DNA of 64,000 bases from an uncultured Gammaproteobacteria bacterium (GTDB lineage Bacteria; Patescibacteriota; Patescibacteriia; UBA9934; GWF2-40-263): assembly GCA_964399675.1 (NCBI GenBank), contig CAYNRK010000003.1, forward strand, positions 73,033 to 137,032. Direction: 5' to 3'. Positions 1-64,000 of this stretch are shown here, piece by piece. Made by a program: the position numbers and the translations under genes. Position 1 is the stretch's first letter; every line of letters begins with the position of its first letter. Under the pieces are notes generated by a model. It saw nothing but the letters and a program-made list of their open reading frames with translations. It did not search any database and was not told where the DNA came from.

Positions 1-1
1 T

Positions 2-1765
2 TTTTCAATCCAGGTTGATGAACCTGAGCTTTGTCCAAAGTATTCAGCAATTTCAATTGAGAATGTAAAAGTTGGGCCATCGCCTTGGTGGATGCAAAAA
101 AAGCTCATGTTTGCCGGGTTTAAACCGATCAATAACATTGTGGATATTACAAACTATGTTTTGCATGAATACGGACAGCCATTACACACGTTTGATGCAG
201 ACAAGCTGGAGGGTGAAAAAATTATTGTTAGAAAAGCAAAAAAGAATGAAAAGTTTTTAGCACTTGATGAGAACGAATATAAATTGTCATCTGATCAGTT
301 GGTGATCGCAGATGAAAAGCAAGCTGTTGCTGTTGCCGGTGTAATGGGTGGGGAGCTTACCGGGACAACTGAAAACACAACCCGAGTGCTTATTGAGTCA
401 GCGACTTTTGATCCAGTTTCTGTGAGGCAAACTTCCAGAGCGCTTAATCTTTATTCAGATTCACAACTACTTTTTGAAAAAGGTCTTTCAACAGAATCAA
501 CCAAGCCCGCGCTTGCAAGAGCTGTTGAGTTGATTTTGGAACTTGCAGGAGGAGAAGTCGCTTCAGGTGTGTTGGTTGAGGAAGCAAAAACGTACGAGCC
601 ATTGGTCTTTGATTTCAATCCAACAAAAGTTAATGAACTAATGGGAGTTGAATTAAAAGAAGAAGAAATGGCGAGTATTTTAAAACAATTAGGATTTCAA
701 GTAACCCCCCCTAACCCCCCCTTGAAAAGGGGGGGAACCTACAAAGTAGTGGTTCCGTATTGGCGCGATCGTGATATTGAAGATCCAGTTGATTTTACAG
801 AGGAGATTGCGCGAATATATGGTTATGAAAAAATTCCACCCATTCTTCCTCAGGGAGATTTGTCAGAGCAAATACCAGATTCAAGTTTGTTTTGGCGTCG
901 GCGCATTAAACAGATTTTAGCTGGTGCCGGGCTTACAGAAGCGTATTCATATTCTTTTGTTTCTGAAAAACAGATTGAGTTGTTTGATTGTAGCCAGGTC
1001 ATGAAACTAAAAAACCCACTCAATAGCGAGCAAGAGTATTTGCGTCAGTCACTTTTGCCAAGCATGCTTACTACAGTTGCTGCTAATCAAAAAAGATTTT
1101 CAGAAGCTGAGTTGTTTGAAACAGCCCCTGTGTACAAAGCGCAAAAAAATGACAAGCCAAAACAAATTCAAAAATTGGTTATTGCGGTTTATGGCAAAGA
1201 TGGGGTTGAGTCGTTTTCGCACGTAAAAGGAATGCTTGAGAGATTGTTTCGCCAGACCGGAATTACAGATTGGAGTTACAGTCGCGATGATTTTCGAGAC
1301 CATTTGCATACTGGGCGTCAGGCTCGGGTGTTTGTTGGTAAAGAAGATGTGGGCTGGATTGGGCAGGTAAATAATGAGTTGAGCCAGGCTTTTGATTTAG
1401 ATGTTGATGTTGTGGTGGCAGGACTTAATATTGATCTGTTGATTCCAATGTTTTCAGTAAATAAATCATACACACCTCTTCCGCAGTTTCCGTCTGTGAA
1501 ACGAGACCTTGCGTTTGTTGTTGACGAGAGTGTGGAATATAAGACAGTTGTTGATGTTATTGAAAAAGAAAGTGCATTGGTTGGTAATGTTGGTTTGTTT
1601 GATGTGTATCGTGGTAAAGGAATTGAAAATGGAAAAAAGTCAATTGCAATACATATGGATTTCCTTGCTCAGGATCGTACGTTGGAATCAGAAGAGGTTG
1701 ATGTAGAGCTTGAAAAAATTCGCACTGTGCTGCAAAAGAAATTTAGTGCTATAATGAGATCGTAA
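2..1765 (+). CDS. pheT: phenylalanine--tRNA ligase beta subunit, 5' end outside the window
   Basis: The frame is open from nt 2, and the annotated Met at 92 is internal. The translation has PheT B3/B4-like (PINNIVDITNYV), B5 and C-terminal anticodon-binding-like regions. A 39 bp palindromic element sits in-frame at 702-740. Confidence 0.85.
   Translation, partial: FSIQVDEPELCPKYSAISIENVKVGPSPWWMQKKLMFAGFKPINNIVDITNYVLHEYGQPLHTFDADKLEGEKIIVRKAKKNEKFLALDENEYKLSSDQLVIADEKQAVAVAGVMGGELTGTTENTTRVLIESATFDPVSVRQTSRALNLYSDSQLLFEKGLSTESTKPALARAVELILELAGGEVASGVLVEEAKTYEPLVFDFNPTKVNELMGVELKEEEMASILKQLGFQVTPPNPPLKRGGTYKVVVPYWRDRDIEDPVDFTEEIARIYGYEKIPPILPQGDLSEQIPDSSLFWRRRIKQILAGAGLTEAYSYSFVSEKQIELFDCSQVMKLKNPLNSEQEYLRQSLLPSMLTTVAANQKRFSEAELFETAPVYKAQKNDKPKQIQKLVIAVYGKDGVESFSHVKGMLERLFRQTGITDWSYSRDDFRDHLHTGRQARVFVGKEDVGWIGQVNNELSQAFDLDVDVVVAGLNIDLLIPMFSVNKSYTPLPQFPSVKRDLAFVVDESVEYKTVVDVIEKESALVGNVGLFDVYRGKGIENGKKSIAIHMDFLAQDRTLESEEVDVELEKIRTVLQKKFSAIMRS
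702..740. mobile_element. short palindromic element (family 3, CCCCTAACCCC...CTTGAAAAGG core) inserted in-frame in pheT
   Basis: The sequence is cccccctaaccccccCTTGAAAAGGgggggaacc. Related copies occur at 21178-21243 and 44524-44604. It encodes the odd PPNPPLKRGG stretch in PheT. Confidence 0.6.
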
Positions 1766-1766
1766 T

Positions 1767-2081
1767 ATGTTTTCACCTCTCGACATTCTCTACATTGTTC
1801 TTGCGTTTTGTGCGTTGTGGTTTACAGCTGCAATCTTTTGGCTTATTTGGCAGATCGCGAGTATTTTTCGAAACGTGAATGAAACACTTGCTGAGGCTCG
1901 TGAGAAAATGGTTTTGATTGAAAAAGCACTAACAGGGATTCGGCAAAAGTTTGAAAGCACAACATCGGTTTTAGGTGTTGTTGTGGAGACTGCATCAAAA
2001 ACCGTTGACTATCTACTTGATAAGAAAAAAGAGCCAAAGAAAAAGAAACCAAGAAAAAAAGGAAAAGTGATTGATTTATAG
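1767..2081 (+). CDS. small membrane protein with lysine-rich C-terminal tail, hypothetical
   Basis: ORF of 104 aa with an N-terminal hydrophobic helix and a KKKEPKKKKPRKKGK tail, followed by an intrinsic terminator. Confidence 0.5.
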   Translation: MFSPLDILYIVLAFCALWFTAAIFWLIWQIASIFRNVNETLAEAREKMVLIEKALTGIRQKFESTTSVLGVVVETASKTVDYLLDKKKEPKKKKPRKKGKVIDL

Positions 2082-2087
2082 AGAAAA

Positions 2088-2111
2088 TAAACAGGGCCAA
2101 GGCCCTGTTTT
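2088..2111 (+). terminator. rho-independent terminator
   Basis: Hairpin aaacagggccaaggccctgttttt (GC stem followed by a T-run). Confidence 0.7.
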
Positions 2112-2145
2112 TGAATTTCTGAAAAGGTAATGATAAGCTCTTTGT

Positions 2146-2268
2146 GTCATATCGACCGGGTATTATTTCTTGTCATCTCGACCGGAGGCCCGTCAGACGG
2201 GCCGGAGCGGAGAGATCTCGAATATGCGAGATCTCTCGGCTCGACAGGTGTCTCGCTCGAGATGACAA
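2146..2268. mobile_element. MITE-like palindromic repeat, family 1 (TGTCATCTCGACCG ... CGAGATGACA termini)
   Basis: Terminal inverted repeats tgtcatctcgaccg/cgagatgaca enclose an inner palindrome ggagagatctcgaatatgcgagatctctc. Six more copies are present in the window. Confidence 0.75.
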
Positions 2269-2274
2269 AAATGT

Positions 2275-5200
2275 ATGTCAAAGTTTGTCCATCTTCACAC
2301 ACATTCCCACTTTTCATTACTTGAGGCTTTGCCAAAAACAAAGGATCTTTTGAATCATGTTAAAGAATTGGAAATGGATACGGTTGCTGTGACAGATAAT
2401 GGAACAATGTACGGAGCGATCGAGTTTTATCAAAAGGCTGTGGCAATGAATATCAAACCCATAATGGGAGTTGATTTTTATCTTGCTCGTAATGGCCGTC
2501 ATCAAAAGCGTGCGCGCGTTGACAAAAAATCACATCGTCTTGTGTGTTTGGCTGAGAATAATGCCGGTTACAAAAATTTGATTCAGCTTTCCTCTATTGG
2601 TTTTTTGGAGGGTTTTTATTATAAGCCACGAATTGACAAAGAAATTTTGTCATCACTTACCAATGGTTTGATTGCGCTTTCCGGAGGGCACATGAGTGAG
2701 ATTGATGAGTTTTTGCGTCTTGATCGCGCAGATGAAGCGGAAAAAGTTATTCTTGAGTATGTAAAAATGTTTGGTGAAGGAAACTTTTTTCTAGAGTTGG
2801 TTGATCGACCAGAGATTGGTGAACAAGAGGCAGTAAACACTCAGCTTATTGAGCTTTCAAAAAAACTTAATGTTCCCACTGTTGCCACAAAGAATACATT
2901 TTATTTAAGACCGCAAGATGTTGAGGCGTGGAAAGTTTTGAATTGCATTAAGGGCGGCAAAACACTTGAGCAGTTCGATCGCATGAATCAGTTTGATTAT
3001 GATGCATCCATGGTTAGCGGTAAGTATATGGAAGCGCGTTTTAAAGATGTGCCTGAGGCGATTGAGAATACGCGTCGCATTGCTGATCGATGCAATGTTG
3101 AACTTAAGCTTGGGGAGTGGAACTTTCCGCAGTTTGTTATTCCTGAGACAAAAACGTTTAGGCAAGTTCTAACTGACAAAGCATATATAAGTCTTGAAAA
3201 AAAGCTTGGCAAGTTAACCGATGAAATGAAAGAGCGCATGGAGTATGAGCTTGAGATTATTGATCAGAAAGGTTTTTGTCCTTACTTTTTAATTGTGTCT
3301 GACTTTATTAACTGGGCTCGTGAGAATGGAATTGTTACAACAACACGTGGATCTGCCGCAGGTTCGCTTGTAAGTTATTCAATTGGAATTTCTTCAATCA
3401 ATCCACTGACATATGAATTGCCGTTTGAAAGATTTTTAAATCCTGAAAGACCGTCCGCTCCTGATATCGATGCTGACTTTGCTGATAACAGACGCGATGA
3501 GGTTTTGGATTATGTGCGAGAAAAGTATGGTCATGAAAAGGTGGCTCAGATCTGTACGTTTGGAACAATGCTTGCGCGCGGTTCTGTTCGAGATGTTGGG
3601 CGGGGTCTTGGATTTGAATACAGCATGGTTGATGAGATTGCAAAACTTGTTCCAATGGGGTCGCAAGGTTTTCCAATGACACTTGATCGTGCCCTTCAAG
3701 AATCAGTTGATCTGAAACAAAAATATGATACAGATGCAAATGTTCGTCGTGTTATTGATTTGGCTCGTCAAATTGAAGGTTGTTCGCGACATGTTTCCAT
3801 TCATGCTGCCGGCACAGTAATTTCACCAACTGATCTTACAGACTTTACGCCATTGCAAATTGATACGCGCGAGGGAAAAGTGATTACGCAGTATGAAATG
3901 AAATCTGTTGAGTCAGCCGGGCTTATAAAAATGGACTTTTTGGGAATTCGCAACTTGTCGATTTTGGGAGATGCAATTGCGCTTGTTAAAAAAACAAAAG
4001 GAATTGATATAGAACTTGAATCAATTCCAATTGATGATAAGAAAACCTTTCGATTATTGGCCAATGGACAGACAATGGGTGTGTTTCAGTTGGGTGGAGA
4101 AGGAATGACAAAGTATTTAATGGATCTAAAACCAACGCGTGTTGAGGACATTATGGCAATGGTGGCTTTATATCGTCCCGGTCCTATTGAATCAATTCCA
4201 GAGTACATCCAACGCAAACACAACCCATCTCTTATTTCATATTTGGATGATCGAATGCGAGACATTTTGAAAAAATCAAACGGAGTGATTGTTTATCAGG
4301 ATGATGTGATGCTTATTGCAATTCATTTGGCAGGTTATTCCTGGCTTGAAGCGGATAAATTAAGAAAAGCAATGGGAAAGAAAATTCCAGAGGAAATGGC
4401 AAAACAAAAAGTTAAATTGCTTGAAGGTTTCGTTGAGCACGGGCTTTCAGAAGATCAATCACAGCGATTGTGGAAATTGATTGAGCCATTTGCTGCTTAT
4501 GGATTTAACAAGAGTCATGCTGCAAGTTATGGAATGGTTGCGTATCACACTGCTTTTATGAAAGCAAATTATCCGGCTGAGTACATGACAGCGCTTATGA
4601 CTGCAGAGTCCGGAGATCTTGATAAGGTTGCAGAAGCTGTTCGTGAGTGTGAGCGTATGGGGATTGAAGTGTTGTCACCGGATATTGATGAATCGCGAAA
4701 ACACTTTACCTACATTGATGACAGCACAATTCGTTTTGGTTTGTTAGTGATTAAAAATCTTGGAGATGAGGTTGTTGAAACAATGATTGAAGAGCGAAAA
4801 CAAAATGGCTCATACAAAGACCTTACTGATTTTGCCGGCCGTGTTGCGCACAGAGCGTTTAATAAAAAGTCTCTTGAAGCATTGATCAAAGCTGGGGCGC
4901 TGGATAGATTTGCAGAAAGAAAAAGACTGCTTGAGAATGTGGATCGGATTCTCATGCACAATAAAAATATTCAAAAAGAAAAATCAGCAAATCAGCAAAG
5001 TTTGTTTTCTTTGGCTCCGGACGCAATTGATTCGGGAATTTCATTAAGAGATGTAGAGCCGGCAACAACCAAAGAGTTGCTTGTATGGGAAAAAGAACTT
5101 TTGGGTATGTATGTTTCAGCGCACCCATATGAACAAGTTGAAAAAGAGTTAGGTAAACATTTGTTGGCTTGCAATGCGCTTGACAGCAAAAAAAATCGTT

Positions 5201-5799
5201 CAGAAGTTCGTTGTGGGGGAATTGTTACGTTCTCAAAAGAAATTGTTACAAAAAAAGGTGATCCAATGGCGTTTGTTGGCCTTGAGGATATTAGTGGAAG
5301 AATGGAAGTTGTTGTGTTTCCGCGCGTGTATCAAAAAGCTCGGCACTTGTTGGAAGAAGATGTTTTGGTTCTTGTTTCAGGAAAAATATCAAAACGATCA
5401 GGTGAAGATACAAAATTGCTAGCAGATGAATTCATGGAGATTAAAGAAGAAAGACTGGAAAAGATGAAAACAATGCTTGCGCAAGGTGATTGGTTTCAAG
5501 ATAAAACTCCTGAATTTGTTCCGCAAGAAAATACACAGGAAAATACACAAAATGAACCCGAGGTTGTTCTGCATAGTGGTTCTTTGTCAATTATGTTAAA
5601 GGGTAAACCAACCCCAGACATGATTAAGCATTTGCGTAAGATTTTGCAGGCTTCCCCTGGAGACCAAACAGTCTGCTTGCTTGTTGAGTCAGGTGGTAAG
5701 ATGCGACAAATTCAAACAGATTATTCTGTAAGTGTGACAGATGATATGGTTGAAGAAATTGCGCAGTTGGTCGGGCGACAGAATGTGTCTGTGGTATAA
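2275..5799 (+). CDS. dnaE: DNA polymerase III alpha subunit
   Basis: 1174 aa. The N-terminus has a PHP-domain start (FVHLHTHSHFSLLEA), followed by polymerase core, OB-fold and C-terminal regions. Confidence 0.9.
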   Translation: MSKFVHLHTHSHFSLLEALPKTKDLLNHVKELEMDTVAVTDNGTMYGAIEFYQKAVAMNIKPIMGVDFYLARNGRHQKRARVDKKSHRLVCLAENNAGYKNLIQLSSIGFLEGFYYKPRIDKEILSSLTNGLIALSGGHMSEIDEFLRLDRADEAEKVILEYVKMFGEGNFFLELVDRPEIGEQEAVNTQLIELSKKLNVPTVATKNTFYLRPQDVEAWKVLNCIKGGKTLEQFDRMNQFDYDASMVSGKYMEARFKDVPEAIENTRRIADRCNVELKLGEWNFPQFVIPETKTFRQVLTDKAYISLEKKLGKLTDEMKERMEYELEIIDQKGFCPYFLIVSDFINWARENGIVTTTRGSAAGSLVSYSIGISSINPLTYELPFERFLNPERPSAPDIDADFADNRRDEVLDYVREKYGHEKVAQICTFGTMLARGSVRDVGRGLGFEYSMVDEIAKLVPMGSQGFPMTLDRALQESVDLKQKYDTDANVRRVIDLARQIEGCSRHVSIHAAGTVISPTDLTDFTPLQIDTREGKVITQYEMKSVESAGLIKMDFLGIRNLSILGDAIALVKKTKGIDIELESIPIDDKKTFRLLANGQTMGVFQLGGEGMTKYLMDLKPTRVEDIMAMVALYRPGPIESIPEYIQRKHNPSLISYLDDRMRDILKKSNGVIVYQDDVMLIAIHLAGYSWLEADKLRKAMGKKIPEEMAKQKVKLLEGFVEHGLSEDQSQRLWKLIEPFAAYGFNKSHAASYGMVAYHTAFMKANYPAEYMTALMTAESGDLDKVAEAVRECERMGIEVLSPDIDESRKHFTYIDDSTIRFGLLVIKNLGDEVVETMIEERKQNGSYKDLTDFAGRVAHRAFNKKSLEALIKAGALDRFAERKRLLENVDRILMHNKNIQKEKSANQQSLFSLAPDAIDSGISLRDVEPATTKELLVWEKELLGMYVSAHPYEQVEKELGKHLLACNALDSKKNRSEVRCGGIVTFSKEIVTKKGDPMAFVGLEDISGRMEVVVFPRVYQKARHLLEEDVLVLVSGKISKRSGEDTKLLADEFMEIKEERLEKMKTMLAQGDWFQDKTPEFVPQENTQENTQNEPEVVLHSGSLSIMLKGKPTPDMIKHLRKILQASPGDQTVCLLVESGGKMRQIQTDYSVSVTDDMVEEIAQLVGRQNVSVV

Positions 5800-5810
5800 T
5801 ATTTGTTGAT

Positions 5811-7025
5811 ATGCCAACAAAAAAAAGCGCTCCGAAAAAGCGAGTGCCAGTGAAAAAAACTACAAGGAAAAAAGTTAAGCCAGTTGAAAAGATTTCCATT
5901 CAACGACCAAGCGCTATCCCGCTTGTGCTTTATCGTAGGATTGCGATCAGCTTTGTTGTTATTGTTGCAGCAGCGCTTGCAAGTGTTTTATATCTTTCTA
6001 CAATGCAGGCGGTAATTATTGTTGACTCAACTCAGTCTCCGATCACAGCAGAGTTGGTGCTTCACACAAGGGAAGTTCCTGTGAGTGATGGGCAAATTAA
6101 GGCGCAGATTTTTGAGCGTACAATTGGAAAAACAAAATCATTTGTGCCAAGTGCTGAAGGTGCAGAGGAAGTGGTTGGTACTGCAACAGGAAAAGTTACA
6201 ATTCATAGCACAGCAAGTTTTAATCAGCCACTTGTAAAAACAACCCGTCTTTTAACTGGGGATGGAAAACTGTTTCGGCTAAGCAGTGGAGTTACCGTGC
6301 CAGCTGGTGGAAGTGTTGAAGCTGGTGTTTATGCTGATGTTGATGGTAAAGAAGGTGATATAGGTCCAACACGTTTTTCAATTCCAGGACTTTCCGAGGT
6401 AAGACAAAAGTTGATTTATGCAGAAAGTTCAGATGCGTTTGTTGGTGGGGTGAGTACTATTTCAGTTGTGAGCGAAGATGAGTTGGAAAATGCTGCGAAA
6501 GTAGTTGAGCAAGAACTTGTTGATGAAGCGCAACAGGTTATGAAAGCGGAAATGGATCAAGAGTTTTCCGGTGAGTCATTGAGTATAGAAGTGACTCAAA
6601 AAGAGTTTAGTATTAAACCAAACACACAGGCTGACAAGTTTGATGTAACAATGACACTTAAGATTGGCGCGGTTTATTACGATCGAGCAGCTGCGGAAAA
6701 TATTGCGGTTCGAAAGTTGTATGAAGGTCTTGGTAAAGGTCAGGCTTTCACCAATGTTCTTTCAGATGAAATGAAAGTTGAGGTTCAGCAGTTTTCACAA
6801 TCAACCGGACGCGCAGTTATTCACGTGAGTCTTTCAGGACAAACAATTACTTCAAAAACTTCAGCAGCGCTTGGTGTGAGTCGGTTTGTTGGAATGACAG
6901 AGGAAGAGGTTAGGCAGTTGTTGTTACAGGAAGAAGTTGCTGAGTCAGTTGATGTGGAATTTTTCCCATTTTGGGTGAGGCGAGTGCCAAGGCTCAAGGA
7001 TCATATCTATATTGAGATTCGGTAA
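5811..7025 (+). CDS. hypothetical membrane-anchored protein
   Basis: 404 aa with a basic N-terminus, a single TM helix (IAISFVVIVAAALASVLYL) and a large extracytoplasmic domain. No family recognised. Confidence 0.5.
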   Translation: MPTKKSAPKKRVPVKKTTRKKVKPVEKISIQRPSAIPLVLYRRIAISFVVIVAAALASVLYLSTMQAVIIVDSTQSPITAELVLHTREVPVSDGQIKAQIFERTIGKTKSFVPSAEGAEEVVGTATGKVTIHSTASFNQPLVKTTRLLTGDGKLFRLSSGVTVPAGGSVEAGVYADVDGKEGDIGPTRFSIPGLSEVRQKLIYAESSDAFVGGVSTISVVSEDELENAAKVVEQELVDEAQQVMKAEMDQEFSGESLSIEVTQKEFSIKPNTQADKFDVTMTLKIGAVYYDRAAAENIAVRKLYEGLGKGQAFTNVLSDEMKVEVQQFSQSTGRAVIHVSLSGQTITSKTSAALGVSRFVGMTEEEVRQLLLQEEVAESVDVEFFPFWVRRVPRLKDHIYIEIR

Positions 7026-7069
7026 GAGGTTTTTGACTTATTTTTTCTTGGTGTTAAACTGAAAGCAGA

Positions 7070-7345
7070 GTGATTTCTAGTTATATGAAAACAAAAATTA
7101 AAAAAAAGGATTCAAAAAGAACTCGTGAGGCTATGGTAAAAATACCATTGTCTGCTTTCCGATATCTTTCCAGGTATCCTCGTGAGAAAAAAATCGTGAT
7201 AGAGATTTCAACAAAGGATATTAAAAGAGTGAATGATGCCGAAACGCTTGACGAGATTTTAAATGAAGTGCGACTCGAATACGCATTAGGCAACCACAGT
7301 ACTCACAAAAGTGCTAAAAGTCTGATTGCTGCTCTTGAGTCGTAA
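7070..7345 (+). CDS. putative antitoxin partner of the RelE/ParE-like toxin (start uncertain, possibly ATG at 7134)
   Basis: Small ORF immediately upstream of and abutting the toxin gene, with TTGACT-N16-TAAACT upstream. The protein has no recognisable family by eye. Confidence 0.4.
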   Translation: MISSYMKTKIKKKDSKRTREAMVKIPLSAFRYLSRYPREKKIVIEISTKDIKRVNDAETLDEILNEVRLEYALGNHSTHKSAKSLIAALES

Positions 7346-7346
7346 T

Positions 7347-7610
7347 ATGCAAGTAAATCTCTCGCCGCGCTTCAAGCGAGCATATAAAAAGCTGCCGCGG
7401 CATTTGAAAGAAGATTTCAAAGATAAAATTGTAACATTTATTAAAGACCCACGTCATCCAACGCTTAAAACGCATAAACTCAAAGGTAAATATCAGGAGT
7501 GTCTCGCGTTTCGGCTACAAGATGGATATAGGGTCCTTTTTGAATTCTCAGCTTCTGACACAGTAGATTTATTGGATATAGGACCGCACGATATTTATAA
7601 AAAACGATAA
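7347..7610 (+). CDS. relE: type II toxin, RelE/ParE superfamily (mRNA interferase-like)
   Basis: About 88 aa. The motif KLKGKYQECLAFRLQDGYRVLFEF...DLLDIGPHDIY matches the RelE/ParE core. It sits in a toxin-antitoxin arrangement. Confidence 0.65.
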   Translation: MQVNLSPRFKRAYKKLPRHLKEDFKDKIVTFIKDPRHPTLKTHKLKGKYQECLAFRLQDGYRVLFEFSASDTVDLLDIGPHDIYKKR

Positions 7611-7623
7611 GGAGCCATGGGGT

Positions 7624-7699
7624 CAGGTCGTTAATTGTAGCGTTTGAATATTTTTGTGCCATCAAATCAAGCAAACCCGCTTGATTTTTTGGTTGATTT
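7624..7699 (+). repeat. junction repeat J1 (…CGTTAATYGTAGCGTT…ATCAAATCRAGC…GCTTGATTTTTTGGTTGA) including an intrinsic terminator hairpin
   Basis: The same roughly 60 bp module recurs at 9284-9344, and its right half recurs at 8421-8442. The hairpin atcaaatcaagc/gcttgatttt plus a T-run terminates relE. Confidence 0.6.
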
Positions 7700-7710
7700 A
7701 AAAAGAAATC

Positions 7711-7746
7711 CCGCACGAGAAGCGCAAGGCTTCGTCTGTGCGGGGT
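7711..7746 (-). terminator. intrinsic terminator of GC-rich gene A
   Basis: On the minus strand, the hairpin cccgcacagacgaagccttgcgcttctcgtgcggg is followed by ATTTCTTTTT. Confidence 0.6.
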
Positions 7747-7765
7747 GTTGTCTTCTTGCGAGTAG

Positions 7766-8317
7766 CTACCTCGCGATCGAAGTTCGCTCGAAGAAGATGC
7801 CGTTACAGAGAACGTGGCTGGGGCCGGCCGATCCCTCGTAGGAACCGACGTGTTCGATGGCCCGTCCGAAACGTTGGAAGTGCTCCATCATGGACTTCAG
7901 GAGCTCGGTCGCATCGTCACTGCGATCGATTTCGGATCCGCCTCGCACCTCGCTTTCACTGAGGTAGAGATCGATCTTGCCGTCGACGTCGACGTACCAC
8001 CGTACCGGATCACCGCCGGGTGAGGCCAGGGTCAGCACGAGGAACGGCTGCTTGAAGGGTCCCGGATTCTCTGGGTCGTAAGGCAAGTGCTTCAGGTCTT
8101 GCCTCTTGGACTTGAGACCAAGGGCGATCTGCAACCCCTCCCGAGACACCACGGTGGGGTCCACGGACAGGAGATCACTCAACAGGCCAGACTCGAGAAG
8201 TCTCTGCAACACATCTCCATCGAGCCCCTGCTCGGAGATCAGCTGAAGGACAGCATGTGCCTGTGCGAGCGTTGCGGGCTTCTCACGATCAGATCGGACT
8301 GCGCTTCCTTGTGGCAT
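7766..8317 (-). CDS. GC-rich foreign ORF A, hypothetical protein (183 aa)
   Basis: Roughly 60% GC in an AT-rich context. A strong SD (ctAAGGAGGaactgcgATG) precedes the start and the gene has its own terminator. The protein composition is protein-like on the minus strand. No family recognised. Confidence 0.6.
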   Translation of the reverse strand: MPQGSAVRSDREKPATLAQAHAVLQLISEQGLDGDVLQRLLESGLLSDLLSVDPTVVSREGLQIALGLKSKRQDLKHLPYDPENPGPFKQPFLVLTLASPGGDPVRWYVDVDGKIDLYLSESEVRGGSEIDRSDDATELLKSMMEHFQRFGRAIEHVGSYEGSAGPSHVLCNGIFFERTSIAR

Positions 8318-8420
8318 CGCAGTTCCTCCTTAGTAAACGGCCGACGACATTGCCTGCCGAAAAGACATTTCAGCATATTATGTAAACTTTGTCAATTAGA
8401 AAGGGTCCAGATTGGGCGAA

Positions 8421-8442
8421 CTTGCTTGATTTTTTGGTTGAT
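8421..8442 (+). repeat. junction repeat J2 (right half only: CTTGCTTGATTTTTTGGTTGAT)
   Basis: 22-mer shared with J1 and J3, lying between GC-rich gene A and the RhuM-like cassette. Confidence 0.5.
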
Positions 8443-8639
8443 AAAACATACAGTCTTAGATGTTGTTTGTGCGAAATGAATTCGTATATGCACTAGTTAA
8501 GCGACATGCTAAATATCGAAAATTAGAAGATTCCGTGCTTACGGTCATTGTTCCTGTCCACGAAAAAGATCTTCGTTATGGCACATTCCGATCTATTTTA
8601 CGTCAATCAAAATTTTAACTGATAAATTGGTTTTAAATT

Positions 8640-9278
8640 ATGAACAAAAAAGATAATTCAATCGTTTTATTTCATGAAAAACAGGTTCGTCGTTATTGGG
8701 ATAATGAAAAAGAGCTTTGGTATTTTTCAATTGTAGATGTAATTGAAATTCTTACTGACTCGACTATTCCAAGAAGATACTGGAGCGATCTTAAAGGTAA
8801 ATTAAAAAAAGAAGGAAGTGAAGTGTACGAAAAAATCGTACAGTTGAAAATGATTGCTCCAGATGGAAAAAAAAGAGACACGGATTGTTTTTCTACTGAA
8901 GATTTACTTCGTGTTATTCAATCAATTCCTTCACCAAAAGCTGAACCTTTTAAATTATGGCTTGCTAAAATTGGACACGAAAGAATTGAAGAAACTGAAG
9001 ACCCAGAACTTGCTTTTGAAAGAGCCATGCAAACGTATCTTAAAAAAGGACATTCTAAAGATTGGATTAATCAAAGGCTTAAAAGTATTGAAGTCAGAAA
9101 AGAATTAACTGATGAATGGAAAGAAAAAGGTATGAAAGAAGGTTTGGAATATGCAATTTTAACAGACGAAATTACAAAAGCTTGGGCTGATAAATCAGTA
9201 AAACAATACAAGACTTTCAAGAGTCTTAAAAAACAGAGTTTGAGAGACAACATGACCAATCTTGAATTGGTTTTATAA
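8640..9278 (+). pseudogene. RhuM/Bro-N-like (DinD-type) protein, C-terminally truncated
   Basis: 212 aa. The N-terminus (VRRYWDNEKELWYFSIVDVIEIL) looks Bro-N-like and the ORF ends at ...LRDNMTNLELVL directly before junction repeat J3. Family members I recall are about 100 aa longer. Confidence 0.5.
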
Positions 9279-9283
9279 AGGGG

Positions 9284-9344
9284 GCCAGGTACGTTAATCG
9301 TAGCGTTATCAAATCGAGCGTAGAGGCTTGATTTTTTGGTTGAG
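9284..9344 (+). repeat. junction repeat J3 (full copy) with terminator hairpin
   Basis: cgttaatcgtagcgttatcaaatcgagcgtagaggcttgattttttggttga, nearly identical in architecture to J1. Confidence 0.6.
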
Positions 9345-9406
9345 ATTTGACATATATAACGCGTTGCGTTATTATTAACGGCGCTCATTATTAACAGCTC
9401 TTTTGT

Positions 9407-9688
9407 ATGATTCAGAGTTTCGCTGATAAAGAATCAGAGAAGTTGTTTCAGAGGCAACGTTCCAAAAAACTTCCAACAAATATTCAAAAAACTGCTTATA
9501 GAAAATTGCTCATGCTAAGTGCTGCGGTGAACATAAATGATTTACGTGTTCCGCCAGGCAATTGGTTGGAGAGATTAAAAGGAGATCGAAAAAAAGAACA
9601 TAGTATTCGAATTAATGATCAATGGAGAATTTGTTTCATCTGGAAGAATGGAAATGCACATCATGTCAAAATCGAAGACTATCATTGA
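9407..9688 (+). CDS. higB: HigB toxin (RelE/ParE superfamily, plasmid maintenance killer protein)
   Basis: 93 aa. MIQSFADKESEKLF...LKGDRKKEHSIRINDQWRICFIWKNGNAHHVKIEDYH is a textbook HigB pattern. Confidence 0.8.
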   Translation: MIQSFADKESEKLFQRQRSKKLPTNIQKTAYRKLLMLSAAVNINDLRVPPGNWLERLKGDRKKEHSIRINDQWRICFIWKNGNAHHVKIEDYH

Positions 9689-9729
9689 GAAAAGCAAAAA
9701 AATAAGAAAAAAATATGCGCGTCGCCAAA

Positions 9730-10020
9730 ATGATCACCATCGTCCATCCAGGAGAGATCCTTAATAAGGAATTTTTAAAGCCACTTGAAATTTCACAGTA
9801 TCGGTTAGCAAAAGATATTAGTGTTCCACCGCGGCGTATTAACGAAATCGTACTCGGAAAGCGATCGATAACAGCCGACACCGCTCTGCGTCTGTCGCGA
9901 TATTTCAAAATGTCACCAGAGTTTTGGATGAATCTACAATCACATTACGATCTTGAAATGCAGAGCGACAAGATTGGAAAGCGGTTAGAGCAAGAGGTTT
10001 CTGTTGGTGTGTTTGCTTAG
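9730..10020 (+). CDS. higA: HigA antitoxin, XRE-family HTH
   Basis: MITIVHPGEILNKEFLKPLEISQYRLAKDISVPPRRINEIVLGKRSITADTALRLSRYF matches the HigA/VapI HTH. It lies immediately downstream of higB. Confidence 0.8.
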   Translation: MITIVHPGEILNKEFLKPLEISQYRLAKDISVPPRRINEIVLGKRSITADTALRLSRYFKMSPEFWMNLQSHYDLEMQSDKIGKRLEQEVSVGVFA

Positions 10021-10037
10021 AAAATGAAATATTATCT

Positions 10038-10511
10038 ATGACCAAGCAAGACTTAGAACAAATCGTGAACTACATTGTTGAGCAAGGACAACGGGCAATT
10101 AGTGAGAATACTGACGAAACAAATCTGTCCATTGATTACATGGGAATTTTTTGCAAAGACGATTCTGAGTTTTTAGAAATGGAAAGTCTTTTAAGTACCC
10201 TTGGTAAACCAGGAGACAAAACTGCAACAAAGTCAGGTTCAACTTTTTTGTTAGATACGCCTTTTGATACGCCGGCTGGTCTACTAAAAGTACTCAAGGC
10301 AAGGAAGCCAGACAAGACAAGACCTCAGCGCGGCGCACCTGATTTTAAAGTTAATGATTACCAGGCATTCAAAGAAAAATATTTTTTAAGCGGAACAAAC
10401 TCCAACTTTTCATTAATGATCAGAAAGGAATACGAAATGTTTGAACTCAAGGGTGAGGATGTTTTAGTGTATTTTCCAAGTCTGGCATTTGATGAGAGGC
10501 AACCGGCCTAA
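10038..10511 (+). CDS. hypothetical protein (157 aa), last cassette of the island
   Basis: AT-rich ORF with no recognised family, followed by a 46 bp perfect-arm palindrome. Confidence 0.45.
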   Translation: MTKQDLEQIVNYIVEQGQRAISENTDETNLSIDYMGIFCKDDSEFLEMESLLSTLGKPGDKTATKSGSTFLLDTPFDTPAGLLKVLKARKPDKTRPQRGAPDFKVNDYQAFKEKYFLSGTNSNFSLMIRKEYEMFELKGEDVLVYFPSLAFDERQPA

Positions 10512-10526
10512 AGAATTTTGGTAGTA

Positions 10527-10572
10527 TTTCGTACATTAAATTCGTATATGCGAATTTAATGTACGAAATAGA
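10527..10572. repeat. 46 bp near-perfect palindrome (22 bp arms)
   Basis: atttcgtacattaaattcgtatatgcgaatttaatgtacgaaat. The central 13-mer aattcgtatatgc also occurs at 8477-8489 at another cassette boundary. Confidence 0.7.
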
Positions 10573-10805
10573 GCTGCACAGAACTTGACGTCTCTCCCTC
10601 AATACGATACGATTTTTTTGTTGCGGGGACAAAGGACAAGTGGTTTCAAAAGCTGCCAACAGAGACAAAGGGTCAAGGCTGAGAGCCCTTTGAGGAAAGT
10701 CTGATATCACACCACCTTTTGAGCAACACCTACAAAGTAAGGGGTTAATCGGTGAGAAAAACCAATTAACAATTCGGGTGGAACCGTCTGGCCTTTAAGC
10801 TGGAT

Positions 10806-10838
10806 CCCGAAGCTTCACTTGCGTGAAGTTTTTTGTTT
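10806..10838 (+). terminator. intrinsic terminator
   Basis: cccgaagcttcacttgcgtgaagtt followed by TTTTGTTT. Confidence 0.6.
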
Positions 10839-10850
10839 AATAAATTTAAA

Positions 10851-11016
10851 AGAAATTTATGGAAATAGATTGAAATAGATTCAAAATATGGAAATAAATA
10901 GAAATAGATTGAAATAAGCAGAAATTTGTTGAATACAACTTAATTTCTATAAGTTTCTACCTATTTCCGTACTCTGAACCTATTTCCACATATTTCTACT
11001 ATATTTCAATAACAAT
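10851..11016. repeat. GAAATAG(ATT) iteron-like array arranged as a long imperfect inverted repeat upstream of thrS
   Basis: The left half ggaaatagattgaaatagattcaaaatatggaaataaatagaaatagattgaaat is mirrored by a right half ctatttcc...ctatttcc...atatttct...atttcaat around a near-palindromic centre. Confidence 0.6.
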
Positions 11017-12759
11017 ATGGACACAAAACAATTACAAAAAAACAGACATTCAATTTGCCACATGATGTCAATGGCGATTCTTGAGATTTATCCAAAAGCC
11101 GGGTTGGGTGTTGGGCCGTTTATTGAGAATGGTTTTTATCAGGACTATGATTTGCCTGAGCCAATCTCAGATGAGATTTTTGACGAGCTTGAAAAGCGAA
11201 TTAAGGAAATGATTAAGCAGAATATTGCGTTTGTTCAGCATGACATGTCTTTTGAAGATGCACTTAAGGAATACAAACACGATCCGTATAAAACAGAAAT
11301 GATCGAACAGCTAAAGGAGAAGGGGGAGAAGAGTGTTAGTTTTTTTAAGTCAGATGAGTTTGAGAACTTGTGCAAAGGGCCGCATGTTGGCACAACAAGT
11401 GAAATTGATCCAGACAGTTTTAAATTAACAAAAGTTGCTGGAGCTTATTGGAGAGGGGATGAAAAGAAAAAAATGCTTACGCGTATTTATGGTGTTGCGT
11501 TTGCAAACAAAAAGGAACTTGATGCGCATTTAAAAATGTTAGAGGAAGCTGAAAAGCGTGATCACAGAAAAATTGGTCAAGAACTGGATCTGTTTCACTT
11601 TTCAGATCTTGTGGGATCAGGCCTGCCTTTGTTCACAGAAAAGGGGACAGCAATTCGTGACGTTCTTAAAGATTTTATTTGGGATCTCATGAAGCCGTAC
11701 GGATATACTCGTGTGACAATTCCTCATATTGCAAAGTCGGACTTGTACAAAAAATCAGGCCATTGGGATAAATTTGCTGATGATATTTTTCATGTTTCAA
11801 GTCAGAAAACAGAACAGAAGTTTGTTATCAAACCAATGAACTGTCCTCATCACACTCAACTTTACGCAGCCCGTCCGCGATCATACAGAGATTTGCCGAT
11901 TCGAATGAGTGAAGTAACTGCTGTGTATCGAGATGAGAATACTGGACAACTTCAAGGTTTGTCTCGGGTTCGATCGATTACGCAGGACGATGCGCATGTA
12001 TTTTGTCGCATGGATCAGGTTGAGGAAGAGGTGTTGGCACTCTACGACATTGTGAAAAAGTTTTACGCTGCTTTTGACATGCCTCTTAATGTTGCTCTTT
12101 CTCTGAGAGACCCAAAGAAACCTGAAAAGTATTTGGGTGATGATAAAGTTTGGGAAAAGTCAGAAGGAACACTTAGAGACGTTCTTAAGAAATTGAAGAT
12201 CGAGTTTGTAGAGGAAGAAGGTGAGGCAGCTTTTTACGGACCAAAGATTGACTTTATTGCCACAGATGCAATCGGACGTAAATGGCAGCTTGCCACAATT
12301 CAGTTGGATTTCAATTTGCCTGAAAGATTTGAGCTTGAATATATTGATTCTGACGGAAAAAAGAAACGTCCAGTCATGTTACATAGAGCGATTTTAGGTT
12401 CGGTTGAAAGATTTTTGGGGGTGCTTATCGAGCACTATGCTGGAGCGTTTCCTTTTTGGCTTGCGCCAGTGCAGGTTAGGCTTGCAACAGTGAGTGAGGA
12501 TTATGTTGAGTTTGCGGAAAAGTTGAAAGCGGATTTGTTTGAAGCTGGGATTCGTATTGAGCTTGATGGGTCAGCAGAAAAAGTTGGAAAGAAGATTAGA
12601 AATGCTGCCAAGCAAAAAATTCCGTGGACAATTGTGATTGGGAAAAAAGAAGCAGAAGGAGGTGACTTCACAGTAAACGCGTTTGGCAAAGAAGAAGATC
12701 TGACAATATCTCAAGCTGATTTCGTAAAAGAAGCCCAAAAGCAAGGTTCAATTAAATAG
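11017..12759 (+). CDS. thrS: threonine--tRNA ligase (short form lacking N-terminal TGS domain)
   Basis: 580 aa with class II aaRS motifs and the ThrRS catalytic and anticodon-binding regions (HRKIGQELDLF, MNCPHH, FYGPKIDF). Confidence 0.9.
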   Translation: MDTKQLQKNRHSICHMMSMAILEIYPKAGLGVGPFIENGFYQDYDLPEPISDEIFDELEKRIKEMIKQNIAFVQHDMSFEDALKEYKHDPYKTEMIEQLKEKGEKSVSFFKSDEFENLCKGPHVGTTSEIDPDSFKLTKVAGAYWRGDEKKKMLTRIYGVAFANKKELDAHLKMLEEAEKRDHRKIGQELDLFHFSDLVGSGLPLFTEKGTAIRDVLKDFIWDLMKPYGYTRVTIPHIAKSDLYKKSGHWDKFADDIFHVSSQKTEQKFVIKPMNCPHHTQLYAARPRSYRDLPIRMSEVTAVYRDENTGQLQGLSRVRSITQDDAHVFCRMDQVEEEVLALYDIVKKFYAAFDMPLNVALSLRDPKKPEKYLGDDKVWEKSEGTLRDVLKKLKIEFVEEEGEAAFYGPKIDFIATDAIGRKWQLATIQLDFNLPERFELEYIDSDGKKKRPVMLHRAILGSVERFLGVLIEHYAGAFPFWLAPVQVRLATVSEDYVEFAEKLKADLFEAGIRIELDGSAEKVGKKIRNAAKQKIPWTIVIGKKEAEGGDFTVNAFGKEEDLTISQADFVKEAQKQGSIK

Positions 12760-12763
12760 GCAA

Positions 12764-12797
12764 AAAAACCGGTTTAATAAAGCCGGTTTTTTGATTT
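12764..12797 (+). terminator. intrinsic terminator after thrS
   Basis: caaaaaaaccggtttaataaagccggttttttgatt. Confidence 0.6.
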
Positions 12798-12811
12798 GTA
12801 GAAGTTGGGGG

Positions 12812-12840
12812 TTGACAGAATCGGTATTTATGTTAAGTTG
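12812..12840 (+). promoter_or_regulatory. promoter-like element of GC-rich gene B (-35 TTGACA)
   Basis: gTTGACAgaatcggtatttatgttaagttg has a perfect -35, but the -10 is ambiguous. Confidence 0.35.
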
Positions 12841-12875
12841 ATTTGCCGACTCACAGGGTAAGGAGGTGATTCATC

Positions 12876-13361
12876 ATGGCCTCTGTTGCAAGGCTTGCAG
12901 GAAGAGATCCTCGCATTGCACAGGTCTTTGACGAGGCCTTTGCAAACTCACCAGCGCTAGCAGCGTTTCTGACAACGCGAGTGCGCAATATGGGCGGAAC
13001 CGTGCTTGTTGCGCGGCTCTTGGTCAAGCATCTGACCAGCCTATTTCGTGGCGTGTTTCCCCATGTGAACAAGCATGTTGTGGACCGCTTTGACATATGG
13101 CCTCATCAGAGGTCTTTCCCTGCAATGGTCGAGGAACTGCTCGGCGGGGAGACACTTCTGAGAAGGGCTGCCATACTCCACACAAGCATCAGGGGTCGTG
13201 TGGAGATTCCGCCAGGCGCTACCCGCGTGAGGGATTGCACCATCAGGCCAAGACGCGGCACGCACGAGTCCTTGTGCGAGCCCGTGGTCTACGCCTTCTA
13301 CTGCGCATGCGCAATGCTGCGCAATCTACGACTTCCGCAGCCGGTTGCTGCGGCAGCATAA
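12876..13361 (+). CDS. GC-rich foreign ORF B, hypothetical protein (161 aa)
   Basis: Roughly 60% GC with a perfect SD (AAGGAGGTGAttcatcATG) and its own terminator. No family recognised. Confidence 0.6.
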   Translation: MASVARLAGRDPRIAQVFDEAFANSPALAAFLTTRVRNMGGTVLVARLLVKHLTSLFRGVFPHVNKHVVDRFDIWPHQRSFPAMVEELLGGETLLRRAAILHTSIRGRVEIPPGATRVRDCTIRPRRGTHESLCEPVVYAFYCACAMLRNLRLPQPVAAAA

Positions 13362-13362
13362 C

Positions 13363-13393
13363 TGGGACTCATCCGAGTCCTGTTTCTTTTTCT
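13363..13393 (+). terminator. intrinsic terminator of gene B (TGTTTCTTTTTCT tail)
   Basis: The hairpin gggactcatccgagtcc is followed by tgtttctttttct. The same TTTCTTTTT tail occurs after the other GC-rich modules. Confidence 0.6.
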
Positions 13394-13448
13394 CAACGAC
13401 GTCCAGCCCCTTTTCTTTTACATGTTTTTTTGTTACAGTCCGCGCATT

Positions 13449-14789
13449 ATGGATTCAGAATCAAAGCCAAAATATCATATCATCACCTTTGGTTGCCAGA
13501 TGAACAAAAGCGATTCAGAACGCATGGCCAGCTTGCTTAATGGTGTTGGTTTAGAATCAACAGATGAAAAAGAAAAAGCTGACGTGATTCTTGTGAACAC
13601 ATGCTCAGTTCGCAAAAGCGCTGAGGATCGGGTTTTTGGTAAAATCAAATCATTCAAATTACTTAAAAAAGAAAAACCGAATTTGATTATTGGAATAACC
13701 GGTTGCATGCCAGGGCGTGACAGAGAAGGTGCAATGTTGAGAAAGCTTCCGATTGTTGATCTGTATTTTCCAACCGCGGACATGGGGCAACTGCCAAGAT
13801 GGATTGGTGAGCTTCGACCGGAACTTGTTAATAGCGAGGATATTGTTGAGGATTATTTAAAAATCAAACCAGAGTATCATAGTAAGCATCAGGCATTTGT
13901 AAGTATTCAAACCGGGTGCAACAATTTTTGTACTTATTGTGTTGTGCCTTTTGCAAGAGGCCTTGAAAAAAATCGGCCGCTCAAAGATATTTTGGATGAG
14001 ATTAAAGATTTGAGCGATCACGGAGTTGTTGAGATCACTTTGCTTGGTCAGACAGTTAATAGTTACATTGCGCAAGATCCTGAAAATTTTTCAAAAGACA
14101 ATCCATACAAAGATCACTTTGCTGCGCTGCTTTGGGAAGTCAATCAGATCAAAGGAATTTCTCGTCTTCACTTTACAGCTCCGCACCCGCTTCACATGAC
14201 TGATGAAATTATTGATGCCATGACACTGCCGGCGCATTTGAATTTTATTCATCTGCCGGTTCAATGTGGGGATGATGAAATTTTGCGCAAGATGAATCGT
14301 CGCTATACGTCCAAGCAGTTTTTGGAAGTAATTGATCGTTTGCGCGCAAAGATTCCAAACATTGCCATTGCCACAGATATCATTGTTGGGTTTTGTGGTG
14401 AAACAGAAGAGCAGTTTGAGAAAACAGTTGAGATGTACAAAAAGGTTCGTTTTGATATTTCCTATACTGCGCGTTATTCAGAAAGATCAGGGACTGCAGC
14501 TTGGCGAGCTTTTGAAGATGATGTATCGCATGCTGAAAAGAAAAGACGTTGGTTTGTTTTGCAAAAACTTATGGAGCAGATTACGTTTGAGAAAAACCAA
14601 TTGTTTGTTGGAGAAACTGTTTCTGTTTTGGTTGAACGTTATGAGTCGGAATATTGTTATGGAAATTCCAGAGAATTAAAATTGGTAAGGTTTCCAAGCG
14701 ACAAAAATCTTACAGGCGAGATTGTTAATGTTAAAATTGATATGGCTGACAAATGGATTTTGACTGGTTTATTGTCAGATATTAAATAA
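13449..14789 (+). CDS. miaB: tRNA-2-methylthio-N6-dimethylallyladenosine synthase (radical SAM MTTase)
   Basis: N-terminal KYHIITFGCQMNKSDSE, a CxxxCxxC radical-SAM cluster (CNNFCTYC) and a TRAM C-terminus. Confidence 0.9.
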   Translation: MDSESKPKYHIITFGCQMNKSDSERMASLLNGVGLESTDEKEKADVILVNTCSVRKSAEDRVFGKIKSFKLLKKEKPNLIIGITGCMPGRDREGAMLRKLPIVDLYFPTADMGQLPRWIGELRPELVNSEDIVEDYLKIKPEYHSKHQAFVSIQTGCNNFCTYCVVPFARGLEKNRPLKDILDEIKDLSDHGVVEITLLGQTVNSYIAQDPENFSKDNPYKDHFAALLWEVNQIKGISRLHFTAPHPLHMTDEIIDAMTLPAHLNFIHLPVQCGDDEILRKMNRRYTSKQFLEVIDRLRAKIPNIAIATDIIVGFCGETEEQFEKTVEMYKKVRFDISYTARYSERSGTAAWRAFEDDVSHAEKKRRWFVLQKLMEQITFEKNQLFVGETVSVLVERYESEYCYGNSRELKLVRFPSDKNLTGEIVNVKIDMADKWILTGLLSDIK

Positions 14790-14802
14790 TAGTTATTTAT
14801 TT

Positions 14803-14931
14803 TGTCATCTCGACCGAGCGAAGCGAGTGGAGAGATCTCGAATTTACAGGATCGATCATTCAAGATTTCTCGGCTCGCGGAGCCTGTCCTGAGCGAACGA
14901 AGTGAGTCGAATGGGCTCGCTCGAAATGACA
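14803..14931. mobile_element. MITE-like palindromic repeat, family 1
   Basis: tgtcatctcgaccgagcgaagcgagtggagagatctcgaa...cgaaatgaca, lying between miaB and miaA. Confidence 0.75.
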
Positions 14932-14968
14932 TTAGTAATTGATTGATCGAGACAACAAAAACAAAAAT

Positions 14969-15829
14969 ATGAAACCAAAAATAATTGCAATTGTTGGACC
15001 AACCGCATCAGGTAAAACCTCGGTTGGTATTAAGATTGCCAAACAACTGAATGGGGAAATCATTTCAGTTGATTCTCGACAAGTATATCGAGGAATGGAT
15101 ATTGGAACAGCCAAGGACAAAGACTTTGATGAGTGGGGGATTGATTTGGTTGATCCTGATGAAGATTTTTCAGTTGCTGATTTTAAACAGTATGCTGAGG
15201 AAAAGATTGATGACATTATTTCAAGAGGCAAGGTTCCGGTTCTTGTGGGTGGAACTGGAATGTGGCTTAGGGCTTTGATTGATAATTTTAATCTCACACA
15301 AACTCCTGGTAATCCAGAACTTCGCCGCAAACTTGAGGCTTGCACAAAAGAAAATTTGTTTCATGAATATAAACAGCTGGATCCAGACGGGGCTGAGATT
15401 ATTGATAAAGAAAATAAGCGTCGGCTTGTAAGAGCTCTTGAGGTAACAAAGCAAACAGGTATTCCTTTTTCAAAACAAAGCTTAACAGGTGAACCAAAAT
15501 ATGAAGCTGTTCAAATCGGACTTTTGGTTGACAAAGAAATTCTAATAAAAAGAATCAATGATCGGGTTGGTGAAATGATTGAGGAAGGTTTGGTGGATGA
15601 GGTTAAAGATCTGAAAGAACGATTTGGATGCGAAATTGATTCTATGACTGGAATTGGTTACAGACAGATTTGTAGGTTTTTGGATGGAAAGGATTCCTTA
15701 GAGCAAGCAATTGAGGAAATCAAAAAAGCCACCAGGCAATATGCAAAACGCCAGATGACTTGGTTTAAACGTGACAATCGAATTCAGTGGATAAAAAACG
15801 CGGATGAAGTGTTTAAGATCTTAACTTAA
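14969..15829 (+). CDS. miaA: tRNA dimethylallyltransferase
   Basis: P-loop IIAIVGPTASGKTSVGIKIA plus SVDSRQVYRGMDIGTAK. Confidence 0.9.
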   Translation: MKPKIIAIVGPTASGKTSVGIKIAKQLNGEIISVDSRQVYRGMDIGTAKDKDFDEWGIDLVDPDEDFSVADFKQYAEEKIDDIISRGKVPVLVGGTGMWLRALIDNFNLTQTPGNPELRRKLEACTKENLFHEYKQLDPDGAEIIDKENKRRLVRALEVTKQTGIPFSKQSLTGEPKYEAVQIGLLVDKEILIKRINDRVGEMIEEGLVDEVKDLKERFGCEIDSMTGIGYRQICRFLDGKDSLEQAIEEIKKATRQYAKRQMTWFKRDNRIQWIKNADEVFKILT

Positions 15830-17339
15830 CTTTGATAATGTTGCTTGTCACAGCTGGATCTGCAGTTCCTTCTGTTGCTTTCATAACCATTCCAATGAAG
15901 AACTTAATCAGCTTTTCATCTCCGGCTTTATAACGCGCAGCTTCATCAGGATGTGACTCAATCACCTGATCAACAATTTCCGCTAATGCTCCTTCATCAT
16001 CCATTTGTCCCAGTTGTTTATCTTCCAAAACATGACTTGGGTCACTGCCATCATCAAGCATTGCGTTCAAAACTTTAAGACCGCTTGCGTTATTTAGTTT
16101 TCGTTGTGCAATAAGTGTGATGAACTCAGCAAAGTTTTCAGGGTTGATTTTCATTGTTCTAACATCAATACCACGCTCGCTCATAAGACCGCCCAACTTT
16201 GAAAGCATCCAACCGGAATAAAGTTTGGCGATTTTTTGTTTTTCAGTGTTCCAGATTTCTTCTTCAGCTCCATCAAGTTCAGGAAGCGCTTTGATCCATG
16301 CAAAGAGTTCTGAAAAGACATGCTCTGTAAAATCGGCCAGTACAAGATCATCACAGATCTGTTTTGCATCCGATGGTTTCAATCTATATTCTTCTTCAAA
16401 TCTAGCGCGTTTTTGTGCTGGGAGTTCTGGCAAGCTGTTCTTTAATTCATCTGCAATTTTAGCAAGTGCAAGCGCTGGAATATCCGGTTCTGGAAAGTAT
16501 CGATAATCAGCAGCCCCTTCTTTTGAACGCTGTTCTTCTGAGATGCCTTTTTGGTCGTTCCACCCGCGAGTTGTTGATTCTGAGGGAGGAGTTCCTTTAT
16601 CCCAAAGTTTTGTTTGGCGCATGATTTCATATTCAAGAGCTTTCTCAACATGCTTAAACGAGTTGAGATTTTTCATTTCTGTTTTTGGATTGAGCGATTG
16701 TGATTTTGGAAAACCTTTTTTATCAAGCTCACGAAGAGAAATGTTTGCATCACATCGTAAGTGCCCCTTTTCCATGTCAGCATTTGAAACATCAAGATAA
16801 CGTGCAATCAAGCGAAGGTTTTGCAAAAAGATTTTTGCCTCGCGAGGTGTTCGAAAATCCGGCTCAGTAACGATTTCAATAAGCGGTGTGCCACCTCGGT
16901 TAAAATCAACATGTGTTTTTCCATCTTCACCATGAAACGATTTTGCAGCGTCTTCTTCAAGGTGCGCGCGCGTGATCCCGATTTTTGCCACTTCTCTTGG
17001 GCCAGCTGGAATTTCTAAATCTAAATATCCATTCTCAGCGATCGGTAAATCAAACTGTGAGATCTGATAAGCCTTTGTAAGATCTGGATAAAAATAATTT
17101 TTACGGTCAAACTTTGAGTGGTCAGCGATTTTGCAATTAAGCGCAAGGCCTACCAGGATTCCATAATGGATTGCTTGTTCATTGGGCACAGGCAAAACTC
17201 CAGGATGACCAAGACAGATTGGACAAACGTGGGTGTTTGGCGCAACAGCTGAGTCATGTGTTGAGCAGCCACAAAACATCTTAGTTTTTGTTTTGAGCTG
17301 GATATGGATTTCAAGTCCGATTACAGGTTCAAGGTTCAT
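15813..17339 (-). CDS. gatB: aspartyl/glutamyl-tRNA(Asn/Gln) amidotransferase subunit B
   Basis: 508 aa, beginning MNLEPVIGLEIHIQL...FCGCS. Confidence 0.9.
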   Translation of the reverse strand: MNLEPVIGLEIHIQLKTKTKMFCGCSTHDSAVAPNTHVCPICLGHPGVLPVPNEQAIHYGILVGLALNCKIADHSKFDRKNYFYPDLTKAYQISQFDLPIAENGYLDLEIPAGPREVAKIGITRAHLEEDAAKSFHGEDGKTHVDFNRGGTPLIEIVTEPDFRTPREAKIFLQNLRLIARYLDVSNADMEKGHLRCDANISLRELDKKGFPKSQSLNPKTEMKNLNSFKHVEKALEYEIMRQTKLWDKGTPPSESTTRGWNDQKGISEEQRSKEGAADYRYFPEPDIPALALAKIADELKNSLPELPAQKRARFEEEYRLKPSDAKQICDDLVLADFTEHVFSELFAWIKALPELDGAEEEIWNTEKQKIAKLYSGWMLSKLGGLMSERGIDVRTMKINPENFAEFITLIAQRKLNNASGLKVLNAMLDDGSDPSHVLEDKQLGQMDDEGALAEIVDQVIESHPDEAARYKAGDEKLIKFFIGMVMKATEGTADPAVTSNIIKVKLRS

Positions 17340-18066
17340 ATTTTGTCACTTTACTACTCTTTAAATCTTCATACAACATTGTCATGTATGCAAGTTGAAA
17401 TGGGATTAGGACAGCTATTCCGATCATTTCTATAATATCAAGCCAAAGAGGAACCTGGTCTTCAGGAAGCATAAGAAGCTCTTTTGGATCAAGACCGATC
17501 ACAAAAGCAATTAGTGTCACAATCATTCCTAAGACAACAGAATATATTAAAAAGATAATAGTGATTCCTCCAAGAAATTTCCACGCTGTTTGAAAGAAAC
17601 GGCCTTGTACAAGTTCTCTGCTAAAATTTAGCGCTTCTAATCCGCGTTTATTATCAAGCACTGCTGCGATTTGGCTAAAGCCGTACCAAATAAAAAATAT
17701 TAAACCGGGAATAATTAGCAGGATAAATCCACCCAAAATAATTATCAACTGTAAGATTGCCACAACAAGCATTGGTTGGATTTTTTCTAAGGACGTTCTG
17801 TGAAGCGCGTGTGGATTTTGTTCACGTTTGTTTATAACAGAGTCAATGTACATTAGAAGCAGAATTTCCACCCAAACAAGAAAAAAGATTTCTATAACAG
17901 CAAAAAGTAAAATCAAGACAGTTCCAATTCCTGTTTCTGCAAGTGGTTGTAACAAAACAACTCCCAAAAACGGGAGGAGAATCCAGGCTGAATATCCAAT
18001 AAGTGTTCCAGCGTGTGTTTTATAAAGCCCCCAACTTTTTTTCAAAAGCGTTGTGATTGAGGACAT
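17329..18066 (-). CDS. hypothetical polytopic membrane protein (paralog 1)
   Basis: 245 aa with multiple TM helices. The N-terminal motif SW.LYK...G..IGYSAWILL is shared with the next ORF. Confidence 0.55.
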   Translation of the reverse strand: MSSITTLLKKSWGLYKTHAGTLIGYSAWILLPFLGVVLLQPLAETGIGTVLILLFAVIEIFFLVWVEILLLMYIDSVINKREQNPHALHRTSLEKIQPMLVVAILQLIIILGGFILLIIPGLIFFIWYGFSQIAAVLDNKRGLEALNFSRELVQGRFFQTAWKFLGGITIIFLIYSVVLGMIVTLIAFVIGLDPKELLMLPEDQVPLWLDIIEMIGIAVLIPFQLAYMTMLYEDLKSSKVTKYEP

Positions 18067-18067
18067 A

Positions 18068-18964
18068 TTATTTTGATTTCAAACTTTGGTACAAAAGCAC
18101 ATCAGCGGTAACAACAAGCGGATTGATCAAAATAGCAATTAAGATTGGGATAATGCTTTGTGTAAGTGTTGTGACGCGAAGATGCAAATCAATGTTAAGT
18201 CCGATTGAGCCAACAATAACGATCTGCACTATGTATGCGATAACAGATACAGCAAAAACACCAATTAAGATAAAGACAATTTTTGGAACAGCCAGGCGAA
18301 TTAGCACTGACCAGAATTTTCCTTTTACAAGTTCTCGGCTGGTATGAAGCGCTTGCTTTCCCTTTATTTTATCAAACGCTGTTGAGAATGGAGCGAATAT
18401 ATAGTAGACAAGCCACAGTGCCGTGAGGACAAGCGCAACAAATGGTGCCAAGATAAGCAGGATGTTTGCAAGTGTAATAATGGCACTGATATGAACGACT
18501 GTATATAAAAGACTAAGCAGGATTGATGGTGCAAAGCCGATCACTTGAGCCAAAATAATCATCAAGAAAACCAGAATGCTTATAAAGAGAGTTGCTGTAA
18601 ATAGTTGCTTGCTTTCTGTTAGTGCTTTTTTGACATTTGCACCTCTTATCAATCTAACCAGTCCTACAAATATAAAAACCATTAAAAGCGGTGTAACAAC
18701 ATACTGTGTGAGCGCAAATAATATTACACCAAATTTTTCAGCAAAGCTTAGGCTAGCTGAATAAGCCAAAGTTGTTGCTGACGGGTAAAAAGCCAATGAA
18801 ATAACTTCCAGGATGGCTGCGATCAAAAGCCACCCAGAGATACTCATGAATTCAGTGAATCGTTCTTTGTAAAGTTCCCAGGATTCGTCAATTAGTTGTC
18901 CAACAGAAATAAGTTTTGCCATATGATTACAAAAGAGGACAAACAACCCTCCAAATTTTTTCAT
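18068..18964 (-). CDS. hypothetical polytopic membrane protein (paralog 2, start uncertain)
   Basis: About 300 aa. The same N-terminal motif (SWELYKERF...ISGWLLIA) marks it as a tandem paralog of 17329-18066. Confidence 0.5.
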   Translation of the reverse strand: MKKFGGLFVLFCNHMAKLISVGQLIDESWELYKERFTEFMSISGWLLIAAILEVISLAFYPSATTLAYSASLSFAEKFGVILFALTQYVVTPLLMVFIFVGLVRLIRGANVKKALTESKQLFTATLFISILVFLMIILAQVIGFAPSILLSLLYTVVHISAIITLANILLILAPFVALVLTALWLVYYIFAPFSTAFDKIKGKQALHTSRELVKGKFWSVLIRLAVPKIVFILIGVFAVSVIAYIVQIVIVGSIGLNIDLHLRVTTLTQSIIPILIAILINPLVVTADVLLYQSLKSK

Positions 18965-19598
18965 GGATCGCGTCTCTACTAAGAAGCTTTCCATCTTCTA
19001 CACATTTAATAAGTTGAAATTGATCAAAACGTTTTGTGATATCAAGGTAAGCTTTTTCTGCTGCGTGTAAGTGGCCAGGATCAGATTCATGAATATCTTT
19101 TTTAAGCCCGTGTTTGCTTTCTCTCTCTTTTGTTAGTTCAAGTGCAATTTCAGTTGGAACATGTAATATGATATTTAAATCCGGAACAGGGATTTGAAAA
19201 ATCTCAAACTCCAGGTGCATTGCCCAATCAAAGAATTTTTGTCGCTCTTCATTATCGTGAATTTTTGAACCATGATGACCCATGTTTGCGCCAACATATC
19301 TATCAGCGATTACATAGTTTCCGCTTTCAAGCCATGTGCGAATTTGAGGTGCTGCGTCATGGCGATCAATGGCATAGAAAATCGATGATCTCTGTGGGCC
19401 AACATCTTGAGCTGAGCCATATTTTCCCGAAAGGTATTCTTCAACTGCTCCACAACTTTTTTCTCCGTATCGCGGGAAAGAGATTGTTTTAATTGGAAAG
19501 CCTTCCTGCTCCATTCTGCTAAGAAGAAGTTTTGTTTGTGTGGCTTTTCCTGAACCGTCTGTTCCGTCAATAACAATAAATGTTCCAGTTTTTTTCAT
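18927..19598 (-). CDS. tmk: thymidylate kinase
   Basis: FIVIDGTDGSGKATQ P-loop, with an internal Met start at MKKTGTF. Confidence 0.85.
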   Translation of the reverse strand: MKKTGTFIVIDGTDGSGKATQTKLLLSRMEQEGFPIKTISFPRYGEKSCGAVEEYLSGKYGSAQDVGPQRSSIFYAIDRHDAAPQIRTWLESGNYVIADRYVGANMGHHGSKIHDNEERQKFFDWAMHLEFEIFQIPVPDLNIILHVPTEIALELTKERESKHGLKKDIHESDPGHLHAAEKAYLDITKRFDQFQLIKCVEDGKLLSRDAIHEKIWRVVCPLL

Positions 19599-19614
19599 AA
19601 GTAAGTATAGCAAA

Positions 19615-20049
19615 TTATCCTGTTGATCCGAAACCTCCTCGGTTTTTTGATTCAATGTTTTTTACTTCGCGGAATTCCGCGCGCTTCATTGGAACAAGCA
19701 TGGCTTGTGCAATACGCTGACCTTTTTTAATCTCTACAGGCTTGTCAGAATAGTTTCTTAGTTGCAAATGTAGCTCGTCTTCAGGCCCACAATAATCTTG
19801 ATCTACAATACCAACTCCTTGAGGAATATTTATTCCATAACGCCAGGGGGTAGAGGATCGTGAAGCAATGAGAAGCACGTGATCTTTTGGAACACAAATA
19901 ACCAGTCCGGTTTTAAGGCGCACTGTTTCTTTAGGCTGAATCACTTTGTTTTCAATGGGAGCTAAATCAAACGCACAAGAGCCTGATGTTGCGTATTCAG
20001 GAATTATTGCGTCTGGGTGAGTTTTATAGATGTCCACAGGTAATGGCAT
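19615..20049 (-). CDS. dut: dUTP diphosphatase
   Basis: 144 aa with dUTPase motifs (SGSCAFDL, RSS, GVGIVDQDY, C-terminal RGGFGSTG). Confidence 0.9.
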   Translation of the reverse strand: MPLPVDIYKTHPDAIIPEYATSGSCAFDLAPIENKVIQPKETVRLKTGLVICVPKDHVLLIASRSSTPWRYGINIPQGVGIVDQDYCGPEDELHLQLRNYSDKPVEIKKGQRIAQAMLVPMKRAEFREVKNIESKNRGGFGSTG

Positions 20050-20120
20050 AACGGGCGTATTTTAGCGGAAAAATGCTCTGCTGGAAACCATCTCTCTGGT
20101 TTGGTAAAGTGGGGGACGTT

Positions 20121-20960
20121 ATGACACCATTTGACATCCAATATAAAGAAGCTATTCGTCTTATTATGGATGAGGGGATTGATATTCCAAATCCATGGTC
20201 AGGCCGAGTGACAAGAATGATTCCTGGTCTTACGCTTCGTGTTGATATAGGTGAATGTTTTCCATTACTTACACTTCGAAGAATTCCATTAAAATTGTTT
20301 GTGGCTGAACAAGTTTGGTTCTTAATGGGCGAGAATAATCCTAAATGGCTGCGACAGTTTACAAAGATCTGGGATGATTTTACAGAAACTGATGGCACGA
20401 TTCCAGCAGCTTATGGTTACAGGTGGCGACATCATTTTGGTAGGGATCAGATTGAATCGCTTGTTGAACATTTAAGTGATAATCCTGCATCGCGTCATGC
20501 AATTGTTGTAACTTGGGATCCAAGCCGTGATGGTTTAGGAGTTGATTCAAAAAAGAATTTGCCGTGTCCATATACTTTCAATGTGAACATCGCAGGAGGA
20601 AAGTTGCACTTGCACAATATTGTAAGAAGCAATGATATGATGCTTGGGTGTCCGCATGACGCCGCTGGGTTTGCACTTTTGCAATGTATTTTGGCTGAGC
20701 GTTTGGGAGTCGAGCCTGGAATATATACACACTCCATTTCAAACGCACATATTTATGATAATCATTTTGATGCTGCGCGCGAGCTTTTAAGTCGCGAACA
20801 TGTCCATGAAAAAGTAAAACTTGAGGTGCCAAACAAAAGTTATCATAGAGCAAAAGGCGGGGACACAGAACTTGTAAAAGAAATTTTTAAATTATTGAAA
20901 GATCAATACAAACCCATGGAGTCAATAAAAGGTATGGAAATAACAGTGAATGTTTATTAG
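20121..20960 (+). CDS. thyA: thymidylate synthase (ThyA type)
   Basis: Active-site region LPCPYTFNVNI plus WNELDKMAL-like blocks. Confidence 0.9.
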   Translation: MTPFDIQYKEAIRLIMDEGIDIPNPWSGRVTRMIPGLTLRVDIGECFPLLTLRRIPLKLFVAEQVWFLMGENNPKWLRQFTKIWDDFTETDGTIPAAYGYRWRHHFGRDQIESLVEHLSDNPASRHAIVVTWDPSRDGLGVDSKKNLPCPYTFNVNIAGGKLHLHNIVRSNDMMLGCPHDAAGFALLQCILAERLGVEPGIYTHSISNAHIYDNHFDAARELLSREHVHEKVKLEVPNKSYHRAKGGDTELVKEIFKLLKDQYKPMESIKGMEITVNVY

Positions 20961-20962
20961 AT

Positions 20963-21517
20963 ATGAAAGTTGTTTTAATAGCAGCATTATCTGCAGATGG
21001 AAAGATTGCTGAGTCTGATGACCAGCTTTCTTTAGATTGGACATCCAAAGAGGATTTGAAGTTTTTTGTAAAAAAGACAAAAGAGTGTGGGGTTGTGATT
21101 ATGGGGCGCAAGACATTTGAGACAATTGGTAAGCCTCTCAAAGACAGAAAACTTATTGTAATGACACGACAAGAAGTTCCCCCCTTTTCAAGGGAGCCCG
21201 CCCGGACGAACGTCCGTTCGGACGGGGACAAAGGGGGGTTAGAATTCGGAACAGTCGAATACACAAACGAACAACCCCGCGAACTCATTGACCGTCTCAA
21301 ACAAGAAGGTCACGACATGGTGGCCGTGGCTGGTGGTTCTACTATTTATAGTTTATTTTTAAAAGAAGGTCTTGTTACAGATTTTTATCTCACAGTTGAA
21401 CCGGTTTTGTTTGGTGATGGTATTCCTTTGGCAAAGGGTTTCAATCGAATTAATTTGAAATTAATTGATGTAACGCGTTTAGGCGAGCAATCAGTTCTTT
21501 TGCATTTTTCAGTTTAA
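20963..21517 (+). CDS. folA: dihydrofolate reductase, with in-frame palindromic element insertion
   Basis: MKVVLIAALSADGKIAESDDQL...VIMGRKTFETIGKPLKDRKLIVMTRQ is a DHFR pattern. It lies directly after thyA. A 66 bp element at 21178-21243 adds PPFSREPARTNVRSDGDKGGL. Confidence 0.75.
   Translation: MKVVLIAALSADGKIAESDDQLSLDWTSKEDLKFFVKKTKECGVVIMGRKTFETIGKPLKDRKLIVMTRQEVPPFSREPARTNVRSDGDKGGLEFGTVEYTNEQPRELIDRLKQEGHDMVAVAGGSTIYSLFLKEGLVTDFYLTVEPVLFGDGIPLAKGFNRINLKLIDVTRLGEQSVLLHFSV
21178..21243. mobile_element. palindromic element (family 3, CCCCCTTTTCAAGGG … GGGGGGTTAG) in-frame inside folA
   Basis: ccccccttttcaagggagcccgcccggacgaacgtccgttcggacggggacaaaggggggttag, with an inner palindrome cccggacgaacgtccgttcggacgggg. 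Confidence 0.6.
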
Positions 21518-21530
21518 TATTTTTTATTAT

Positions 21531-24500
21531 TTATTGTTTCAACACGCCATTGATTTGTTTTTCAAGAAATTTGTATTCTGCGGTTTGTTGTAATCCTGCG
21601 TTTTCCATTTCTGCAAGAACACGAGTTTTTGACAGTGTGTCTACAAAGTAGGCTGTTCTTCTTGTGATCCAGTCAATACCCGATTTTTCAGATTTTGCAA
21701 TTCTGTTTACAATAGCAAACAACTCACCTCTTGATTTTCCGAGTTTTTTCAAGGCTGCGTCTTCGTTGTACCAAGTTCCTTTTTCTGTAAATGCAAAATC
21801 AGTGACTTTTCCCCCGTCATATTTGAATTTTACCTTCATTCCTTTTTTACTAAGGGTTGTTTCAACGGGTGATTCTAGTTTTGTTTCAGGAGTTTCTTCG
21901 GACGGGATTTCTTGTTCTTGTTGAGTTTCTGCTGAAGCTTCGGTTGTGGGTTCTTCTGTTCCAGCTTCCGCTGCTTCTGCTTGAGCAGCCGCAGCTTCGG
22001 CTTCTGGTTTAGCAGGTTCCGGCGCAGGTTCTGGAGCGGGTTCAGGAGATTCTTCCGGTATTGGCGGTTTTCCTTCACGAACTCGTTTTGCCATTTCTTC
22101 AACGTTTCGAGCCACATCACCTTGGTGTGCAGCTTCTTCTGTTGAATTGTCCCGAATGATTCTTGCAATATCATCAGTTTGTCCATCGATTCGTCTCTGG
22201 ATGAGTTTTGCAATTTCACCACTTTCTTCTTCTGTTGAATCTAAATTGGCGATTGCTAATTTATCAGCCTCAACTTGTTTTATAATCCAATCAAGATCCT
22301 GCATGCGTGTGTCAGGTGCTCTAAGCAGAAATCCAATTTGTTCTTTTGAAAGATTTTGTTTTTCAAGTAGTTTTGCAAACTCAGCTTTGTCTAGTTTATC
22401 CGGAGTCTCAACAATTGGAGCAATTTTGTCAGCGGCTCTTCCGATTTCAGCCCTACGTGCTTCTGTCATTGGTTCAGCTTCTGCGTCAGCTGCTTTTGCA
22501 TCCGGTCCTGGTTCAGGCTTAGCTGCTGCGTCTGGTTGTGTGGCTGTGGTCTGAGCTTCTGGTTCTGGGGCAGGTGGAGCTTCTACGGCTGCTGGAGGAG
22601 CCGTGGCAGGGGTTTCTGGCGCTGCTGCTGGTGTTTCCGCATCACTATCAGCTGCGTCTGGTACGGCTTGGGCTTCTACTTTTGGAGCGGGTGTTGGATC
22701 TTCAAATTTTTCGTATTCCGGCTTTTTGTAGTTATAAACAATTCCTTTTTCTTGAAGTTCTTCCATGTCAGCCGGTTTGCCTGACTCAGTATCCACAAAA
22801 GTAAAATTGATCTCACCATTTTCACCTGGACTAATTGCAATAGCGACCTTATCCACCCCTTTAGCACTTAAACCAGTCCATCCACCCTCTTCAGTATGAA
22901 GGGCTTTTTTTGCAGCAATAAACGCAGTTTTGCGAACCCATTTTTTAACTACTTTTGCATCATTTATATCACCTTGATAGCCAAATTTTTCTGGATCAGC
23001 TTTTAGTTGACGCTGAGCAATTCTAATAATTCCATCACCTTTTTGAATAGTTGCTTGTTCAATTTGTTCTTCTGAAAATTCAGGAGCTTCTTCAGCTGCA
23101 GCTTCGGTTGCTTGTTCAGCATCAGCGGTTGGTTCTGCGTCAGCAGCAGCTTCTGTTTTTGGTTCTGGTTCAACCTCTTTTGCATCAGCGGTTGGCTCAG
23201 GCTCAGTGTTAGGGGTAGGTTCTGATTCGGGAGCTTCTTCGGCCTCTGGCACTGCTTCTGCTTGCTCTACCTCCGGTTCCGGTGCTTCAACTTCCGTACC
23301 TTCAACTGCAGTTATTTCTGTATCAGTTTTAGCTGACAGAACATCTGAAGCCGCCTGTTTTGCAGTTTTTTCAGAAAGCAAACCAAAAGTGACTTTGTCT
23401 AATTGTTCAGAAAAACTATCACCAGCATATCCAGCAGCACCTTTTTCTTCCAAACCCTGAAGTGCTTTTTCAATTGCACCAGAGACACCGCCTTCGCCTG
23501 ATAATTCTCCGCCAGCCAGAGTTGCAAAACCTGCAAAACGTGCAACAGTTCCGGCTGCTTGTACTGCATTTAGAATTTTTTGTTTTTTGGTTTCACCTTC
23601 TTTTAGAGTTAGTTTACGCCATGTTTCTGAAAAACCATTGACTACAAGTTCTTTTGCCAATCCTTCTGTACGCTCACCCGATTCCCGCTCTTGTTGGACT
23701 TTTTTATAACGTTCAAGCAGTGCAATGGCTCCATATCCAACACCTCGTAATGTGGCAAGTCCGGTTGAGATCAGAGCAGTGTTAAGAGATTCCTTTAAGG
23801 CCGCTGTTCCTTTGACTCGAGTTTGAATAAATTGATCCAGCAGTTCGGCTGTCTCTTGGTGTTGTTCTTCCTCAATATCACCAGAATCTTCGCGCTGTTT
23901 TTCAAGAATTTCCTGAACACGTGCAAGCATTTCTGTTTTCTTTTCTGCTGATAAAAATACAGATTCATTTATTTTGGTTTCTAAAGCTCGCTTTCTTGCT
24001 ATTATCGGAGCTGCATCAAGTGCTATTTGTTCTGCATGATAATCACGAAAGCCTGTTTCAGGATCAATAAACGCCGATTCATCAAGTTCTATATCTCCAT
24101 ACTCAGCATTTTCAAAAGATTCCAAGATCCGTTGTTTTTCTTTTCCGGTTGTATATTTTTGAAAAAACCAAGCTGGCACGTCATGTAAAGATTTAAAACC
24201 ACCAAGGCTGGCTGCAATACCAAGAGCTCCAACTCCAACCGCTTTTGCAATTTGAGTTTTGTTCATTTCAGCTTCATCTTCCTCTGGTAAACGTTCGCCG
24301 CGAAATTTTTTGTAAAGATTTGATGCGCGATCTCTAAAACCTCCAGCAATAGACCGAAGCACACTCCGACTTTCTGTTGCTGGGTCTTGAGGTTCTCCTT
24401 CTGCTTCTTCTGGTGAACCAACAGCTTCTGGTGAGGCATCAGGTTCTGTAATTGGATCTAGAAATTCAGATATGTCAGGTAGGTCACTGTCCGGAGCTGA

Positions 24501-24551
24501 CTCAGTGCCACCAGTATCAAATGGGCCGGGTGTTGGTGCTTCTGGACTCAT
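21531..24551 (-). CDS. large acidic low-complexity protein (Ala/Glu/Pro-rich repeats), hypothetical, possibly surface-associated
   Basis: 1006 aa with PEPAPEPAPEPAKPEAEAAA-type tracts between globular segments. No family recognised. Confidence 0.55.
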   Translation of the reverse strand: MSPEAPTPGPFDTGGTESAPDSDLPDISEFLDPITEPDASPEAVGSPEEAEGEPQDPATESRSVLRSIAGGFRDRASNLYKKFRGERLPEEDEAEMNKTQIAKAVGVGALGIAASLGGFKSLHDVPAWFFQKYTTGKEKQRILESFENAEYGDIELDESAFIDPETGFRDYHAEQIALDAAPIIARKRALETKINESVFLSAEKKTEMLARVQEILEKQREDSGDIEEEQHQETAELLDQFIQTRVKGTAALKESLNTALISTGLATLRGVGYGAIALLERYKKVQQERESGERTEGLAKELVVNGFSETWRKLTLKEGETKKQKILNAVQAAGTVARFAGFATLAGGELSGEGGVSGAIEKALQGLEEKGAAGYAGDSFSEQLDKVTFGLLSEKTAKQAASDVLSAKTDTEITAVEGTEVEAPEPEVEQAEAVPEAEEAPESEPTPNTEPEPTADAKEVEPEPKTEAAADAEPTADAEQATEAAAEEAPEFSEEQIEQATIQKGDGIIRIAQRQLKADPEKFGYQGDINDAKVVKKWVRKTAFIAAKKALHTEEGGWTGLSAKGVDKVAIAISPGENGEINFTFVDTESGKPADMEELQEKGIVYNYKKPEYEKFEDPTPAPKVEAQAVPDAADSDAETPAAAPETPATAPPAAVEAPPAPEPEAQTTATQPDAAAKPEPGPDAKAADAEAEPMTEARRAEIGRAADKIAPIVETPDKLDKAEFAKLLEKQNLSKEQIGFLLRAPDTRMQDLDWIIKQVEADKLAIANLDSTEEESGEIAKLIQRRIDGQTDDIARIIRDNSTEEAAHQGDVARNVEEMAKRVREGKPPIPEESPEPAPEPAPEPAKPEAEAAAAQAEAAEAGTEEPTTEASAETQQEQEIPSEETPETKLESPVETTLSKKGMKVKFKYDGGKVTDFAFTEKGTWYNEDAALKKLGKSRGELFAIVNRIAKSEKSGIDWITRRTAYFVDTLSKTRVLAEMENAGLQQTAEYKFLEKQINGVLKQ

Positions 24552-24874
24552 ATATTCAAATTACTTATTTTTTCTTTGATAGCTTTGATCTTTGCCTGAG
24601 ACTCAATGTCATCAACAATTTCTAATGTATCATTTCCCCCTTTTTCTTCTGCTCGTTTTTCTTTTTCTTGATACTTGGCGACTATTTTTTCTAATCCTGT
24701 TTTAAAAACATCTTGAGCTTGGTCGTCAGATTCTTTCCAATCATTTAATAGTTGGATAACTTCTTCAACCAAGCTTTCATCAGGCGACATTGCAATCAAA
24801 TCAATGGCCGCAAGTTTTGTTTCGCGATCAAGAGCTGATGAAGTTAAAATTTCTTCTAATCGTTTCCATGGCAT
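24548..24874 (-). CDS. hypothetical acidic protein (108 aa), co-oriented with the large acidic protein
   Basis: ORF overlapping the downstream gene start by 4 nt, which suggests an operon. Confidence 0.45.
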   Translation of the reverse strand: MPWKRLEEILTSSALDRETKLAAIDLIAMSPDESLVEEVIQLLNDWKESDDQAQDVFKTGLEKIVAKYQEKEKRAEEKGGNDTLEIVDDIESQAKIKAIKEKISNLNI

Positions 24875-24876
24875 AT

Positions 24877-25212
24877 TTATTCCTGTCCTCCTTGATCTAA
24901 AGCTTGCTCAATTTCATCAAACGATGCCATTGCTTTATCTTGAGAAGCTTTTTGAGCTTCCGCACTTTTTTGTTTAATTGTTTCAATTGAACCTGCAAAC
25001 TGTTTCATTTCTTCTGAACCTTGTACGGCAATATTTGATTCAAGCGCTTTTGCAAAACGATCAATTTGTTCAAGACTCATTTCAGGTATTAGTGCTGCCC
25101 AGGCATCTTTGACATCATCCGGCATGTCAGCAGAAGCTAAAAGCAAGGCCAAACGCTCCCCAACATTTTTCAAATCTTCTTCAATTTGTTTATCATTATC
25201 TGTCATATGCAA
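24877..25212 (-). CDS. hypothetical acidic protein (111 aa), first gene of a putative 3-gene operon
   Basis: ORF ending 3 nt before the next start. No family recognised. Confidence 0.45.
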   Translation of the reverse strand: MHMTDNDKQIEEDLKNVGERLALLLASADMPDDVKDAWAALIPEMSLEQIDRFAKALESNIAVQGSEEMKQFAGSIETIKQKSAEAQKASQDKAMASFDEIEQALDQGGQE

Positions 25213-25248
25213 TAGTTTTAATTTTTGTTAGTATACTACAAATATTCT

Positions 25249-26163
25249 ATGTACGATATTGATTATCCATACATGCCTGAGGGGCGGGAATTGCGCTATG
25301 TTGCGGCAGATCATCCGTTTATGCAGGCTGCTGCGCTTGCGCGCAAAGAATGTGCCGGAGATCCTTCGTATCCTGTTGGAATTGTTTTGGTGAAAAACGG
25401 GGAAGTGGTTGCGCGTGCTGGGAATTTGTATAACCGCGGACCAGGTCAGATTCATGTTTGTAAAAGAATTGTTCACGAACCTCCAAGTGGTACAGGATAT
25501 GATCTTTGTGATCAACATGATTCGCCTGGACATTCAGAACGAATGGTGATTCAGGTGGCAAAAGAGCAGGGAATTGATGTTTCAGGATGCGACGCATATA
25601 TGTATGGGCATTGGTGGTGCTGCGAGCCTTGTTGGGATGTAATGATTGAAAATGGGATTAGAGATGTTTATGTTGTTGATGATGCACACGAGCGGTTTCA
25701 TCGCGATGTCATTTATCCAGAGATGCTTCAGCCTTCTGTAAGTTCTATTTATCTTGCCGGGGCTTATACGCACAATACTGATATTGAAGGAGAGATCTCT
25801 TTTCACGAGAGGTTAAGAAAAGTTGCAAATGAGTTTGATATTGATTCTTGCCTTCCATATGTTGATAATCCTGAGAATAAAAAACCATGGGAGGAGCGCG
25901 ATAGAAGTTTAATTTATTCGTGGACTAAAGAGCAGGTAATAAAAGCTGATGTTCTTGTAGCAGAAGTTTCACAACCTTCATTAGGTTGCGGTGGGGAATT
26001 GGTGATGGCAGCAGAGGCAAATAAATTAATTGTAATTTTGTCAAAAAAGGGTTTGCGTATTTCAAATTTTTGCATTGGAAACCCAGCGATTGTTTATCAT
26101 ATAGAATATGAAGATGAAGAGGATGCGTGTAAGCAATTTAGAAATGTTTTAAAACAACTTTAA
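25249..26163 (+). CDS. dCMP/cytidine deaminase domain fused to a nucleoside 2-deoxyribosyltransferase-like C-terminal domain
   Basis: Zinc-binding deaminase motifs (HSERMVI, CEPCWDVM). The C-terminal half resembles a deoxyribosyltransferase or Rossmann-like domain. Confidence 0.6.
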   Translation: MYDIDYPYMPEGRELRYVAADHPFMQAAALARKECAGDPSYPVGIVLVKNGEVVARAGNLYNRGPGQIHVCKRIVHEPPSGTGYDLCDQHDSPGHSERMVIQVAKEQGIDVSGCDAYMYGHWWCCEPCWDVMIENGIRDVYVVDDAHERFHRDVIYPEMLQPSVSSIYLAGAYTHNTDIEGEISFHERLRKVANEFDIDSCLPYVDNPENKKPWEERDRSLIYSWTKEQVIKADVLVAEVSQPSLGCGGELVMAAEANKLIVILSKKGLRISNFCIGNPAIVYHIEYEDEEDACKQFRNVLKQL

Positions 26164-26219
26164 CGCATTATTCATAGGTCTTATAGGACCAATAGGACCT
26201 ATGAATAATGCGTTTTTTA
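26163..26219. terminator. bidirectional terminator: 21 bp-arm perfect palindrome
   Basis: aacgcattattcataggtc...gacctatgaataatgcgtt followed by TTTTT, between convergent genes. Confidence 0.65.
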
Positions 26220-26278
26220 ATTGAAATACCGCCCTCGTCTCCGAAGAGACAAGGGCGGCAGTGAGGACGGTTGCGATC

Positions 26279-27694
26279 TCAGTCGCGGATGTCCTTGAAG
26301 ATGGGGGTGAAGTACACCACCACAACGTACGGGGTCAGGCGGCGACCGTCGGCTTTGAAGATCACCTCATCACCTTCGCACGGGTAGTAGCGATGTCCAC
26401 CGCGTTCGTGGATGAACGTGGTGCTTCCGACCTTGACCGCCATCTGGATCTCGTCGCGGCCGATCCGGCGATTGTGGAAGGTGTCGCGCACGACCGTTCC
26501 GACCAGGAAACCGTTGTCTTCGAGTCGGCTGCGGAGCGTGTGCTCCAGGTCTGCGTGATTGAGCTTCAGACGACGCCAGGCTCGGTACACAACCATGGTG
26601 TTGGCACCGCCCAGCTTTTCGAGCACGACCTCGCGGAAGAACTTGCGAGCTTCCGGCTTGTCCATGCTGGCGCACAGGCTCAGCAGGAACGTGGCCAGGT
26701 TGTAGTGAGTCCAGTGCGAGGCCTCTCCGATCGGATCGAGCCTGAGAGCGACTGCACGCTTGGCTTCGTGCGGCAGCTCTTCGAGCACTGTCATGGGAAC
26801 CTGGCGCAGGTTGGTGAGACCCAGCGCCGCCCCTGCGATGAGCAGACCGCTTTTGACCGGCAGACGCAGTCGAAGATTACTCGCTGCCCTGAGCACCTCG
26901 TTGGGGCTCTTCTCTGCACAGATCTCGATGGCCTCAACGAGCTGATCGTTGTCCAGCATCCACCAGGGCTTGAGATCCATGTACTCGAGCCGGTCGTCGT
27001 TGTGGGCAACACCCTGACCCTCGACCTGCTCGATGAAGGCGTTGATGACCAGGTGCGGATGGGTCGCCTTGTCTGGCGAGAGCTCCGCCATGATCCTCGA
27101 CTGTGGCACACCCAGCAAACGCAGGTTGTTCCAGATTCCGCTGTTGGCCATGGAGTCGCTGCCGAGCCGCAGGAACTCGTGCACGTCGTTGGCCATGCCG
27201 CGTTTGACCTCCACCACGCGCAGGCGGTCGATGATCATCTGTGCGATCTCGTTTCGGCCGATGCCGTTCAGGATGGCCGCGACCAACCAGGCGTGGTTGC
27301 GCGCACCACAGTTGGTGTAGATCCAGCTGACCAGCTCCAAGCGACGATCGTCCCTGATCATCGACACCAGCTCGTTGCTGATGATGAAGCAGTTCAGCAG
27401 CCTGTAGCTCAGAGACCGCGCCGGATCATCTGCCGGCGCCTGCGAGTACACCTCGATGGTCTGATCGAGGAAGTCGGTCACGTCCACCATCAGAAACTCG
27501 AACATTTCCGGGTTGCGCAGGATCCAGGTCATTCCCATGGACGTGGGAATCGACCCAGCTCCAGCGTCGTCGATCGTCAGGACCCAGTTCCAGATGTCCT
27601 CGTAGGACACTCCACCTTCCTTGATCCTGGCCTCCCATGCTTCTCGGGCCAGGGGGAGCGCCTCGTAGCTTCCAATCTCTCTTCTCTCCAACAT
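26279..27694 (-). CDS. GC-rich foreign ORF C, hypothetical protein (about 471 aa from Met45 of the long ORF)
   Basis: Roughly 60% GC. On the minus strand there is a textbook promoter TTGACA-17-TATTAT and an SD ccGGAGGAcagATG. The composition is protein-like, and the plus-strand 525-aa ORF is its antisense shadow. No family recognised. Confidence 0.55.
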   Translation of the reverse strand: MLERREIGSYEALPLAREAWEARIKEGGVSYEDIWNWVLTIDDAGAGSIPTSMGMTWILRNPEMFEFLMVDVTDFLDQTIEVYSQAPADDPARSLSYRLLNCFIISNELVSMIRDDRRLELVSWIYTNCGARNHAWLVAAILNGIGRNEIAQMIIDRLRVVEVKRGMANDVHEFLRLGSDSMANSGIWNNLRLLGVPQSRIMAELSPDKATHPHLVINAFIEQVEGQGVAHNDDRLEYMDLKPWWMLDNDQLVEAIEICAEKSPNEVLRAASNLRLRLPVKSGLLIAGAALGLTNLRQVPMTVLEELPHEAKRAVALRLDPIGEASHWTHYNLATFLLSLCASMDKPEARKFFREVVLEKLGGANTMVVYRAWRRLKLNHADLEHTLRSRLEDNGFLVGTVVRDTFHNRRIGRDEIQMAVKVGSTTFIHERGGHRYYPCEGDEVIFKADGRRLTPYVVVVYFTPIFKDIRD

Positions 27695-27797
27695 CTGTCC
27701 TCCGGTCGCATAAAGCGAGTGAGGGAGCCTGGAAAATCCGTCCAGTACGGTTTTGGTGCAACTTGCACCAATCTCGGAATCGCACCGAGAACGACTA

Positions 27798-27826
27798 ATA
27801 ATAGCACAAAAATGCGGTTTTGTCAA
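27798..27826 (-). promoter_or_regulatory. sigma70-type promoter of gene C (TTGACA-N17-TATTAT)
   Basis: Minus-strand reading ttgacaaaaccgcatttttgtgctattat, with a perfect -35 and a 17 nt spacer. Confidence 0.5.
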
Positions 27827-27827
27827 C

Positions 27828-27856
27828 CAAAATACTAACCCCTAGGGTTAGTATTT
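27828..27856 (-). terminator. intrinsic terminator of rplA (perfect palindrome)
   Basis: aaaatactaacccctagggttagtatttt followed by T-runs on both strands. Confidence 0.65.
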
Positions 27857-27875
27857 TTTGCTGTTTTCTTTGATT

Positions 27876-28553
27876 TTATGAAAGTTCAATTTTGATTCCA
27901 GGACCAATTGTTGATGAAATGGATGCACTTTTTGTGTATATCCCTTTTGCTGATGCCGGTTTTAGCCGTTTAATGGAATCAAGCAGTGTTTGCAGGTTTT
28001 CTTTTAATTGATCTTCTGAGAATGAAGCACGCCCAAAGACCTGATGGATATTTCCCGCATCATCGTTTTTAAAGCTTTGCTTTCCAGCCTTTTGTTCTGA
28101 GACCATTTTTTTTATGTTTGTGCCAACTGTGTCTGTTTTTGGATTTGGCATTAGTCCACGAGGTCCAAGTAGTCTGGCGAGCTTTGCAACTTTAGGCATC
28201 ATTGAAGGTGTTGCAACTGCTACCTCAAAGTCAATTTTTCCTTTTTGAGCGATTTGCGTAATAAGCTCTTCACTGCCAACAATGTCTGCTCCAGCCTCCT
28301 TAGCTTCCGCTTCCTTTTCTGCTTCTACAAATGCTGCGACTTTTTTTGTTTTTCCAATTCCGTGTGGAAGTGTAATGGTTCCACGTACTTGTTGATCTGA
28401 CTTTTTTGTGTCAATCCCAAGTCTGATATGCAGCTCAACAGCCTCGTCATATTTAGCGGTTGCTGTCTTTTTCACAAGCTTTAGAGCTTCTTCAATTGAA
28501 TAAGTTGTTTCTTTGTCTACAAGCTTGTTTACTTCCTTAAATCGTTTTGACAT
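27876..28553 (-). CDS. rplA: 50S ribosomal protein L1
   Basis: 225 aa: MSKRFKEVNKLVDKETTYSIEEALKLVK... Confidence 0.92.
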   Translation of the reverse strand: MSKRFKEVNKLVDKETTYSIEEALKLVKKTATAKYDEAVELHIRLGIDTKKSDQQVRGTITLPHGIGKTKKVAAFVEAEKEAEAKEAGADIVGSEELITQIAQKGKIDFEVAVATPSMMPKVAKLARLLGPRGLMPNPKTDTVGTNIKKMVSEQKAGKQSFKNDDAGNIHQVFGRASFSEDQLKENLQTLLDSIKRLKPASAKGIYTKSASISSTIGPGIKIELS

Positions 28554-28635
28554 ATTTTTTTGTGGTCCAAATGGCCCCTGCCTCCCACGTGTTATTTATT
28601 TTTTAACCTCTCCTCCACCCCCGTCTTTTTTGATT

Positions 28636-28756
28636 GTTATACACACACAAGAAATAAATTTTTGCAGCTTCAACTGTCTGAGTGCTTGCCTTTAAATTAG
28701 ATTACAGAAAGCACAAGTTTTGAAGCAAAAAAATTTCTTTCTTGTGTGTGTATAAC
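28636..28756 (-). promoter_or_regulatory. large hairpin in rplK-rplA intergenic region (candidate L1 autoregulatory mRNA structure)
   Basis: 30 bp arms gttatacacacacaagaaataaatttttgc / gcaaaaaaatttctttcttgtgtgtgtataac enclose a roughly 60 nt loop with its own inner inverted repeat (gcttcaa...ttgaagc). Confidence 0.4.
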
Positions 28757-28769
28757 TTTTTTAAATCAA

Positions 28770-29192
28770 TTATCTAATCTCAACACCCATTTGCTGAGCT
28801 GTGCCAGCAACAATTTTCATTGCTTGTTCAACATCGTCTGTATTAAGATCTGGCATTTTTTTCTCAGCAATTTCACGGAGCTGATCGCGTGTTATTCTTC
28901 CAACCTTTTCAGTAAGAGGTTGGCCAGAACCCTTTTTGATCTTGGCAGCCTTCTTAATCATGTCAGAAGCAGGTGCGGTTTTGGTTACAAAGTCAAAAGA
29001 TCGATCTTCATAAACATTAATGATTACTGGCACGATTTCACCCCGACGATCTTGTGTTGCATTATTAAATTGCGTAACAAAATCTCCAATTGGAAGACCG
29101 TGTTGACCAAGAGCTGGGCCTATTGGTGGGGCAGGGGTTGCTGCGCCACCTTGAATCTGCAGCTTTATTTGTGTTTTTAGTGTTTTTGGCAT
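28770..29192 (-). CDS. rplK: 50S ribosomal protein L11
   Basis: 140 aa: [32 protein letters not shown]... Confidence 0.92.
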
Positions 29193-29204
29193 AGGTGATC
29201 AGAA

Positions 29205-29278
29205 TTTAGGAACTAGGGCCTGGGAACTAGGGCCTGGGGTTTCGTAATCCTAGTTCCCAGCACCTAGCCCCCAGTTCC
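29205..29278 (-). promoter_or_regulatory. direct plus inverted repeat cluster in nusG-rplK intergenic region (alternative hairpins)
   Basis: ggaactagggcctgggaactagggcctgggg ... cctagttcccagcacctagcccccagttcc can fold in mutually exclusive ways. Confidence 0.35.
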
Positions 29279-29298
29279 ATTGATTGGCGAATCTTAGA

Positions 29299-29844
29299 TT
29301 AAATCTTCTTGATTTGCAAGAAGTCAAGTTCAACAGGTGTTTCACGTCCGAACATTGATACAAGCACTTTGATTTTTCCACGATCTTCGTCGATTTCTGA
29401 AACTTTTCCTTCTTGGCCTTTGAATGGACCATCTGAGATAAGAATAGGGGATCCAACCTCAACATCAAGTTTGTATTCCGGCTCATCAACACCCATTCGG
29501 CTTTGAAGTGCTTCGATTTCTTCCAGCGCAATTGGAGTTGGTGTTGTTCCTGTTCCAATAAATCCTGTTACGTTTGGTGTGTTTCTGACAACATACCAAG
29601 AGTCATCTGTAACAATCATTTCAACCAGCACATATCCAGGGAAGATTTTTTCTTCAACAACTTTTCGTTTTCCATTTTTGATTTTGATTTTCTTTTCTTT
29701 TGGAACCAGGACACTAAAGATTTTTTCTTCCATGTCCATTGTTTCAATTCTTTGCGTCAGGTTTTGTGACACGTTTTCTTCATAGCCGGAGTAGGTGTGA
29801 ATTGCATACCACCTGCGACCATGTTTGGCTGTTTGTTTGGCCAT
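29299..29844 (-). CDS. nusG: transcription termination/antitermination factor NusG
   Basis: NGN domain (RRWYAIHTYSGYE) and KOW domain. Confidence 0.9.
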   Translation of the reverse strand: MAKQTAKHGRRWYAIHTYSGYEENVSQNLTQRIETMDMEEKIFSVLVPKEKKIKIKNGKRKVVEEKIFPGYVLVEMIVTDDSWYVVRNTPNVTGFIGTGTTPTPIALEEIEALQSRMGVDEPEYKLDVEVGSPILISDGPFKGQEGKVSEIDEDRGKIKVLVSMFGRETPVELDFLQIKKI

Positions 29845-29853
29845 AAAGAGCGA

Positions 29854-30078
29854 TTAAGATTTTATTGAAATAAGTTGTTCAAGTCCAAGGTTGAGGAGCC
29901 AATCAAGCCCGCCAAAGAATCCTGCAATTACAAGCGCGAGTATTATCACAATAACTGAATATTTTGTGGTTTCTTGCTTGGATGGCCAAGTGACTTTTTT
30001 CATTTCTTCTTTTGACTCTTTAACATATCGAAAAAGCCATTGGATTGGGTTTTCTTTCTTTTTGGAAAGTGGTTGCAT
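29854..30078 (-). CDS. secE: preprotein translocase subunit SecE
   Basis: 74 aa with a single C-terminal TM helix, in the conserved position upstream of nusG. Confidence 0.85.
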   Translation of the reverse strand: MQPLSKKKENPIQWLFRYVKESKEEMKKVTWPSKQETTKYSVIVIILALVIAGFFGGLDWLLNLGLEQLISIKS

Positions 30079-30120
30079 AATTTTGGTATTTAAAAACAGC
30101 CTTTGCGGCCATCTGAGAAG

Positions 30121-30149
30121 ACTATACTATATGTAGTTATTTTTGGCAA
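30121..30149 (-). promoter_or_regulatory. sigma70-type promoter for secE-nusG-rplKA (TTGCCA-N17-TATAGT)
   Basis: Minus-strand reading ttgccaaaaataactacatatagtatagt. Confidence 0.45.
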
Positions 30150-30179
30150 GAGAAGTTTGAGAAAGATAAAACCGCCAGA

Positions 30180-30540
30180 GCTGGCATACAATCGCGCCCA
30201 TGAATAAACAGCGGGCACGACCACCAGATGGCAGTCAATAGAGGTAGAACGCCCGCCAGACAGCCGACGACCCCTGAAGCGCTGAAGAACTGCGCTCGCA
30301 CCGTGTGCTTAGGGGTCGCCGACTGCCGGCGGGCAGAAGGATGCCTCGAGAGACTTCGGGGCCTGATCCCCGGTGGTCATGTTGCACCTCCTTTCGGGGG
30401 GTGTTCTTCTCTCGAGGCGGACAGACGCAGGCCAGTCGTCCCTAGGAATAAGACCTTGCCGCTTGAACGCTCTACCTTACCTAGGACGGCGAGCGATGGT
30501 GGGAAGATATCTTAAATTGACGATTTTGTCAATAGTTAAA
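30180..30540 (-). other. GC-rich non-coding island E with promoter, structured leader and 23-codon sORF (30309-30380)
   Basis: About 60% GC and 360 bp, with no ORF of at least 60 aa on the minus strand. Minus-strand promoter TTGACA(30527-30532)-17-TATCTT. An 11 bp inverted repeat gcctcgagaga/tctctcgaggc brackets gaAAGGAGGtgcaacATG and the sORF MTTGDQAPKSLEASFCPPAVGDP. Confidence 0.4.
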
Positions 30541-30542
30541 CT

Positions 30543-30571
30543 AAAAAATTCGCCACTAAGTGGCGAATTTT
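30543..30571 (-). terminator. intrinsic terminator of gyrB
   Basis: aaaattcgccacttagtggcgaatttttt on the minus strand. A near-identical hairpin terminates tsf at 44607-44637. Confidence 0.65.
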
Positions 30572-30590
30572 GGGGCTTTTTATCAATTTT

Positions 30591-32675
<2,085 letters not shown>

Positions 32676-32751
32676 TCAGTATTTTTCAAACCCAGAATAT
32701 CATATTTATCCCATTTTTGAAAGCCTTAGTAGCATGTTATAATCTTTCTAT

Positions 32752-33675
32752 ATGGAGGATGATCAAACACTACTTAAACAAGCAGGAAAAGAGTTTCGCC
32801 GATTTTATAAATGGTCCTTATGGTGGGTTGAGCACAGGGCCTTGCTGAAAAAGATCGGATATGGAATTTTGATTGCGTTTGATTGCGCGCTTCTTCTTTT
32901 TGTAATTTGGACCATGTTGGATTCATTTGCCATCAGTTACGGATCTGAGCAAGTTGCTGTTGCCAATATGGTTGTGGTTGGTCAACAAGACCTTCATTCC
33001 TATACTGTTTCAAGCGCTGCCTTTCCAATTGAACCAACGCGAGTTGTAGCACTGCCTATTGGAAATAGTCGATATGATTTTTACACAAAAATTATTAATG
33101 AGAATAAACAGTGGCGTGCAGACTTTACTTACAAGTTTGTTTATGGCGGAGGAGAAACAGAAGAGCTACAGGGTTATATTCATCCCAATGAAGCAAAGCC
33201 TGTTTCAGTGCTTGCTCAAGAGATAAGCACTGCTCCTGGCCAGGCTGAGTTTGTTATCACAGATGTCAACTGGTATCGTGTTAACGCTCATACAATTCGT
33301 GATTATGATATATGGTATGGCGATCGAACAAACTTCGAGATTGAGACAGAAGGTTTTGAAAAAGATACACGATTTGAAGGGGAAACATTTGGTCGCACAA
33401 CGTTTACCATCAAAAACAAGAGTCCGTTTAGCTATTACAATCCTCGATTTCATGTGCTTCTCAAGCGCGGCTCAGCCGTTGTTGGGGTAAACAGAACAAC
33501 GCTCACATCTCTTGATTCCGGAAAAGAAGAAGTGGTGACTATAAATTGGTTTGGAACTCTTCCTGCTGTGAGCTCTGTTGAAGTAATTCCTGAGATTAAT
33601 TTTTTTGATCTTGATTCTTACAAACCACTCGTGGGGGAGAGCCCGATTGATACACGGCTGCGAGTCTTTCGCTAA
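32752..33675 (+). CDS. hypothetical membrane-anchored protein (307 aa)
   Basis: One N-terminal TM helix and an extracytoplasmic domain. No family recognised. Confidence 0.5.
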   Translation: MEDDQTLLKQAGKEFRRFYKWSLWWVEHRALLKKIGYGILIAFDCALLLFVIWTMLDSFAISYGSEQVAVANMVVVGQQDLHSYTVSSAAFPIEPTRVVALPIGNSRYDFYTKIINENKQWRADFTYKFVYGGGETEELQGYIHPNEAKPVSVLAQEISTAPGQAEFVITDVNWYRVNAHTIRDYDIWYGDRTNFEIETEGFEKDTRFEGETFGRTTFTIKNKSPFSYYNPRFHVLLKRGSAVVGVNRTTLTSLDSGKEEVVTINWFGTLPAVSSVEVIPEINFFDLDSYKPLVGESPIDTRLRVFR

Positions 33676-33681
33676 TCTCTG

Positions 33682-34821
33682 ATGATCCGATCGCTTTATC
33701 ATTTTCGTAAAAACCTCTCGCTTTTTCGGTCCTCGGACTGGATCTTTTTGTTTGCAATTTTCACGCTTATCCTTTTTGGGCTTGCGGCAATTTATTCTGT
33801 TGACTTGTCCCAGCAGGGAAGTCAATTTTTTAGCATGAAAAAACAGATAATCGCAGCAGTTATAGCTCTGGGATTTTTTTTATTTATAGCAACATCAAAT
33901 CACAAACTTTTGCGAAACTACAGCCTTCTTTTTTACATTACGGGCACAGTGCTTCTTGTTGGAGTTTTGTTTTTTGGAACAAATGTACGTGCAACAACTG
34001 GTTGGTATGCGTTTGGACTCTTTAGTTTTCAGCCGGTTGAGTTTATGAAGGTGGCTCTTGCAATCACGCTTGCAGCATACTTTAGCAATCGAGCTAGACC
34101 AGAGTTTGGGTTAAGAGAGCTTTTTGAAAGTTTAGGAATTACCCTACTGCCAGTTTTTTTAACCTTAATGCAACCTGACCTTGGATCAGCATCTATTTTA
34201 TTGGGGATGTGGTGTATTATTGTTTTGTTCGCCGGAGTGCCGCTTCGTTATGTTATGAGCCTGCTTTTGATTGGGATTGTTGCTTCTGTTCTTGCGTGGA
34301 ATTTTGCGTTTGCTGAATATCAAAAGGCAAGGATTTTGACTTTTGTGAATCCAGAGTATGACACCCTGGGCCAGGGTTATAATGTAAATCAAGCCATTAT
34401 TGCTATTGGATCTGGAGGAATTTTTGGAAGTGGATTGGGGTTTGGTTCGCAAAGTCAGTTGAAATTTTTACCAGAATCCAAAACAGACTTTATTTTTGCT
34501 GTGATTGCTGAGGAGCTTGGATTTGTTGGAGTTGTTTTGTTGCTTAGTGCTTTTTTTCTTCTTGTTTATAGAATTTTTAAATACACTCAAAACGCAAGAG
34601 ATGATTTTACAACTTATTTATTACTGATCATTGCCGGCCTGCTTACGCTTCAGGTTTTTGTTAATGTTGGAATGAATTTAGGCATGTTTCCGGTGACTGG
34701 GATTGGGTTGCCGCTTGTAAGTTATGGTGGAAGCTCGCTTGTGTTTATAATGGCGCTTCTTGGGATTGTTATGAGCGTGGCACTTAGATCACAGAGTATG
34801 GGCAACAAACAAGCATTGTGA
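33682..34821 (+). CDS. ftsW: SEDS-family peptidoglycan glycosyltransferase (FtsW/RodA)
   Basis: 379 aa with about 10 TM segments and the conserved FtsW/RodA loop (PESKTDFIFAVIAEELGF). Confidence 0.8.
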   Translation: MIRSLYHFRKNLSLFRSSDWIFLFAIFTLILFGLAAIYSVDLSQQGSQFFSMKKQIIAAVIALGFFLFIATSNHKLLRNYSLLFYITGTVLLVGVLFFGTNVRATTGWYAFGLFSFQPVEFMKVALAITLAAYFSNRARPEFGLRELFESLGITLLPVFLTLMQPDLGSASILLGMWCIIVLFAGVPLRYVMSLLLIGIVASVLAWNFAFAEYQKARILTFVNPEYDTLGQGYNVNQAIIAIGSGGIFGSGLGFGSQSQLKFLPESKTDFIFAVIAEELGFVGVVLLLSAFFLLVYRIFKYTQNARDDFTTYLLLIIAGLLTLQVFVNVGMNLGMFPVTGIGLPLVSYGGSSLVFIMALLGIVMSVALRSQSMGNKQAL

Positions 34822-34837
34822 TATTCTAAATATACGA

Positions 34838-35308
34838 GTGGGGAAACCCATCGTGGGGACTCGTTCTTTGAAAGTGGGACTGTTTAGGAACAGTCCCGGG
34901 TGTATACTTTTTAATCATATGTCATCGAAACAAGGTTCAGAGATATGGAATGAAGGGCTTCGGCTCGTCTCTTATTGCCCAGTGTGTGAGACTCGGTACA
35001 ATCCGATGCAAGCACGCATTTTGGGTCAAGATGGCGAGACTCATTTACTTCACGTCCGGTGTCGCAAGTGCCACAATTCGATTTTGGCGCTCGTTCTTGT
35101 TAATCAGGTTGGAGCAAGTTCTGTTGGACTGCTCACCGATTTAACTTATGATGATGTGATCCGATTTAGGTCACATGAGTCTGTTTCAATTGATGATGTG
35201 ATTGATGCACACGCGTTCTTAGAGGAGAGAGGATGGGAAACGTTTCTTAGGAGGAGAATTATTAGAAAGAAACGTACAACCAAAGCAAAATCAAAGAATG
35301 AGAACTAG
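34838..35308 (+). CDS. hypothetical zinc-ribbon protein (start uncertain, possibly 34919)
   Basis: Two CxxC pairs (CPVCE...CRKCH). Confidence 0.45.
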   Translation: MGKPIVGTRSLKVGLFRNSPGCILFNHMSSKQGSEIWNEGLRLVSYCPVCETRYNPMQARILGQDGETHLLHVRCRKCHNSILALVLVNQVGASSVGLLTDLTYDDVIRFRSHESVSIDDVIDAHAFLEERGWETFLRRRIIRKKRTTKAKSKNEN

Positions 35309-35334
35309 GCCTGACGGATAGTTCCTAAAGGCAG

Positions 35335-35365
35335 CAAAAAATCCGGGAAACCGGTTTTTTTGCTT
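35335..35365 (+). terminator. intrinsic terminator
   Basis: aaaaaatccgggaaaccggtttttttgc. Confidence 0.6.
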
Positions 35366-35415
35366 GCGCTCTAATCCCGGGGTTAGAGCTCGCAGTTAGA
35401 GCGCGGGAAAGGATC

Positions 35416-35444
35416 TTGACTAATTTTCAAAAAATGAGCATAAT
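35416..35444 (+). promoter_or_regulatory. sigma70-type promoter for rplY (TTGACT-N17-CATAAT)
   Basis: cTTGACTaattttcaaaaaatgagCATAAT. Confidence 0.45.
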
Positions 35445-35489
35445 ACGCCCGCGAAAGGAGGAAAAGTTAGTAAATGCGAAACTATATTT

Positions 35490-36200
35490 ATGAGCACAAT
35501 TACTCTCAATGCAGAACCTAGAACAATCAAAGGCCGTAAAACAAATCAACTTCGCGCAGAAGGGAAAGTGCCTGCAGTTGTTTATGGTGCTGGAACTGAA
35601 TCAAAGCCAATCACAATAGAACAGAATCAGTTTTTGAAAACCTATAAGCAGGCCGGAGAAAGCATGATCATTGAACTTAAGGTCAATGATGACAAGCCGC
35701 TTCATGTATTGGTTCACGACTATCAACTAGACCCGGTTCGAGATGAGGTTACACATGTGGATTTTCGTTCTATTGATATGGACAAAGAAATTGATGCTGT
35801 TGTGGCATTGGAATTTATTGGCGAGTCCGCTGCTGTTAAGGCGCTTGGTGGAACACTTCTTCGACCTAGAGATTCAGTAACTGTTCACTGTCTTCCCTCA
35901 AAGCTCATGCGAACTCTTTCGGTTGATTTGTCCAAACTTGAAACCTTTGAAGATGTTGTTAATGTCTCAGACATTGATCTTCCAGAAGGTGTAAGTATTG
36001 TTGATGATGGTAATTTAACAGTTGCTGTTGTGTCTAAACCAAGAACAGCACAAGAACTAGCAGAGCTTGATGAAGAGATTGAAGGTGAGGCTGGCGAAGC
36101 AGCTGCAGAAGATGAGGATAAGGAGGGTGAAACTAAAGAGGGGGCAGAAGCAGAAGGTGACAAGCCAAAAGAAGGGGAAGAGGAAAAAGCTTCTGAATAA
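35490..36200 (+). CDS. rplY: 50S ribosomal protein L25 / general stress protein Ctc, with acidic C-terminal tail
   Basis: N-terminal LNAEPRTIKGRKTNQLRAEGKVPAVVYG and a Glu-rich tail. Confidence 0.85.
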   Translation: MSTITLNAEPRTIKGRKTNQLRAEGKVPAVVYGAGTESKPITIEQNQFLKTYKQAGESMIIELKVNDDKPLHVLVHDYQLDPVRDEVTHVDFRSIDMDKEIDAVVALEFIGESAAVKALGGTLLRPRDSVTVHCLPSKLMRTLSVDLSKLETFEDVVNVSDIDLPEGVSIVDDGNLTVAVVSKPRTAQELAELDEEIEGEAGEAAAEDEDKEGETKEGAEAEGDKPKEGEEEKASE

Positions 36201-36202
36201 CA

Positions 36203-37260
36203 TGTCAAAAGAAAAAAAAGATCAAATGATTTGGTGGTATGGAGCAACAGCAGCAGCTGTTGCTCTTGCATTTGTTTTTTCAGGCGCGCTACAGTCTTTT
36301 TCTATAGACCTATCAATTAATCAATCTGAGGAAATTCAATCAACACAAAATACACCTCTTTTTGAACACCCACTTAGTGGGCTTCCGATTTTTGACAAAG
36401 CTGAGCCTCCACATGTCTTTGGTGTTGTTATCGATAACCATGAGGATTCTTGGCCACAAAACGGTTTAAACAATGCGTTTTTGGTTATTGAGTCGCCTGT
36501 GGAGGCTGGGATTTCTCGTATGTTAGCGTTCTTTTCTGAAGATGCTGAAGTCGAAAAGATTGGTCCTGTGCGTTCAGCTCGTCCATACTTTCTTGATTGG
36601 AACAATGAGCTAGATGCTTTGTTTACTCATGTTGGCGGTTCAGATGCTGCTTTAGATTTGATTGCAAGTGGATCAACTTTTGATCTGAATCAATATTGGT
36701 ATGATTCCTATTTTTGGCGTTCAAATTCACGACTTGCTCCACACAATGTTTTCACTTCAACGGATTTATTAAACGAATACCTTGAGAAAAGAATAGAAAA
36801 CAAAACAGCACCAAAGCTTTTATATGGCTTGTGGTCATTTAAAAAACCTGAAGCAACTGAGGAATCCATTGGCCTTCATATTGATTTTTATCCACCTATT
36901 TATACTGTTGATTGGGAATTCGATCATGAGACAGGGAAGTATTTGCGAGATCAGTCTGGTCAACCGCATCTTCTTGAGAATGAAGAGCAGATCCAGGCTG
37001 ACAACATTGCGGTTGTAATTACAAGTGTTCAAATTATTGATTCAGTTGGACGTCGGAAGATAAAAACGATTGGAAAAGGGGATGGATATTTATTTCAAGA
37101 TGGTGGTGTAGTGGAAGTGATTTGGAAAAAGGAATCACAAGGTCAGCGCTTGCGATTCTATTCAAAAGAAAATGATAAGGAGCTTAAAATGAATCCTGGC
37201 CTCACTTGGGTTGAGGTTGTTCCAAGTAAAAATAGTATTGAAATTGTAAACAAGGATTAA
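36203..37260 (+). CDS. DUF3048-like (YerB-like) secreted protein
   Basis: The ATG at 36203 follows the rplY stop. The protein has a TM/signal segment and a PHVFGVVIDNHEDSWPQNGL block. The longer ORF starting at 36067 overlaps rplY and is rejected. Confidence 0.55.
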
Positions 37261-38165
37261 AGTTCTGCAACAACGATTCGGTCAAGACCTTGAAGGTCTT
37301 GTTTTATTTTTGGCTCTGTTTGAGGAAAGTTGTGTGCGATAAGGTTTGTGATTTTTTCTTTTTGAGTTGGATCAATTTCAAGAAGCACAGTCAGTCGCCT
37401 GGGTAATAATTTGCGATCTAAGCGCAATTGTTTGATTAGTCGAAAATAGGCGTCCAGGCCGTCTGAACCGGCCAGGAGAGCAGATTTTGGCTCATACGCA
37501 ACTTCTTTTTGTGCATACGCTACTTGTGTTTCTGTGAGATATGGAAGGTTGGCACAGAGAATCAGATGCTTAAAAGGATAGACAGATGAGACTTTTGGGT
37601 TTCCTGAAGTGTGTAGAGATCGAAAAAGATCGCTTACTGGTTGTAGTAGATCGCCTTGCCTAAAATCAATAAGTTCATGAGTGTCTAGTTGTTTGGCATT
37701 TTGTTTTGCAACAGCCAAGGCCTTTCCCTCTATGTCTGAAGCAACAACAGGAAATCCTGTTTCAATTGCTAGGGTTATTGCAATTGCACCAGAGCCTGTT
37801 CCAATATCTGCAAAAATAGTTGTGTCTTTGTTTGATTCTTTTGCAATCGCAAGTGCGTTATCAATAAGCGTTTCTGTTGCTGGTCTAGGAATTAAAACAA
37901 AAGGGTTAACCAGAAAAGATCGTTTATAAAATTCTTTTTTATTTGTTATATATGCAATTGGTTCTCGTTTAATACGTCGTTCAATTGATGTGATAAATTG
38001 TTCTTCTCGATGAGACTTAAGCTGTTCAGTAAACCGTGAAAAAAGTTTAGCCTTAGTAATATTCAAAATTGATGCAAGAAGTATTTCTGCATCAAGCATT
38101 GGTGAATCAATATCAGCCTTTCTTAGTTTGTTGTTTGCCCACTGTAAGGCTTCAAAGATAGTCAT
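37257..38165 (-). CDS. prmC: release factor glutamine N5-methyltransferase
   Basis: HemK/PrmC-like SAM methyltransferase (DIGTGSGAIAITLAIE) in a conserved partnership with prfA. Confidence 0.8.
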   Translation of the reverse strand: MTIFEALQWANNKLRKADIDSPMLDAEILLASILNITKAKLFSRFTEQLKSHREEQFITSIERRIKREPIAYITNKKEFYKRSFLVNPFVLIPRPATETLIDNALAIAKESNKDTTIFADIGTGSGAIAITLAIETGFPVVASDIEGKALAVAKQNAKQLDTHELIDFRQGDLLQPVSDLFRSLHTSGNPKVSSVYPFKHLILCANLPYLTETQVAYAQKEVAYEPKSALLAGSDGLDAYFRLIKQLRLDRKLLPRRLTVLLEIDPTQKEKITNLIAHNFPQTEPKIKQDLQGLDRIVVAEL

Positions 38166-38175
38166 TCATTTTTTT

Positions 38176-38308
38176 GTGTCATTGCGAGGAGGCCGTCAGG
38201 CCGACGAAGCCCTCGGCCGTGCCCGTCCTACGGGCGAGGCAATCCTCGTATTAATGAATACTATACTACGGAGATTGCTTCGGCCAGCTTCGCTGGCCTC
38301 GCAATGAC
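38176..38308. mobile_element. MITE-like palindromic repeat, family 2 (GTCATTGCGAGG … CCTCGCAATGAC termini)
   Basis: tgtcattgcgaggaggccgtcaggccgacgaagc...gaggcaatcctcgtat...cctcgcaatgac. Related copies are at 52347, 56178 and 57241. Confidence 0.7.
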
Positions 38309-40328
38309 GCGGGGATTTTTTTGCCAAAAAGAAAAGTAGGGCCCTCTTCGATTCGCACCGAAGGGGGCCCAGAAGGACGCCAGAGTAACAGTGGGTGACC
38401 GCCCGAAGGTGGCCACAGCTTCGCCAGTGTTAGCGTCCGAGTTGTTCCGACGCTGGAGCAAGGTGTCGCGTTCGAGCAAGGCTCGCACGGACACACAGGC
38501 TCCATGTCTCTTCTTGGCTGAGTGGTCGGTTCTTACACCTACCTCTCTTGATGATCGGTTGCTTCTTGTGGTCCGTGGGAGGACCTTGCAGGAACTTTCG
38601 CCGTGAAGCTAGGTTCCACATCCAATCTCCAACTGTCTCGAAGACCTTCTGTATCATCCCCGAAGGAATGACCTTACTTTTTCTCATGTCTGGCCCGAAG
38701 ACCAAGTTAGCTTTCCCCCGAAGAGTACTTGCATCATGATACTTTTTCAGTACAGCCGAAGCTGCATCAGAAGAGGAACGACAACGATTTTCGACCGTTA
38801 TTTATTATCCCTTTGTTTCCTTGGGGATCTTTCGTTGGTTACTCGCTGTGCAACCTTTACGAAAGTGGTCTATCCATTGCTGGATTTCGTTACCTTTTGG
38901 AAGCTCTTTTGGTCGAAACCTCTGGAACTCCCTCACCTTACTTTGGCCGAAGCCGTTTCTGGTTTTTTAGCTCCCCATGCCTGGGTTGCTCAGATCTTTC
39001 GACCTGTTGAGTAATCTGTGACTGATTGATGGATCAGCCATTACTCTTAACGATTTTCAACCGCTATTTATTATCCCGTTGTTTCCATTGGGATCTTTCG
39101 TGGTTATGTCGAGCAAGCTCTAGTAACCTTACGAAAGTTGGTTTATCCTTCGTTTGATTGCTCAAACGTTAGGATTCTCGTTACTTTTTTGGTTGCCCTT
39201 TGGTCTCCCTCTAGGCTTCCTCACCATTTCAGCCGAAGCTTACTTTGGATTTTTGGTCCACATTTGACTACCCGGAGGTCTTCAATTGCTTTCCAAGGTG
39301 TTTCCACCTTTGATCAACACTGGTGTTGGTTTTTAATCAACACCCATCCTGCTTTCCCACAGCTTGTTTCCTGCAAGTCTTTGCTTCCTGTGCCCAGGTA
39401 AGCTTGACTTACTTGTTTCTTGGCTGCTTTCTACAGAATGACTCTGCTTTGGGTGTGGCTTTTGTTTTCCCGCTCGTTTTCTCCGCGTTTCCTTGGAGAC
39501 TCGGTTGCTTGTTTTCCATTTCCGCACTTTGGCAGAGTTTTTGGATCGGTTTACCCGTTCCTTTTTGTTTGCATTAAGGCCTTCCCCGCTATTCCCACCG
39601 AAGTGGTTTTCATCACGGAATCGTTTCATCAGGATTGCTCCCGAATCACTGCCTTTCATGCAATGTATTCCTTGTAGTCCTTTGTTTCCCGTCCGGTTAC
39701 CCCTCTGTCTCCAGTGAGGTTCGTTACTTGTTTCCACTTAGAACTACTTGGTTTTTTGGACCGGTTTACCCGCTCCTCTTCGTTTCCTTCGGATTGTATT
39801 CCCGAGCTTATTTCCGCAACACACGTGCTGTGGCTTTGGGCTCTTGTATTCTCTCCGTGTACTTACGAAGACGTGCTGATCTGGTCTGACCAGGCTCCCA
39901 GGGCAGTTGATTACTCTGTCGGCCTTGTCGCACGTGATGTCCAGATTAAACTAAGAAGTATTTCCTGTCAAGCCCCCCGGAATGACTAGTTTTTGATAAA
40001 AGACGTTGGTTATCCACAGAGGTGAGGATGGGATTGGTGGATAAGCATGGATGTTACCGGGAAGGACTGTCCCGGTAACACCTAAATTTTTGGAAAAGAA
40101 AGCGGATCCAGTCTTGGATCCGAGAAGAAGGGTGTTGGTGAAGGCGACAAGGAAGAGGTGCCGCGGTGTTGCGGGCTCTTGTTTCACTGCCCCAGGCCAG
40201 CAGGGCAGTTGTCGTTCGGAGGTAGAAGTCGTGGGGCGGCACCTCTTCCCGTCGCACCTCACCGCGACCAGCACCATGGGTGGTGGTGGTCAGATACGCC
40301 TTGAAGATACCGTTTTTCCCCGTTTTTG
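38309..40328 (-). other. 2.0 kb ORF-less, strand-biased insertion between prfA and prmC (candidate large structured ncRNA or tandem sRNA array)
   Basis: No protein-like ORF is present on either strand. The operon (minus) strand is purine-rich, with many gaaa, cgaaag and cttcgg motifs. There are roughly 266 bp tandem units at 38785 and 39051 and repeated cggtttacccg motifs. Confidence 0.4.
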
Positions 40329-41459
40329 TCAACCCTGCTCAACCTCAAGAAGTTGTTTCACCTCTTCTTCTTTCAATGCATTGATTATGTTGTCGATTGC
40401 GCCATCCATAATTTCAGGGATGTCGTGGAAGTTTGTTTTTATTCTGTGGTCTGTTACGCGATCTTGCGAAAAGTTATATGTACGGATTTTTTCTGAACGA
40501 TCACCGGTTCCGATTTGAACGCGACGTTTATCTTCACGTTCTTTGCGTGCTTTCTCTTGCTCATGCGCAAAAACACGTGCTCGTATGATCGAAAGCGCAC
40601 GTTCTTTATTTTGTTTTTGCGATCGTTCTTCTTGGCAGTAAACCATCATGCCAGTTGGAATGTGTGTGATTCTAACTGCAGAGTAGGTTGTATTTACGCT
40701 TTGACCACCAGCTCCGGTTGAAGTCGTTGCTTCAATCTTCAGGTCCTTTGGGTCGATTTTAATGTCTACTTCCTCAGCCTCTGGCATGATTGCAATTGTT
40801 ACGGTTGATGTGTGAACACGTCCTTGTTTTTCTGTTTCAGGCACGCGCTGAACACGATGCACCCCGCTTTCGTATTTTAGTTTTGCGTAAACCCCGGTTC
40901 CTTTTATTGAAAAAATGACTTCTTTAAAACCACCAAGATCGTTCCGATTGGCTGAAATTAGCTCTGTTTTGAAGTTATTGCGTTCGGCAAAGCGTGTGTA
41001 AAGCCGCATCATTTCAGCTGCAAACAAAGACGACTCATCACCGCCCGCTCCAGCGCGAATTTCAACAATGATTCCTTTTTTGTCCATTGGGTCTTGTGGA
41101 AGCAGGGCAACAAGTAGATTTTTTTCTAGTTCTGGAAGTTTGGTCTCAAGTTCTACAATTTCTTCTTTGGCAAGTGCTTTCAGGTCTGCGTCATCATCTT
41201 GGGCTAAGGCAAGCTTTGCGTTTTCAAGATTTTTTTTAGCTTGTTCATAAGCTGCGCCCACATCAACAATTTCTTTTATGTGCGCGTATGCTTCATTTAC
41301 TTTTCGGATTTTTTGCGGATCAGAAAGCACCTCGCTGTCTGTGAGTTTTGTTTCAAGACTTTTCAGTTCTTGTTTTTTATTTTGAACTTGTTCGAGTAGA
41401 TTCATATTTTTTTGGAAATTAAAAACGTCCTTCAACAGAAAGACGTTTTTGTTCAACAT
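40329..41459 (-). CDS. prfA: peptide chain release factor 1
   Basis: GGQ motif (GAGGQSVNTTYSAVRITHIPTG) and a PxT-type RF1 region. Confidence 0.92.
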   Translation of the reverse strand: MLNKNVFLLKDVFNFQKNMNLLEQVQNKKQELKSLETKLTDSEVLSDPQKIRKVNEAYAHIKEIVDVGAAYEQAKKNLENAKLALAQDDDADLKALAKEEIVELETKLPELEKNLLVALLPQDPMDKKGIIVEIRAGAGGDESSLFAAEMMRLYTRFAERNNFKTELISANRNDLGGFKEVIFSIKGTGVYAKLKYESGVHRVQRVPETEKQGRVHTSTVTIAIMPEAEEVDIKIDPKDLKIEATTSTGAGGQSVNTTYSAVRITHIPTGMMVYCQEERSQKQNKERALSIIRARVFAHEQEKARKEREDKRRVQIGTGDRSEKIRTYNFSQDRVTDHRIKTNFHDIPEIMDGAIDNIINALKEEEVKQLLEVEQG

Positions 41460-41756
41460 TTATTCGTCAACTTTTTTCATTTCAGCTTCAGCCTTTTCTT
41501 TCTTTTGCGCAGCACGCTTTACGCGCTTTGCTTTCTTTCCGGTTGTACCTTCGGTCTTCTTGGCAGCACGAGCTTCAAATTTTTCAACACGTCTTGCTGT
41601 ATCAATTATCTTTTGCTTTCCAGTATAGAACGGATGACAGTTTGCACAAAGCTCTACTGAGATTTCTTTTAAAGTTGAACCAACCTCATACACGCTTCCG
41701 CATGCACAGGTGATCTTGGCGTTTTCAAAATATTCTGGGTGAATGTCTTTTTTCAT
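41460..41756 (-). CDS. rpmE: 50S ribosomal protein L31 with lysine-rich C-terminal extension
   Basis: MKKDIHPEYFENAKITCACGSVYEVGST...CANCHPFYTGKQK. Confidence 0.85.
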   Translation of the reverse strand: MKKDIHPEYFENAKITCACGSVYEVGSTLKEISVELCANCHPFYTGKQKIIDTARRVEKFEARAAKKTEGTTGKKAKRVKRAAQKKEKAEAEMKKVDE

Positions 41757-41837
41757 ACGTTTTTCGCTGAGAGTGTAGCAAGACCGATAAGACTTGTCAA
41801 TATTTGAAAGATCGGTCATGATAGTAATGTTTGCGCT

Positions 41838-43001
41838 ATGTTAACACAAGATTTTGACTATTATTTACCACAAAATTTGATTGCCCAGCAATCAGTGGAG
41901 CCACGAGACAACTCGCGGCTTATGATTTTAGATCGACAAACAGGGAAAAGGGAACACAAAGTTTTTCATCAAATTATTGATGAATTGGTTTCTGGAGACG
42001 TTCTTGTGATGAATAACACAAAAGTTTTTCGCGCTCGTCTTAGAACAATTGATGGAATTGAGGTGTTTTTGGTTCGAGCAAGATCTGGAAAGGTTTGGGA
42101 AGTCCTTATTCGTCCCGGACGAAAAGTAAAAATTAATCAAACTATTGAAATCAGTTCCTCGAAAAATAAGAAGACTAATTTACGCCGATCGTCGGAAAAT
42201 AGTCTTCAGTCTTTGTTTGGTCAAGTTCTTGGGAAGCACTCGAATGGAATTGTGTTAGTGAGATTTGATCGCGCTGCTGAAGATGTTGTTGTGTTTGCAA
42301 ATGAACACGGTGAGATTCCGGTCCCTCCTTATGTTGAACATCAACCTGATCGACTTGAGGATTATCAAACAGTTTATGCCGAGCACACTGGTTCAGTTGC
42401 TGCGCCAACCGCTGGTTTTCATTTTACAAAAGAGTTGATTGAAAAGTTAAAACAAAAAGGTGTTCAGTTTGAGTTTGTAACTTTGCATGTTGGACTTGGA
42501 ACATTTAGACCAATGAAAACAGAAACTTTGGAAGAACATGAAATGCACGCAGAGTTTGTGTCAGTTGATAAAGAAACAGCACAGCGAATCAATCAAGCAA
42601 AACAAGAGGGCTGTCGTGTTATTGCTGTTGGTACAACAACAGTGCGGACGCTTGAGGGCGTTGCCCGTATATGTCATCTCGAGCTTGCCGAGAGATCTCG
42701 AATATGCGAGATCTCTCCGCTCGCGGAGCCTGCCCTGAGCGAACGAAGTGAGTCGAATGGGCTCGGTCGAGATGACAATATTTTGAGATCTTTTACAGGA
42801 GATGTAAATTTATTTATCAAACCCGGATTCGATTTCAAGGTGATAGATGGATTGATAACAAACTTTCATTTGCCAAAGTCGACTTTGTTGGTTTTAGTTT
42901 CAGCACTTGCTGGGAGGGAGAATATTTTAAAAGCTTACAAAGAAGCTGTTGAAAAGAAATATCGCTTTTATTCGTTTGGTGATGCGATGTTTATTAGATA
43001 G
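41838..43001 (+). CDS. queA: S-adenosylmethionine:tRNA ribosyltransferase-isomerase, carrying an in-frame MITE insertion
   Basis: N-terminal FDYYLPQNLIAQQSVEPRDNSRLMILDR, plus PPYVEH and GTFRP blocks. A 105 bp family-1 MITE at 42672-42777 adds ICHLELAERSRICEISPLAEPALSERSESNGLGRDDNIL. Confidence 0.85.
   Translation: MLTQDFDYYLPQNLIAQQSVEPRDNSRLMILDRQTGKREHKVFHQIIDELVSGDVLVMNNTKVFRARLRTIDGIEVFLVRARSGKVWEVLIRPGRKVKINQTIEISSSKNKKTNLRRSSENSLQSLFGQVLGKHSNGIVLVRFDRAAEDVVVFANEHGEIPVPPYVEHQPDRLEDYQTVYAEHTGSVAAPTAGFHFTKELIEKLKQKGVQFEFVTLHVGLGTFRPMKTETLEEHEMHAEFVSVDKETAQRINQAKQEGCRVIAVGTTTVRTLEGVARICHLELAERSRICEISPLAEPALSERSESNGLGRDDNILRSFTGDVNLFIKPGFDFKVIDGLITNFHLPKSTLLVLVSALAGRENILKAYKEAVEKKYRFYSFGDAMFIR
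42672..42777. mobile_element. family-1 MITE inserted in-frame within queA
   Basis: tgtcatctcgagcttgccgagagatctcgaatatgcgagatctctccgctcg...ggtcgagatgaca. Confidence 0.75.
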
Positions 43002-43158
43002 TTGACGTTTTTTAAAGATTTGTTTATACTTTCGCGCATAAATAACCAACAGGTGGATTAAAGAGTTTTGGCTCCTCCCATGTAAATGGGTCCAGAAATC
43101 TCCACCGAAGCTACCCCCCTTCGCCAATGGCTTCGGGGGATAAAAAAGGAAAAAAATT

Positions 43159-43902
43159 ATGCCTAAACTACCTTCTGTGGTTGACATGCTCAAAGCGGGC
43201 GTGCACTTTGGCCACCGGACTTCTCGCTGGCATCCAAAAATGGAGCGATTCATTTTTGGTGCTCGTGGTGGAATCCATATTATTGATTTGGAGGAAACAA
43301 ACAAACAGCTCGAGGACGCTCTTAGCACGCTAAAACGTGTTGCTGAAAAAGGTGGAATCATTATGTTTGTTGGAACTAAGAGTCAAGCGCGACCGATTGT
43401 AAAGAAATATGCTGAGGCTTGCGGCATGCCATATGTGAACGAACGATGGCTTGGTGGAACGCTGACGAATTTTAAACAAATCAAAGAATCACTTAAGCGA
43501 CTTAAAAAGCTTAAAGATCAACGTGACAAAGGCGAGCTTCGTAAGTACACAAAGAAAGAGCGATTGCTTATCAGTCGGGAAATTGAAGACATGGAACGAA
43601 AGCTTGGTGGAATTGAGAATCTAACACGTATTCCAGATGCACTTTTTGTTTTAGATGTTCGAAATGAAAAGACTGCGATTCAAGAAGCTAAGGTCGTGAA
43701 CAAAAAAGTTGTTGCCATTTGTGACACAAACGTTAATCCAAATCTTGTTGATAAAATCATTCCAGCAAACGACGATGCTGTGAAGTCAATCGAGCTTATT
43801 TGTAGTTTGGTGCACGATGCAATCAAAGAAGGAAAAGCTCATGCAGCAAAAGCTGCCAGTGTGACAAAACCATCTCAAGAAAAAACAAAAGAAACAAAAT
43901 AA
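43159..43902 (+). CDS. rpsB: 30S ribosomal protein S2
   Basis: MLKAGVHFGHRTSRWHPKM... Confidence 0.92.
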   Translation: MPKLPSVVDMLKAGVHFGHRTSRWHPKMERFIFGARGGIHIIDLEETNKQLEDALSTLKRVAEKGGIIMFVGTKSQARPIVKKYAEACGMPYVNERWLGGTLTNFKQIKESLKRLKKLKDQRDKGELRKYTKKERLLISREIEDMERKLGGIENLTRIPDALFVLDVRNEKTAIQEAKVVNKKVVAICDTNVNPNLVDKIIPANDDAVKSIELICSLVHDAIKEGKAHAAKAASVTKPSQEKTKETK

Positions 43903-43915
43903 TCAAATTTATATT

Positions 43916-44503
43916 ATGTCCATAGATGCAAAGCTTGTTACACAACTTCGCGCACAAACCGGTGCGGGAATGATGGATGCAAAAAACGCGCTTGCAGAAA
44001 CTGACGGTGATCTTGAAAAAGCTGCAGACGCGCTTCGAAAAAAAGGTTTGGCAAAGGCTGCTAAAAAAGCAGATCGCGAAACCAATGAAGGTCGAGTGCA
44101 CGCGTATATTCATTCAAATGGGAAACTCGGCACTTTGGTTGAAATTTCTTGTGAAACGGATTTTGTTGCGCGTAATGAATCGTTTATTGAGCTCTGTCAT
44201 GATATTGCCATGCACGTGTGCGCGTCTGAGCCTTTGTACTTGAGTAGAGATGATGTGCCAGAAGATGTGGTTGAAAAAGAGAAAAGTATTTATCTTGAAG
44301 GAATGCAAGAGCAATCTAAGCCAGAAGATGTGGTGCAGAAGATTGTGGAAGGAAAGATGAATAAGTGGTTTTCAGAAGTTGTGTTGCTTGAGCAACCGTT
44401 TGTCAAAGACGATTCAATGACAATTGAAGGATTGCTAAAAGCAAAAATCGCGTCAATTGGTGAGAACATGCAGATCAAGAGGTTCTGTAGGTTTAGTTTG
44501 TAA
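43916..44503 (+). CDS. tsf: elongation factor Ts
   Basis: LRAQTGAGMMDAKNALAETDGDLEKAADALRKKG. Confidence 0.9.
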   Translation: MSIDAKLVTQLRAQTGAGMMDAKNALAETDGDLEKAADALRKKGLAKAAKKADRETNEGRVHAYIHSNGKLGTLVEISCETDFVARNESFIELCHDIAMHVCASEPLYLSRDDVPEDVVEKEKSIYLEGMQEQSKPEDVVQKIVEGKMNKWFSEVVLLEQPFVKDDSMTIEGLLKAKIASIGENMQIKRFCRFSL

Positions 44504-44523
44504 GTTTTTTTCAAAATCATAAC

Positions 44524-44604
44524 CACCCCTAACCCCTCCTTGAAAAGGAGGGGAATTATGCAAATCGAAAGTCCCCCTTTTCAAGGGGGACTACAGGGGG
44601 TTAG
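44524..44604. mobile_element. palindromic element family 3 (one to two tandem copies) downstream of tsf
   Basis: cccctaacccctccttgaaaaggagggg ... gtcccccttttcaagggggactacagggggttag. Confidence 0.55.
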
Positions 44605-44606
44605 CA

Positions 44607-44637
44607 GAAAAATCCGCCATTAAGTGGCGGATTTTTT
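44607..44637 (+). terminator. intrinsic terminator of tsf
   Basis: aaaaatccgccattaagtggcggattttttt. Confidence 0.7.
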
Positions 44638-44671
44638 TAGTCTGCCCGCAGCTGAGCTGCGGGCAGACTAA

Positions 44672-44700
44672 TTGACATTTTTGGGATTTTGTAGTAATTT
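44672..44700 (+). promoter_or_regulatory. sigma70-type promoter of GC-rich gene D (TTGACA-N17-TAATTT)
   Basis: aTTGACAtttttgggattttgtagTAATTT, preceded by the hairpin tctgcccgcagctgagctgcgggcaga. Confidence 0.45.
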
Positions 44701-44801
44701 TTACGTCCTGTCAACACAAGGTTGACGCTGTACGCACGACAGTAAATTCGTGCACAAGTATCCAGACACTTCGGTGCCGCTAAGGATACGAAAGGATAGT
44801 C

Positions 44802-45584
44802 ATGGGACAGTTCGCTGTCAGCGATGGACAGAGACTCAAGGTCTTTGATCAATGTGTGGATCTGCAACGCCGCCTGAGAGAAGGTGGTCTGGATCCCGAA
44901 CTGATGAGCGTGGGTCTTCAGGCGCTTCTTACCGGGGTTGATCCAGAAGAGCTTGCAGCTGCTCGTGGCAAGCGCGAACAGCCTGCCAAGCGCAATCTCG
45001 CCGCGGAACGCCGTAACGAGATCACGGCGTTCTACCGCGGTCTCGGGTTTGACACGCTCGAGATCCCTGTGCCCACCATGGGCGGTAAGCGCGTTTCCAA
45101 CAATGAGTTCGGCCGTCGAGCCAAGGCTGGTCAGGCGCTCTTCTTTCGTCCGGCTACCTCACTCATTTCCTACAACAGGTTCATGACTGCTGTGGGTCAG
45201 ATGGATCATTGGACAGTACTCGATGAGGCCGAGTGCGAGAACATCGCCTGGGAGCCAACAGAGACTGGCTACTGGTTCTGGGCTGAGATCCAGGATTCCT
45301 GCCTCCGCGTGGGTACATCCTGGAACGATTTGACGGCCGAGCACAACCTCCTCTGCCTGGAGGAGTACATGATCGTCTGGCACGTCATGCGCGTGCTCGA
45401 GAGCATCATGATCGATTGTGAGACTTGGTCATGGCTACGCACTCGCTACCAGGCCGTTCCTGGCCCCAGTGCTCTCTACGCCCTCATGCATTACGATGAG
45501 GTGCATGTTGGCTGGAACAGGTCTAGGGGTCTCTCGCTTGGCCACCGCGAAACGGGTGGTCGTATCGCGGAAAAGCTCGTCTGA
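44802..45584 (+). CDS. GC-rich foreign ORF D, hypothetical protein (260 aa)
   Basis: Roughly 58% GC with an SD aAAGGAtagtcATG. The composition is protein-like (W/Y/H/E-rich C-terminal half). No family recognised. Confidence 0.55.
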   Translation: MGQFAVSDGQRLKVFDQCVDLQRRLREGGLDPELMSVGLQALLTGVDPEELAAARGKREQPAKRNLAAERRNEITAFYRGLGFDTLEIPVPTMGGKRVSNNEFGRRAKAGQALFFRPATSLISYNRFMTAVGQMDHWTVLDEAECENIAWEPTETGYWFWAEIQDSCLRVGTSWNDLTAEHNLLCLEEYMIVWHVMRVLESIMIDCETWSWLRTRYQAVPGPSALYALMHYDEVHVGWNRSRGLSLGHRETGGRIAEKLV

Positions 45585-45634
45585 GTTCGGTCAACTCTTC
45601 GCTCAGGCTAAAGCCTGGGGCTACCACAGCATCT

Positions 45635-45669
45635 GCCCGCTGAGTTTTGCTCGGCGGGTGTTTCTTTTT
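45635..45669 (+). terminator. intrinsic terminator of gene D (TGTTTCTTTTT tail)
   Basis: gcccgctgagttttgctcggcgggtgtttcttttt. Confidence 0.55.
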
Positions 45670-45708
45670 ATGATAAACTGTCTTTATCAATACTTATCTT
45701 TTTTCTTT

Positions 45709-46716
45709 ATGTTACGAGTTGCTATTAACGGATTTGGTCGAATTGGGCGCACGACTTTTCGCGCTGCAATTGACCGAAAAAAAATGAAGATTGTTGCAAT
45801 CAATGATCTTTCTGAACCAAAAATTTTGGCTCATTTATTAAAATACGATTCAGTGTTTCGAAAATGGGATCATGATGTAAAGGCTGACAAAAATAATTTG
45901 ATAATTGATGGAAAAAAGATTCCGGTTTACGCAGAAAAAGATCCTGCAAAACTTCCTTGGGCTGAGCATAAGATTGATGTGGTGATTGAGTCAACAGGAT
46001 TTTTTACAAAAAAAGCAGACGCAGCAAAGCATCAAAAAGCCGGGGCAAAAAAAGTTGTTATCTCAGCACCTTCAAAGGATGCACCAACATTTTTAATGGG
46101 TGTGAATCATAAGGTTTGCAAAAAGTTGAACAGTATTGTTAGTAATGCATCGTGCACAACAAACTCTGTAGCTCCGGTGGCACAAATCATGAAGGAAGCT
46201 TTTGGTGTGAAAAAAGGAATGCTTTCAACTATTCATTCAGTTACAGCACAGCAAAATATTGTTGATGGATTGCCTCACGGGAAAAAAGGAGATCTTCGTC
46301 GCGCTCGCGCAGGTTTTATAAACATTGTTCCAACAACAACCGGAGCTGCAAAAGCAACAACACAAGTTGTTAAGTCTTTGAAAGATAAATTTGATGGAAT
46401 CGCGATTCGCGTTCCAACCATTGATGTATCACTAACGGATTTTACTTTTGTAACACGCAAGAAAGCCACAGTTGAGAAAGTACAAAAAGCATTTAAAAAA
46501 GCTGCACGTTCAGCACGTTGGAAAAAAGTTTTAGCTGTTTCAAACGAACCTTTGGTCTCTTCAGACTTGATACATACTCCTTATGCCTCAATTGTTGATC
46601 TTGAAATGATTCGTGTGGTTGATGGAGATTTGGTGAAAGTTCTGGCTTGGTATGACAATGAATGGGGGTATTCGGTTATGTTACTTGATATGGTGGAACA
46701 TGTCGGTCGTCTTTGA
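45709..46716 (+). CDS. gap: glyceraldehyde-3-phosphate dehydrogenase
   Basis: MLRVAINGFGRIGR and the active-site SNASCTTN. The upstream extension to 45418 is read-through of non-coding and GC-island sequence. Confidence 0.9.
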   Translation: MLRVAINGFGRIGRTTFRAAIDRKKMKIVAINDLSEPKILAHLLKYDSVFRKWDHDVKADKNNLIIDGKKIPVYAEKDPAKLPWAEHKIDVVIESTGFFTKKADAAKHQKAGAKKVVISAPSKDAPTFLMGVNHKVCKKLNSIVSNASCTTNSVAPVAQIMKEAFGVKKGMLSTIHSVTAQQNIVDGLPHGKKGDLRRARAGFINIVPTTTGAAKATTQVVKSLKDKFDGIAIRVPTIDVSLTDFTFVTRKKATVEKVQKAFKKAARSARWKKVLAVSNEPLVSSDLIHTPYASIVDLEMIRVVDGDLVKVLAWYDNEWGYSVMLLDMVEHVGRL

Positions 46717-47602
46717 TTTAGTAATCCTCCTTTTTTTATCAGTGACTGGGGTTTTTATTCTCCATGTCAGCACTCATGCTGAGCATAGAAAAAAACATCC
46801 GGTCTTTTTGGTTGCAACAATTTTGTTAATCGCATGGATTGTTGTCTTTTACGGAAGTTTTATTGAACCAAAACGACTTGTGGTTTCAGAGCAAGTAGTT
46901 TCGGTTTCTGAGCAAGATGAGATATCACTTCGAGCGGTTGTTGTGGCAGACTTGCACGTTGGTCCGTATAAAAGGACTCGTTGGGCTCAGCATGTTGTTG
47001 ATCGTGTGATGAGTTTGGATCCAGAAATAATTTTCATTCCAGGTGATTTTATTTTTTCAGGCTCTGATGAAATTCAGTATCTAGATCCTCTTAAGGATTT
47101 GTCTGCTCCACACGGTGTGTTTGCGGTTACTGGAAATCATGACTATACAAAAAATGCAGACAGAAAAGTGATTGCTAAACTCGAGGAGCTTGGCATAACA
47201 GTTTTACAAAATGAGTCAAAGAAAATTAATGTTGCCGGGACTGAGATTTATATTGCTGGAATCAACGATCTTTGGAATGGAGCGAATGTATACAATGCAC
47301 TTCGAGATTTTTCAGATACTGATAATATAATTTTGCTTTCACATAATCCTGATGTTGTTATGTTCACAGCTTCAAAACGCGCGGATCTTGTGATTTCCGG
47401 TCACACGCACGGAGGGCAAATTCGTTTGCCTTTTATTGGACCGGTTCCCAACCTTCCAACCGAGCTTGGACGTGCATATGATCAAGGTTTATTTAATTAT
47501 GAGGAAATCCAGTTATTTATTACTTCTGGGGTGGCAGAAACAGGTGCTCGCGCTCGATTATTTAATCCACCGGAAATCAACATGTTGACGATTTCATTTT
47601 GA
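46700..47602 (+). CDS. membrane-anchored metallophosphoesterase (calcineurin-like)
   Basis: Motifs DLHVGP, GDFI, GNHD and GHTHGGQ. Confidence 0.75.
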   Translation: MSVVFDLVILLFLSVTGVFILHVSTHAEHRKKHPVFLVATILLIAWIVVFYGSFIEPKRLVVSEQVVSVSEQDEISLRAVVVADLHVGPYKRTRWAQHVVDRVMSLDPEIIFIPGDFIFSGSDEIQYLDPLKDLSAPHGVFAVTGNHDYTKNADRKVIAKLEELGITVLQNESKKINVAGTEIYIAGINDLWNGANVYNALRDFSDTDNIILLSHNPDVVMFTASKRADLVISGHTHGGQIRLPFIGPVPNLPTELGRAYDQGLFNYEEIQLFITSGVAETGARARLFNPPEINMLTISF

Positions 47603-47620
47603 TGATAGGATAGAGACAGT

Positions 47621-48805
47621 ATGAAATTGCGAAAACTTGGAAATGGAATGAATTTAAGCGGTAAGCGAGTGTTGGTTCGAATTGACGCTAATGTGCCGAT
47701 TGAAAAAGGTCGTGCTGTTGATGGGGTGCATGGTCGGATTGCACGAGCTGCTGTGGATCTGGATTGGTTAAGCCAGCGTGGAGCAAAGGTGATTGTAATA
47801 GCACACCTTGGTCGGCCAAAAGGCAGACGCGTTCCAGCCTTGTCGCTTGCACCAGTAGCAAAGCGTCTTATTGGTCTTTTGGGTTCTCGTGTTAAAAAGA
47901 CACGCAGTGTTATTGGAAAAGATGTAAAGCGCGCAGTGGAAAAAATGAAAAATGGAGATATCTTGTTACTTGAGAATGTTCGTTTTGATAGACGTGAAAT
48001 AATAAATGATCCAGCCTTTGCTCAGACTCTTGGAGGGTTGGGAGATTTGTATGTGAACGATGCATTTTCAAACTCTCATCGAAATCACGCATCAATGCAC
48101 GCAATCACAAAAGTTTTGCCATCTTATGCAGGGCCGCTTTTATCAAATGAAGTTTCTGTAATGGCAAAGCTTGATAAGCACATTAAGCATCCGTTTGTGC
48201 TTGTAATGGGCGGGTTAAAGATGCGCACAAAACTTCCTGTTATTGAAAGGTTTTTGCACGAGGCCGATGCCATTCTGTTGGGCGGTGCTATTTCAACAAC
48301 CTTTTTTGTTGCTGATGGTTATAGTGTTGGAAAGTCTGTGTATGACAAGGAAGGTGTTGAATTTGCAGGAAAATTACTAAAGCGAGTAAAAAACAAAATA
48401 ATTTTGCCAACAGATTTTTTGGTTTCCACATCGCTTAGAAAAGATGCAAAAGTAGAAAATGTTCCTTTTGATGAAATCGGTTCAAAGCATCGTATTGTTG
48501 ATATTGGGAAAGAAACCATAAAAGAATATGAGCGAGTGTTATCTCAAGCTAAAACAATAGTTTGGAATGGGCCGCTTGGATATTGCGAGATACCAAAGTT
48601 TTGTAATGGAACAGAAAAGATTGCAAAAGTAATTGCTGCACGTACTGGAAAAGCAACCACTATTGTCGGCGGCGGTGACACTGTTCCGGTTCTTGATAAG
48701 CTTCGACTTGCAGATAAGTTCACGCTTCTTTCAACCGGAGGTGGTGCAATGTTAAAATTTTTAGCAAATGAAAAGCTTCCAGGTTTGGAGGTCCTCAAAC
48801 AATAA
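47621..48805 (+). CDS. pgk: phosphoglycerate kinase
   Basis: LLENVRFDRRE and the C-terminal GGGDT. Confidence 0.9.
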   Translation: MKLRKLGNGMNLSGKRVLVRIDANVPIEKGRAVDGVHGRIARAAVDLDWLSQRGAKVIVIAHLGRPKGRRVPALSLAPVAKRLIGLLGSRVKKTRSVIGKDVKRAVEKMKNGDILLLENVRFDRREIINDPAFAQTLGGLGDLYVNDAFSNSHRNHASMHAITKVLPSYAGPLLSNEVSVMAKLDKHIKHPFVLVMGGLKMRTKLPVIERFLHEADAILLGGAISTTFFVADGYSVGKSVYDKEGVEFAGKLLKRVKNKIILPTDFLVSTSLRKDAKVENVPFDEIGSKHRIVDIGKETIKEYERVLSQAKTIVWNGPLGYCEIPKFCNGTEKIAKVIAARTGKATTIVGGGDTVPVLDKLRLADKFTLLSTGGGAMLKFLANEKLPGLEVLKQ

Positions 48806-48809
48806 TTTT

Positions 48810-50066
48810 ATGAGCAACAAAATTCATTCGATCCATGCCCACGAGATCTTAGACTCTCGGGGAAGCCCAACTGTGAACGTAACAGTTATTTTGGAGAGTG
48901 GTGTGTTAGGAACCGCATCCGTTCCAAGCGGAGCTTCAACAGGTGTTCATGAAGCACTTGAGCTTCGCGATGGGGACAAGAAACGTTATCAAGGAAAAGG
49001 AGTTCTCAAAGCTGTTCATAATGTGAACACTAAAATTGTTCGAGCACTTAAGGGTATGGACGTAACTCATCAACGTGAGATTGATAATAAGATGATCATG
49101 TTGGATGGCACAGTTAACAAAAGCAAGCTGGGAGCGAATGCGATTTTAGGTGTTTCACTTGCTTGTGCTCACACCGCAGCCAAAGCAAAAAAGATGCCGC
49201 TTTATGAATACTTGCGTTGGGCCTACGACATTTGTCACAAAAAATATAGATTACCAACTCCGACCATGAACGTTCTTAATGGCGGGGCACATGCAGGTTG
49301 GATTTTAGATTTTCAAGAGTTCATGATTGTTCCAATGCAAAGAAAGTTTCGTGAGCGTTACCGCTGTGGTTCAGAAATTTTTCATGCGCTTGGTTCCATT
49401 CTGACAAAGTTAGGACACTCAACACTTAAAGGAGACGAAGGTGGGTATGCTGCAAAACTTAAGAGCAACGAAGATGCATTCAAGTTAATCATGCAAGCCA
49501 TTAGAAAAGCAAAGTACAAACCAGGCAAGGATGTTTTTCTTGCAATGGATCCGGCTGTATCAGAAATTTATAATGCCAAGTCTGGTAAGTATGAAATGAA
49601 AGTTGATAAGAAAAAGATGACAACAGATCAGATGATTGAAATGTGGAAGAAGTGGTTAAAGAAGTATCCGATTATTTCGCTTGAAGACGGTTTGGATCAG
49701 GATGATTGGGATGGATGGGTTAAGATGACAAAAGAGCTTGGCAAGCAAGTAACGCTTGTTGGGGACGATTTTTTGGTAACAAATGTTGAGCGTTTGCAAA
49801 AATGTATTGAGCTTAAAGCTGCAAACGCTGTCCTTATTAAAGTGAATCAGATCGGCACATTGTCTGAGGCAATTGATGCAATCCAGCTTGCTCAGCAGCA
49901 CAAGTATAAGATTTCTGTTTCTCATCGCTCCGGAGAAACTATTGATACAACCATTGCTGATTTGGCTGTTGCCGTGAACGCTGATTTTATAAAAACAGGC
50001 TCTCTTTCACGATCTGAAAGATTGGCAAAGTATAATCGTTTACTTGAAATTGAAGAGGAGGTATAG
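48810..50066 (+). CDS. eno: enolase
   Basis: IHAHEILDSRGSPTVNV...SHRSGETIDTTIADLAV. Confidence 0.92.
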   Translation: MSNKIHSIHAHEILDSRGSPTVNVTVILESGVLGTASVPSGASTGVHEALELRDGDKKRYQGKGVLKAVHNVNTKIVRALKGMDVTHQREIDNKMIMLDGTVNKSKLGANAILGVSLACAHTAAKAKKMPLYEYLRWAYDICHKKYRLPTPTMNVLNGGAHAGWILDFQEFMIVPMQRKFRERYRCGSEIFHALGSILTKLGHSTLKGDEGGYAAKLKSNEDAFKLIMQAIRKAKYKPGKDVFLAMDPAVSEIYNAKSGKYEMKVDKKKMTTDQMIEMWKKWLKKYPIISLEDGLDQDDWDGWVKMTKELGKQVTLVGDDFLVTNVERLQKCIELKAANAVLIKVNQIGTLSEAIDAIQLAQQHKYKISVSHRSGETIDTTIADLAVAVNADFIKTGSLSRSERLAKYNRLLEIEEEV

Positions 50067-50074
50067 CGCGTTAA

Positions 50075-50172
50075 TGTCATCTCGACCGAGGCCAAAGGCC
50101 GAGCGGAGAGATCTCGAATCTGCGAGATCCCTCGGCTTCGGCCCGTCGGACGGGCCTTCGCTCGGGATGACA
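50075..50172. mobile_element. MITE-like palindromic repeat, family 1
   Basis: tgtcatctcgaccgaggccaaaggccgagcggagagatctcgaatctgcgagatccctcgg...cgggatgaca. Confidence 0.75.
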
Positions 50173-50180
50173 GAAAAAAT

Positions 50181-51761
50181 ATGTCAGACGAAATTAAAAA
50201 ACCAACCGTATTGATTATTGTCGATGGATTTGGAATTGCCCCGGATGGAGAAGGTAATGCTGTGAGTCGTGCAAAGACACCTGCTTTTGATAAGCTCACA
50301 CACAACTATCCAGTTATGCCACTTCGCGCTTCGGGTGAGGAAGTTGGTTTGTCTTGGGGGGAGATGGGAAATTCAGAAGTGGGACATTTGGCAATTGGAG
50401 CCGGGCGTGTTTATTATCAAATGTTTCCCAGAATCAATCGTGATATTGCAAGTGGTGAGTTTTTAAAAAACGAGGCTCTGTTGCATGCCGCAGAACATGC
50501 TAAGAAAAATGATTCCGCATTACATCTTGTTGGAATGATAAGTGGCGGTGGAGTGCATTCAGCGGATGAGCATTGTCATGAACTTTTAAAATTTGCTAAA
50601 GAGCAAGGCTTGAGCAAAGTTTTTGTTCATGCAATTACTGATGGACGTGACACAACCTACAATGCTGGTGTTGATTTTATTTCCACCTTGCAGTCAAAGA
50701 TACAAGAGTTAGGTGTTGGAAAGATCGCAAGTCTGTCTGGTCGTTACTATGCTATGGATAGAGATAACCGATGGGGTCGAACTGAGAAGGCCTATAAAGC
50801 CATAGTAAATGGTGAGGGTCAAACAGCAGAGGGTGCAGTTGAAGCTTTAAAAGCTTCTTACAAAAAAGAAATTTATGATGAGGAGTTTGTTCCAACTGTT
50901 TTAACTGAGAATGGAAAAACAATTGCAACTATTCAAGAAAATGATGCTGTGATTTGTTTTAATTTTCGATCAGATCGCATGCGTCAACTTACTAAAACAT
51001 TAACGCTAAAAGAGTTTGAACATTTTGATCGTCCAGAAATTAAGAATTTGTTTGTTGCAACAATGGCTGAGTATGAGGCAGGATTGCCGGTTGAAGTCGT
51101 TTTCCCCCCACAAGTTATCAAACAGTGTTTGGCTCATCTGTTGTCTGAAAAAGGATTAAAACAACTTCATATTGCAGAAACTGAAAAGTATGCGCATGTT
51201 ACTTTCTTTTTAAATGGAACACATGAAGATCTGTTTGAAGGCGAGGAACGTGTTATTATTCCTTCGCCAAAAGTTCCATCATACAATCAGGCTCCTGAAA
51301 TGAGTGCGCGTGAAATTACTGATCGAGTTATTAAAGAGATGCAGGAAAATAATTTTGATTTTATTGTGATGAATTTTGCAAATTCTGATATGGTTGGGCA
51401 CACAGGTGATTTTGATGCAACTGTAAAAGCTGTTGAAACGGTTGATGAGTGTGTTGGAAAAATTGTTGAAGAAACGCTTTCAAGAGAAGGAAAGGTGTTT
51501 ATTACTGCGGATCATGGAAATGCTGAGGAGCTTAAAAATCTGCGAACAGGTGATATTAATAAAGAACACTCAACAAATCCTGTGCCGTTTTATATGATTT
51601 CAAAAGAACTTGAAGGACAGCCGTCTATTGCCGGGGAAGTGCCAAATGGAGATTTGTCTTTAATGTCACCGGTTGGAATGCTTGCTGATATTGCACCAAC
51701 GATTTTAACAGTTATGGGAATTGAGGTTCCCCCTGAAATGGCAGGCCAGCCATTATTATGA
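50181..51761 (+). CDS. gpmI: 2,3-bisphosphoglycerate-independent phosphoglycerate mutase
   Basis: 526 aa, beginning VLIIVDGFGIAPDGEGNAV, with an iPGM metalloenzyme domain. Confidence 0.9.
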   Translation: MSDEIKKPTVLIIVDGFGIAPDGEGNAVSRAKTPAFDKLTHNYPVMPLRASGEEVGLSWGEMGNSEVGHLAIGAGRVYYQMFPRINRDIASGEFLKNEALLHAAEHAKKNDSALHLVGMISGGGVHSADEHCHELLKFAKEQGLSKVFVHAITDGRDTTYNAGVDFISTLQSKIQELGVGKIASLSGRYYAMDRDNRWGRTEKAYKAIVNGEGQTAEGAVEALKASYKKEIYDEEFVPTVLTENGKTIATIQENDAVICFNFRSDRMRQLTKTLTLKEFEHFDRPEIKNLFVATMAEYEAGLPVEVVFPPQVIKQCLAHLLSEKGLKQLHIAETEKYAHVTFFLNGTHEDLFEGEERVIIPSPKVPSYNQAPEMSAREITDRVIKEMQENNFDFIVMNFANSDMVGHTGDFDATVKAVETVDECVGKIVEETLSREGKVFITADHGNAEELKNLRTGDINKEHSTNPVPFYMISKELEGQPSIAGEVPNGDLSLMSPVGMLADIAPTILTVMGIEVPPEMAGQPLL

Positions 51762-52324
51762 GTATAGACAGAAAAATTTTAAACAAACTTCATTATTCAA
51801 TTGAAAATAATTGGTGGCTTAGGCATTTAGCTATTTTTTGTGCATCGCATCTTGTTTGGTTAATGTTAGGAGTTGCAATTGGAATTAGGTATTATGTGCC
51901 AGATTTTGCTGAGATCGTGATTGGATTCGATGGTATTCCGGACACAATAAGAGATGTTTGTGGTTTATGCTTAGAGTATCTAGCCATAATCGTTCTTGTA
52001 CCCCTTTTAATCAGTCTTGGAATATCAAAAATTGTAAAAAGACACAGACCAACCTTACCAAGACGCCACCATCCCTTCATTGATTTATTTGTTAACACTT
52101 ACAGCTTTCCATCCTCACATACAACAATTGCGTTTGCACTTTCTGTTGCAGTTATTCATGATTCAACATTTGTTTATTTTCTAATTGGAGCAATTTTGGT
52201 TGGTCTGGGAAGACTTGCTGTTGGTGTTCATTATTTAAGTGATGTAATTGTGGGAGCTGTGGTTGGTTTGCTGTTTGGTTATGCAGCATACATCGGCATG
52301 GATTTAATTCCTCTTTTGTTGTAG
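51758..52324 (+). CDS. PAP2-family membrane phosphatase
   Basis: KxxxxxxRP (KRHRPT), PSSH (FPSSHTT) and SRxxxxxHxxxD-like (GVHYLSDV) motifs. Confidence 0.75.
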   Translation: MSIDRKILNKLHYSIENNWWLRHLAIFCASHLVWLMLGVAIGIRYYVPDFAEIVIGFDGIPDTIRDVCGLCLEYLAIIVLVPLLISLGISKIVKRHRPTLPRRHHPFIDLFVNTYSFPSSHTTIAFALSVAVIHDSTFVYFLIGAILVGLGRLAVGVHYLSDVIVGAVVGLLFGYAAYIGMDLIPLLL

Positions 52325-52346
52325 ATTTCGAGGTGTAATACCTTTC

Positions 52347-52437
52347 GTGTCATTGCGAGAAGGCTCGTCAGACGAGCCGACGAAGCAATCCTCGTATACG
52401 AAGATTGCTTCGCCCACTTCGTTCGCTCGCAATGACA
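52347..52437. mobile_element. MITE-like palindromic repeat, family 2
   Basis: tgtcattgcgagaaggctcgtcagacgagccgacgaagcaatcctcgtatacgaagattgcttcgcc...cgcaatgaca. Confidence 0.7.
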
Positions 52438-52450
52438 CAGGACAGAATAT

Positions 52451-52963
52451 ATGAACAAGAAAAAAATTATTGCAGTTTCTGGGGGTTTTGATCCTCTTCA
52501 CGTAGGCCATGTGCGTTTGTTTTCGGAAGCCAAGGCACTAGGAGATGAGCTTGTGGTTATCATGAATAATGATAATTGGCTTAAGAAAAAGAAGGGGCAT
52601 TCATTTATGACGCAGAAAGAACGTAAGGAGATAATCGAAGCACTAGAATCTGTTAACAGAGTTATTTTCACAAAACATGAGGAAGACCCACAAGACATGA
52701 GCGTCTGTCATGTTTTGCAGGAATTGAAACCGCATGTCTTTGCGCAAGGAGGTGATAGAGACAAAAAAGATGGTCTTGATCTAAATTCATCACAGAGCCC
52801 TGAAGTAAAGTTATGCAACGAACTTAACATAGAGGTTGTATATGGAGTTGGTAGTGGAGGAAAAGTCCAGTCCAGTTCTTGGTTGACTGCAGAAGATCGA
52901 GATACTCGGGGTTGTTTTTGTGAATCAGGAAATAAATATATTGATTGTCATGGGAGGCCGTAA
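52451..52963 (+). CDS. cytidylyltransferase-like nucleotidyltransferase (HxGH; RfaE domain II / TagD-like)
   Basis: IIAVSGGFDPLHVGHVRLF motif. Confidence 0.65.
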   Translation: MNKKKIIAVSGGFDPLHVGHVRLFSEAKALGDELVVIMNNDNWLKKKKGHSFMTQKERKEIIEALESVNRVIFTKHEEDPQDMSVCHVLQELKPHVFAQGGDRDKKDGLDLNSSQSPEVKLCNELNIEVVYGVGSGGKVQSSSWLTAEDRDTRGCFCESGNKYIDCHGRP

Positions 52964-52968
52964 TATAT

Positions 52969-53997
52969 ATGTTTAGAATCGTAGGATTATTTTTTGTCTT
53001 CATGTTCATTGTCGTAGCGTTTCTTGGTGCGGGGTTTGTTAAGGATGCGTATTTAACGTCTCCTGAAAAGGATGCTCAGGAGGTTGAGTTTATTGTTGAA
53101 AAAGGAACTTCTGTTAAAACAATTGCCCGCAGACTGGAAGAAGAGGGAATTATTGACAGCGCGTTTTTCTTTGAAGGTTTTGTTTGGCTTAAGAAAAATC
53201 AAGCTGACTTGCAGGCTGGTTCGTTTACACTCAAGCCTGGTATGAGTTTTCCAACCCTAATGAGTGAGCTGATGCACGCAAAGTCAATAGACATTGAAGT
53301 AACAATTCCAGAAGGATTTACACTTGCGCAGATTGAGGAAGTTGTTGTTGAGAAATTTAAAAATGTTAACAAAGAATCCTGGGAAAGTGTTGTGAGTGCA
53401 AACGGGATGAATCAATTGCCATTTGAAGATTTGTTTGATGGGGTTCCAAATGGACAGAATCTTGAAGGATATCTTTTCCCAGACACTTATCGATTTAGTG
53501 AAAACGCAACTGCTGAAGTGATTGTTGAGACAATGATTCGAACACTTAGACGTCGTTTGGCAGAGAAAAATGTTGTTATTCCTGATAGTTTGATTTTTGA
53601 AAATGAAATGTTTTTTCATGAAGTTCTCACGCTTGCGTCTATTATTGAACGTGAAGTTAGGCATCCCGAGGATATGGCAATTGTCTCTGGAATTTTTCAA
53701 AATCGTTTAGAAATTGGAATGGCGCTTCAGGCTGATTCAACTGTGAATTATATTACCGGTAAAGACGAGCCAGCTATTTCACTTGAGGATACAAAGCTTG
53801 ATTCTCCTTATAACACTTATCAACGAGTTGGTTTGCCGCCCGGACCAATTAGTAATCCGGGCATGAATTCTATTCTTGCTGTTTTGCATCCAGACCTTAC
53901 TGAATCACTTTACTTTTTAACAACACCAGAAGGTGAAGTGATCTATGCCCAGACTTTTGATCAGCATGTGAAGAATAAGTATAAATATTTGAAATAG
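52969..53997 (+). CDS. mltG: endolytic murein transglycosylase MltG (YceG-like)
   Basis: N-terminal TM helix and YceG-domain blocks (LEGYLFPDTYRF). Confidence 0.75.
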   Translation: MFRIVGLFFVFMFIVVAFLGAGFVKDAYLTSPEKDAQEVEFIVEKGTSVKTIARRLEEEGIIDSAFFFEGFVWLKKNQADLQAGSFTLKPGMSFPTLMSELMHAKSIDIEVTIPEGFTLAQIEEVVVEKFKNVNKESWESVVSANGMNQLPFEDLFDGVPNGQNLEGYLFPDTYRFSENATAEVIVETMIRTLRRRLAEKNVVIPDSLIFENEMFFHEVLTLASIIEREVRHPEDMAIVSGIFQNRLEIGMALQADSTVNYITGKDEPAISLEDTKLDSPYNTYQRVGLPPGPISNPGMNSILAVLHPDLTESLYFLTTPEGEVIYAQTFDQHVKNKYKYLK

Positions 53998-54040
53998 AAT
54001 ACTCCCCGAGCTTGTCGAGGGGGGGGGGATAACGCCTTTA

Positions 54041-56155
54041 ATGCCTTCGACAGGCTCAGGCAATATTCTTAAAAAAATGAAAGAATTTGTTCTTAAAAAT
54101 GAATTTGATCCAAGCCGCTGTAAGATTGATTATCAAAAAGAATTGAATGATGAGCAGTGTGAGGCAGTAATGAATGGAAACGGAGCTGCGCTTGTGCTTG
54201 CCGGGGCTGGGTCTGGAAAAACCCGCGCGATCACGTATCGTGTGGCGTTTTTGATTGAGCAAGGTATTAGCCCTCAGAACATCTTGTTGGTCACGTTTAC
54301 AAACAAAGCGTCAAAGGAAATGTTGTCTCGAGTTGAAAATCTTTTGGGTTCTTATCCAACAGGACTTTGGGGTGGCACCTTTCATTCAATTGCAAATAGA
54401 ATTCTTCGTATTTATGCAAACGAGATTGGGCATACAAGTCGTTTTACAATTTTGGATCAGGAAGATGCAAAGTCACTCATCAAGGTTTGTGTAAAGTCGC
54501 TCAATATTGATACAGCGGCCAGAAAGTTTCCATCTCCGGCAAAAATTTTGTCAGTAATAAGCTTTGCTCGAAATTCCGGGCAACCACTTGAAGATGTTTT
54601 AGAACTTCGGTTATCTCATCAAATTGATCTTTTGCCCGTGATTGAACAGATTGCAAAAATGTATGACCACAGGAAAAAAGAAGCAGATGCAATGGACTTT
54701 GATGATTTGCTTTTGAATCTAAGAGAACTGCTTGCTAAAAATGAAAAAGTCCGTGCACGACTAGCTCAACAGTTTGAATACGTTTTGGTTGATGAGTATC
54801 AGGACACAAATGTTATTCAAGCCGAGATTGTGCGTTGTCTTGCAAGTCATCACGGAAATGTATTTGTGGTCGGGGATGATGCGCAGTCAATTTATTCGTT
54901 TCGCGCAGCAGAGATTAAAAACATTTTGTCATTTCCAAAAAGTTATAGTTCACCAAAAACTTTTCGTTTAACAACAAACTATCGTTCATCACCGGAAATT
55001 CTTCGTGTTGCAAATAGAAGTATTGGAAATAACAAAGATCAATTTAAAAAAGAACTTTACGCAATTCGTGATTCTAAAGAAAAACCAAACTTAGTCCCAG
55101 CGGCAAATTCAGCGCAAGAAGCTCAGTACATTGCAGAACAAATATTGCAACTTAATAAAAAAGGTTTGTCTCTTGATAATATAGCTGTGTTGTTTCGCGC
55201 AGCGTTTCACTCGCAATCACTTGAGTTTGAACTTTTAAAACGAGATATTCCATATGAGTATCGAGGTGGGCTCAAATTTTTTGAACGCGCACATGTTAAA
55301 GATATTGTTTCGTTTTTGCGTGTTAAAGAAAATCTAAAAGATGAAGTTGCCTGGATGAGAATTTTGGGACTCCAACCAGGTGTTGGTCTTGTAACTGCTC
55401 AAAAAATCATTGCACAAATTCGAGACAGCGCCGACCTTTCGGAAATGGTTGATCTTGAGATCAATGTTGGTGCGCGTGCTCAAGCAGGACTTAATACTAT
55501 TAAAAAAACATTGCGAAAACTTGCCCGAGAAACACTTCCTGCAGATTTGATCCGCAGTTCCATTTCTGAAGATTATAAGGAGTATCTTGAAGCAGAGTTT
55601 CCGGATTATCTGGATCGTTTAGATGATTTGGAGCAGTTTGCTTTGTTTGCTGAAGGTTATGACAAGCTTACTGACTTTTTAAATGAGGTTTCGCTTACTT
55701 CTGAATACGGGGCGATTCGGGCGCAAAAGGAAAGTTATGATGAAGAAAAGATTATTCTTTCAACAGTTCATCAAGCCAAAGGTTTGGAATGGGATGCTGT
55801 GTTTGTAATACATCTAACTGACAGCAAGTTTCCAAATCCGCGAGCAATGGAAGAGGATGGTGGGCTTGAAGAAGAGAGGCGATTATTTTATGTTGCAACA
55901 ACAAGAGCTCGGAAGCATTTGTTTTTTAGTTATCCGATTATGTCAGGATACGATTCGCTTACGATCGGTCAGCCGTCCATGTTTCTTTCAGAGTTACCGG
56001 ATGAATTGTTTGAACATGTTAGATTAAAAAAGAGTGTTCAAAACAAAAGTTTTGGTTCTTCTTTTGAGGAGCCTACGATTGTTTTTGATGAGTTGGGGGA
56101 AGTAAAGGAGGCACCAAAGGGATTGTCGTTTTTGCGAGGAGTTGATGAGTTGTAA
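54041..56155 (+). CDS. uvrD: ATP-dependent DNA helicase, UvrD/PcrA/Rep family (start uncertain)
   Basis: LNDEQCEAVMNGNGAALVLAGAGSGKTRAITYRVAFLI Walker A, followed by UvrD helicase motifs. Confidence 0.85.
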   Translation: MPSTGSGNILKKMKEFVLKNEFDPSRCKIDYQKELNDEQCEAVMNGNGAALVLAGAGSGKTRAITYRVAFLIEQGISPQNILLVTFTNKASKEMLSRVENLLGSYPTGLWGGTFHSIANRILRIYANEIGHTSRFTILDQEDAKSLIKVCVKSLNIDTAARKFPSPAKILSVISFARNSGQPLEDVLELRLSHQIDLLPVIEQIAKMYDHRKKEADAMDFDDLLLNLRELLAKNEKVRARLAQQFEYVLVDEYQDTNVIQAEIVRCLASHHGNVFVVGDDAQSIYSFRAAEIKNILSFPKSYSSPKTFRLTTNYRSSPEILRVANRSIGNNKDQFKKELYAIRDSKEKPNLVPAANSAQEAQYIAEQILQLNKKGLSLDNIAVLFRAAFHSQSLEFELLKRDIPYEYRGGLKFFERAHVKDIVSFLRVKENLKDEVAWMRILGLQPGVGLVTAQKIIAQIRDSADLSEMVDLEINVGARAQAGLNTIKKTLRKLARETLPADLIRSSISEDYKEYLEAEFPDYLDRLDDLEQFALFAEGYDKLTDFLNEVSLTSEYGAIRAQKESYDEEKIILSTVHQAKGLEWDAVFVIHLTDSKFPNPRAMEEDGGLEEERRLFYVATTRARKHLFFSYPIMSGYDSLTIGQPSMFLSELPDELFEHVRLKKSVQNKSFGSSFEEPTIVFDELGEVKEAPKGLSFLRGVDEL

Positions 56156-56177
56156 TGTTATTTACTTGCGCCTTTGC

Positions 56178-56340
56178 GGTCATTGCTTTTCTTCCCGCGT
56201 CACTGCTCTCCCCCTGCGTCGTTGCGAGCGAAGCGAAGCAATCTCCGTAAAGAACTATGGGGGACAGTCACGTTGTATATAATTTCGGCAGTACTCGCGT
56301 GGCTCCGTGCTGGCGAAATTATATACAACGTACCTGTTGT
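56178..56340. mobile_element. composite palindromic repeat, family 2' (homologous to 57241-57440)
   Basis: cgttgcgagcgaagcgaagcaatctccgtaaagaa...acgttgtatataatttcggcag...cgaaattatatacaacgt. About 160 bp are shared with the 57.3 kb copy. Confidence 0.65.
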
Positions 56341-56383
56341 GGAGATACTGACAGTTTGTTGGAGGGTTGTGAAAGGCTTTTGG

Positions 56384-56447
56384 GGTCAAGTCTAAAATCT
56401 AAACTTTGTAGTCATTTTAAAAGTTTAGATTTTAGACTTGACCCCCA
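56384..56447. repeat. 64 bp perfect hairpin (26 bp arms)
   Basis: ggggtcaagtctaaaatctaaacttt...aaagtttagattttagacttgacccc. Confidence 0.65.
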
Positions 56448-56472
56448 TGTTCCTTGAGGGCTCGCTTGTTTA

Positions 56473-56650
56473 TGTCATCTCGACCGAGCGAAGCCGAGGG
56501 GTCTCGCATATTGGAACAACACGATTCGAGATCTCTCCGCTCCGGCCCGTCTGACGGGCCTCCGGTCGAGATGACATTAAAGAAACGCTCCGGTCGAAAT
56601 GACATGTATCAGTTGTCATCCCGAGCGAAGCCGAGGGATCTCGAATTATG
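56473..56650. mobile_element. family-1 MITE, one full plus one partial tandem copy
   Basis: tgtcatctcgaccgagcgaagccgagg...cggtcgagatgaca followed by cggtcgaaatgaca...tgtcatcccgagcgaagccgagggatctcgaat. Confidence 0.7.
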
Positions 56651-56670
56651 TAAAGAAACAGCTATTTATG

Positions 56671-57228
56671 ACACGACAATATGGGAGAGGAAAAGGAAAG
56701 GTGAGATGGGGGTCGGCTATTGGAACCGGCTTGATTGTGATTGTATTGTTTGTAATTTTTGTTTTTGCTGTGCAGTGGTTTCGTTCTTCAAAACCAAAAC
56801 CAGCAACCGAGATTGACTCGATTGCAAATGTTTTAACACCGGAACCAATTGCAAATGAAGTTATTGCAAAGGCGATTGATACTGAAAGTCGAATTGCCAG
56901 ACTTGTTTGGCAGAAGACTGGTGAGATGATTGGGGAAGCAAAACGTGGAACCAAAGATGGGAATTATTGGTTTGAAATGATTACAACATTACCTGAGATT
57001 GACAGAGAGGTTTATTATTATAAAGGCTGGCTTGTGCGGCAGGTTCCGTATGATTATTTTTCCATGGGGGAGATGTATACTAATGATGATGGAAAGTTTA
57101 TTATCACTTGGCCGGGTGAGGAGGATGAGGATTACTCAAGTTATACAAAAATTATAATTACTCAGCACGAATACGATGGCGATGTTGATCCGGGAGAGCA
57201 TTTGGTCGAAGGGGAGTTTGGGAAATAA
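56671..57228 (+). CDS. hypothetical membrane-anchored protein (start after the MITE)
   Basis: MTRQYGRGKG..., one TM helix, then a globular domain. The ORF track's upstream extension runs through the MITE. Confidence 0.45.
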   Translation, partial: TRQYGRGKGKVRWGSAIGTGLIVIVLFVIFVFAVQWFRSSKPKPATEIDSIANVLTPEPIANEVIAKAIDTESRIARLVWQKTGEMIGEAKRGTKDGNYWFEMITTLPEIDREVYYYKGWLVRQVPYDYFSMGEMYTNDDGKFIITWPGEEDEDYSSYTKIIITQHEYDGDVDPGEHLVEGEFGK

Positions 57229-57240
57229 ATATTTTTTTCG

Positions 57241-57440
57241 CGCCTTTCACCCTGTGTCATTGCGAGGCCTGAAAGGCCGAAGCAATCCTCGTATCATCAC
57301 CCTGCGTCGTTGCGAGGAGGCCCGTCAGACGGGCCGACGAAGCAATCTCCGTAAAGAATTTTGGATGACAGTCACGTTGTATAATTTCGGCAGACTCGCT
57401 TCGCTCGTGCTGGCGAAATTATCCAACGTACCTGTTAATG
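57241..57440. mobile_element. composite palindromic repeat, family 2 plus 2'
   Basis: tgtcattgcgaggcctgaaaggccgaagcaatcctcgtat then cgttgcgaggaggcccgtcagacgggccgacgaagcaatctccgtaaagaa...cgttgtataatttcggcag...cgaaattatccaacgt. Confidence 0.65.
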
Positions 57441-57445
57441 GTGAC

Positions 57446-58243
57446 ATGAGTGTTCGTCGGAAGTTTGTAAAAAATATGAAAACAACAATCAAAAATAGAA
57501 AGGGGGAGAAGGTATCAGTTCTAGTTGAGCAAGTTGAGAATCAAAAAGGTTTGGCTTTTGTTGTGCATGGACTTGGTGGGTTTAAAGAGCAGCCGCATAT
57601 TACAAAAATGGCCGACGTGTTTAAATCAAATGGTATTTCAGTTGTTCGGTTTGATACAACAAACACTTTGGGAGAAAGTGATGGAAATTATGAAGATGCA
57701 ACAGTTACGAATTATTATGAGGATCTAGAGGATGTTATGGCTTGGTCGGGGTCGCAAGAGTGGTATGAAGAACCGTTTTGGTTGGCAGCGCATAGTTTAG
57801 GTGGAATTTGTATTAGTTTGTTTGCCGAGAAGCATCCAGAAAAAGTAAAAGCTTTGGCGCCGATTTCTACAACAGTTTCAGGGAAGTTGAGTCTGGAAAC
57901 ACCGTCCTATGAAAAAGATAAAAAAGGTTGGGAAGAGACAGGGTGGCTCGTTCAGGAGAGTATTTCAAAGCCTGGCGAAGTTAAACGACTTAAGTGGTCT
58001 CACATGGAGGACAGATTGAAATATGATTTACTTCCAGAGGCTCATAAGTTAACCATGCCGGTTTTGTTGGTTGTTGGCTCAAAGGATGAATCAACTCCAG
58101 TTGGTGATCAAAAGATTTTATTTGATGCATTGCCTGAACCAAAAGAGATCCATGTGATAGATGGATCTTGTCATAATTTTAGAAAAGAAGAGTATCGGGA
58201 GGAGTTAGGTGAGATTTTTGATAATTGGATTAAGTCTATTTAG
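57446..58243 (+). CDS. alpha/beta-fold hydrolase
   Basis: HGLGG oxyanion region, the nucleophile elbow AHSLGG and a C-terminal His (DGSCHNF). Confidence 0.65.
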   Translation: MSVRRKFVKNMKTTIKNRKGEKVSVLVEQVENQKGLAFVVHGLGGFKEQPHITKMADVFKSNGISVVRFDTTNTLGESDGNYEDATVTNYYEDLEDVMAWSGSQEWYEEPFWLAAHSLGGICISLFAEKHPEKVKALAPISTTVSGKLSLETPSYEKDKKGWEETGWLVQESISKPGEVKRLKWSHMEDRLKYDLLPEAHKLTMPVLLVVGSKDESTPVGDQKILFDALPEPKEIHVIDGSCHNFRKEEYREELGEIFDNWIKSI

Positions 58244-58600
58244 AGATTGCGCTTCGTAATGCTTGCTTAAAGCGGCGGCGGGAGATGCGGACGCGAAGTT
58301 GGCGGACTGCCTTTGAGACTTCGCGATCGCGACGATGAGGAATAAAAGAAAGAGCTGTTGCGTGGTAACGAAGGGTTAGCGTGGACATATTGAGTTTTTC
58401 TAATAATTTTTATACAATTTTAAAGCCGCCATACGCTTGGGAAACGTCCCATTGCGTACCAGGTGGTTTTGCGAGAACTGTCGGCTATGTCTTCCCGGAC
58501 AACGACAGTTTTCTTTTTGTACAATGATTCAGTTGTGGATCCCTTCACAAATAAATCATTGCAACAAGCTGAACCCTTCGACAGGCTCAGGGTAAACCTT

Positions 58601-59215
58601 TTACACTGGATTGAATTGACGTATGACGGCTCTGACAACCCCCTGGATAATACAATCCTGAACAAATATCGGATCCATGGTGCTGTTAGCAGGTTGAAGC
58701 CTAATGCGATTTCTCTCTCTATAAAACCGTTTCAGTGTTGCATAGGCATTGTCCAGCAAGGCTACAACAACCTCACCGTTTTTTGGAGATGGATTTCTTT
58801 CGATCACAACATAATCTCCATCATAAATTCCATCGTCAATCATTGATTTTCCTTTAACTTGCAATACATAAGAGTTTTCACCATCAACAACAAAGTTTAC
58901 TGGTACAGCCATTGTTTCATTTTGTTCAACAGCTTCAATTGGTTCACCTGCAGTAATCAGTCCAGACAAGGGGAGTAGTACTGCCATTTCAAATGGTTTT
59001 GCATGTACAAGTTCCATTGACCTAGCTTCGCCATCATGACCAAGTGTGATCTTGCCCTTTTCTGCAAGAGCTTGCACGTGTGCATGAACAGTGGCAGGGG
59101 AGGATAGGCTAAAGTGCTCGCCAATCTCTCTGTAAGATGGTGCATATCCAAAGTCTTCTACATAAGAACGAATAAAAGCCAGAACCTCTGTTTGTTTTTT
59201 GGTTAAATTAGACAT
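58601..59215 (-). CDS. lexA: LexA repressor
   Basis: N-terminal wHTH (LTKKQTEVLAFI) and an S24 peptidase domain with the Ala-Gly cleavage site and Ser/Lys dyad (GKSMIDDGI...). Confidence 0.85.
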   Translation of the reverse strand: MSNLTKKQTEVLAFIRSYVEDFGYAPSYREIGEHFSLSSPATVHAHVQALAEKGKITLGHDGEARSMELVHAKPFEMAVLLPLSGLITAGEPIEAVEQNETMAVPVNFVVDGENSYVLQVKGKSMIDDGIYDGDYVVIERNPSPKNGEVVVALLDNAYATLKRFYRERNRIRLQPANSTMDPIFVQDCIIQGVVRAVIRQFNPV

Positions 59216-59222
59216 ATTTTTT

Positions 59223-59330
59223 TGTCATTTCGACCGAGCGCTAGCGAGTGGAGAAATCTCGAATTACGTTTTCAACATTCGAGATCCCTCGGCTTCGCCC
59301 GGCAGCTGCCGGGCTTCGCTCGGGATGACA
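59223..59330. mobile_element. MITE-like palindromic repeat, family 1, between the lexA start and its promoter region
   Basis: tgtcatttcgaccgagcgctagcgagtggagaaatctcgaat...cgggatgaca. Confidence 0.7.
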
Positions 59331-59335
59331 GGGTT

Positions 59336-59400
59336 AGTTCGTTTTATGTTCGTATTATATCCGAACAAAAATCGAACACAAGAGTTGGGTTGTGGATAAA
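59336..59400 (-). promoter_or_regulatory. putative lexA promoter with GTTCG…CGAAC inverted repeat overlapping TATAAT (candidate SOS box)
   Basis: Minus-strand reading tgttcgatttttgttcggaTATAATacgaacataaaacgaac. A DnaA-box-like TGTGGATAA sits at 59391-59399. Confidence 0.3.
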
Positions 59401-59412
59401 AAGAAATGACCC

Positions 59413-59976
59413 TCAAGGGGTCATGTGGTGGGTTTGAGTGAGTGGCTTTCGTTTTGCCAAGACTGAAAGAGGCCAACAGACGCGTGTGTCTCCGTTGTCT
59501 CCTTGGACATCCTGGCGTGTAAAAGCGTACTCAATATCCCAGTCGCTGCTGAGCAGCCTGAGAAGAGTCTCGCGTCCGTAGATTTCAGGAACCCCACAAG
59601 CAGGTTTTGGAACAGGTGTTGCCGTTGCGGTTTCGATTGCAAGCAATCCACCAGGCTTTACGAACCTGTGAATTTTTGGCAGCAAATGGCCAAGCACGAA
59701 TCTTCTTGAAAGCCGTTCGAGTGCACCTCGCACGATAATGTAATCATGCGGCAGGCTTGGATCAAGAGATCTGAACCATTCCCAAATAGATCTGAGCTCC
59801 AAAAACACGCGTAGGCTTTGTGCTTCTGGAAACTCATGGTCAACGAAGATTACCTGTGACCCGTTTGCAGCAAGTGCATTTGCAAGAGGAACATTGGATG
59901 TTCCCAGGACGACCCCGATCTCACCAGGGCCGACTCTTTTGAGCAGGTCCGTGGTAAGAGGATCGTTTGCTAGCAC
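59413..59976 (-). CDS. class I SAM-dependent methyltransferase, moderately GC-rich (GTG start)
   Basis: Motif I (VLGTSNVPLANALAANGSQVIFVDHE). About 50% GC. It has its own TTGACA-N17-TACTTT promoter and a terminator with a TTTCTTTTT tail. Confidence 0.55.
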   Translation of the reverse strand: MLANDPLTTDLLKRVGPGEIGVVLGTSNVPLANALAANGSQVIFVDHEFPEAQSLRVFLELRSIWEWFRSLDPSLPHDYIIVRGALERLSRRFVLGHLLPKIHRFVKPGGLLAIETATATPVPKPACGVPEIYGRETLLRLLSSDWDIEYAFTRQDVQGDNGDTRVCWPLSVLAKRKPLTQTHHMTP

Positions 59977-60009
59977 TGGTTAAGCTCCTGTTGGATTGTG
60001 CGATGCTCC

Positions 60010-60038
60010 AAAGTAACAACTTTCCCCCATTCTGTCAA
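60010..60038 (-). promoter_or_regulatory. sigma70-type promoter (TTGACA-N17-TACTTT) for the methyltransferase
   Basis: Minus-strand reading tgTTGACAgaatgggggaaagttgtTACTTT. Confidence 0.4.
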
Positions 60039-60087
60039 CATAAATCCATTGATCAGGGGCTTGTATTTTGATAAGGTTGGGGTCGTT

Positions 60088-61131
60088 ATGAAAGTTGTTG
60101 AATCGGTCACTCAAGGCCAGCCAGACAAAATTTGCGATCAAATTGCTGACGCAATCGTGGATGAGTATTTGCGTCGGGACAAGTTCGCAAGAACGGATAT
60201 AAACGTAATGGGGTCGCGTGGAATGATTATGATTGGCGGTGAGGTTAACTCCACTGCTGACTTTGATGTTGGTGCTCTTGCCAAGCAAATCTATCTTGAC
60301 ATTGGTTATCAGGATGATGTGGATGTGTTTGTGAATCTTGAAGATCAGTCAGAAGAAATGAAGCGTGTTAAAAATGGTTGTAACGATACTGTGGTGGTAA
60401 ACGGCTATGCAACGCATGAAACTCGCGAGATGTTGCCGCGACCTTTGGTGTTCGCTCATAAACTTGCACAGCGTCTTGATGATTTGCGAAAAACTGACCC
60501 TGCTTTTTCCTGGCTCAAACCAGACGGCAAGGTTCAGCTTCTTATGGATCAAGATAAAGTTTGTTCAGTTACACTTCTTGCATCACACCAAGTATCAATT
60601 GATGAAAAGCAAGTTCAAGCTGCGCTTCTTGAACGAGTGATATTACCGATTGTTGGCGAGGAAGGTGTAAAGATTTTTATTAATCCAATTGGATCTTTTA
60701 CAATTTCCGGGTTCCGTGCCGATTCCGGAGTAAGCGGTCACAAAACAACGGTTGATACTTATGGAGGTCTTATTCCATCCGGTGACAAAGCACTCTCAGG
60801 TAAGGATCCACACAAAGCTGAACGAGCTGGCGCATATATAGCGCGTTATGTTGCTAAGTATTTGGTGGATCAAGAGTTGGCAAGCGCGGCTCTTGTAACG
60901 CTTGCATATTCAATGGGTCAGTCTGAGCCAATTCATGTGCAAGCGCTTGGAATGGGGGAAAAATCAAAAGGTTCAAAAATGAATCTTACTAACTTGATTA
61001 AACAAGAGTTTGATTTCAGACCAGAGGCTGTTGTTGAGAAACTTGGTCTTGCTGATCCGATTTATAGAAAAACTGCTGTTTATGGTCACTTTGGCCGAGT
61101 TGGATTTCCTTGGGAAGAAAAAGTTTGTTAA
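60088..61131 (+). CDS. metK: S-adenosylmethionine synthetase
   Basis: GQPDKICDQIADAIVDEY near the N-terminus, plus central and C-terminal MetK domains. Confidence 0.88.
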   Translation: MKVVESVTQGQPDKICDQIADAIVDEYLRRDKFARTDINVMGSRGMIMIGGEVNSTADFDVGALAKQIYLDIGYQDDVDVFVNLEDQSEEMKRVKNGCNDTVVVNGYATHETREMLPRPLVFAHKLAQRLDDLRKTDPAFSWLKPDGKVQLLMDQDKVCSVTLLASHQVSIDEKQVQAALLERVILPIVGEEGVKIFINPIGSFTISGFRADSGVSGHKTTVDTYGGLIPSGDKALSGKDPHKAERAGAYIARYVAKYLVDQELASAALVTLAYSMGQSEPIHVQALGMGEKSKGSKMNLTNLIKQEFDFRPEAVVEKLGLADPIYRKTAVYGHFGRVGFPWEEKVC

Positions 61132-61160
61132 AATGTTGGCGTAATGTACTCAAATAATTT

Positions 61161-61754
61161 ATGAAAAGATTTATTCCAGTAGTGCTTTGTGCACTTGTGT
61201 TGACAGGAGCTGGGTGTTCATCAGAGCCTGTCACAGAGGAGGAATTAACTATTACTTTTAATGAGCCTGTGCAAGAAACAATAACCTGGGAGTTTCCAGG
61301 AGCTCTCCCAGACGAGGAGATTCAAAACAAACAAATAAGACTTGCAACTGAAAAAGGTGACATCGTGTTTGAGCTTTTTGCAGACACTGCACCAAAAACA
61401 GTTTCTAACTTTGTTTACTTAACTAACGGTGGATATTACAACGGACTTACCTTTCATCGTCGTGAAGAAGGGTTTGTGATTCAAGGTGGAGATCCATCTG
61501 GGAATGGAACCGGTGGTCCTGGATATAAGTTTGAAGATGAGTTAAGTGATCCGCACAGTTATGATCGAGGAATTGTTGCAATGGCAAACTCCGGTCCAAA
61601 CACAAACGGTTCACAATTTTTTATAATGCTTGGTGATGTACCGCTTCCAAAAAGTTATTCAATTTTTGGGAGAGTTACAGAAGGAATGGAAGTTGTTGAC
61701 CAAATTCAGATCGGTGACAAAATGGAAGAAGTAAGAGTGGAGGATAAACAGTAA
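61161..61754 (+). CDS. ppiB: cyclophilin-type peptidyl-prolyl cis-trans isomerase, lipoprotein signal
   Basis: Lipobox LTGAGCSS and cyclophilin blocks (FHRREEGFVIQGGDP, GIVAMANSGPNTNGSQFFI). Confidence 0.85.
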   Translation: MKRFIPVVLCALVLTGAGCSSEPVTEEELTITFNEPVQETITWEFPGALPDEEIQNKQIRLATEKGDIVFELFADTAPKTVSNFVYLTNGGYYNGLTFHRREEGFVIQGGDPSGNGTGGPGYKFEDELSDPHSYDRGIVAMANSGPNTNGSQFFIMLGDVPLPKSYSIFGRVTEGMEVVDQIQIGDKMEEVRVEDKQ

Positions 61755-61761
61755 ATTAACT

Positions 61762-62895
61762 ATGAACAAGAAACACAGGTTCGGATTTTACGTGCCTGTG
61801 TTTTTGATTTTATTGATTGCGTTGCCGTTTGTTGTTTCAGGTTTTCTTGTTAATCGTATGTCATCCCGACCGAGCGAAGCGAGCGGAGGGATCTCGAATA
61901 CGCGAGATCTCTCCGTTCCGTCCGGCCAAAGGCCAGACTCCAGTCGAGATGACACAAAGGTTCCTCTCCCAACAGAAGTCCGCGGGATTTATTGGACAAG
62001 TTCAACAGCACATTCAAAACGAGCTGATCAGTTGCTTTCGTACATGAAATCAACCGGACTAAACACAGTTGTTATTGATCTTAAAACAGACGCAGGTAAA
62101 GTTGTGATGACTGATCCCACAGTTCTGGAGAAGTTGGCTGAGGAAAATATTTATCGAATCGCCAGACTTTCAGTAATGCGAGATGGTGCTTATGCGCGCG
62201 AGCATCCAGAGTTTGCACTCAAGTCAGCAACAGGGGATTTTTGGTATGACAACATTGGTTCGGTCTGGGTTGATCCTGCAGCTGAGCAAGTTTGGGAGAA
62301 TGCGATTGTGCTGGCAAAAGAGGCTTATGCAAATGGATTTGATGAGATCCAATTTGATTACGTTCGTTTTCCTTCGGACGGAGCAGTGAGTTCAATTAAA
62401 TATCCTGTTTATAATTTTTCAAAATCAAAAGCTGAGGTAATGGAAAAGTTTTTTGAGTTTGTTGGAGGTGAAATGATGCAAGAGGGTATTCCTGTTTCTT
62501 TTGATTTGTTTGGTATGACATTTTGGACTTTTGAAGATTTTAGAATCGGACAGAGACTCATAGATGTTTTGCCAAATGCAGATTTTATTTCACCAATGGT
62601 TTATCCGTCACATTACCCCGATTGGTTTGAGGGGTATGGAAATCCAGCGGAGTATCCATACGAGATTGTAAAACGTTCGCTTGATGAGGGAACAAAGTTA
62701 ATGCGAGGATTCTTTTCTGGTAGTGAAAAAGAACTTAGAAACAAATTTAGACCATGGATTCAAGATTTTGACATTGGCGCAGTTTATACTTCTGAAAAAA
62801 TAGAAGCACAAATAAAAGCTTGTCGCGATGCGGGCGCGTCCGGTTGGATTTTGTGGAATGCGCGTAATGTTTATGAGCCAGCAAATTATCAATAA
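61762..62895 (+). CDS. glycoside-hydrolase-like TIM-barrel protein (DUF4015/GHL-type) with in-frame MITE insertion after the N-terminal TM segment
   Basis: FDEIQFDYVRFP block. A family-1 MITE at 61858-61954 encodes MSSRPSEASGGISNTRDLSVPSGQRPDSSRDDTKV. Confidence 0.55.
   Translation: MNKKHRFGFYVPVFLILLIALPFVVSGFLVNRMSSRPSEASGGISNTRDLSVPSGQRPDSSRDDTKVPLPTEVRGIYWTSSTAHSKRADQLLSYMKSTGLNTVVIDLKTDAGKVVMTDPTVLEKLAEENIYRIARLSVMRDGAYAREHPEFALKSATGDFWYDNIGSVWVDPAAEQVWENAIVLAKEAYANGFDEIQFDYVRFPSDGAVSSIKYPVYNFSKSKAEVMEKFFEFVGGEMMQEGIPVSFDLFGMTFWTFEDFRIGQRLIDVLPNADFISPMVYPSHYPDWFEGYGNPAEYPYEIVKRSLDEGTKLMRGFFSGSEKELRNKFRPWIQDFDIGAVYTSEKIEAQIKACRDAGASGWILWNARNVYEPANYQ
61858..61954. mobile_element. family-1 MITE inserted in-frame within a CDS
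   Basis: tgtcatcccgaccgagcgaagcgagcggagggatctcgaatacgcgagatctctccg...cgagatgaca. Confidence 0.75.
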
Positions 62896-62896
62896 T

Positions 62897-63163
62897 ATGA
62901 TTTTTATAAAAGAGGTAAACCCGTTTCCTAATGCAAGTTTTTTGGTTAAAGTCGAATCTGATAAGACAACCGAACATAAGGTTGGGCTTGAAGAAAGTTA
63001 TTATCAAAAACTCACTGAAGGCAAAGTCGCGCCAGAAAAGTTGATTAAAAAGTCGTTTGAATTTCTTTTGGCTCGCGAGCCAAACACATCGATTTTAAGA
63101 TCGTTTGACTTGCCAATGATTGGGCAGTATTTTCCTGAATACGAAAAGGAGATAAAAAAGTAA
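62897..63163 (+). CDS. hypothetical protein (88 aa)
   Basis: The ATG lies directly after the upstream stop. No family recognised. Confidence 0.4.
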   Translation: MIFIKEVNPFPNASFLVKVESDKTTEHKVGLEESYYQKLTEGKVAPEKLIKKSFEFLLAREPNTSILRSFDLPMIGQYFPEYEKEIKK

Positions 63164-63216
63164 GGACATTAATTTCTCATATGGGAAAATAATGTTCAAT
63201 TAATTTGTTTTTGTTT

Positions 63217-63789
63217 ATGTTGAACCAATTGTCATTTTTAAAAAATATATCTTGGGACGAAGTGTTTTCTGTTTGGAAAGCGCACGAGGGTGCGGATCCT
63301 GTTTGGCAAGAGTTTGCTAAAAAAGAAAAAGGTTGGGGTTCATGGGAAGAGTGGCGCAGCAATCAGTCTGAATTTATAAATGCACAGGATCGAGAATGGA
63401 AGCTTTATGAGATCAGATGTCCAAACGAGCTTATCCCAAAATTTCGCATTGGGCCATTTAATGGTTGGCAAAAACATTTTGAAAAAAAGAACGTTTATAC
63501 ATTTGAAGATTTGGTTCAGAGAAAAACTGAATGGGTTTTGAATAATATTGGTGTTCAAGCCAGAAGAAATAATTTTCCAAAGAGTACACAGTTTATTGGA
63601 TTTTATCTTGAAGATGATGACGTTGTTGTTCTCTTTGAAGGTCATCATCGTGCAGCAGCTGTTGCGCTTGCTGCTTATGAAAAAAATCCTATTCAATTTG
63701 AAATAAATCCAACAATAGCTTTGACAATTTTAAAAGGTGATCAAACAGAATTTTTTGATCAGATTCTCCAGCATCGCTTTGAACGATGA
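63217..63789 (+). CDS. hypothetical protein (190 aa)
   Basis: AT-rich ORF with no family recognised. Confidence 0.45.
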   Translation: MLNQLSFLKNISWDEVFSVWKAHEGADPVWQEFAKKEKGWGSWEEWRSNQSEFINAQDREWKLYEIRCPNELIPKFRIGPFNGWQKHFEKKNVYTFEDLVQRKTEWVLNNIGVQARRNNFPKSTQFIGFYLEDDDVVVLFEGHHRAAAVALAAYEKNPIQFEINPTIALTILKGDQTEFFDQILQHRFER

Positions 63790-63796
63790 GGTGATG

Positions 63797-63825
63797 TTGA
63801 CACAAAGCGAAAATAATGATTAAAT
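63797..63825 (+). promoter_or_regulatory. sigma70-type promoter (TTGACA-N17-TTAAAT) at the start of another GC-rich module
   Basis: gTTGACAcaaagcgaaaataatgaTTAAAT. Confidence 0.4.
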
Positions 63826-63942
63826 ATCAATCCGAATTTCCGGGTTGATTCTTTTGTGCGTTAACCACAAAAGGACTGGAATTCTGGAAGCGCTGTGCGA
63901 TAACCACAGTGTTGGTGTCACTCTTTCACAATGGAGTCTGCG

Positions 63943-64000
63943 ATGACCAGACGAAAAGACAGGCGGTCGATCACCGAACTGATCGGCGAACTGGCTCTAC
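63943..64000 (+). CDS. GC-rich foreign ORF F, 3' end outside the window
   Basis: GC content rises abruptly after 63.85 kb. SD GGAGtctgcgATG, and the ORF begins MTRRKDRRSITELIGELAL. Confidence 0.35.
   Translation, partial: MTRRKDRRSITELIGELAL

Follow-up and report, generated by a model that had tools for sequence, protein, structure and literature searches.

A candidate large structured RNA gene with a putative DnaA-box promoter between prfA and prmC in Uhrbacteria

What occupies the 2163 bp (38166-40328) that lie between the release factor gene prfA and the methyltransferase gene prmC in the bacterium analyzed here? The window, by which we mean the whole stretch of 64,000 nucleotides under analysis, comes from an uncultivated Uhrbacteria (CPR) bacterium, and the best named homologues of its PrmC belong to Candidatus Uhrbacteria. 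A sequence-only reading of the window had described the gap as one 2-kb insertion, free of protein-like ORFs, that splits the gene pair and would encode either a large structured noncoding RNA or a series of small RNA genes. Among the matches listed for control loci from Firmicutes and Deltaproteobacteria (prfA ~50% identity), the estimated gap, wherever prmC comes after prfA, was 24-233 bp in 18 of 21 cases and 307-1014 bp in 3 of 21; there were no Uhrbacteria among the listed matches of this prfA scan of genome contigs. Misassembly, which had been named as a possible cause of the separation, is excluded by the finding that seven loci from ENA, JGI and Logan match all 2,301 bp of the query at 100% identity. 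The gap sequence is identical in at least seven independent assemblies, and shorter public contigs are 100% identical to the window wherever they cover the region. Public assemblies break at the duplication at 38783-39316, and public annotations of the locus place spurious ORF calls of 108-155 aa across the RNA region.

The split of prfA from prmC without a protein-like ORF was borne out, but the gap proved to be a composite of five elements instead of one insertion. Reading from prfA, it contains a prfA 3' hairpin and terminator, two DnaA boxes, a TTGACA-N17 promoter, an RNA-like body of ~1.6 kb, an intrinsic terminator and a MITE (Table 1). The RNA has the same orientation as both flanking genes, giving the cluster rpmE-prfA-RNA-prmC. 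We read the long hairpin just after prfA as either a MITE-like insertion or a structured 3' UTR, separate from the large RNA; it has no second copy in the window, and at the corresponding place relatives have different MITE-like elements, pointing one way or the other. Since prfA has a predicted terminator of its own, the RNA is probably not cotranscribed with prfA, a possibility that the sequence-only reading had named.

Table 1. Features of the prfA-prmC region, in the order in which they are met from prfA to prmC (window coordinates)
Feature	Position	Strand	Remarks
prfA (release factor 1)	40329-41459	-	376-aa ORF; identical public gene call has Pfam PCRF and RF-1; upstream neighbour
GC-rich long hairpin directly 3' of prfA	40137-40263	-	predicted imperfect stem of ~33 pairs with 14-nt perfect inverted-repeat core; dG -65.7 kcal/mol, z -4.9
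prfA intrinsic terminator	40093-40122	-	8-bp GC stem, then U-run; dG -12.4 kcal/mol, z -3.7; terminator scan
13-bp perfect hairpin between prfA terminator and DnaA boxes	40052-40080	.	T-run after it on the + strand; dG -21.5 kcal/mol, z -5.3
Inverted pair of DnaA-box 9-mers	40010-40044	.	TTATCCACA at 40010-40018(+), TTATCCACC at 40036-40044(-); operon strand reads TTATCCACC ... TGTGGATAA
TCAAAAAC within A/T tract between box and -35	39989-39996	-	identical position in window, L095, L097, L103 and L117 (alignment A3)
Sigma-70-type promoter	39943-39971	-	TTGACA 39966-39971, 17-nt spacer, TAATCT 39943-39948
Predicted ~1.6-kb structured ncRNA body	38326-39936	-	fold z, CUUCGG excess, 36 predicted hairpins
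Closing helix, 5' arm	39911-39926	-	14 of 16 positions pair with 38373-38388 over ~1.5 kb; in MFE
Two GGA(N)CGGGUAAACCG(N)UCC hairpin modules, 215 nt apart	39538-39785	-	39538-39570 and 39753-39785, 88% identity; same hairpin in MFE
Tandem duplication of ~266-nt RNA module, two diverged copies	38783-39316	-	53 nt at 91% identity, 113 nt at 78%
Closing helix, 3' arm	38373-38388	-	directly 5' of terminator
RNA intrinsic terminator	38326-38370	-	hairpin 38339-38370, U-run 38326-38338; dG -24.1 kcal/mol, z -3.4; then UACUUUUCUUUUU
MITE between RNA terminator and prmC	38176-38310	.	terminal inverted repeats GTGTCATTGCGAGG / CCTCGCAATGAC
prmC (RF glutamine-N5 methyltransferase)	37257-38165	-	302-aa ORF; Pfam PrmC_N; downstream neighbour

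The body matches no Rfam 15 family: a scan of the whole window at the gathering threshold gave no match, large ncRNA classes included, the stretch 37900-40600 returned only three chance matches (E > 7, to unrelated small RNAs), and six related loci had no match either. GOLLD, ROOL, OLE, HEARO, raiA and group II introns had been suggested as families to look for, and none of them matches. A group II intron was further rejected because there is no Rfam intron match at E ≤ 10 and no Pfam-domain ORF and because the region is intergenic. RNase P RNA, tmRNA, SRP RNA and 6S RNA were rejected for want of an Rfam match, and ARAGORN found no tmRNA or tRNA in the window or in nine relatives. Searches for similarity of the RNA body to phages and plasmids found none, on which ground an origin from either was rejected, and the body has no second copy in the window.

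On the minus strand, the body consists of 34% A, 26% G, 22% C and 17.5% U, so that the A/G richness ascribed to the operon strand is genuine as a bias but is mainly an excess of A over U. CUUCGG occurs nine times, compared with 0.28 ± 0.51 in dinucleotide shuffles (0/1000), at a density ~35 times that of the rest of the window, and G(GNRA)C occurs 13 times, compared with 5.7 ± 2.3 (1/1000), whereas the excess of C(GNRA)G over shuffles is not significant. On the antisense strand, CUUCGG is found once and G(GNRA)C and C(GNRA)G twice each. The full-length minimum free energy (MFE) is -554.8 kcal/mol, against -452 ± 10 kcal/mol in shuffles, which gives a z score of -10.2 for the sense strand and -5.6 for the antisense strand, and sliding-window z scores run from -2.3 to -6.6 over the body, as opposed to mostly -0.2 to -2 in the flanking coding sequences, where one window reaches -3.2. 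For 82% of the nucleotides it is well defined whether they are paired or not. In the helix predicted to join the 5' and 3' ends, 13 of the 14 pairs have probabilities of 0.88-0.97 and the terminal one has 0.65. Both kinds of internal repeat that the sequence-only reading had listed, the degenerate ~266-bp tandem units and the blocks containing cggtttacccg, were recovered (Table 1); the 266-nt units can be aligned to each other in their 3' halves only, with changes that are mostly one-sided.

The two DnaA boxes reported at the prfA-proximal end are likewise present, and TTATCCACA at 40010-40018 is one of only two perfect DnaA-box matches in the 64 kb. They look like a conserved part of the RNA promoter and not like an incidental feature: all 11 related loci have at least one DnaA box (0-1 mismatch) no more than 75 nt upstream of the -35 hexamer of a TTGAC(A/G)-N17 promoter directed at prmC, and just one DnaA box lies elsewhere in any gap. 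From the start of the proximal box to the start of the -35 hexamer is 47 nt, a distance shared exactly with L095, L097, L103, L117 and L120. The window's promoter matches the relatives' TTGACA-N17-TAAATT column for column, and the alignment reaches to about +27 of the RNA, taking transcription to start, as we infer from the sequence, at ~39936, about 7 nt past the promoter. The TCAAAAAC tract resembles an UP element. The consensus 9-mer TTATCCACA adjoins the promoter, as in DnaA-controlled promoters, and the boxes are a putative operator of the RNA promoter; arranged as a palindrome, they could suit a dimeric repressor just as well. When metagenome contigs were scanned for the pattern box-TCAAAAAC-TTGAC, 23 loci were obtained, of which only L117, L120 and L122 are true relatives, the others being chance matches or unrelated promoters; one CPR-like contig has the same order of box, A-tract and -35, followed downstream by an NrdR box and an ORF that resembles ribonucleotide reductase.

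At the other end, a predicted terminator closes the unit just upstream of prmC, as seen by folding in the window and as read from the sequence in the relatives, in which the U-run ends ~20-85 nt ahead of the prmC start. The MITE that had been said to abut the prmC side is indeed there, with inverted repeats at about 38176-38310 and related copies at 52343-52436, 57250-57343 and 56212-56249 of the window. Within the region, 38176-38310 alone is short, noncoding, bounded by terminal inverted repeats and present in several copies.

Nor is the gap special to one genome, since an ORF-less gap upstream of prmC is common to related Uhrbacteria. Nine further lineages have the same order of DnaA box(es), promoter, A-rich and hairpin-rich body and terminator upstream of prmC. 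Their ORF-less gaps measure 787-1431 bp, and their bodies, of 0.6-1.1 kb, are A-rich and tetraloop-rich. We provisionally use the name Uhrbacteria prfA-prmC RNA for a stretch of at least 0.6 kb that is ORF-less, immediately precedes prmC on its strand and follows prfA or an NTP-transferase gene; the window's 2163-bp gap holds such a stretch at that location. The relatives' bodies have sense z scores of -4.8 to -10.8, in every case better than antisense. Leaving aside the T-runs of the terminators and overlaps with CUUCGG, the most enriched hexamers over all 10 RNAs are CUUCGG (16-fold), CGCAAG (7-fold) and CGAAAG (5-fold); L129 lacks the motif excess or has it reversed, and in L127 and L128 it is marginal. 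One more distant relative, JGI 3300072015, in which synteny is otherwise identical, has prmC 39 nt past the preceding gene and no RNA gap, and the RNA is therefore either dispensable or recently gained.

Among the PrmC homologues collected, at least 120, the best identity to the window's protein is 59%, so that the window's organism has no close relative. Neither between the window's body and those of its relatives nor across subclades did blastn with a word size of 7, shared 7-9-mers or nhmmer profiles of clades A and C detect a link, and a covariance model of the clade A 5' domain (R1), run with filters off, gave nothing significant in the window or in other subclades. No core of sequence or structure is shared with the relatives' bodies, just the first ~27 nt aligning, and a search of the relatives for the 5'-3' closing helix did not find it. 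Homology of the window's RNA body to theirs rests on synteny and on the alignment of the promoter and 5' end.

Within subclades, however, the RNAs can be compared, although with two or three sequences per clade and structures predicted from those same alignments. In clade A (three sequences), 301 consensus pairs have 96% of cells paired, and 21 pairs have changed on both sides, compared with 11.2 ± 2.4 in shuffles (0/500) and 1-7 in slid controls; in clade C (two sequences), there are 12 double changes, compared with 0-1 in slid controls. These counts are for relatives, the window's organism having none close enough for covariation to be measured on its own sequence, and the MAFFT/RNAalifold alignment of clade B (L095 and L101) was too poor and was left out. 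RNA identity is 0.73-0.74, against 0.52-0.56 at the third codon positions of the adjacent prmC. L095 and L101 have PrmC proteins that are 89% identical and RNAs that align at only 46%, so constraint on the RNA is patchy. Whole hairpins have been gained or lost between relatives, and L101 has an internal duplication of independent origin. Taken together, the strand-specific excess of folding stability and the sense-only enrichment of UUCG/GNRA hairpin motifs in the window, the promoter and terminator, the same layout in nine lineages, the compensatory changes in two subclades and the lack of coding periodicity support the original proposal of a large structured ncRNA on the operon strand.

Other explanations were weighed against this one. 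A decayed or recoded protein-coding gene deserves almost no credence: mechanical ORFs in the gap do reach 134-155 aa, but none has a Pfam match at E ≤ 0.1, and TAA, TAG and TGA are all present in all six frames of the window and its relatives, so that no single stop-codon reassignment opens a frame. Substitutions between relatives have no 3-nt periodicity, overall or in any 180-nt window. The array of small RNA genes raised at the outset draws on the 266-nt and 215-nt repeats inside the body and on the hairpin-after-hairpin architecture, yet it is very improbable and gives way to one unit of ~1.6 kb. Only a single terminator and a single promoter-like site in a conserved setting were found on the minus strand, and the terminator scan showed none inside 38326-39936; a 5'-3' closing helix is predicted with high probability; and the repeats are two diverged copies, irregular in arrangement, Tandem Repeats Finder reporting nothing longer than 23 nt. 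We also regard it as highly unlikely that the perfect or near-perfect boxes kept at the locus in every lineage mark a DNA-level DnaA element, for instance an origin or a site that titrates or reactivates DnaA, at which transcription is incidental. Just one or two boxes are present, always at a fixed distance from the promoter, and the window as a whole has 18 where 16 are expected, which is no enrichment. Cumulative GC skew dips slightly at 22-24 kb and at 27-32 kb but does not inflect at the locus or close to it; dnaA and dnaN were not found among the scanned ORFs; and there is no AT-rich unwinding element, the region being GC-richer than its surroundings and the genome.

The region might instead be a giant cis-acting leader of prmC, in which the promoter drives one transcript, the structured part senses a signal and the terminator ahead of prmC is an attenuator that sets prmC expression. 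RNA and prmC do share an orientation, the relatives' U-runs end close to the prmC start, and the window has no convincing separate prmC promoter between terminator and start codon. We nevertheless think a leader unlikely, because 600-1600 nt is several times the length of any leader or riboswitch known to us and because RNA length and sequence vary enormously among relatives with near-identical PrmC. In addition, several relatives have, by eye, extended -10-like motifs (TGnTATACT, TGnTAATAT) between U-run and prmC, the MITE stands between terminator and prmC in the window, and the relative without the region has prmC directly at hand, 39 nt past the preceding gene. A nonfunctional spacer, that is, a hot spot gathering MITEs, duplications and decayed mobile DNA whose hairpins are relics, would account for the MITE-like elements that border the region, in both orientations, in the window as in relatives, for the tandem duplications inside it, for the length spread of 0.6-1.6 kb, for the lack of alignable sequence between subclades and for the absence of the region from one relative. 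It too is improbable, since promoter, DnaA box and terminator are conserved over 10 lineages, CUUCGG, CGCAAG and CGAAAG are enriched on one strand only, compensatory changes are in excess, identity is above the level of third codon positions, and no second copy of the RNA body was found in the window, in phages or in plasmids.

We consider it likely that 38326-39936 on the minus strand encodes a structured ncRNA of ~1.6 kb and forms a gene that stands by itself. This gene would be the enlarged form, in this genome, of a quickly changing RNA gene that one subclade of Uhrbacteria has retained between prmC and either prfA or an adjacent NTP-transferase gene. The best reading is that this gene is new, fast-evolving and lineage-restricted, and, judged by its promoter, it is probably DnaA-gated. 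On this proposal the prfA transcript would stop at its own terminator, polymerase would start again ~7 nt past TTGACA-N17-TAATCT, which the A/T tract precedes, and the one or two upstream DnaA boxes would gate the promoter, so that the output of RNA would depend on the status of DnaA. According to the predictions, the RNA folds into ~36 mostly short helices with UUCG and GNRA caps and A-rich linkers, is closed in the window's genome by the 16-nt 5'-3' helix and ends at the strong intrinsic terminator. As for its role, we would guess, by analogy with OLE, ROOL and GOLLD, at an abundant, stable and flexible scaffold for proteins or for self-assembly. Such a scaffold would fit the keeping of helices amid fast turnover of sequence, length and whole hairpins, the internal duplication of modules and the position in the translation-gene cluster rpmE-prfA-RNA-prmC. 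More tentatively, at somewhat less than even chances, the locus may represent an undescribed class of very large RNA (0.6-1.6 kb), found in a subclade of Uhrbacteria only and transcribed from a DnaA-box-gated promoter in the rpmE-prfA-prmC cluster, that serves as a fast-evolving RNA-protein or RNA-only scaffold tying the state of replication initiation to the translation apparatus or to cell envelope function.

Several known systems offer points of comparison. OLE, a stable RNA of ~610 nt from extremophilic Firmicutes, is thought to act as an RNA-protein scaffold rather than by base-pairing with targets. Like the window's RNA, OLE (RF01071) is large, helix-rich, restricted to a lineage and encoded in the same orientation within a housekeeping gene cluster, stability being a prediction in our case; unlike OLE, the window's RNA has no covariance-model match and no oapA-like neighbour and is up to 2.6 times longer, and the sequence core that is well conserved wherever OLE occurs has no detectable counterpart between subclades of the Uhrbacteria RNA. 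GOLLD and ROOL are typically encoded in prophages or near tRNAs. GOLLD (RF01998) and ROOL (RF03087) are also bacterial RNAs of unknown function, very large and "ornate," whose many helices end in tetraloops, but the Uhrbacteria RNA matches neither model and is encoded on the chromosome at one constant syntenic site, without similarity to phages or plasmids. Oligomer structures of OLE have been described, GOLLD and ROOL form RNA-only homo-oligomers, and the assemblies of all three, seen in recent cryo-EM work, are biologically unusual (PMC12286853). The CsrB/RsmZ-type sponge RNAs are multi-hairpin molecules with a recurring loop motif, as is the window's RNA with its eight occurrences of GGAAAC, but the latter is 4-5 times longer, and a CsrA sponge is not supported, because GGAAAC is best taken as a G(GAAA)C tetraloop and shows no enrichment among the relatives' RNAs. 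Telomerase RNA, a "flexible scaffold," varies extremely in length and sequence among fairly close relatives. As a functional analogy only, yeast TLC1 likewise keeps helices while arms are gained and lost; it is eukaryotic and unrelated in function, and no homology is implied. With the DnaA-regulated promoters of Escherichia coli dnaA and nrdAB and Bacillus subtilis sda, the locus shares TTATCCACA adjoining a sigma-70-type promoter, the window's sites being predicted, but its product would be a large ncRNA. A literature search for DnaA-box-controlled ncRNAs found no precedent, and one for large structured ncRNAs in CPR bacteria (Patescibacteria) or Uhrbacteria found none described.

To our knowledge, only about a dozen classes of large (>400-nt) structured ncRNAs exist in the bacterial catalogue, each of them biologically unusual, and the largest catalogued bacterial RNA that is neither ribosomal nor an intron is GOLLD; if our reading is true, the window's RNA has about twice its length. 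The RNA feature ought to replace the spurious ORF calls in public annotation. The tiny genomes of CPR bacteria have little room for 1-2 kb of noncoding DNA, and retention of the RNA therefore argues for function. A conserved DnaA box on the promoter of an RNA gene would tie RNA function to the control of replication in a new way, and, if the more tentative proposal holds, the RNA would connect replication initiation to translation or envelope function in organisms with minimal regulatory repertoires.

The gap between prfA and prmC is ORF-less, as the sequence-only reading had proposed; it is 2163 bp long and lies in a genome of Candidatus Uhrbacteria (CPR/Patescibacteria) whose named PrmC homologues all belong to Uhrbacteria or Parcubacteria, the nearest being only 59% identical. 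It is not a misassembly, since seven ENA, JGI and Logan loci are 100% identical over the full 2,301-bp query and shorter contigs from different samples are 100% identical to the gap region over the parts that they cover. What had been described as a single 2-kb insertion is real as 2 kb between the two genes but is a composite of several elements.

Features of the prfA-prmC region; the parts from prfA to prmC stand in their minus-strand 5' to 3' order, from the prfA stop to the prmC start codon, and two public gene calls follow
Feature	Window coordinates	Strand	Details
prfA	40329-41459	minus	
GC-rich long imperfect hairpin	40137-40263	minus	directly 3' of prfA stop; dG -65.7 kcal/mol, z -4.9
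Classic terminator	40103-40122	minus	plus U-run; after the GC-rich hairpin
13-bp hairpin			just past the classic terminator
DnaA-box 9-mers	40036-40044, 40010-40018		two, inverted
A/T tract			with TCAAAAAC; between DnaA boxes and -35
Promoter	39966-39971 (TTGACA)	minus	predicted; 17-nt spacer, TAATCT
Predicted RNA body	38326-39936	minus	
Predicted intrinsic terminator of the RNA	38339-38370 (hairpin)	minus	dG -24.1 kcal/mol, then UACUUUUCUUUUU; strong
MITE	38176-38310		135 bp; terminal inverted repeats
prmC	37257-38165	minus	
Public gene call, 155 aa	~40051-40518	plus	L001:10942-11409 (public copy of the locus)
Public gene call, 108 aa	39951-40277	minus	L002:11801-12127 (public copy of the locus)

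None of the longest mechanical ORFs in the gap, which reach 155 aa, matches Pfam, and TAA, TAG and TGA are each present in all six frames, so that no single stop-codon reassignment opens it. The two public gene calls, which span the prfA 3' end, the GC-rich hairpin and the DnaA-box/promoter region and have no Pfam match, look like spurious ORF predictions. A scan of all 64 kb with Rfam 15 at gathering thresholds gave no known RNA, tRNA and rRNA included. In the gap region just three chance matches (E>7) turned up, and ARAGORN found neither tRNA nor tmRNA in the window.

The predicted RNA body is about 1.6 kb long, ends at 38326 and consists, on the minus strand, of 34% A, 26% G, 22% C and 17.5% U. 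Its full-length minimum free energy on that strand is -554.8 kcal/mol, against -452 ± 10 in dinucleotide shuffles (z -10.2); z on the plus strand is -5.6. Across 38300-39950, 300-nt windows gave minus-strand z values of -2.3 to -6.6 throughout, most of them well below the plus strand, and windows in the flanking coding sequences gave mostly about -0.2 to -2, with one at -3.2. The predicted fold has 36 hairpins, and the ensemble prediction leaves 82% of the nucleotides confidently paired or unpaired. A predicted 16-nt helix (39911-39926 with 38373-38388) closes the molecule just before its terminator, with pair probabilities of 0.88-0.97 in 13 of 14 pairs and 0.65 in the terminal one; this helix was looked for in relatives and not found. 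The reported density of UUCG-type tetraloops held up, CUUCGG occurring nine times against 0.28 ± 0.51 in shuffles (0/1000) and once in antisense, whereas that of GNRA-like motifs held for G(GNRA)C (13 against 5.7 ± 2.3; 1/1000 shuffles) and not for C(GNRA)G, which was not significant.

One of the two DnaA boxes is a perfect TTATCCACA, of which just two perfect matches exist in the 64 kb. In all 11 loci, DnaA boxes sit no more than 75 nt from the -35 hexamer, with a single box elsewhere across all gaps. The window and five relatives agree exactly in where the proximal box begins, 47 nt upstream of the first base of the -35 hexamer. The window's promoter region can be aligned with those of relatives from the boxes to about RNA nt 27. 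This conservation at a fixed distance suggests that the RNA promoter may be gated by DnaA or by a different factor that recognises TTATCCAC. The same arrangement of GTGGATAA, A-tract TCAAAAAC and TTGAC, found by pattern scan in contig L125 (1736-2200), precedes what looks like an NrdR-box palindrome and, with it, a 704-aa ORF starting like a ribonucleotide reductase ATP-cone, which is consistent with the motif being a promoter type under DnaA control.

The GC-rich hairpin (about 33 predicted pairs; no second copy in the window) could be, instead of a 3' UTR, a small RNA in its own right, about 200 nt long, given a promoter-like TTGACA-N17-TATCTT at 40304-40332 that overlaps the prfA stop. The MITE claimed on the prmC side was confirmed, with related copies at 52.3, 56.2 and 57.3 kb. 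Two close relatives, L103 (969-1185) and L120 (read reverse-complemented), carry a ~170-nt element with terminal inverted repeats (GAGCGGT...ACCGCTC) in the stretch from prfA to the DnaA boxes, inserted in opposite orientations; its end is also present in L097. The prfA-proximal side of the locus is a MITE landing site. The repeats noted earlier are likewise real (a ~266-nt unit and a GGA(N)CGGGUAAACCG(N)UCC hairpin) and appear to be RNA modules duplicated internally. Since the RNA of another relative (L101:3939-4976) has its own tandem duplication of a ~95-nt module (GGATACCACTCAACATCACGACA...), independent of the window's, module duplication recurs in this RNA; the window copy may have expanded to about 1.6 kb in this way, flanked by MITE-like insertions.

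Relatives were contigs encoding PrmC homologues 51-59% identical. In nine further lineages 787-1431 bp of ORF-less DNA lies directly upstream of prmC, preceded by prfA or by an NTP-transferase gene downstream of prfA; a tenth (encoding homologue P0002) has a similar gap of ~700 bp, known from the gene table alone. The relatives' order is one or two DnaA boxes, TTGAC(A/G)-N17-TAnnnT, 0.6-1.1 kb of A-rich hairpin-rich DNA, and a GC hairpin with a U-run that ends up 20-85 nt before prmC. Rfam, run on six related loci, and ARAGORN, run on nine relatives, likewise found nothing. Sense folding of the bodies gave z -4.8 to -10.8 against shuffles and beat antisense in every one. The most over-represented hexamers in 10 RNAs, setting aside the terminators' TTTTTT and the TCTTCG that overlaps CUUCGG, were CUUCGG (16 times), CGCAAG (7) and CGAAAG (5), which are classic stable tetraloop hairpins. 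Unrelated bacteria with prmC after prfA have an estimated gap of 24-233 bp in 18 of 21 loci and of 307-1014 bp in the other three. The more distant relative encoding P0120 (JGI 3300072015, 686-kb contig; PrmC 51% identical) has just 39 bp ahead of prmC in otherwise the same synteny (rpmE, prfA, NTP-transferase, prmC, DUF3048, rplY, ftsW). The RNA gene thus appears absent there, which would mark a boundary of its distribution and argues for an element limited to one subclade.

For the clade A loci (L097, L103 and L117), RNAalifold gives a consensus of 301 pairs with 96% of cells paired. Two-sided changes occur in 21 pairs, compared with 11.2 ± 2.4 in shuffles (0/500) and with 1-7 in controls whose partners were slid by 1-3 columns; whole hairpins and a ~180-nt domain vary in presence among the three. 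In clade C (L099 and L128) the figure is 12 of 162 pairs, against 0-1 in slid controls. These counts come from alignments of two or three sequences, from which the structures were also predicted. Identity within clade A and C pairs is 0.73-0.74 for the RNA and 0.52-0.56 for third codon positions in the neighbouring prmC, yet in L095 and L101, whose PrmC proteins are 89% identical, the RNAs align at only 46%. BLAST, k-mers and nhmmer profiles gave no link between the window body and relatives or between subclades, nor did a covariance model of the clade A 5' domain. Lacking such a body match, the window RNA appears to belong to the family on account of its position and orientation, homology at the promoter and 5' end, and its general properties, without a shared core.

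On the best-supported reading, which we regard as likely, the region is a free-standing gene that encodes a large structured non-coding RNA, evolves fast and occurs solely in an Uhrbacteria subclade; each rival taken singly accounts for fewer of the observations. Its place ahead of prmC could make the body a giant prmC leader, which seems improbable, and the insertions could mark junk or a MITE hot spot, to which we give about as little weight. The sequence-only reading had left a choice between a large structured RNA and an array of small RNA genes; no terminator-like site was found inside the body on the minus strand, so the body is read as one unit, and an array is very unlikely. Hardly more can be said for a DNA-level DnaA site or origin, against which stand the presence of just two boxes and the lack of a cumulative GC-skew inflection near the locus. 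A decayed gene deserves almost no credence; substitutions between the relatives' RNAs show no 3-nt periodicity.

Two further observations concern other genes. A 515-aa ORF in the window (26279-27826, minus strand; no Pfam match), directly after rplA at the expected place of rplJ and rplL, has its own TTGACA...TATTAT promoter and hairpin terminator and looks like a foreign GC-rich gene (about 54.5% GC in the 26-28 kb window, against about 40% for the genome); a 525-aa ORF mirrors it on the opposite strand, as is common in GC-rich coding sequence. In L101 (10231-10915) gyrB contains an intein (Pfam Intein_splicing, 922-aa product), and gyrB of the window's genome has none.

For the proposed structured-RNA gene, helices that persist despite fast turnover of sequence, length and modules would best fit a flexible scaffold RNA, in an RNA-protein particle or self-assembly. 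Its nearest analogues are OLE, ROOL and GOLLD (PMC12286853), outside whose families the window RNA falls, having no Rfam match. No phage or plasmid similarity was found, and literature searches found no description of such an RNA. We class it as a new family in an established category, the large structured RNAs of bacteria; two traits of this family are unusual, its DnaA-box promoter and its extreme plasticity in size. Should both expression and a conserved core be borne out, it would amount to a new RNA class, and the window copy would rank with the largest non-ribosomal structured RNAs known from bacteria.
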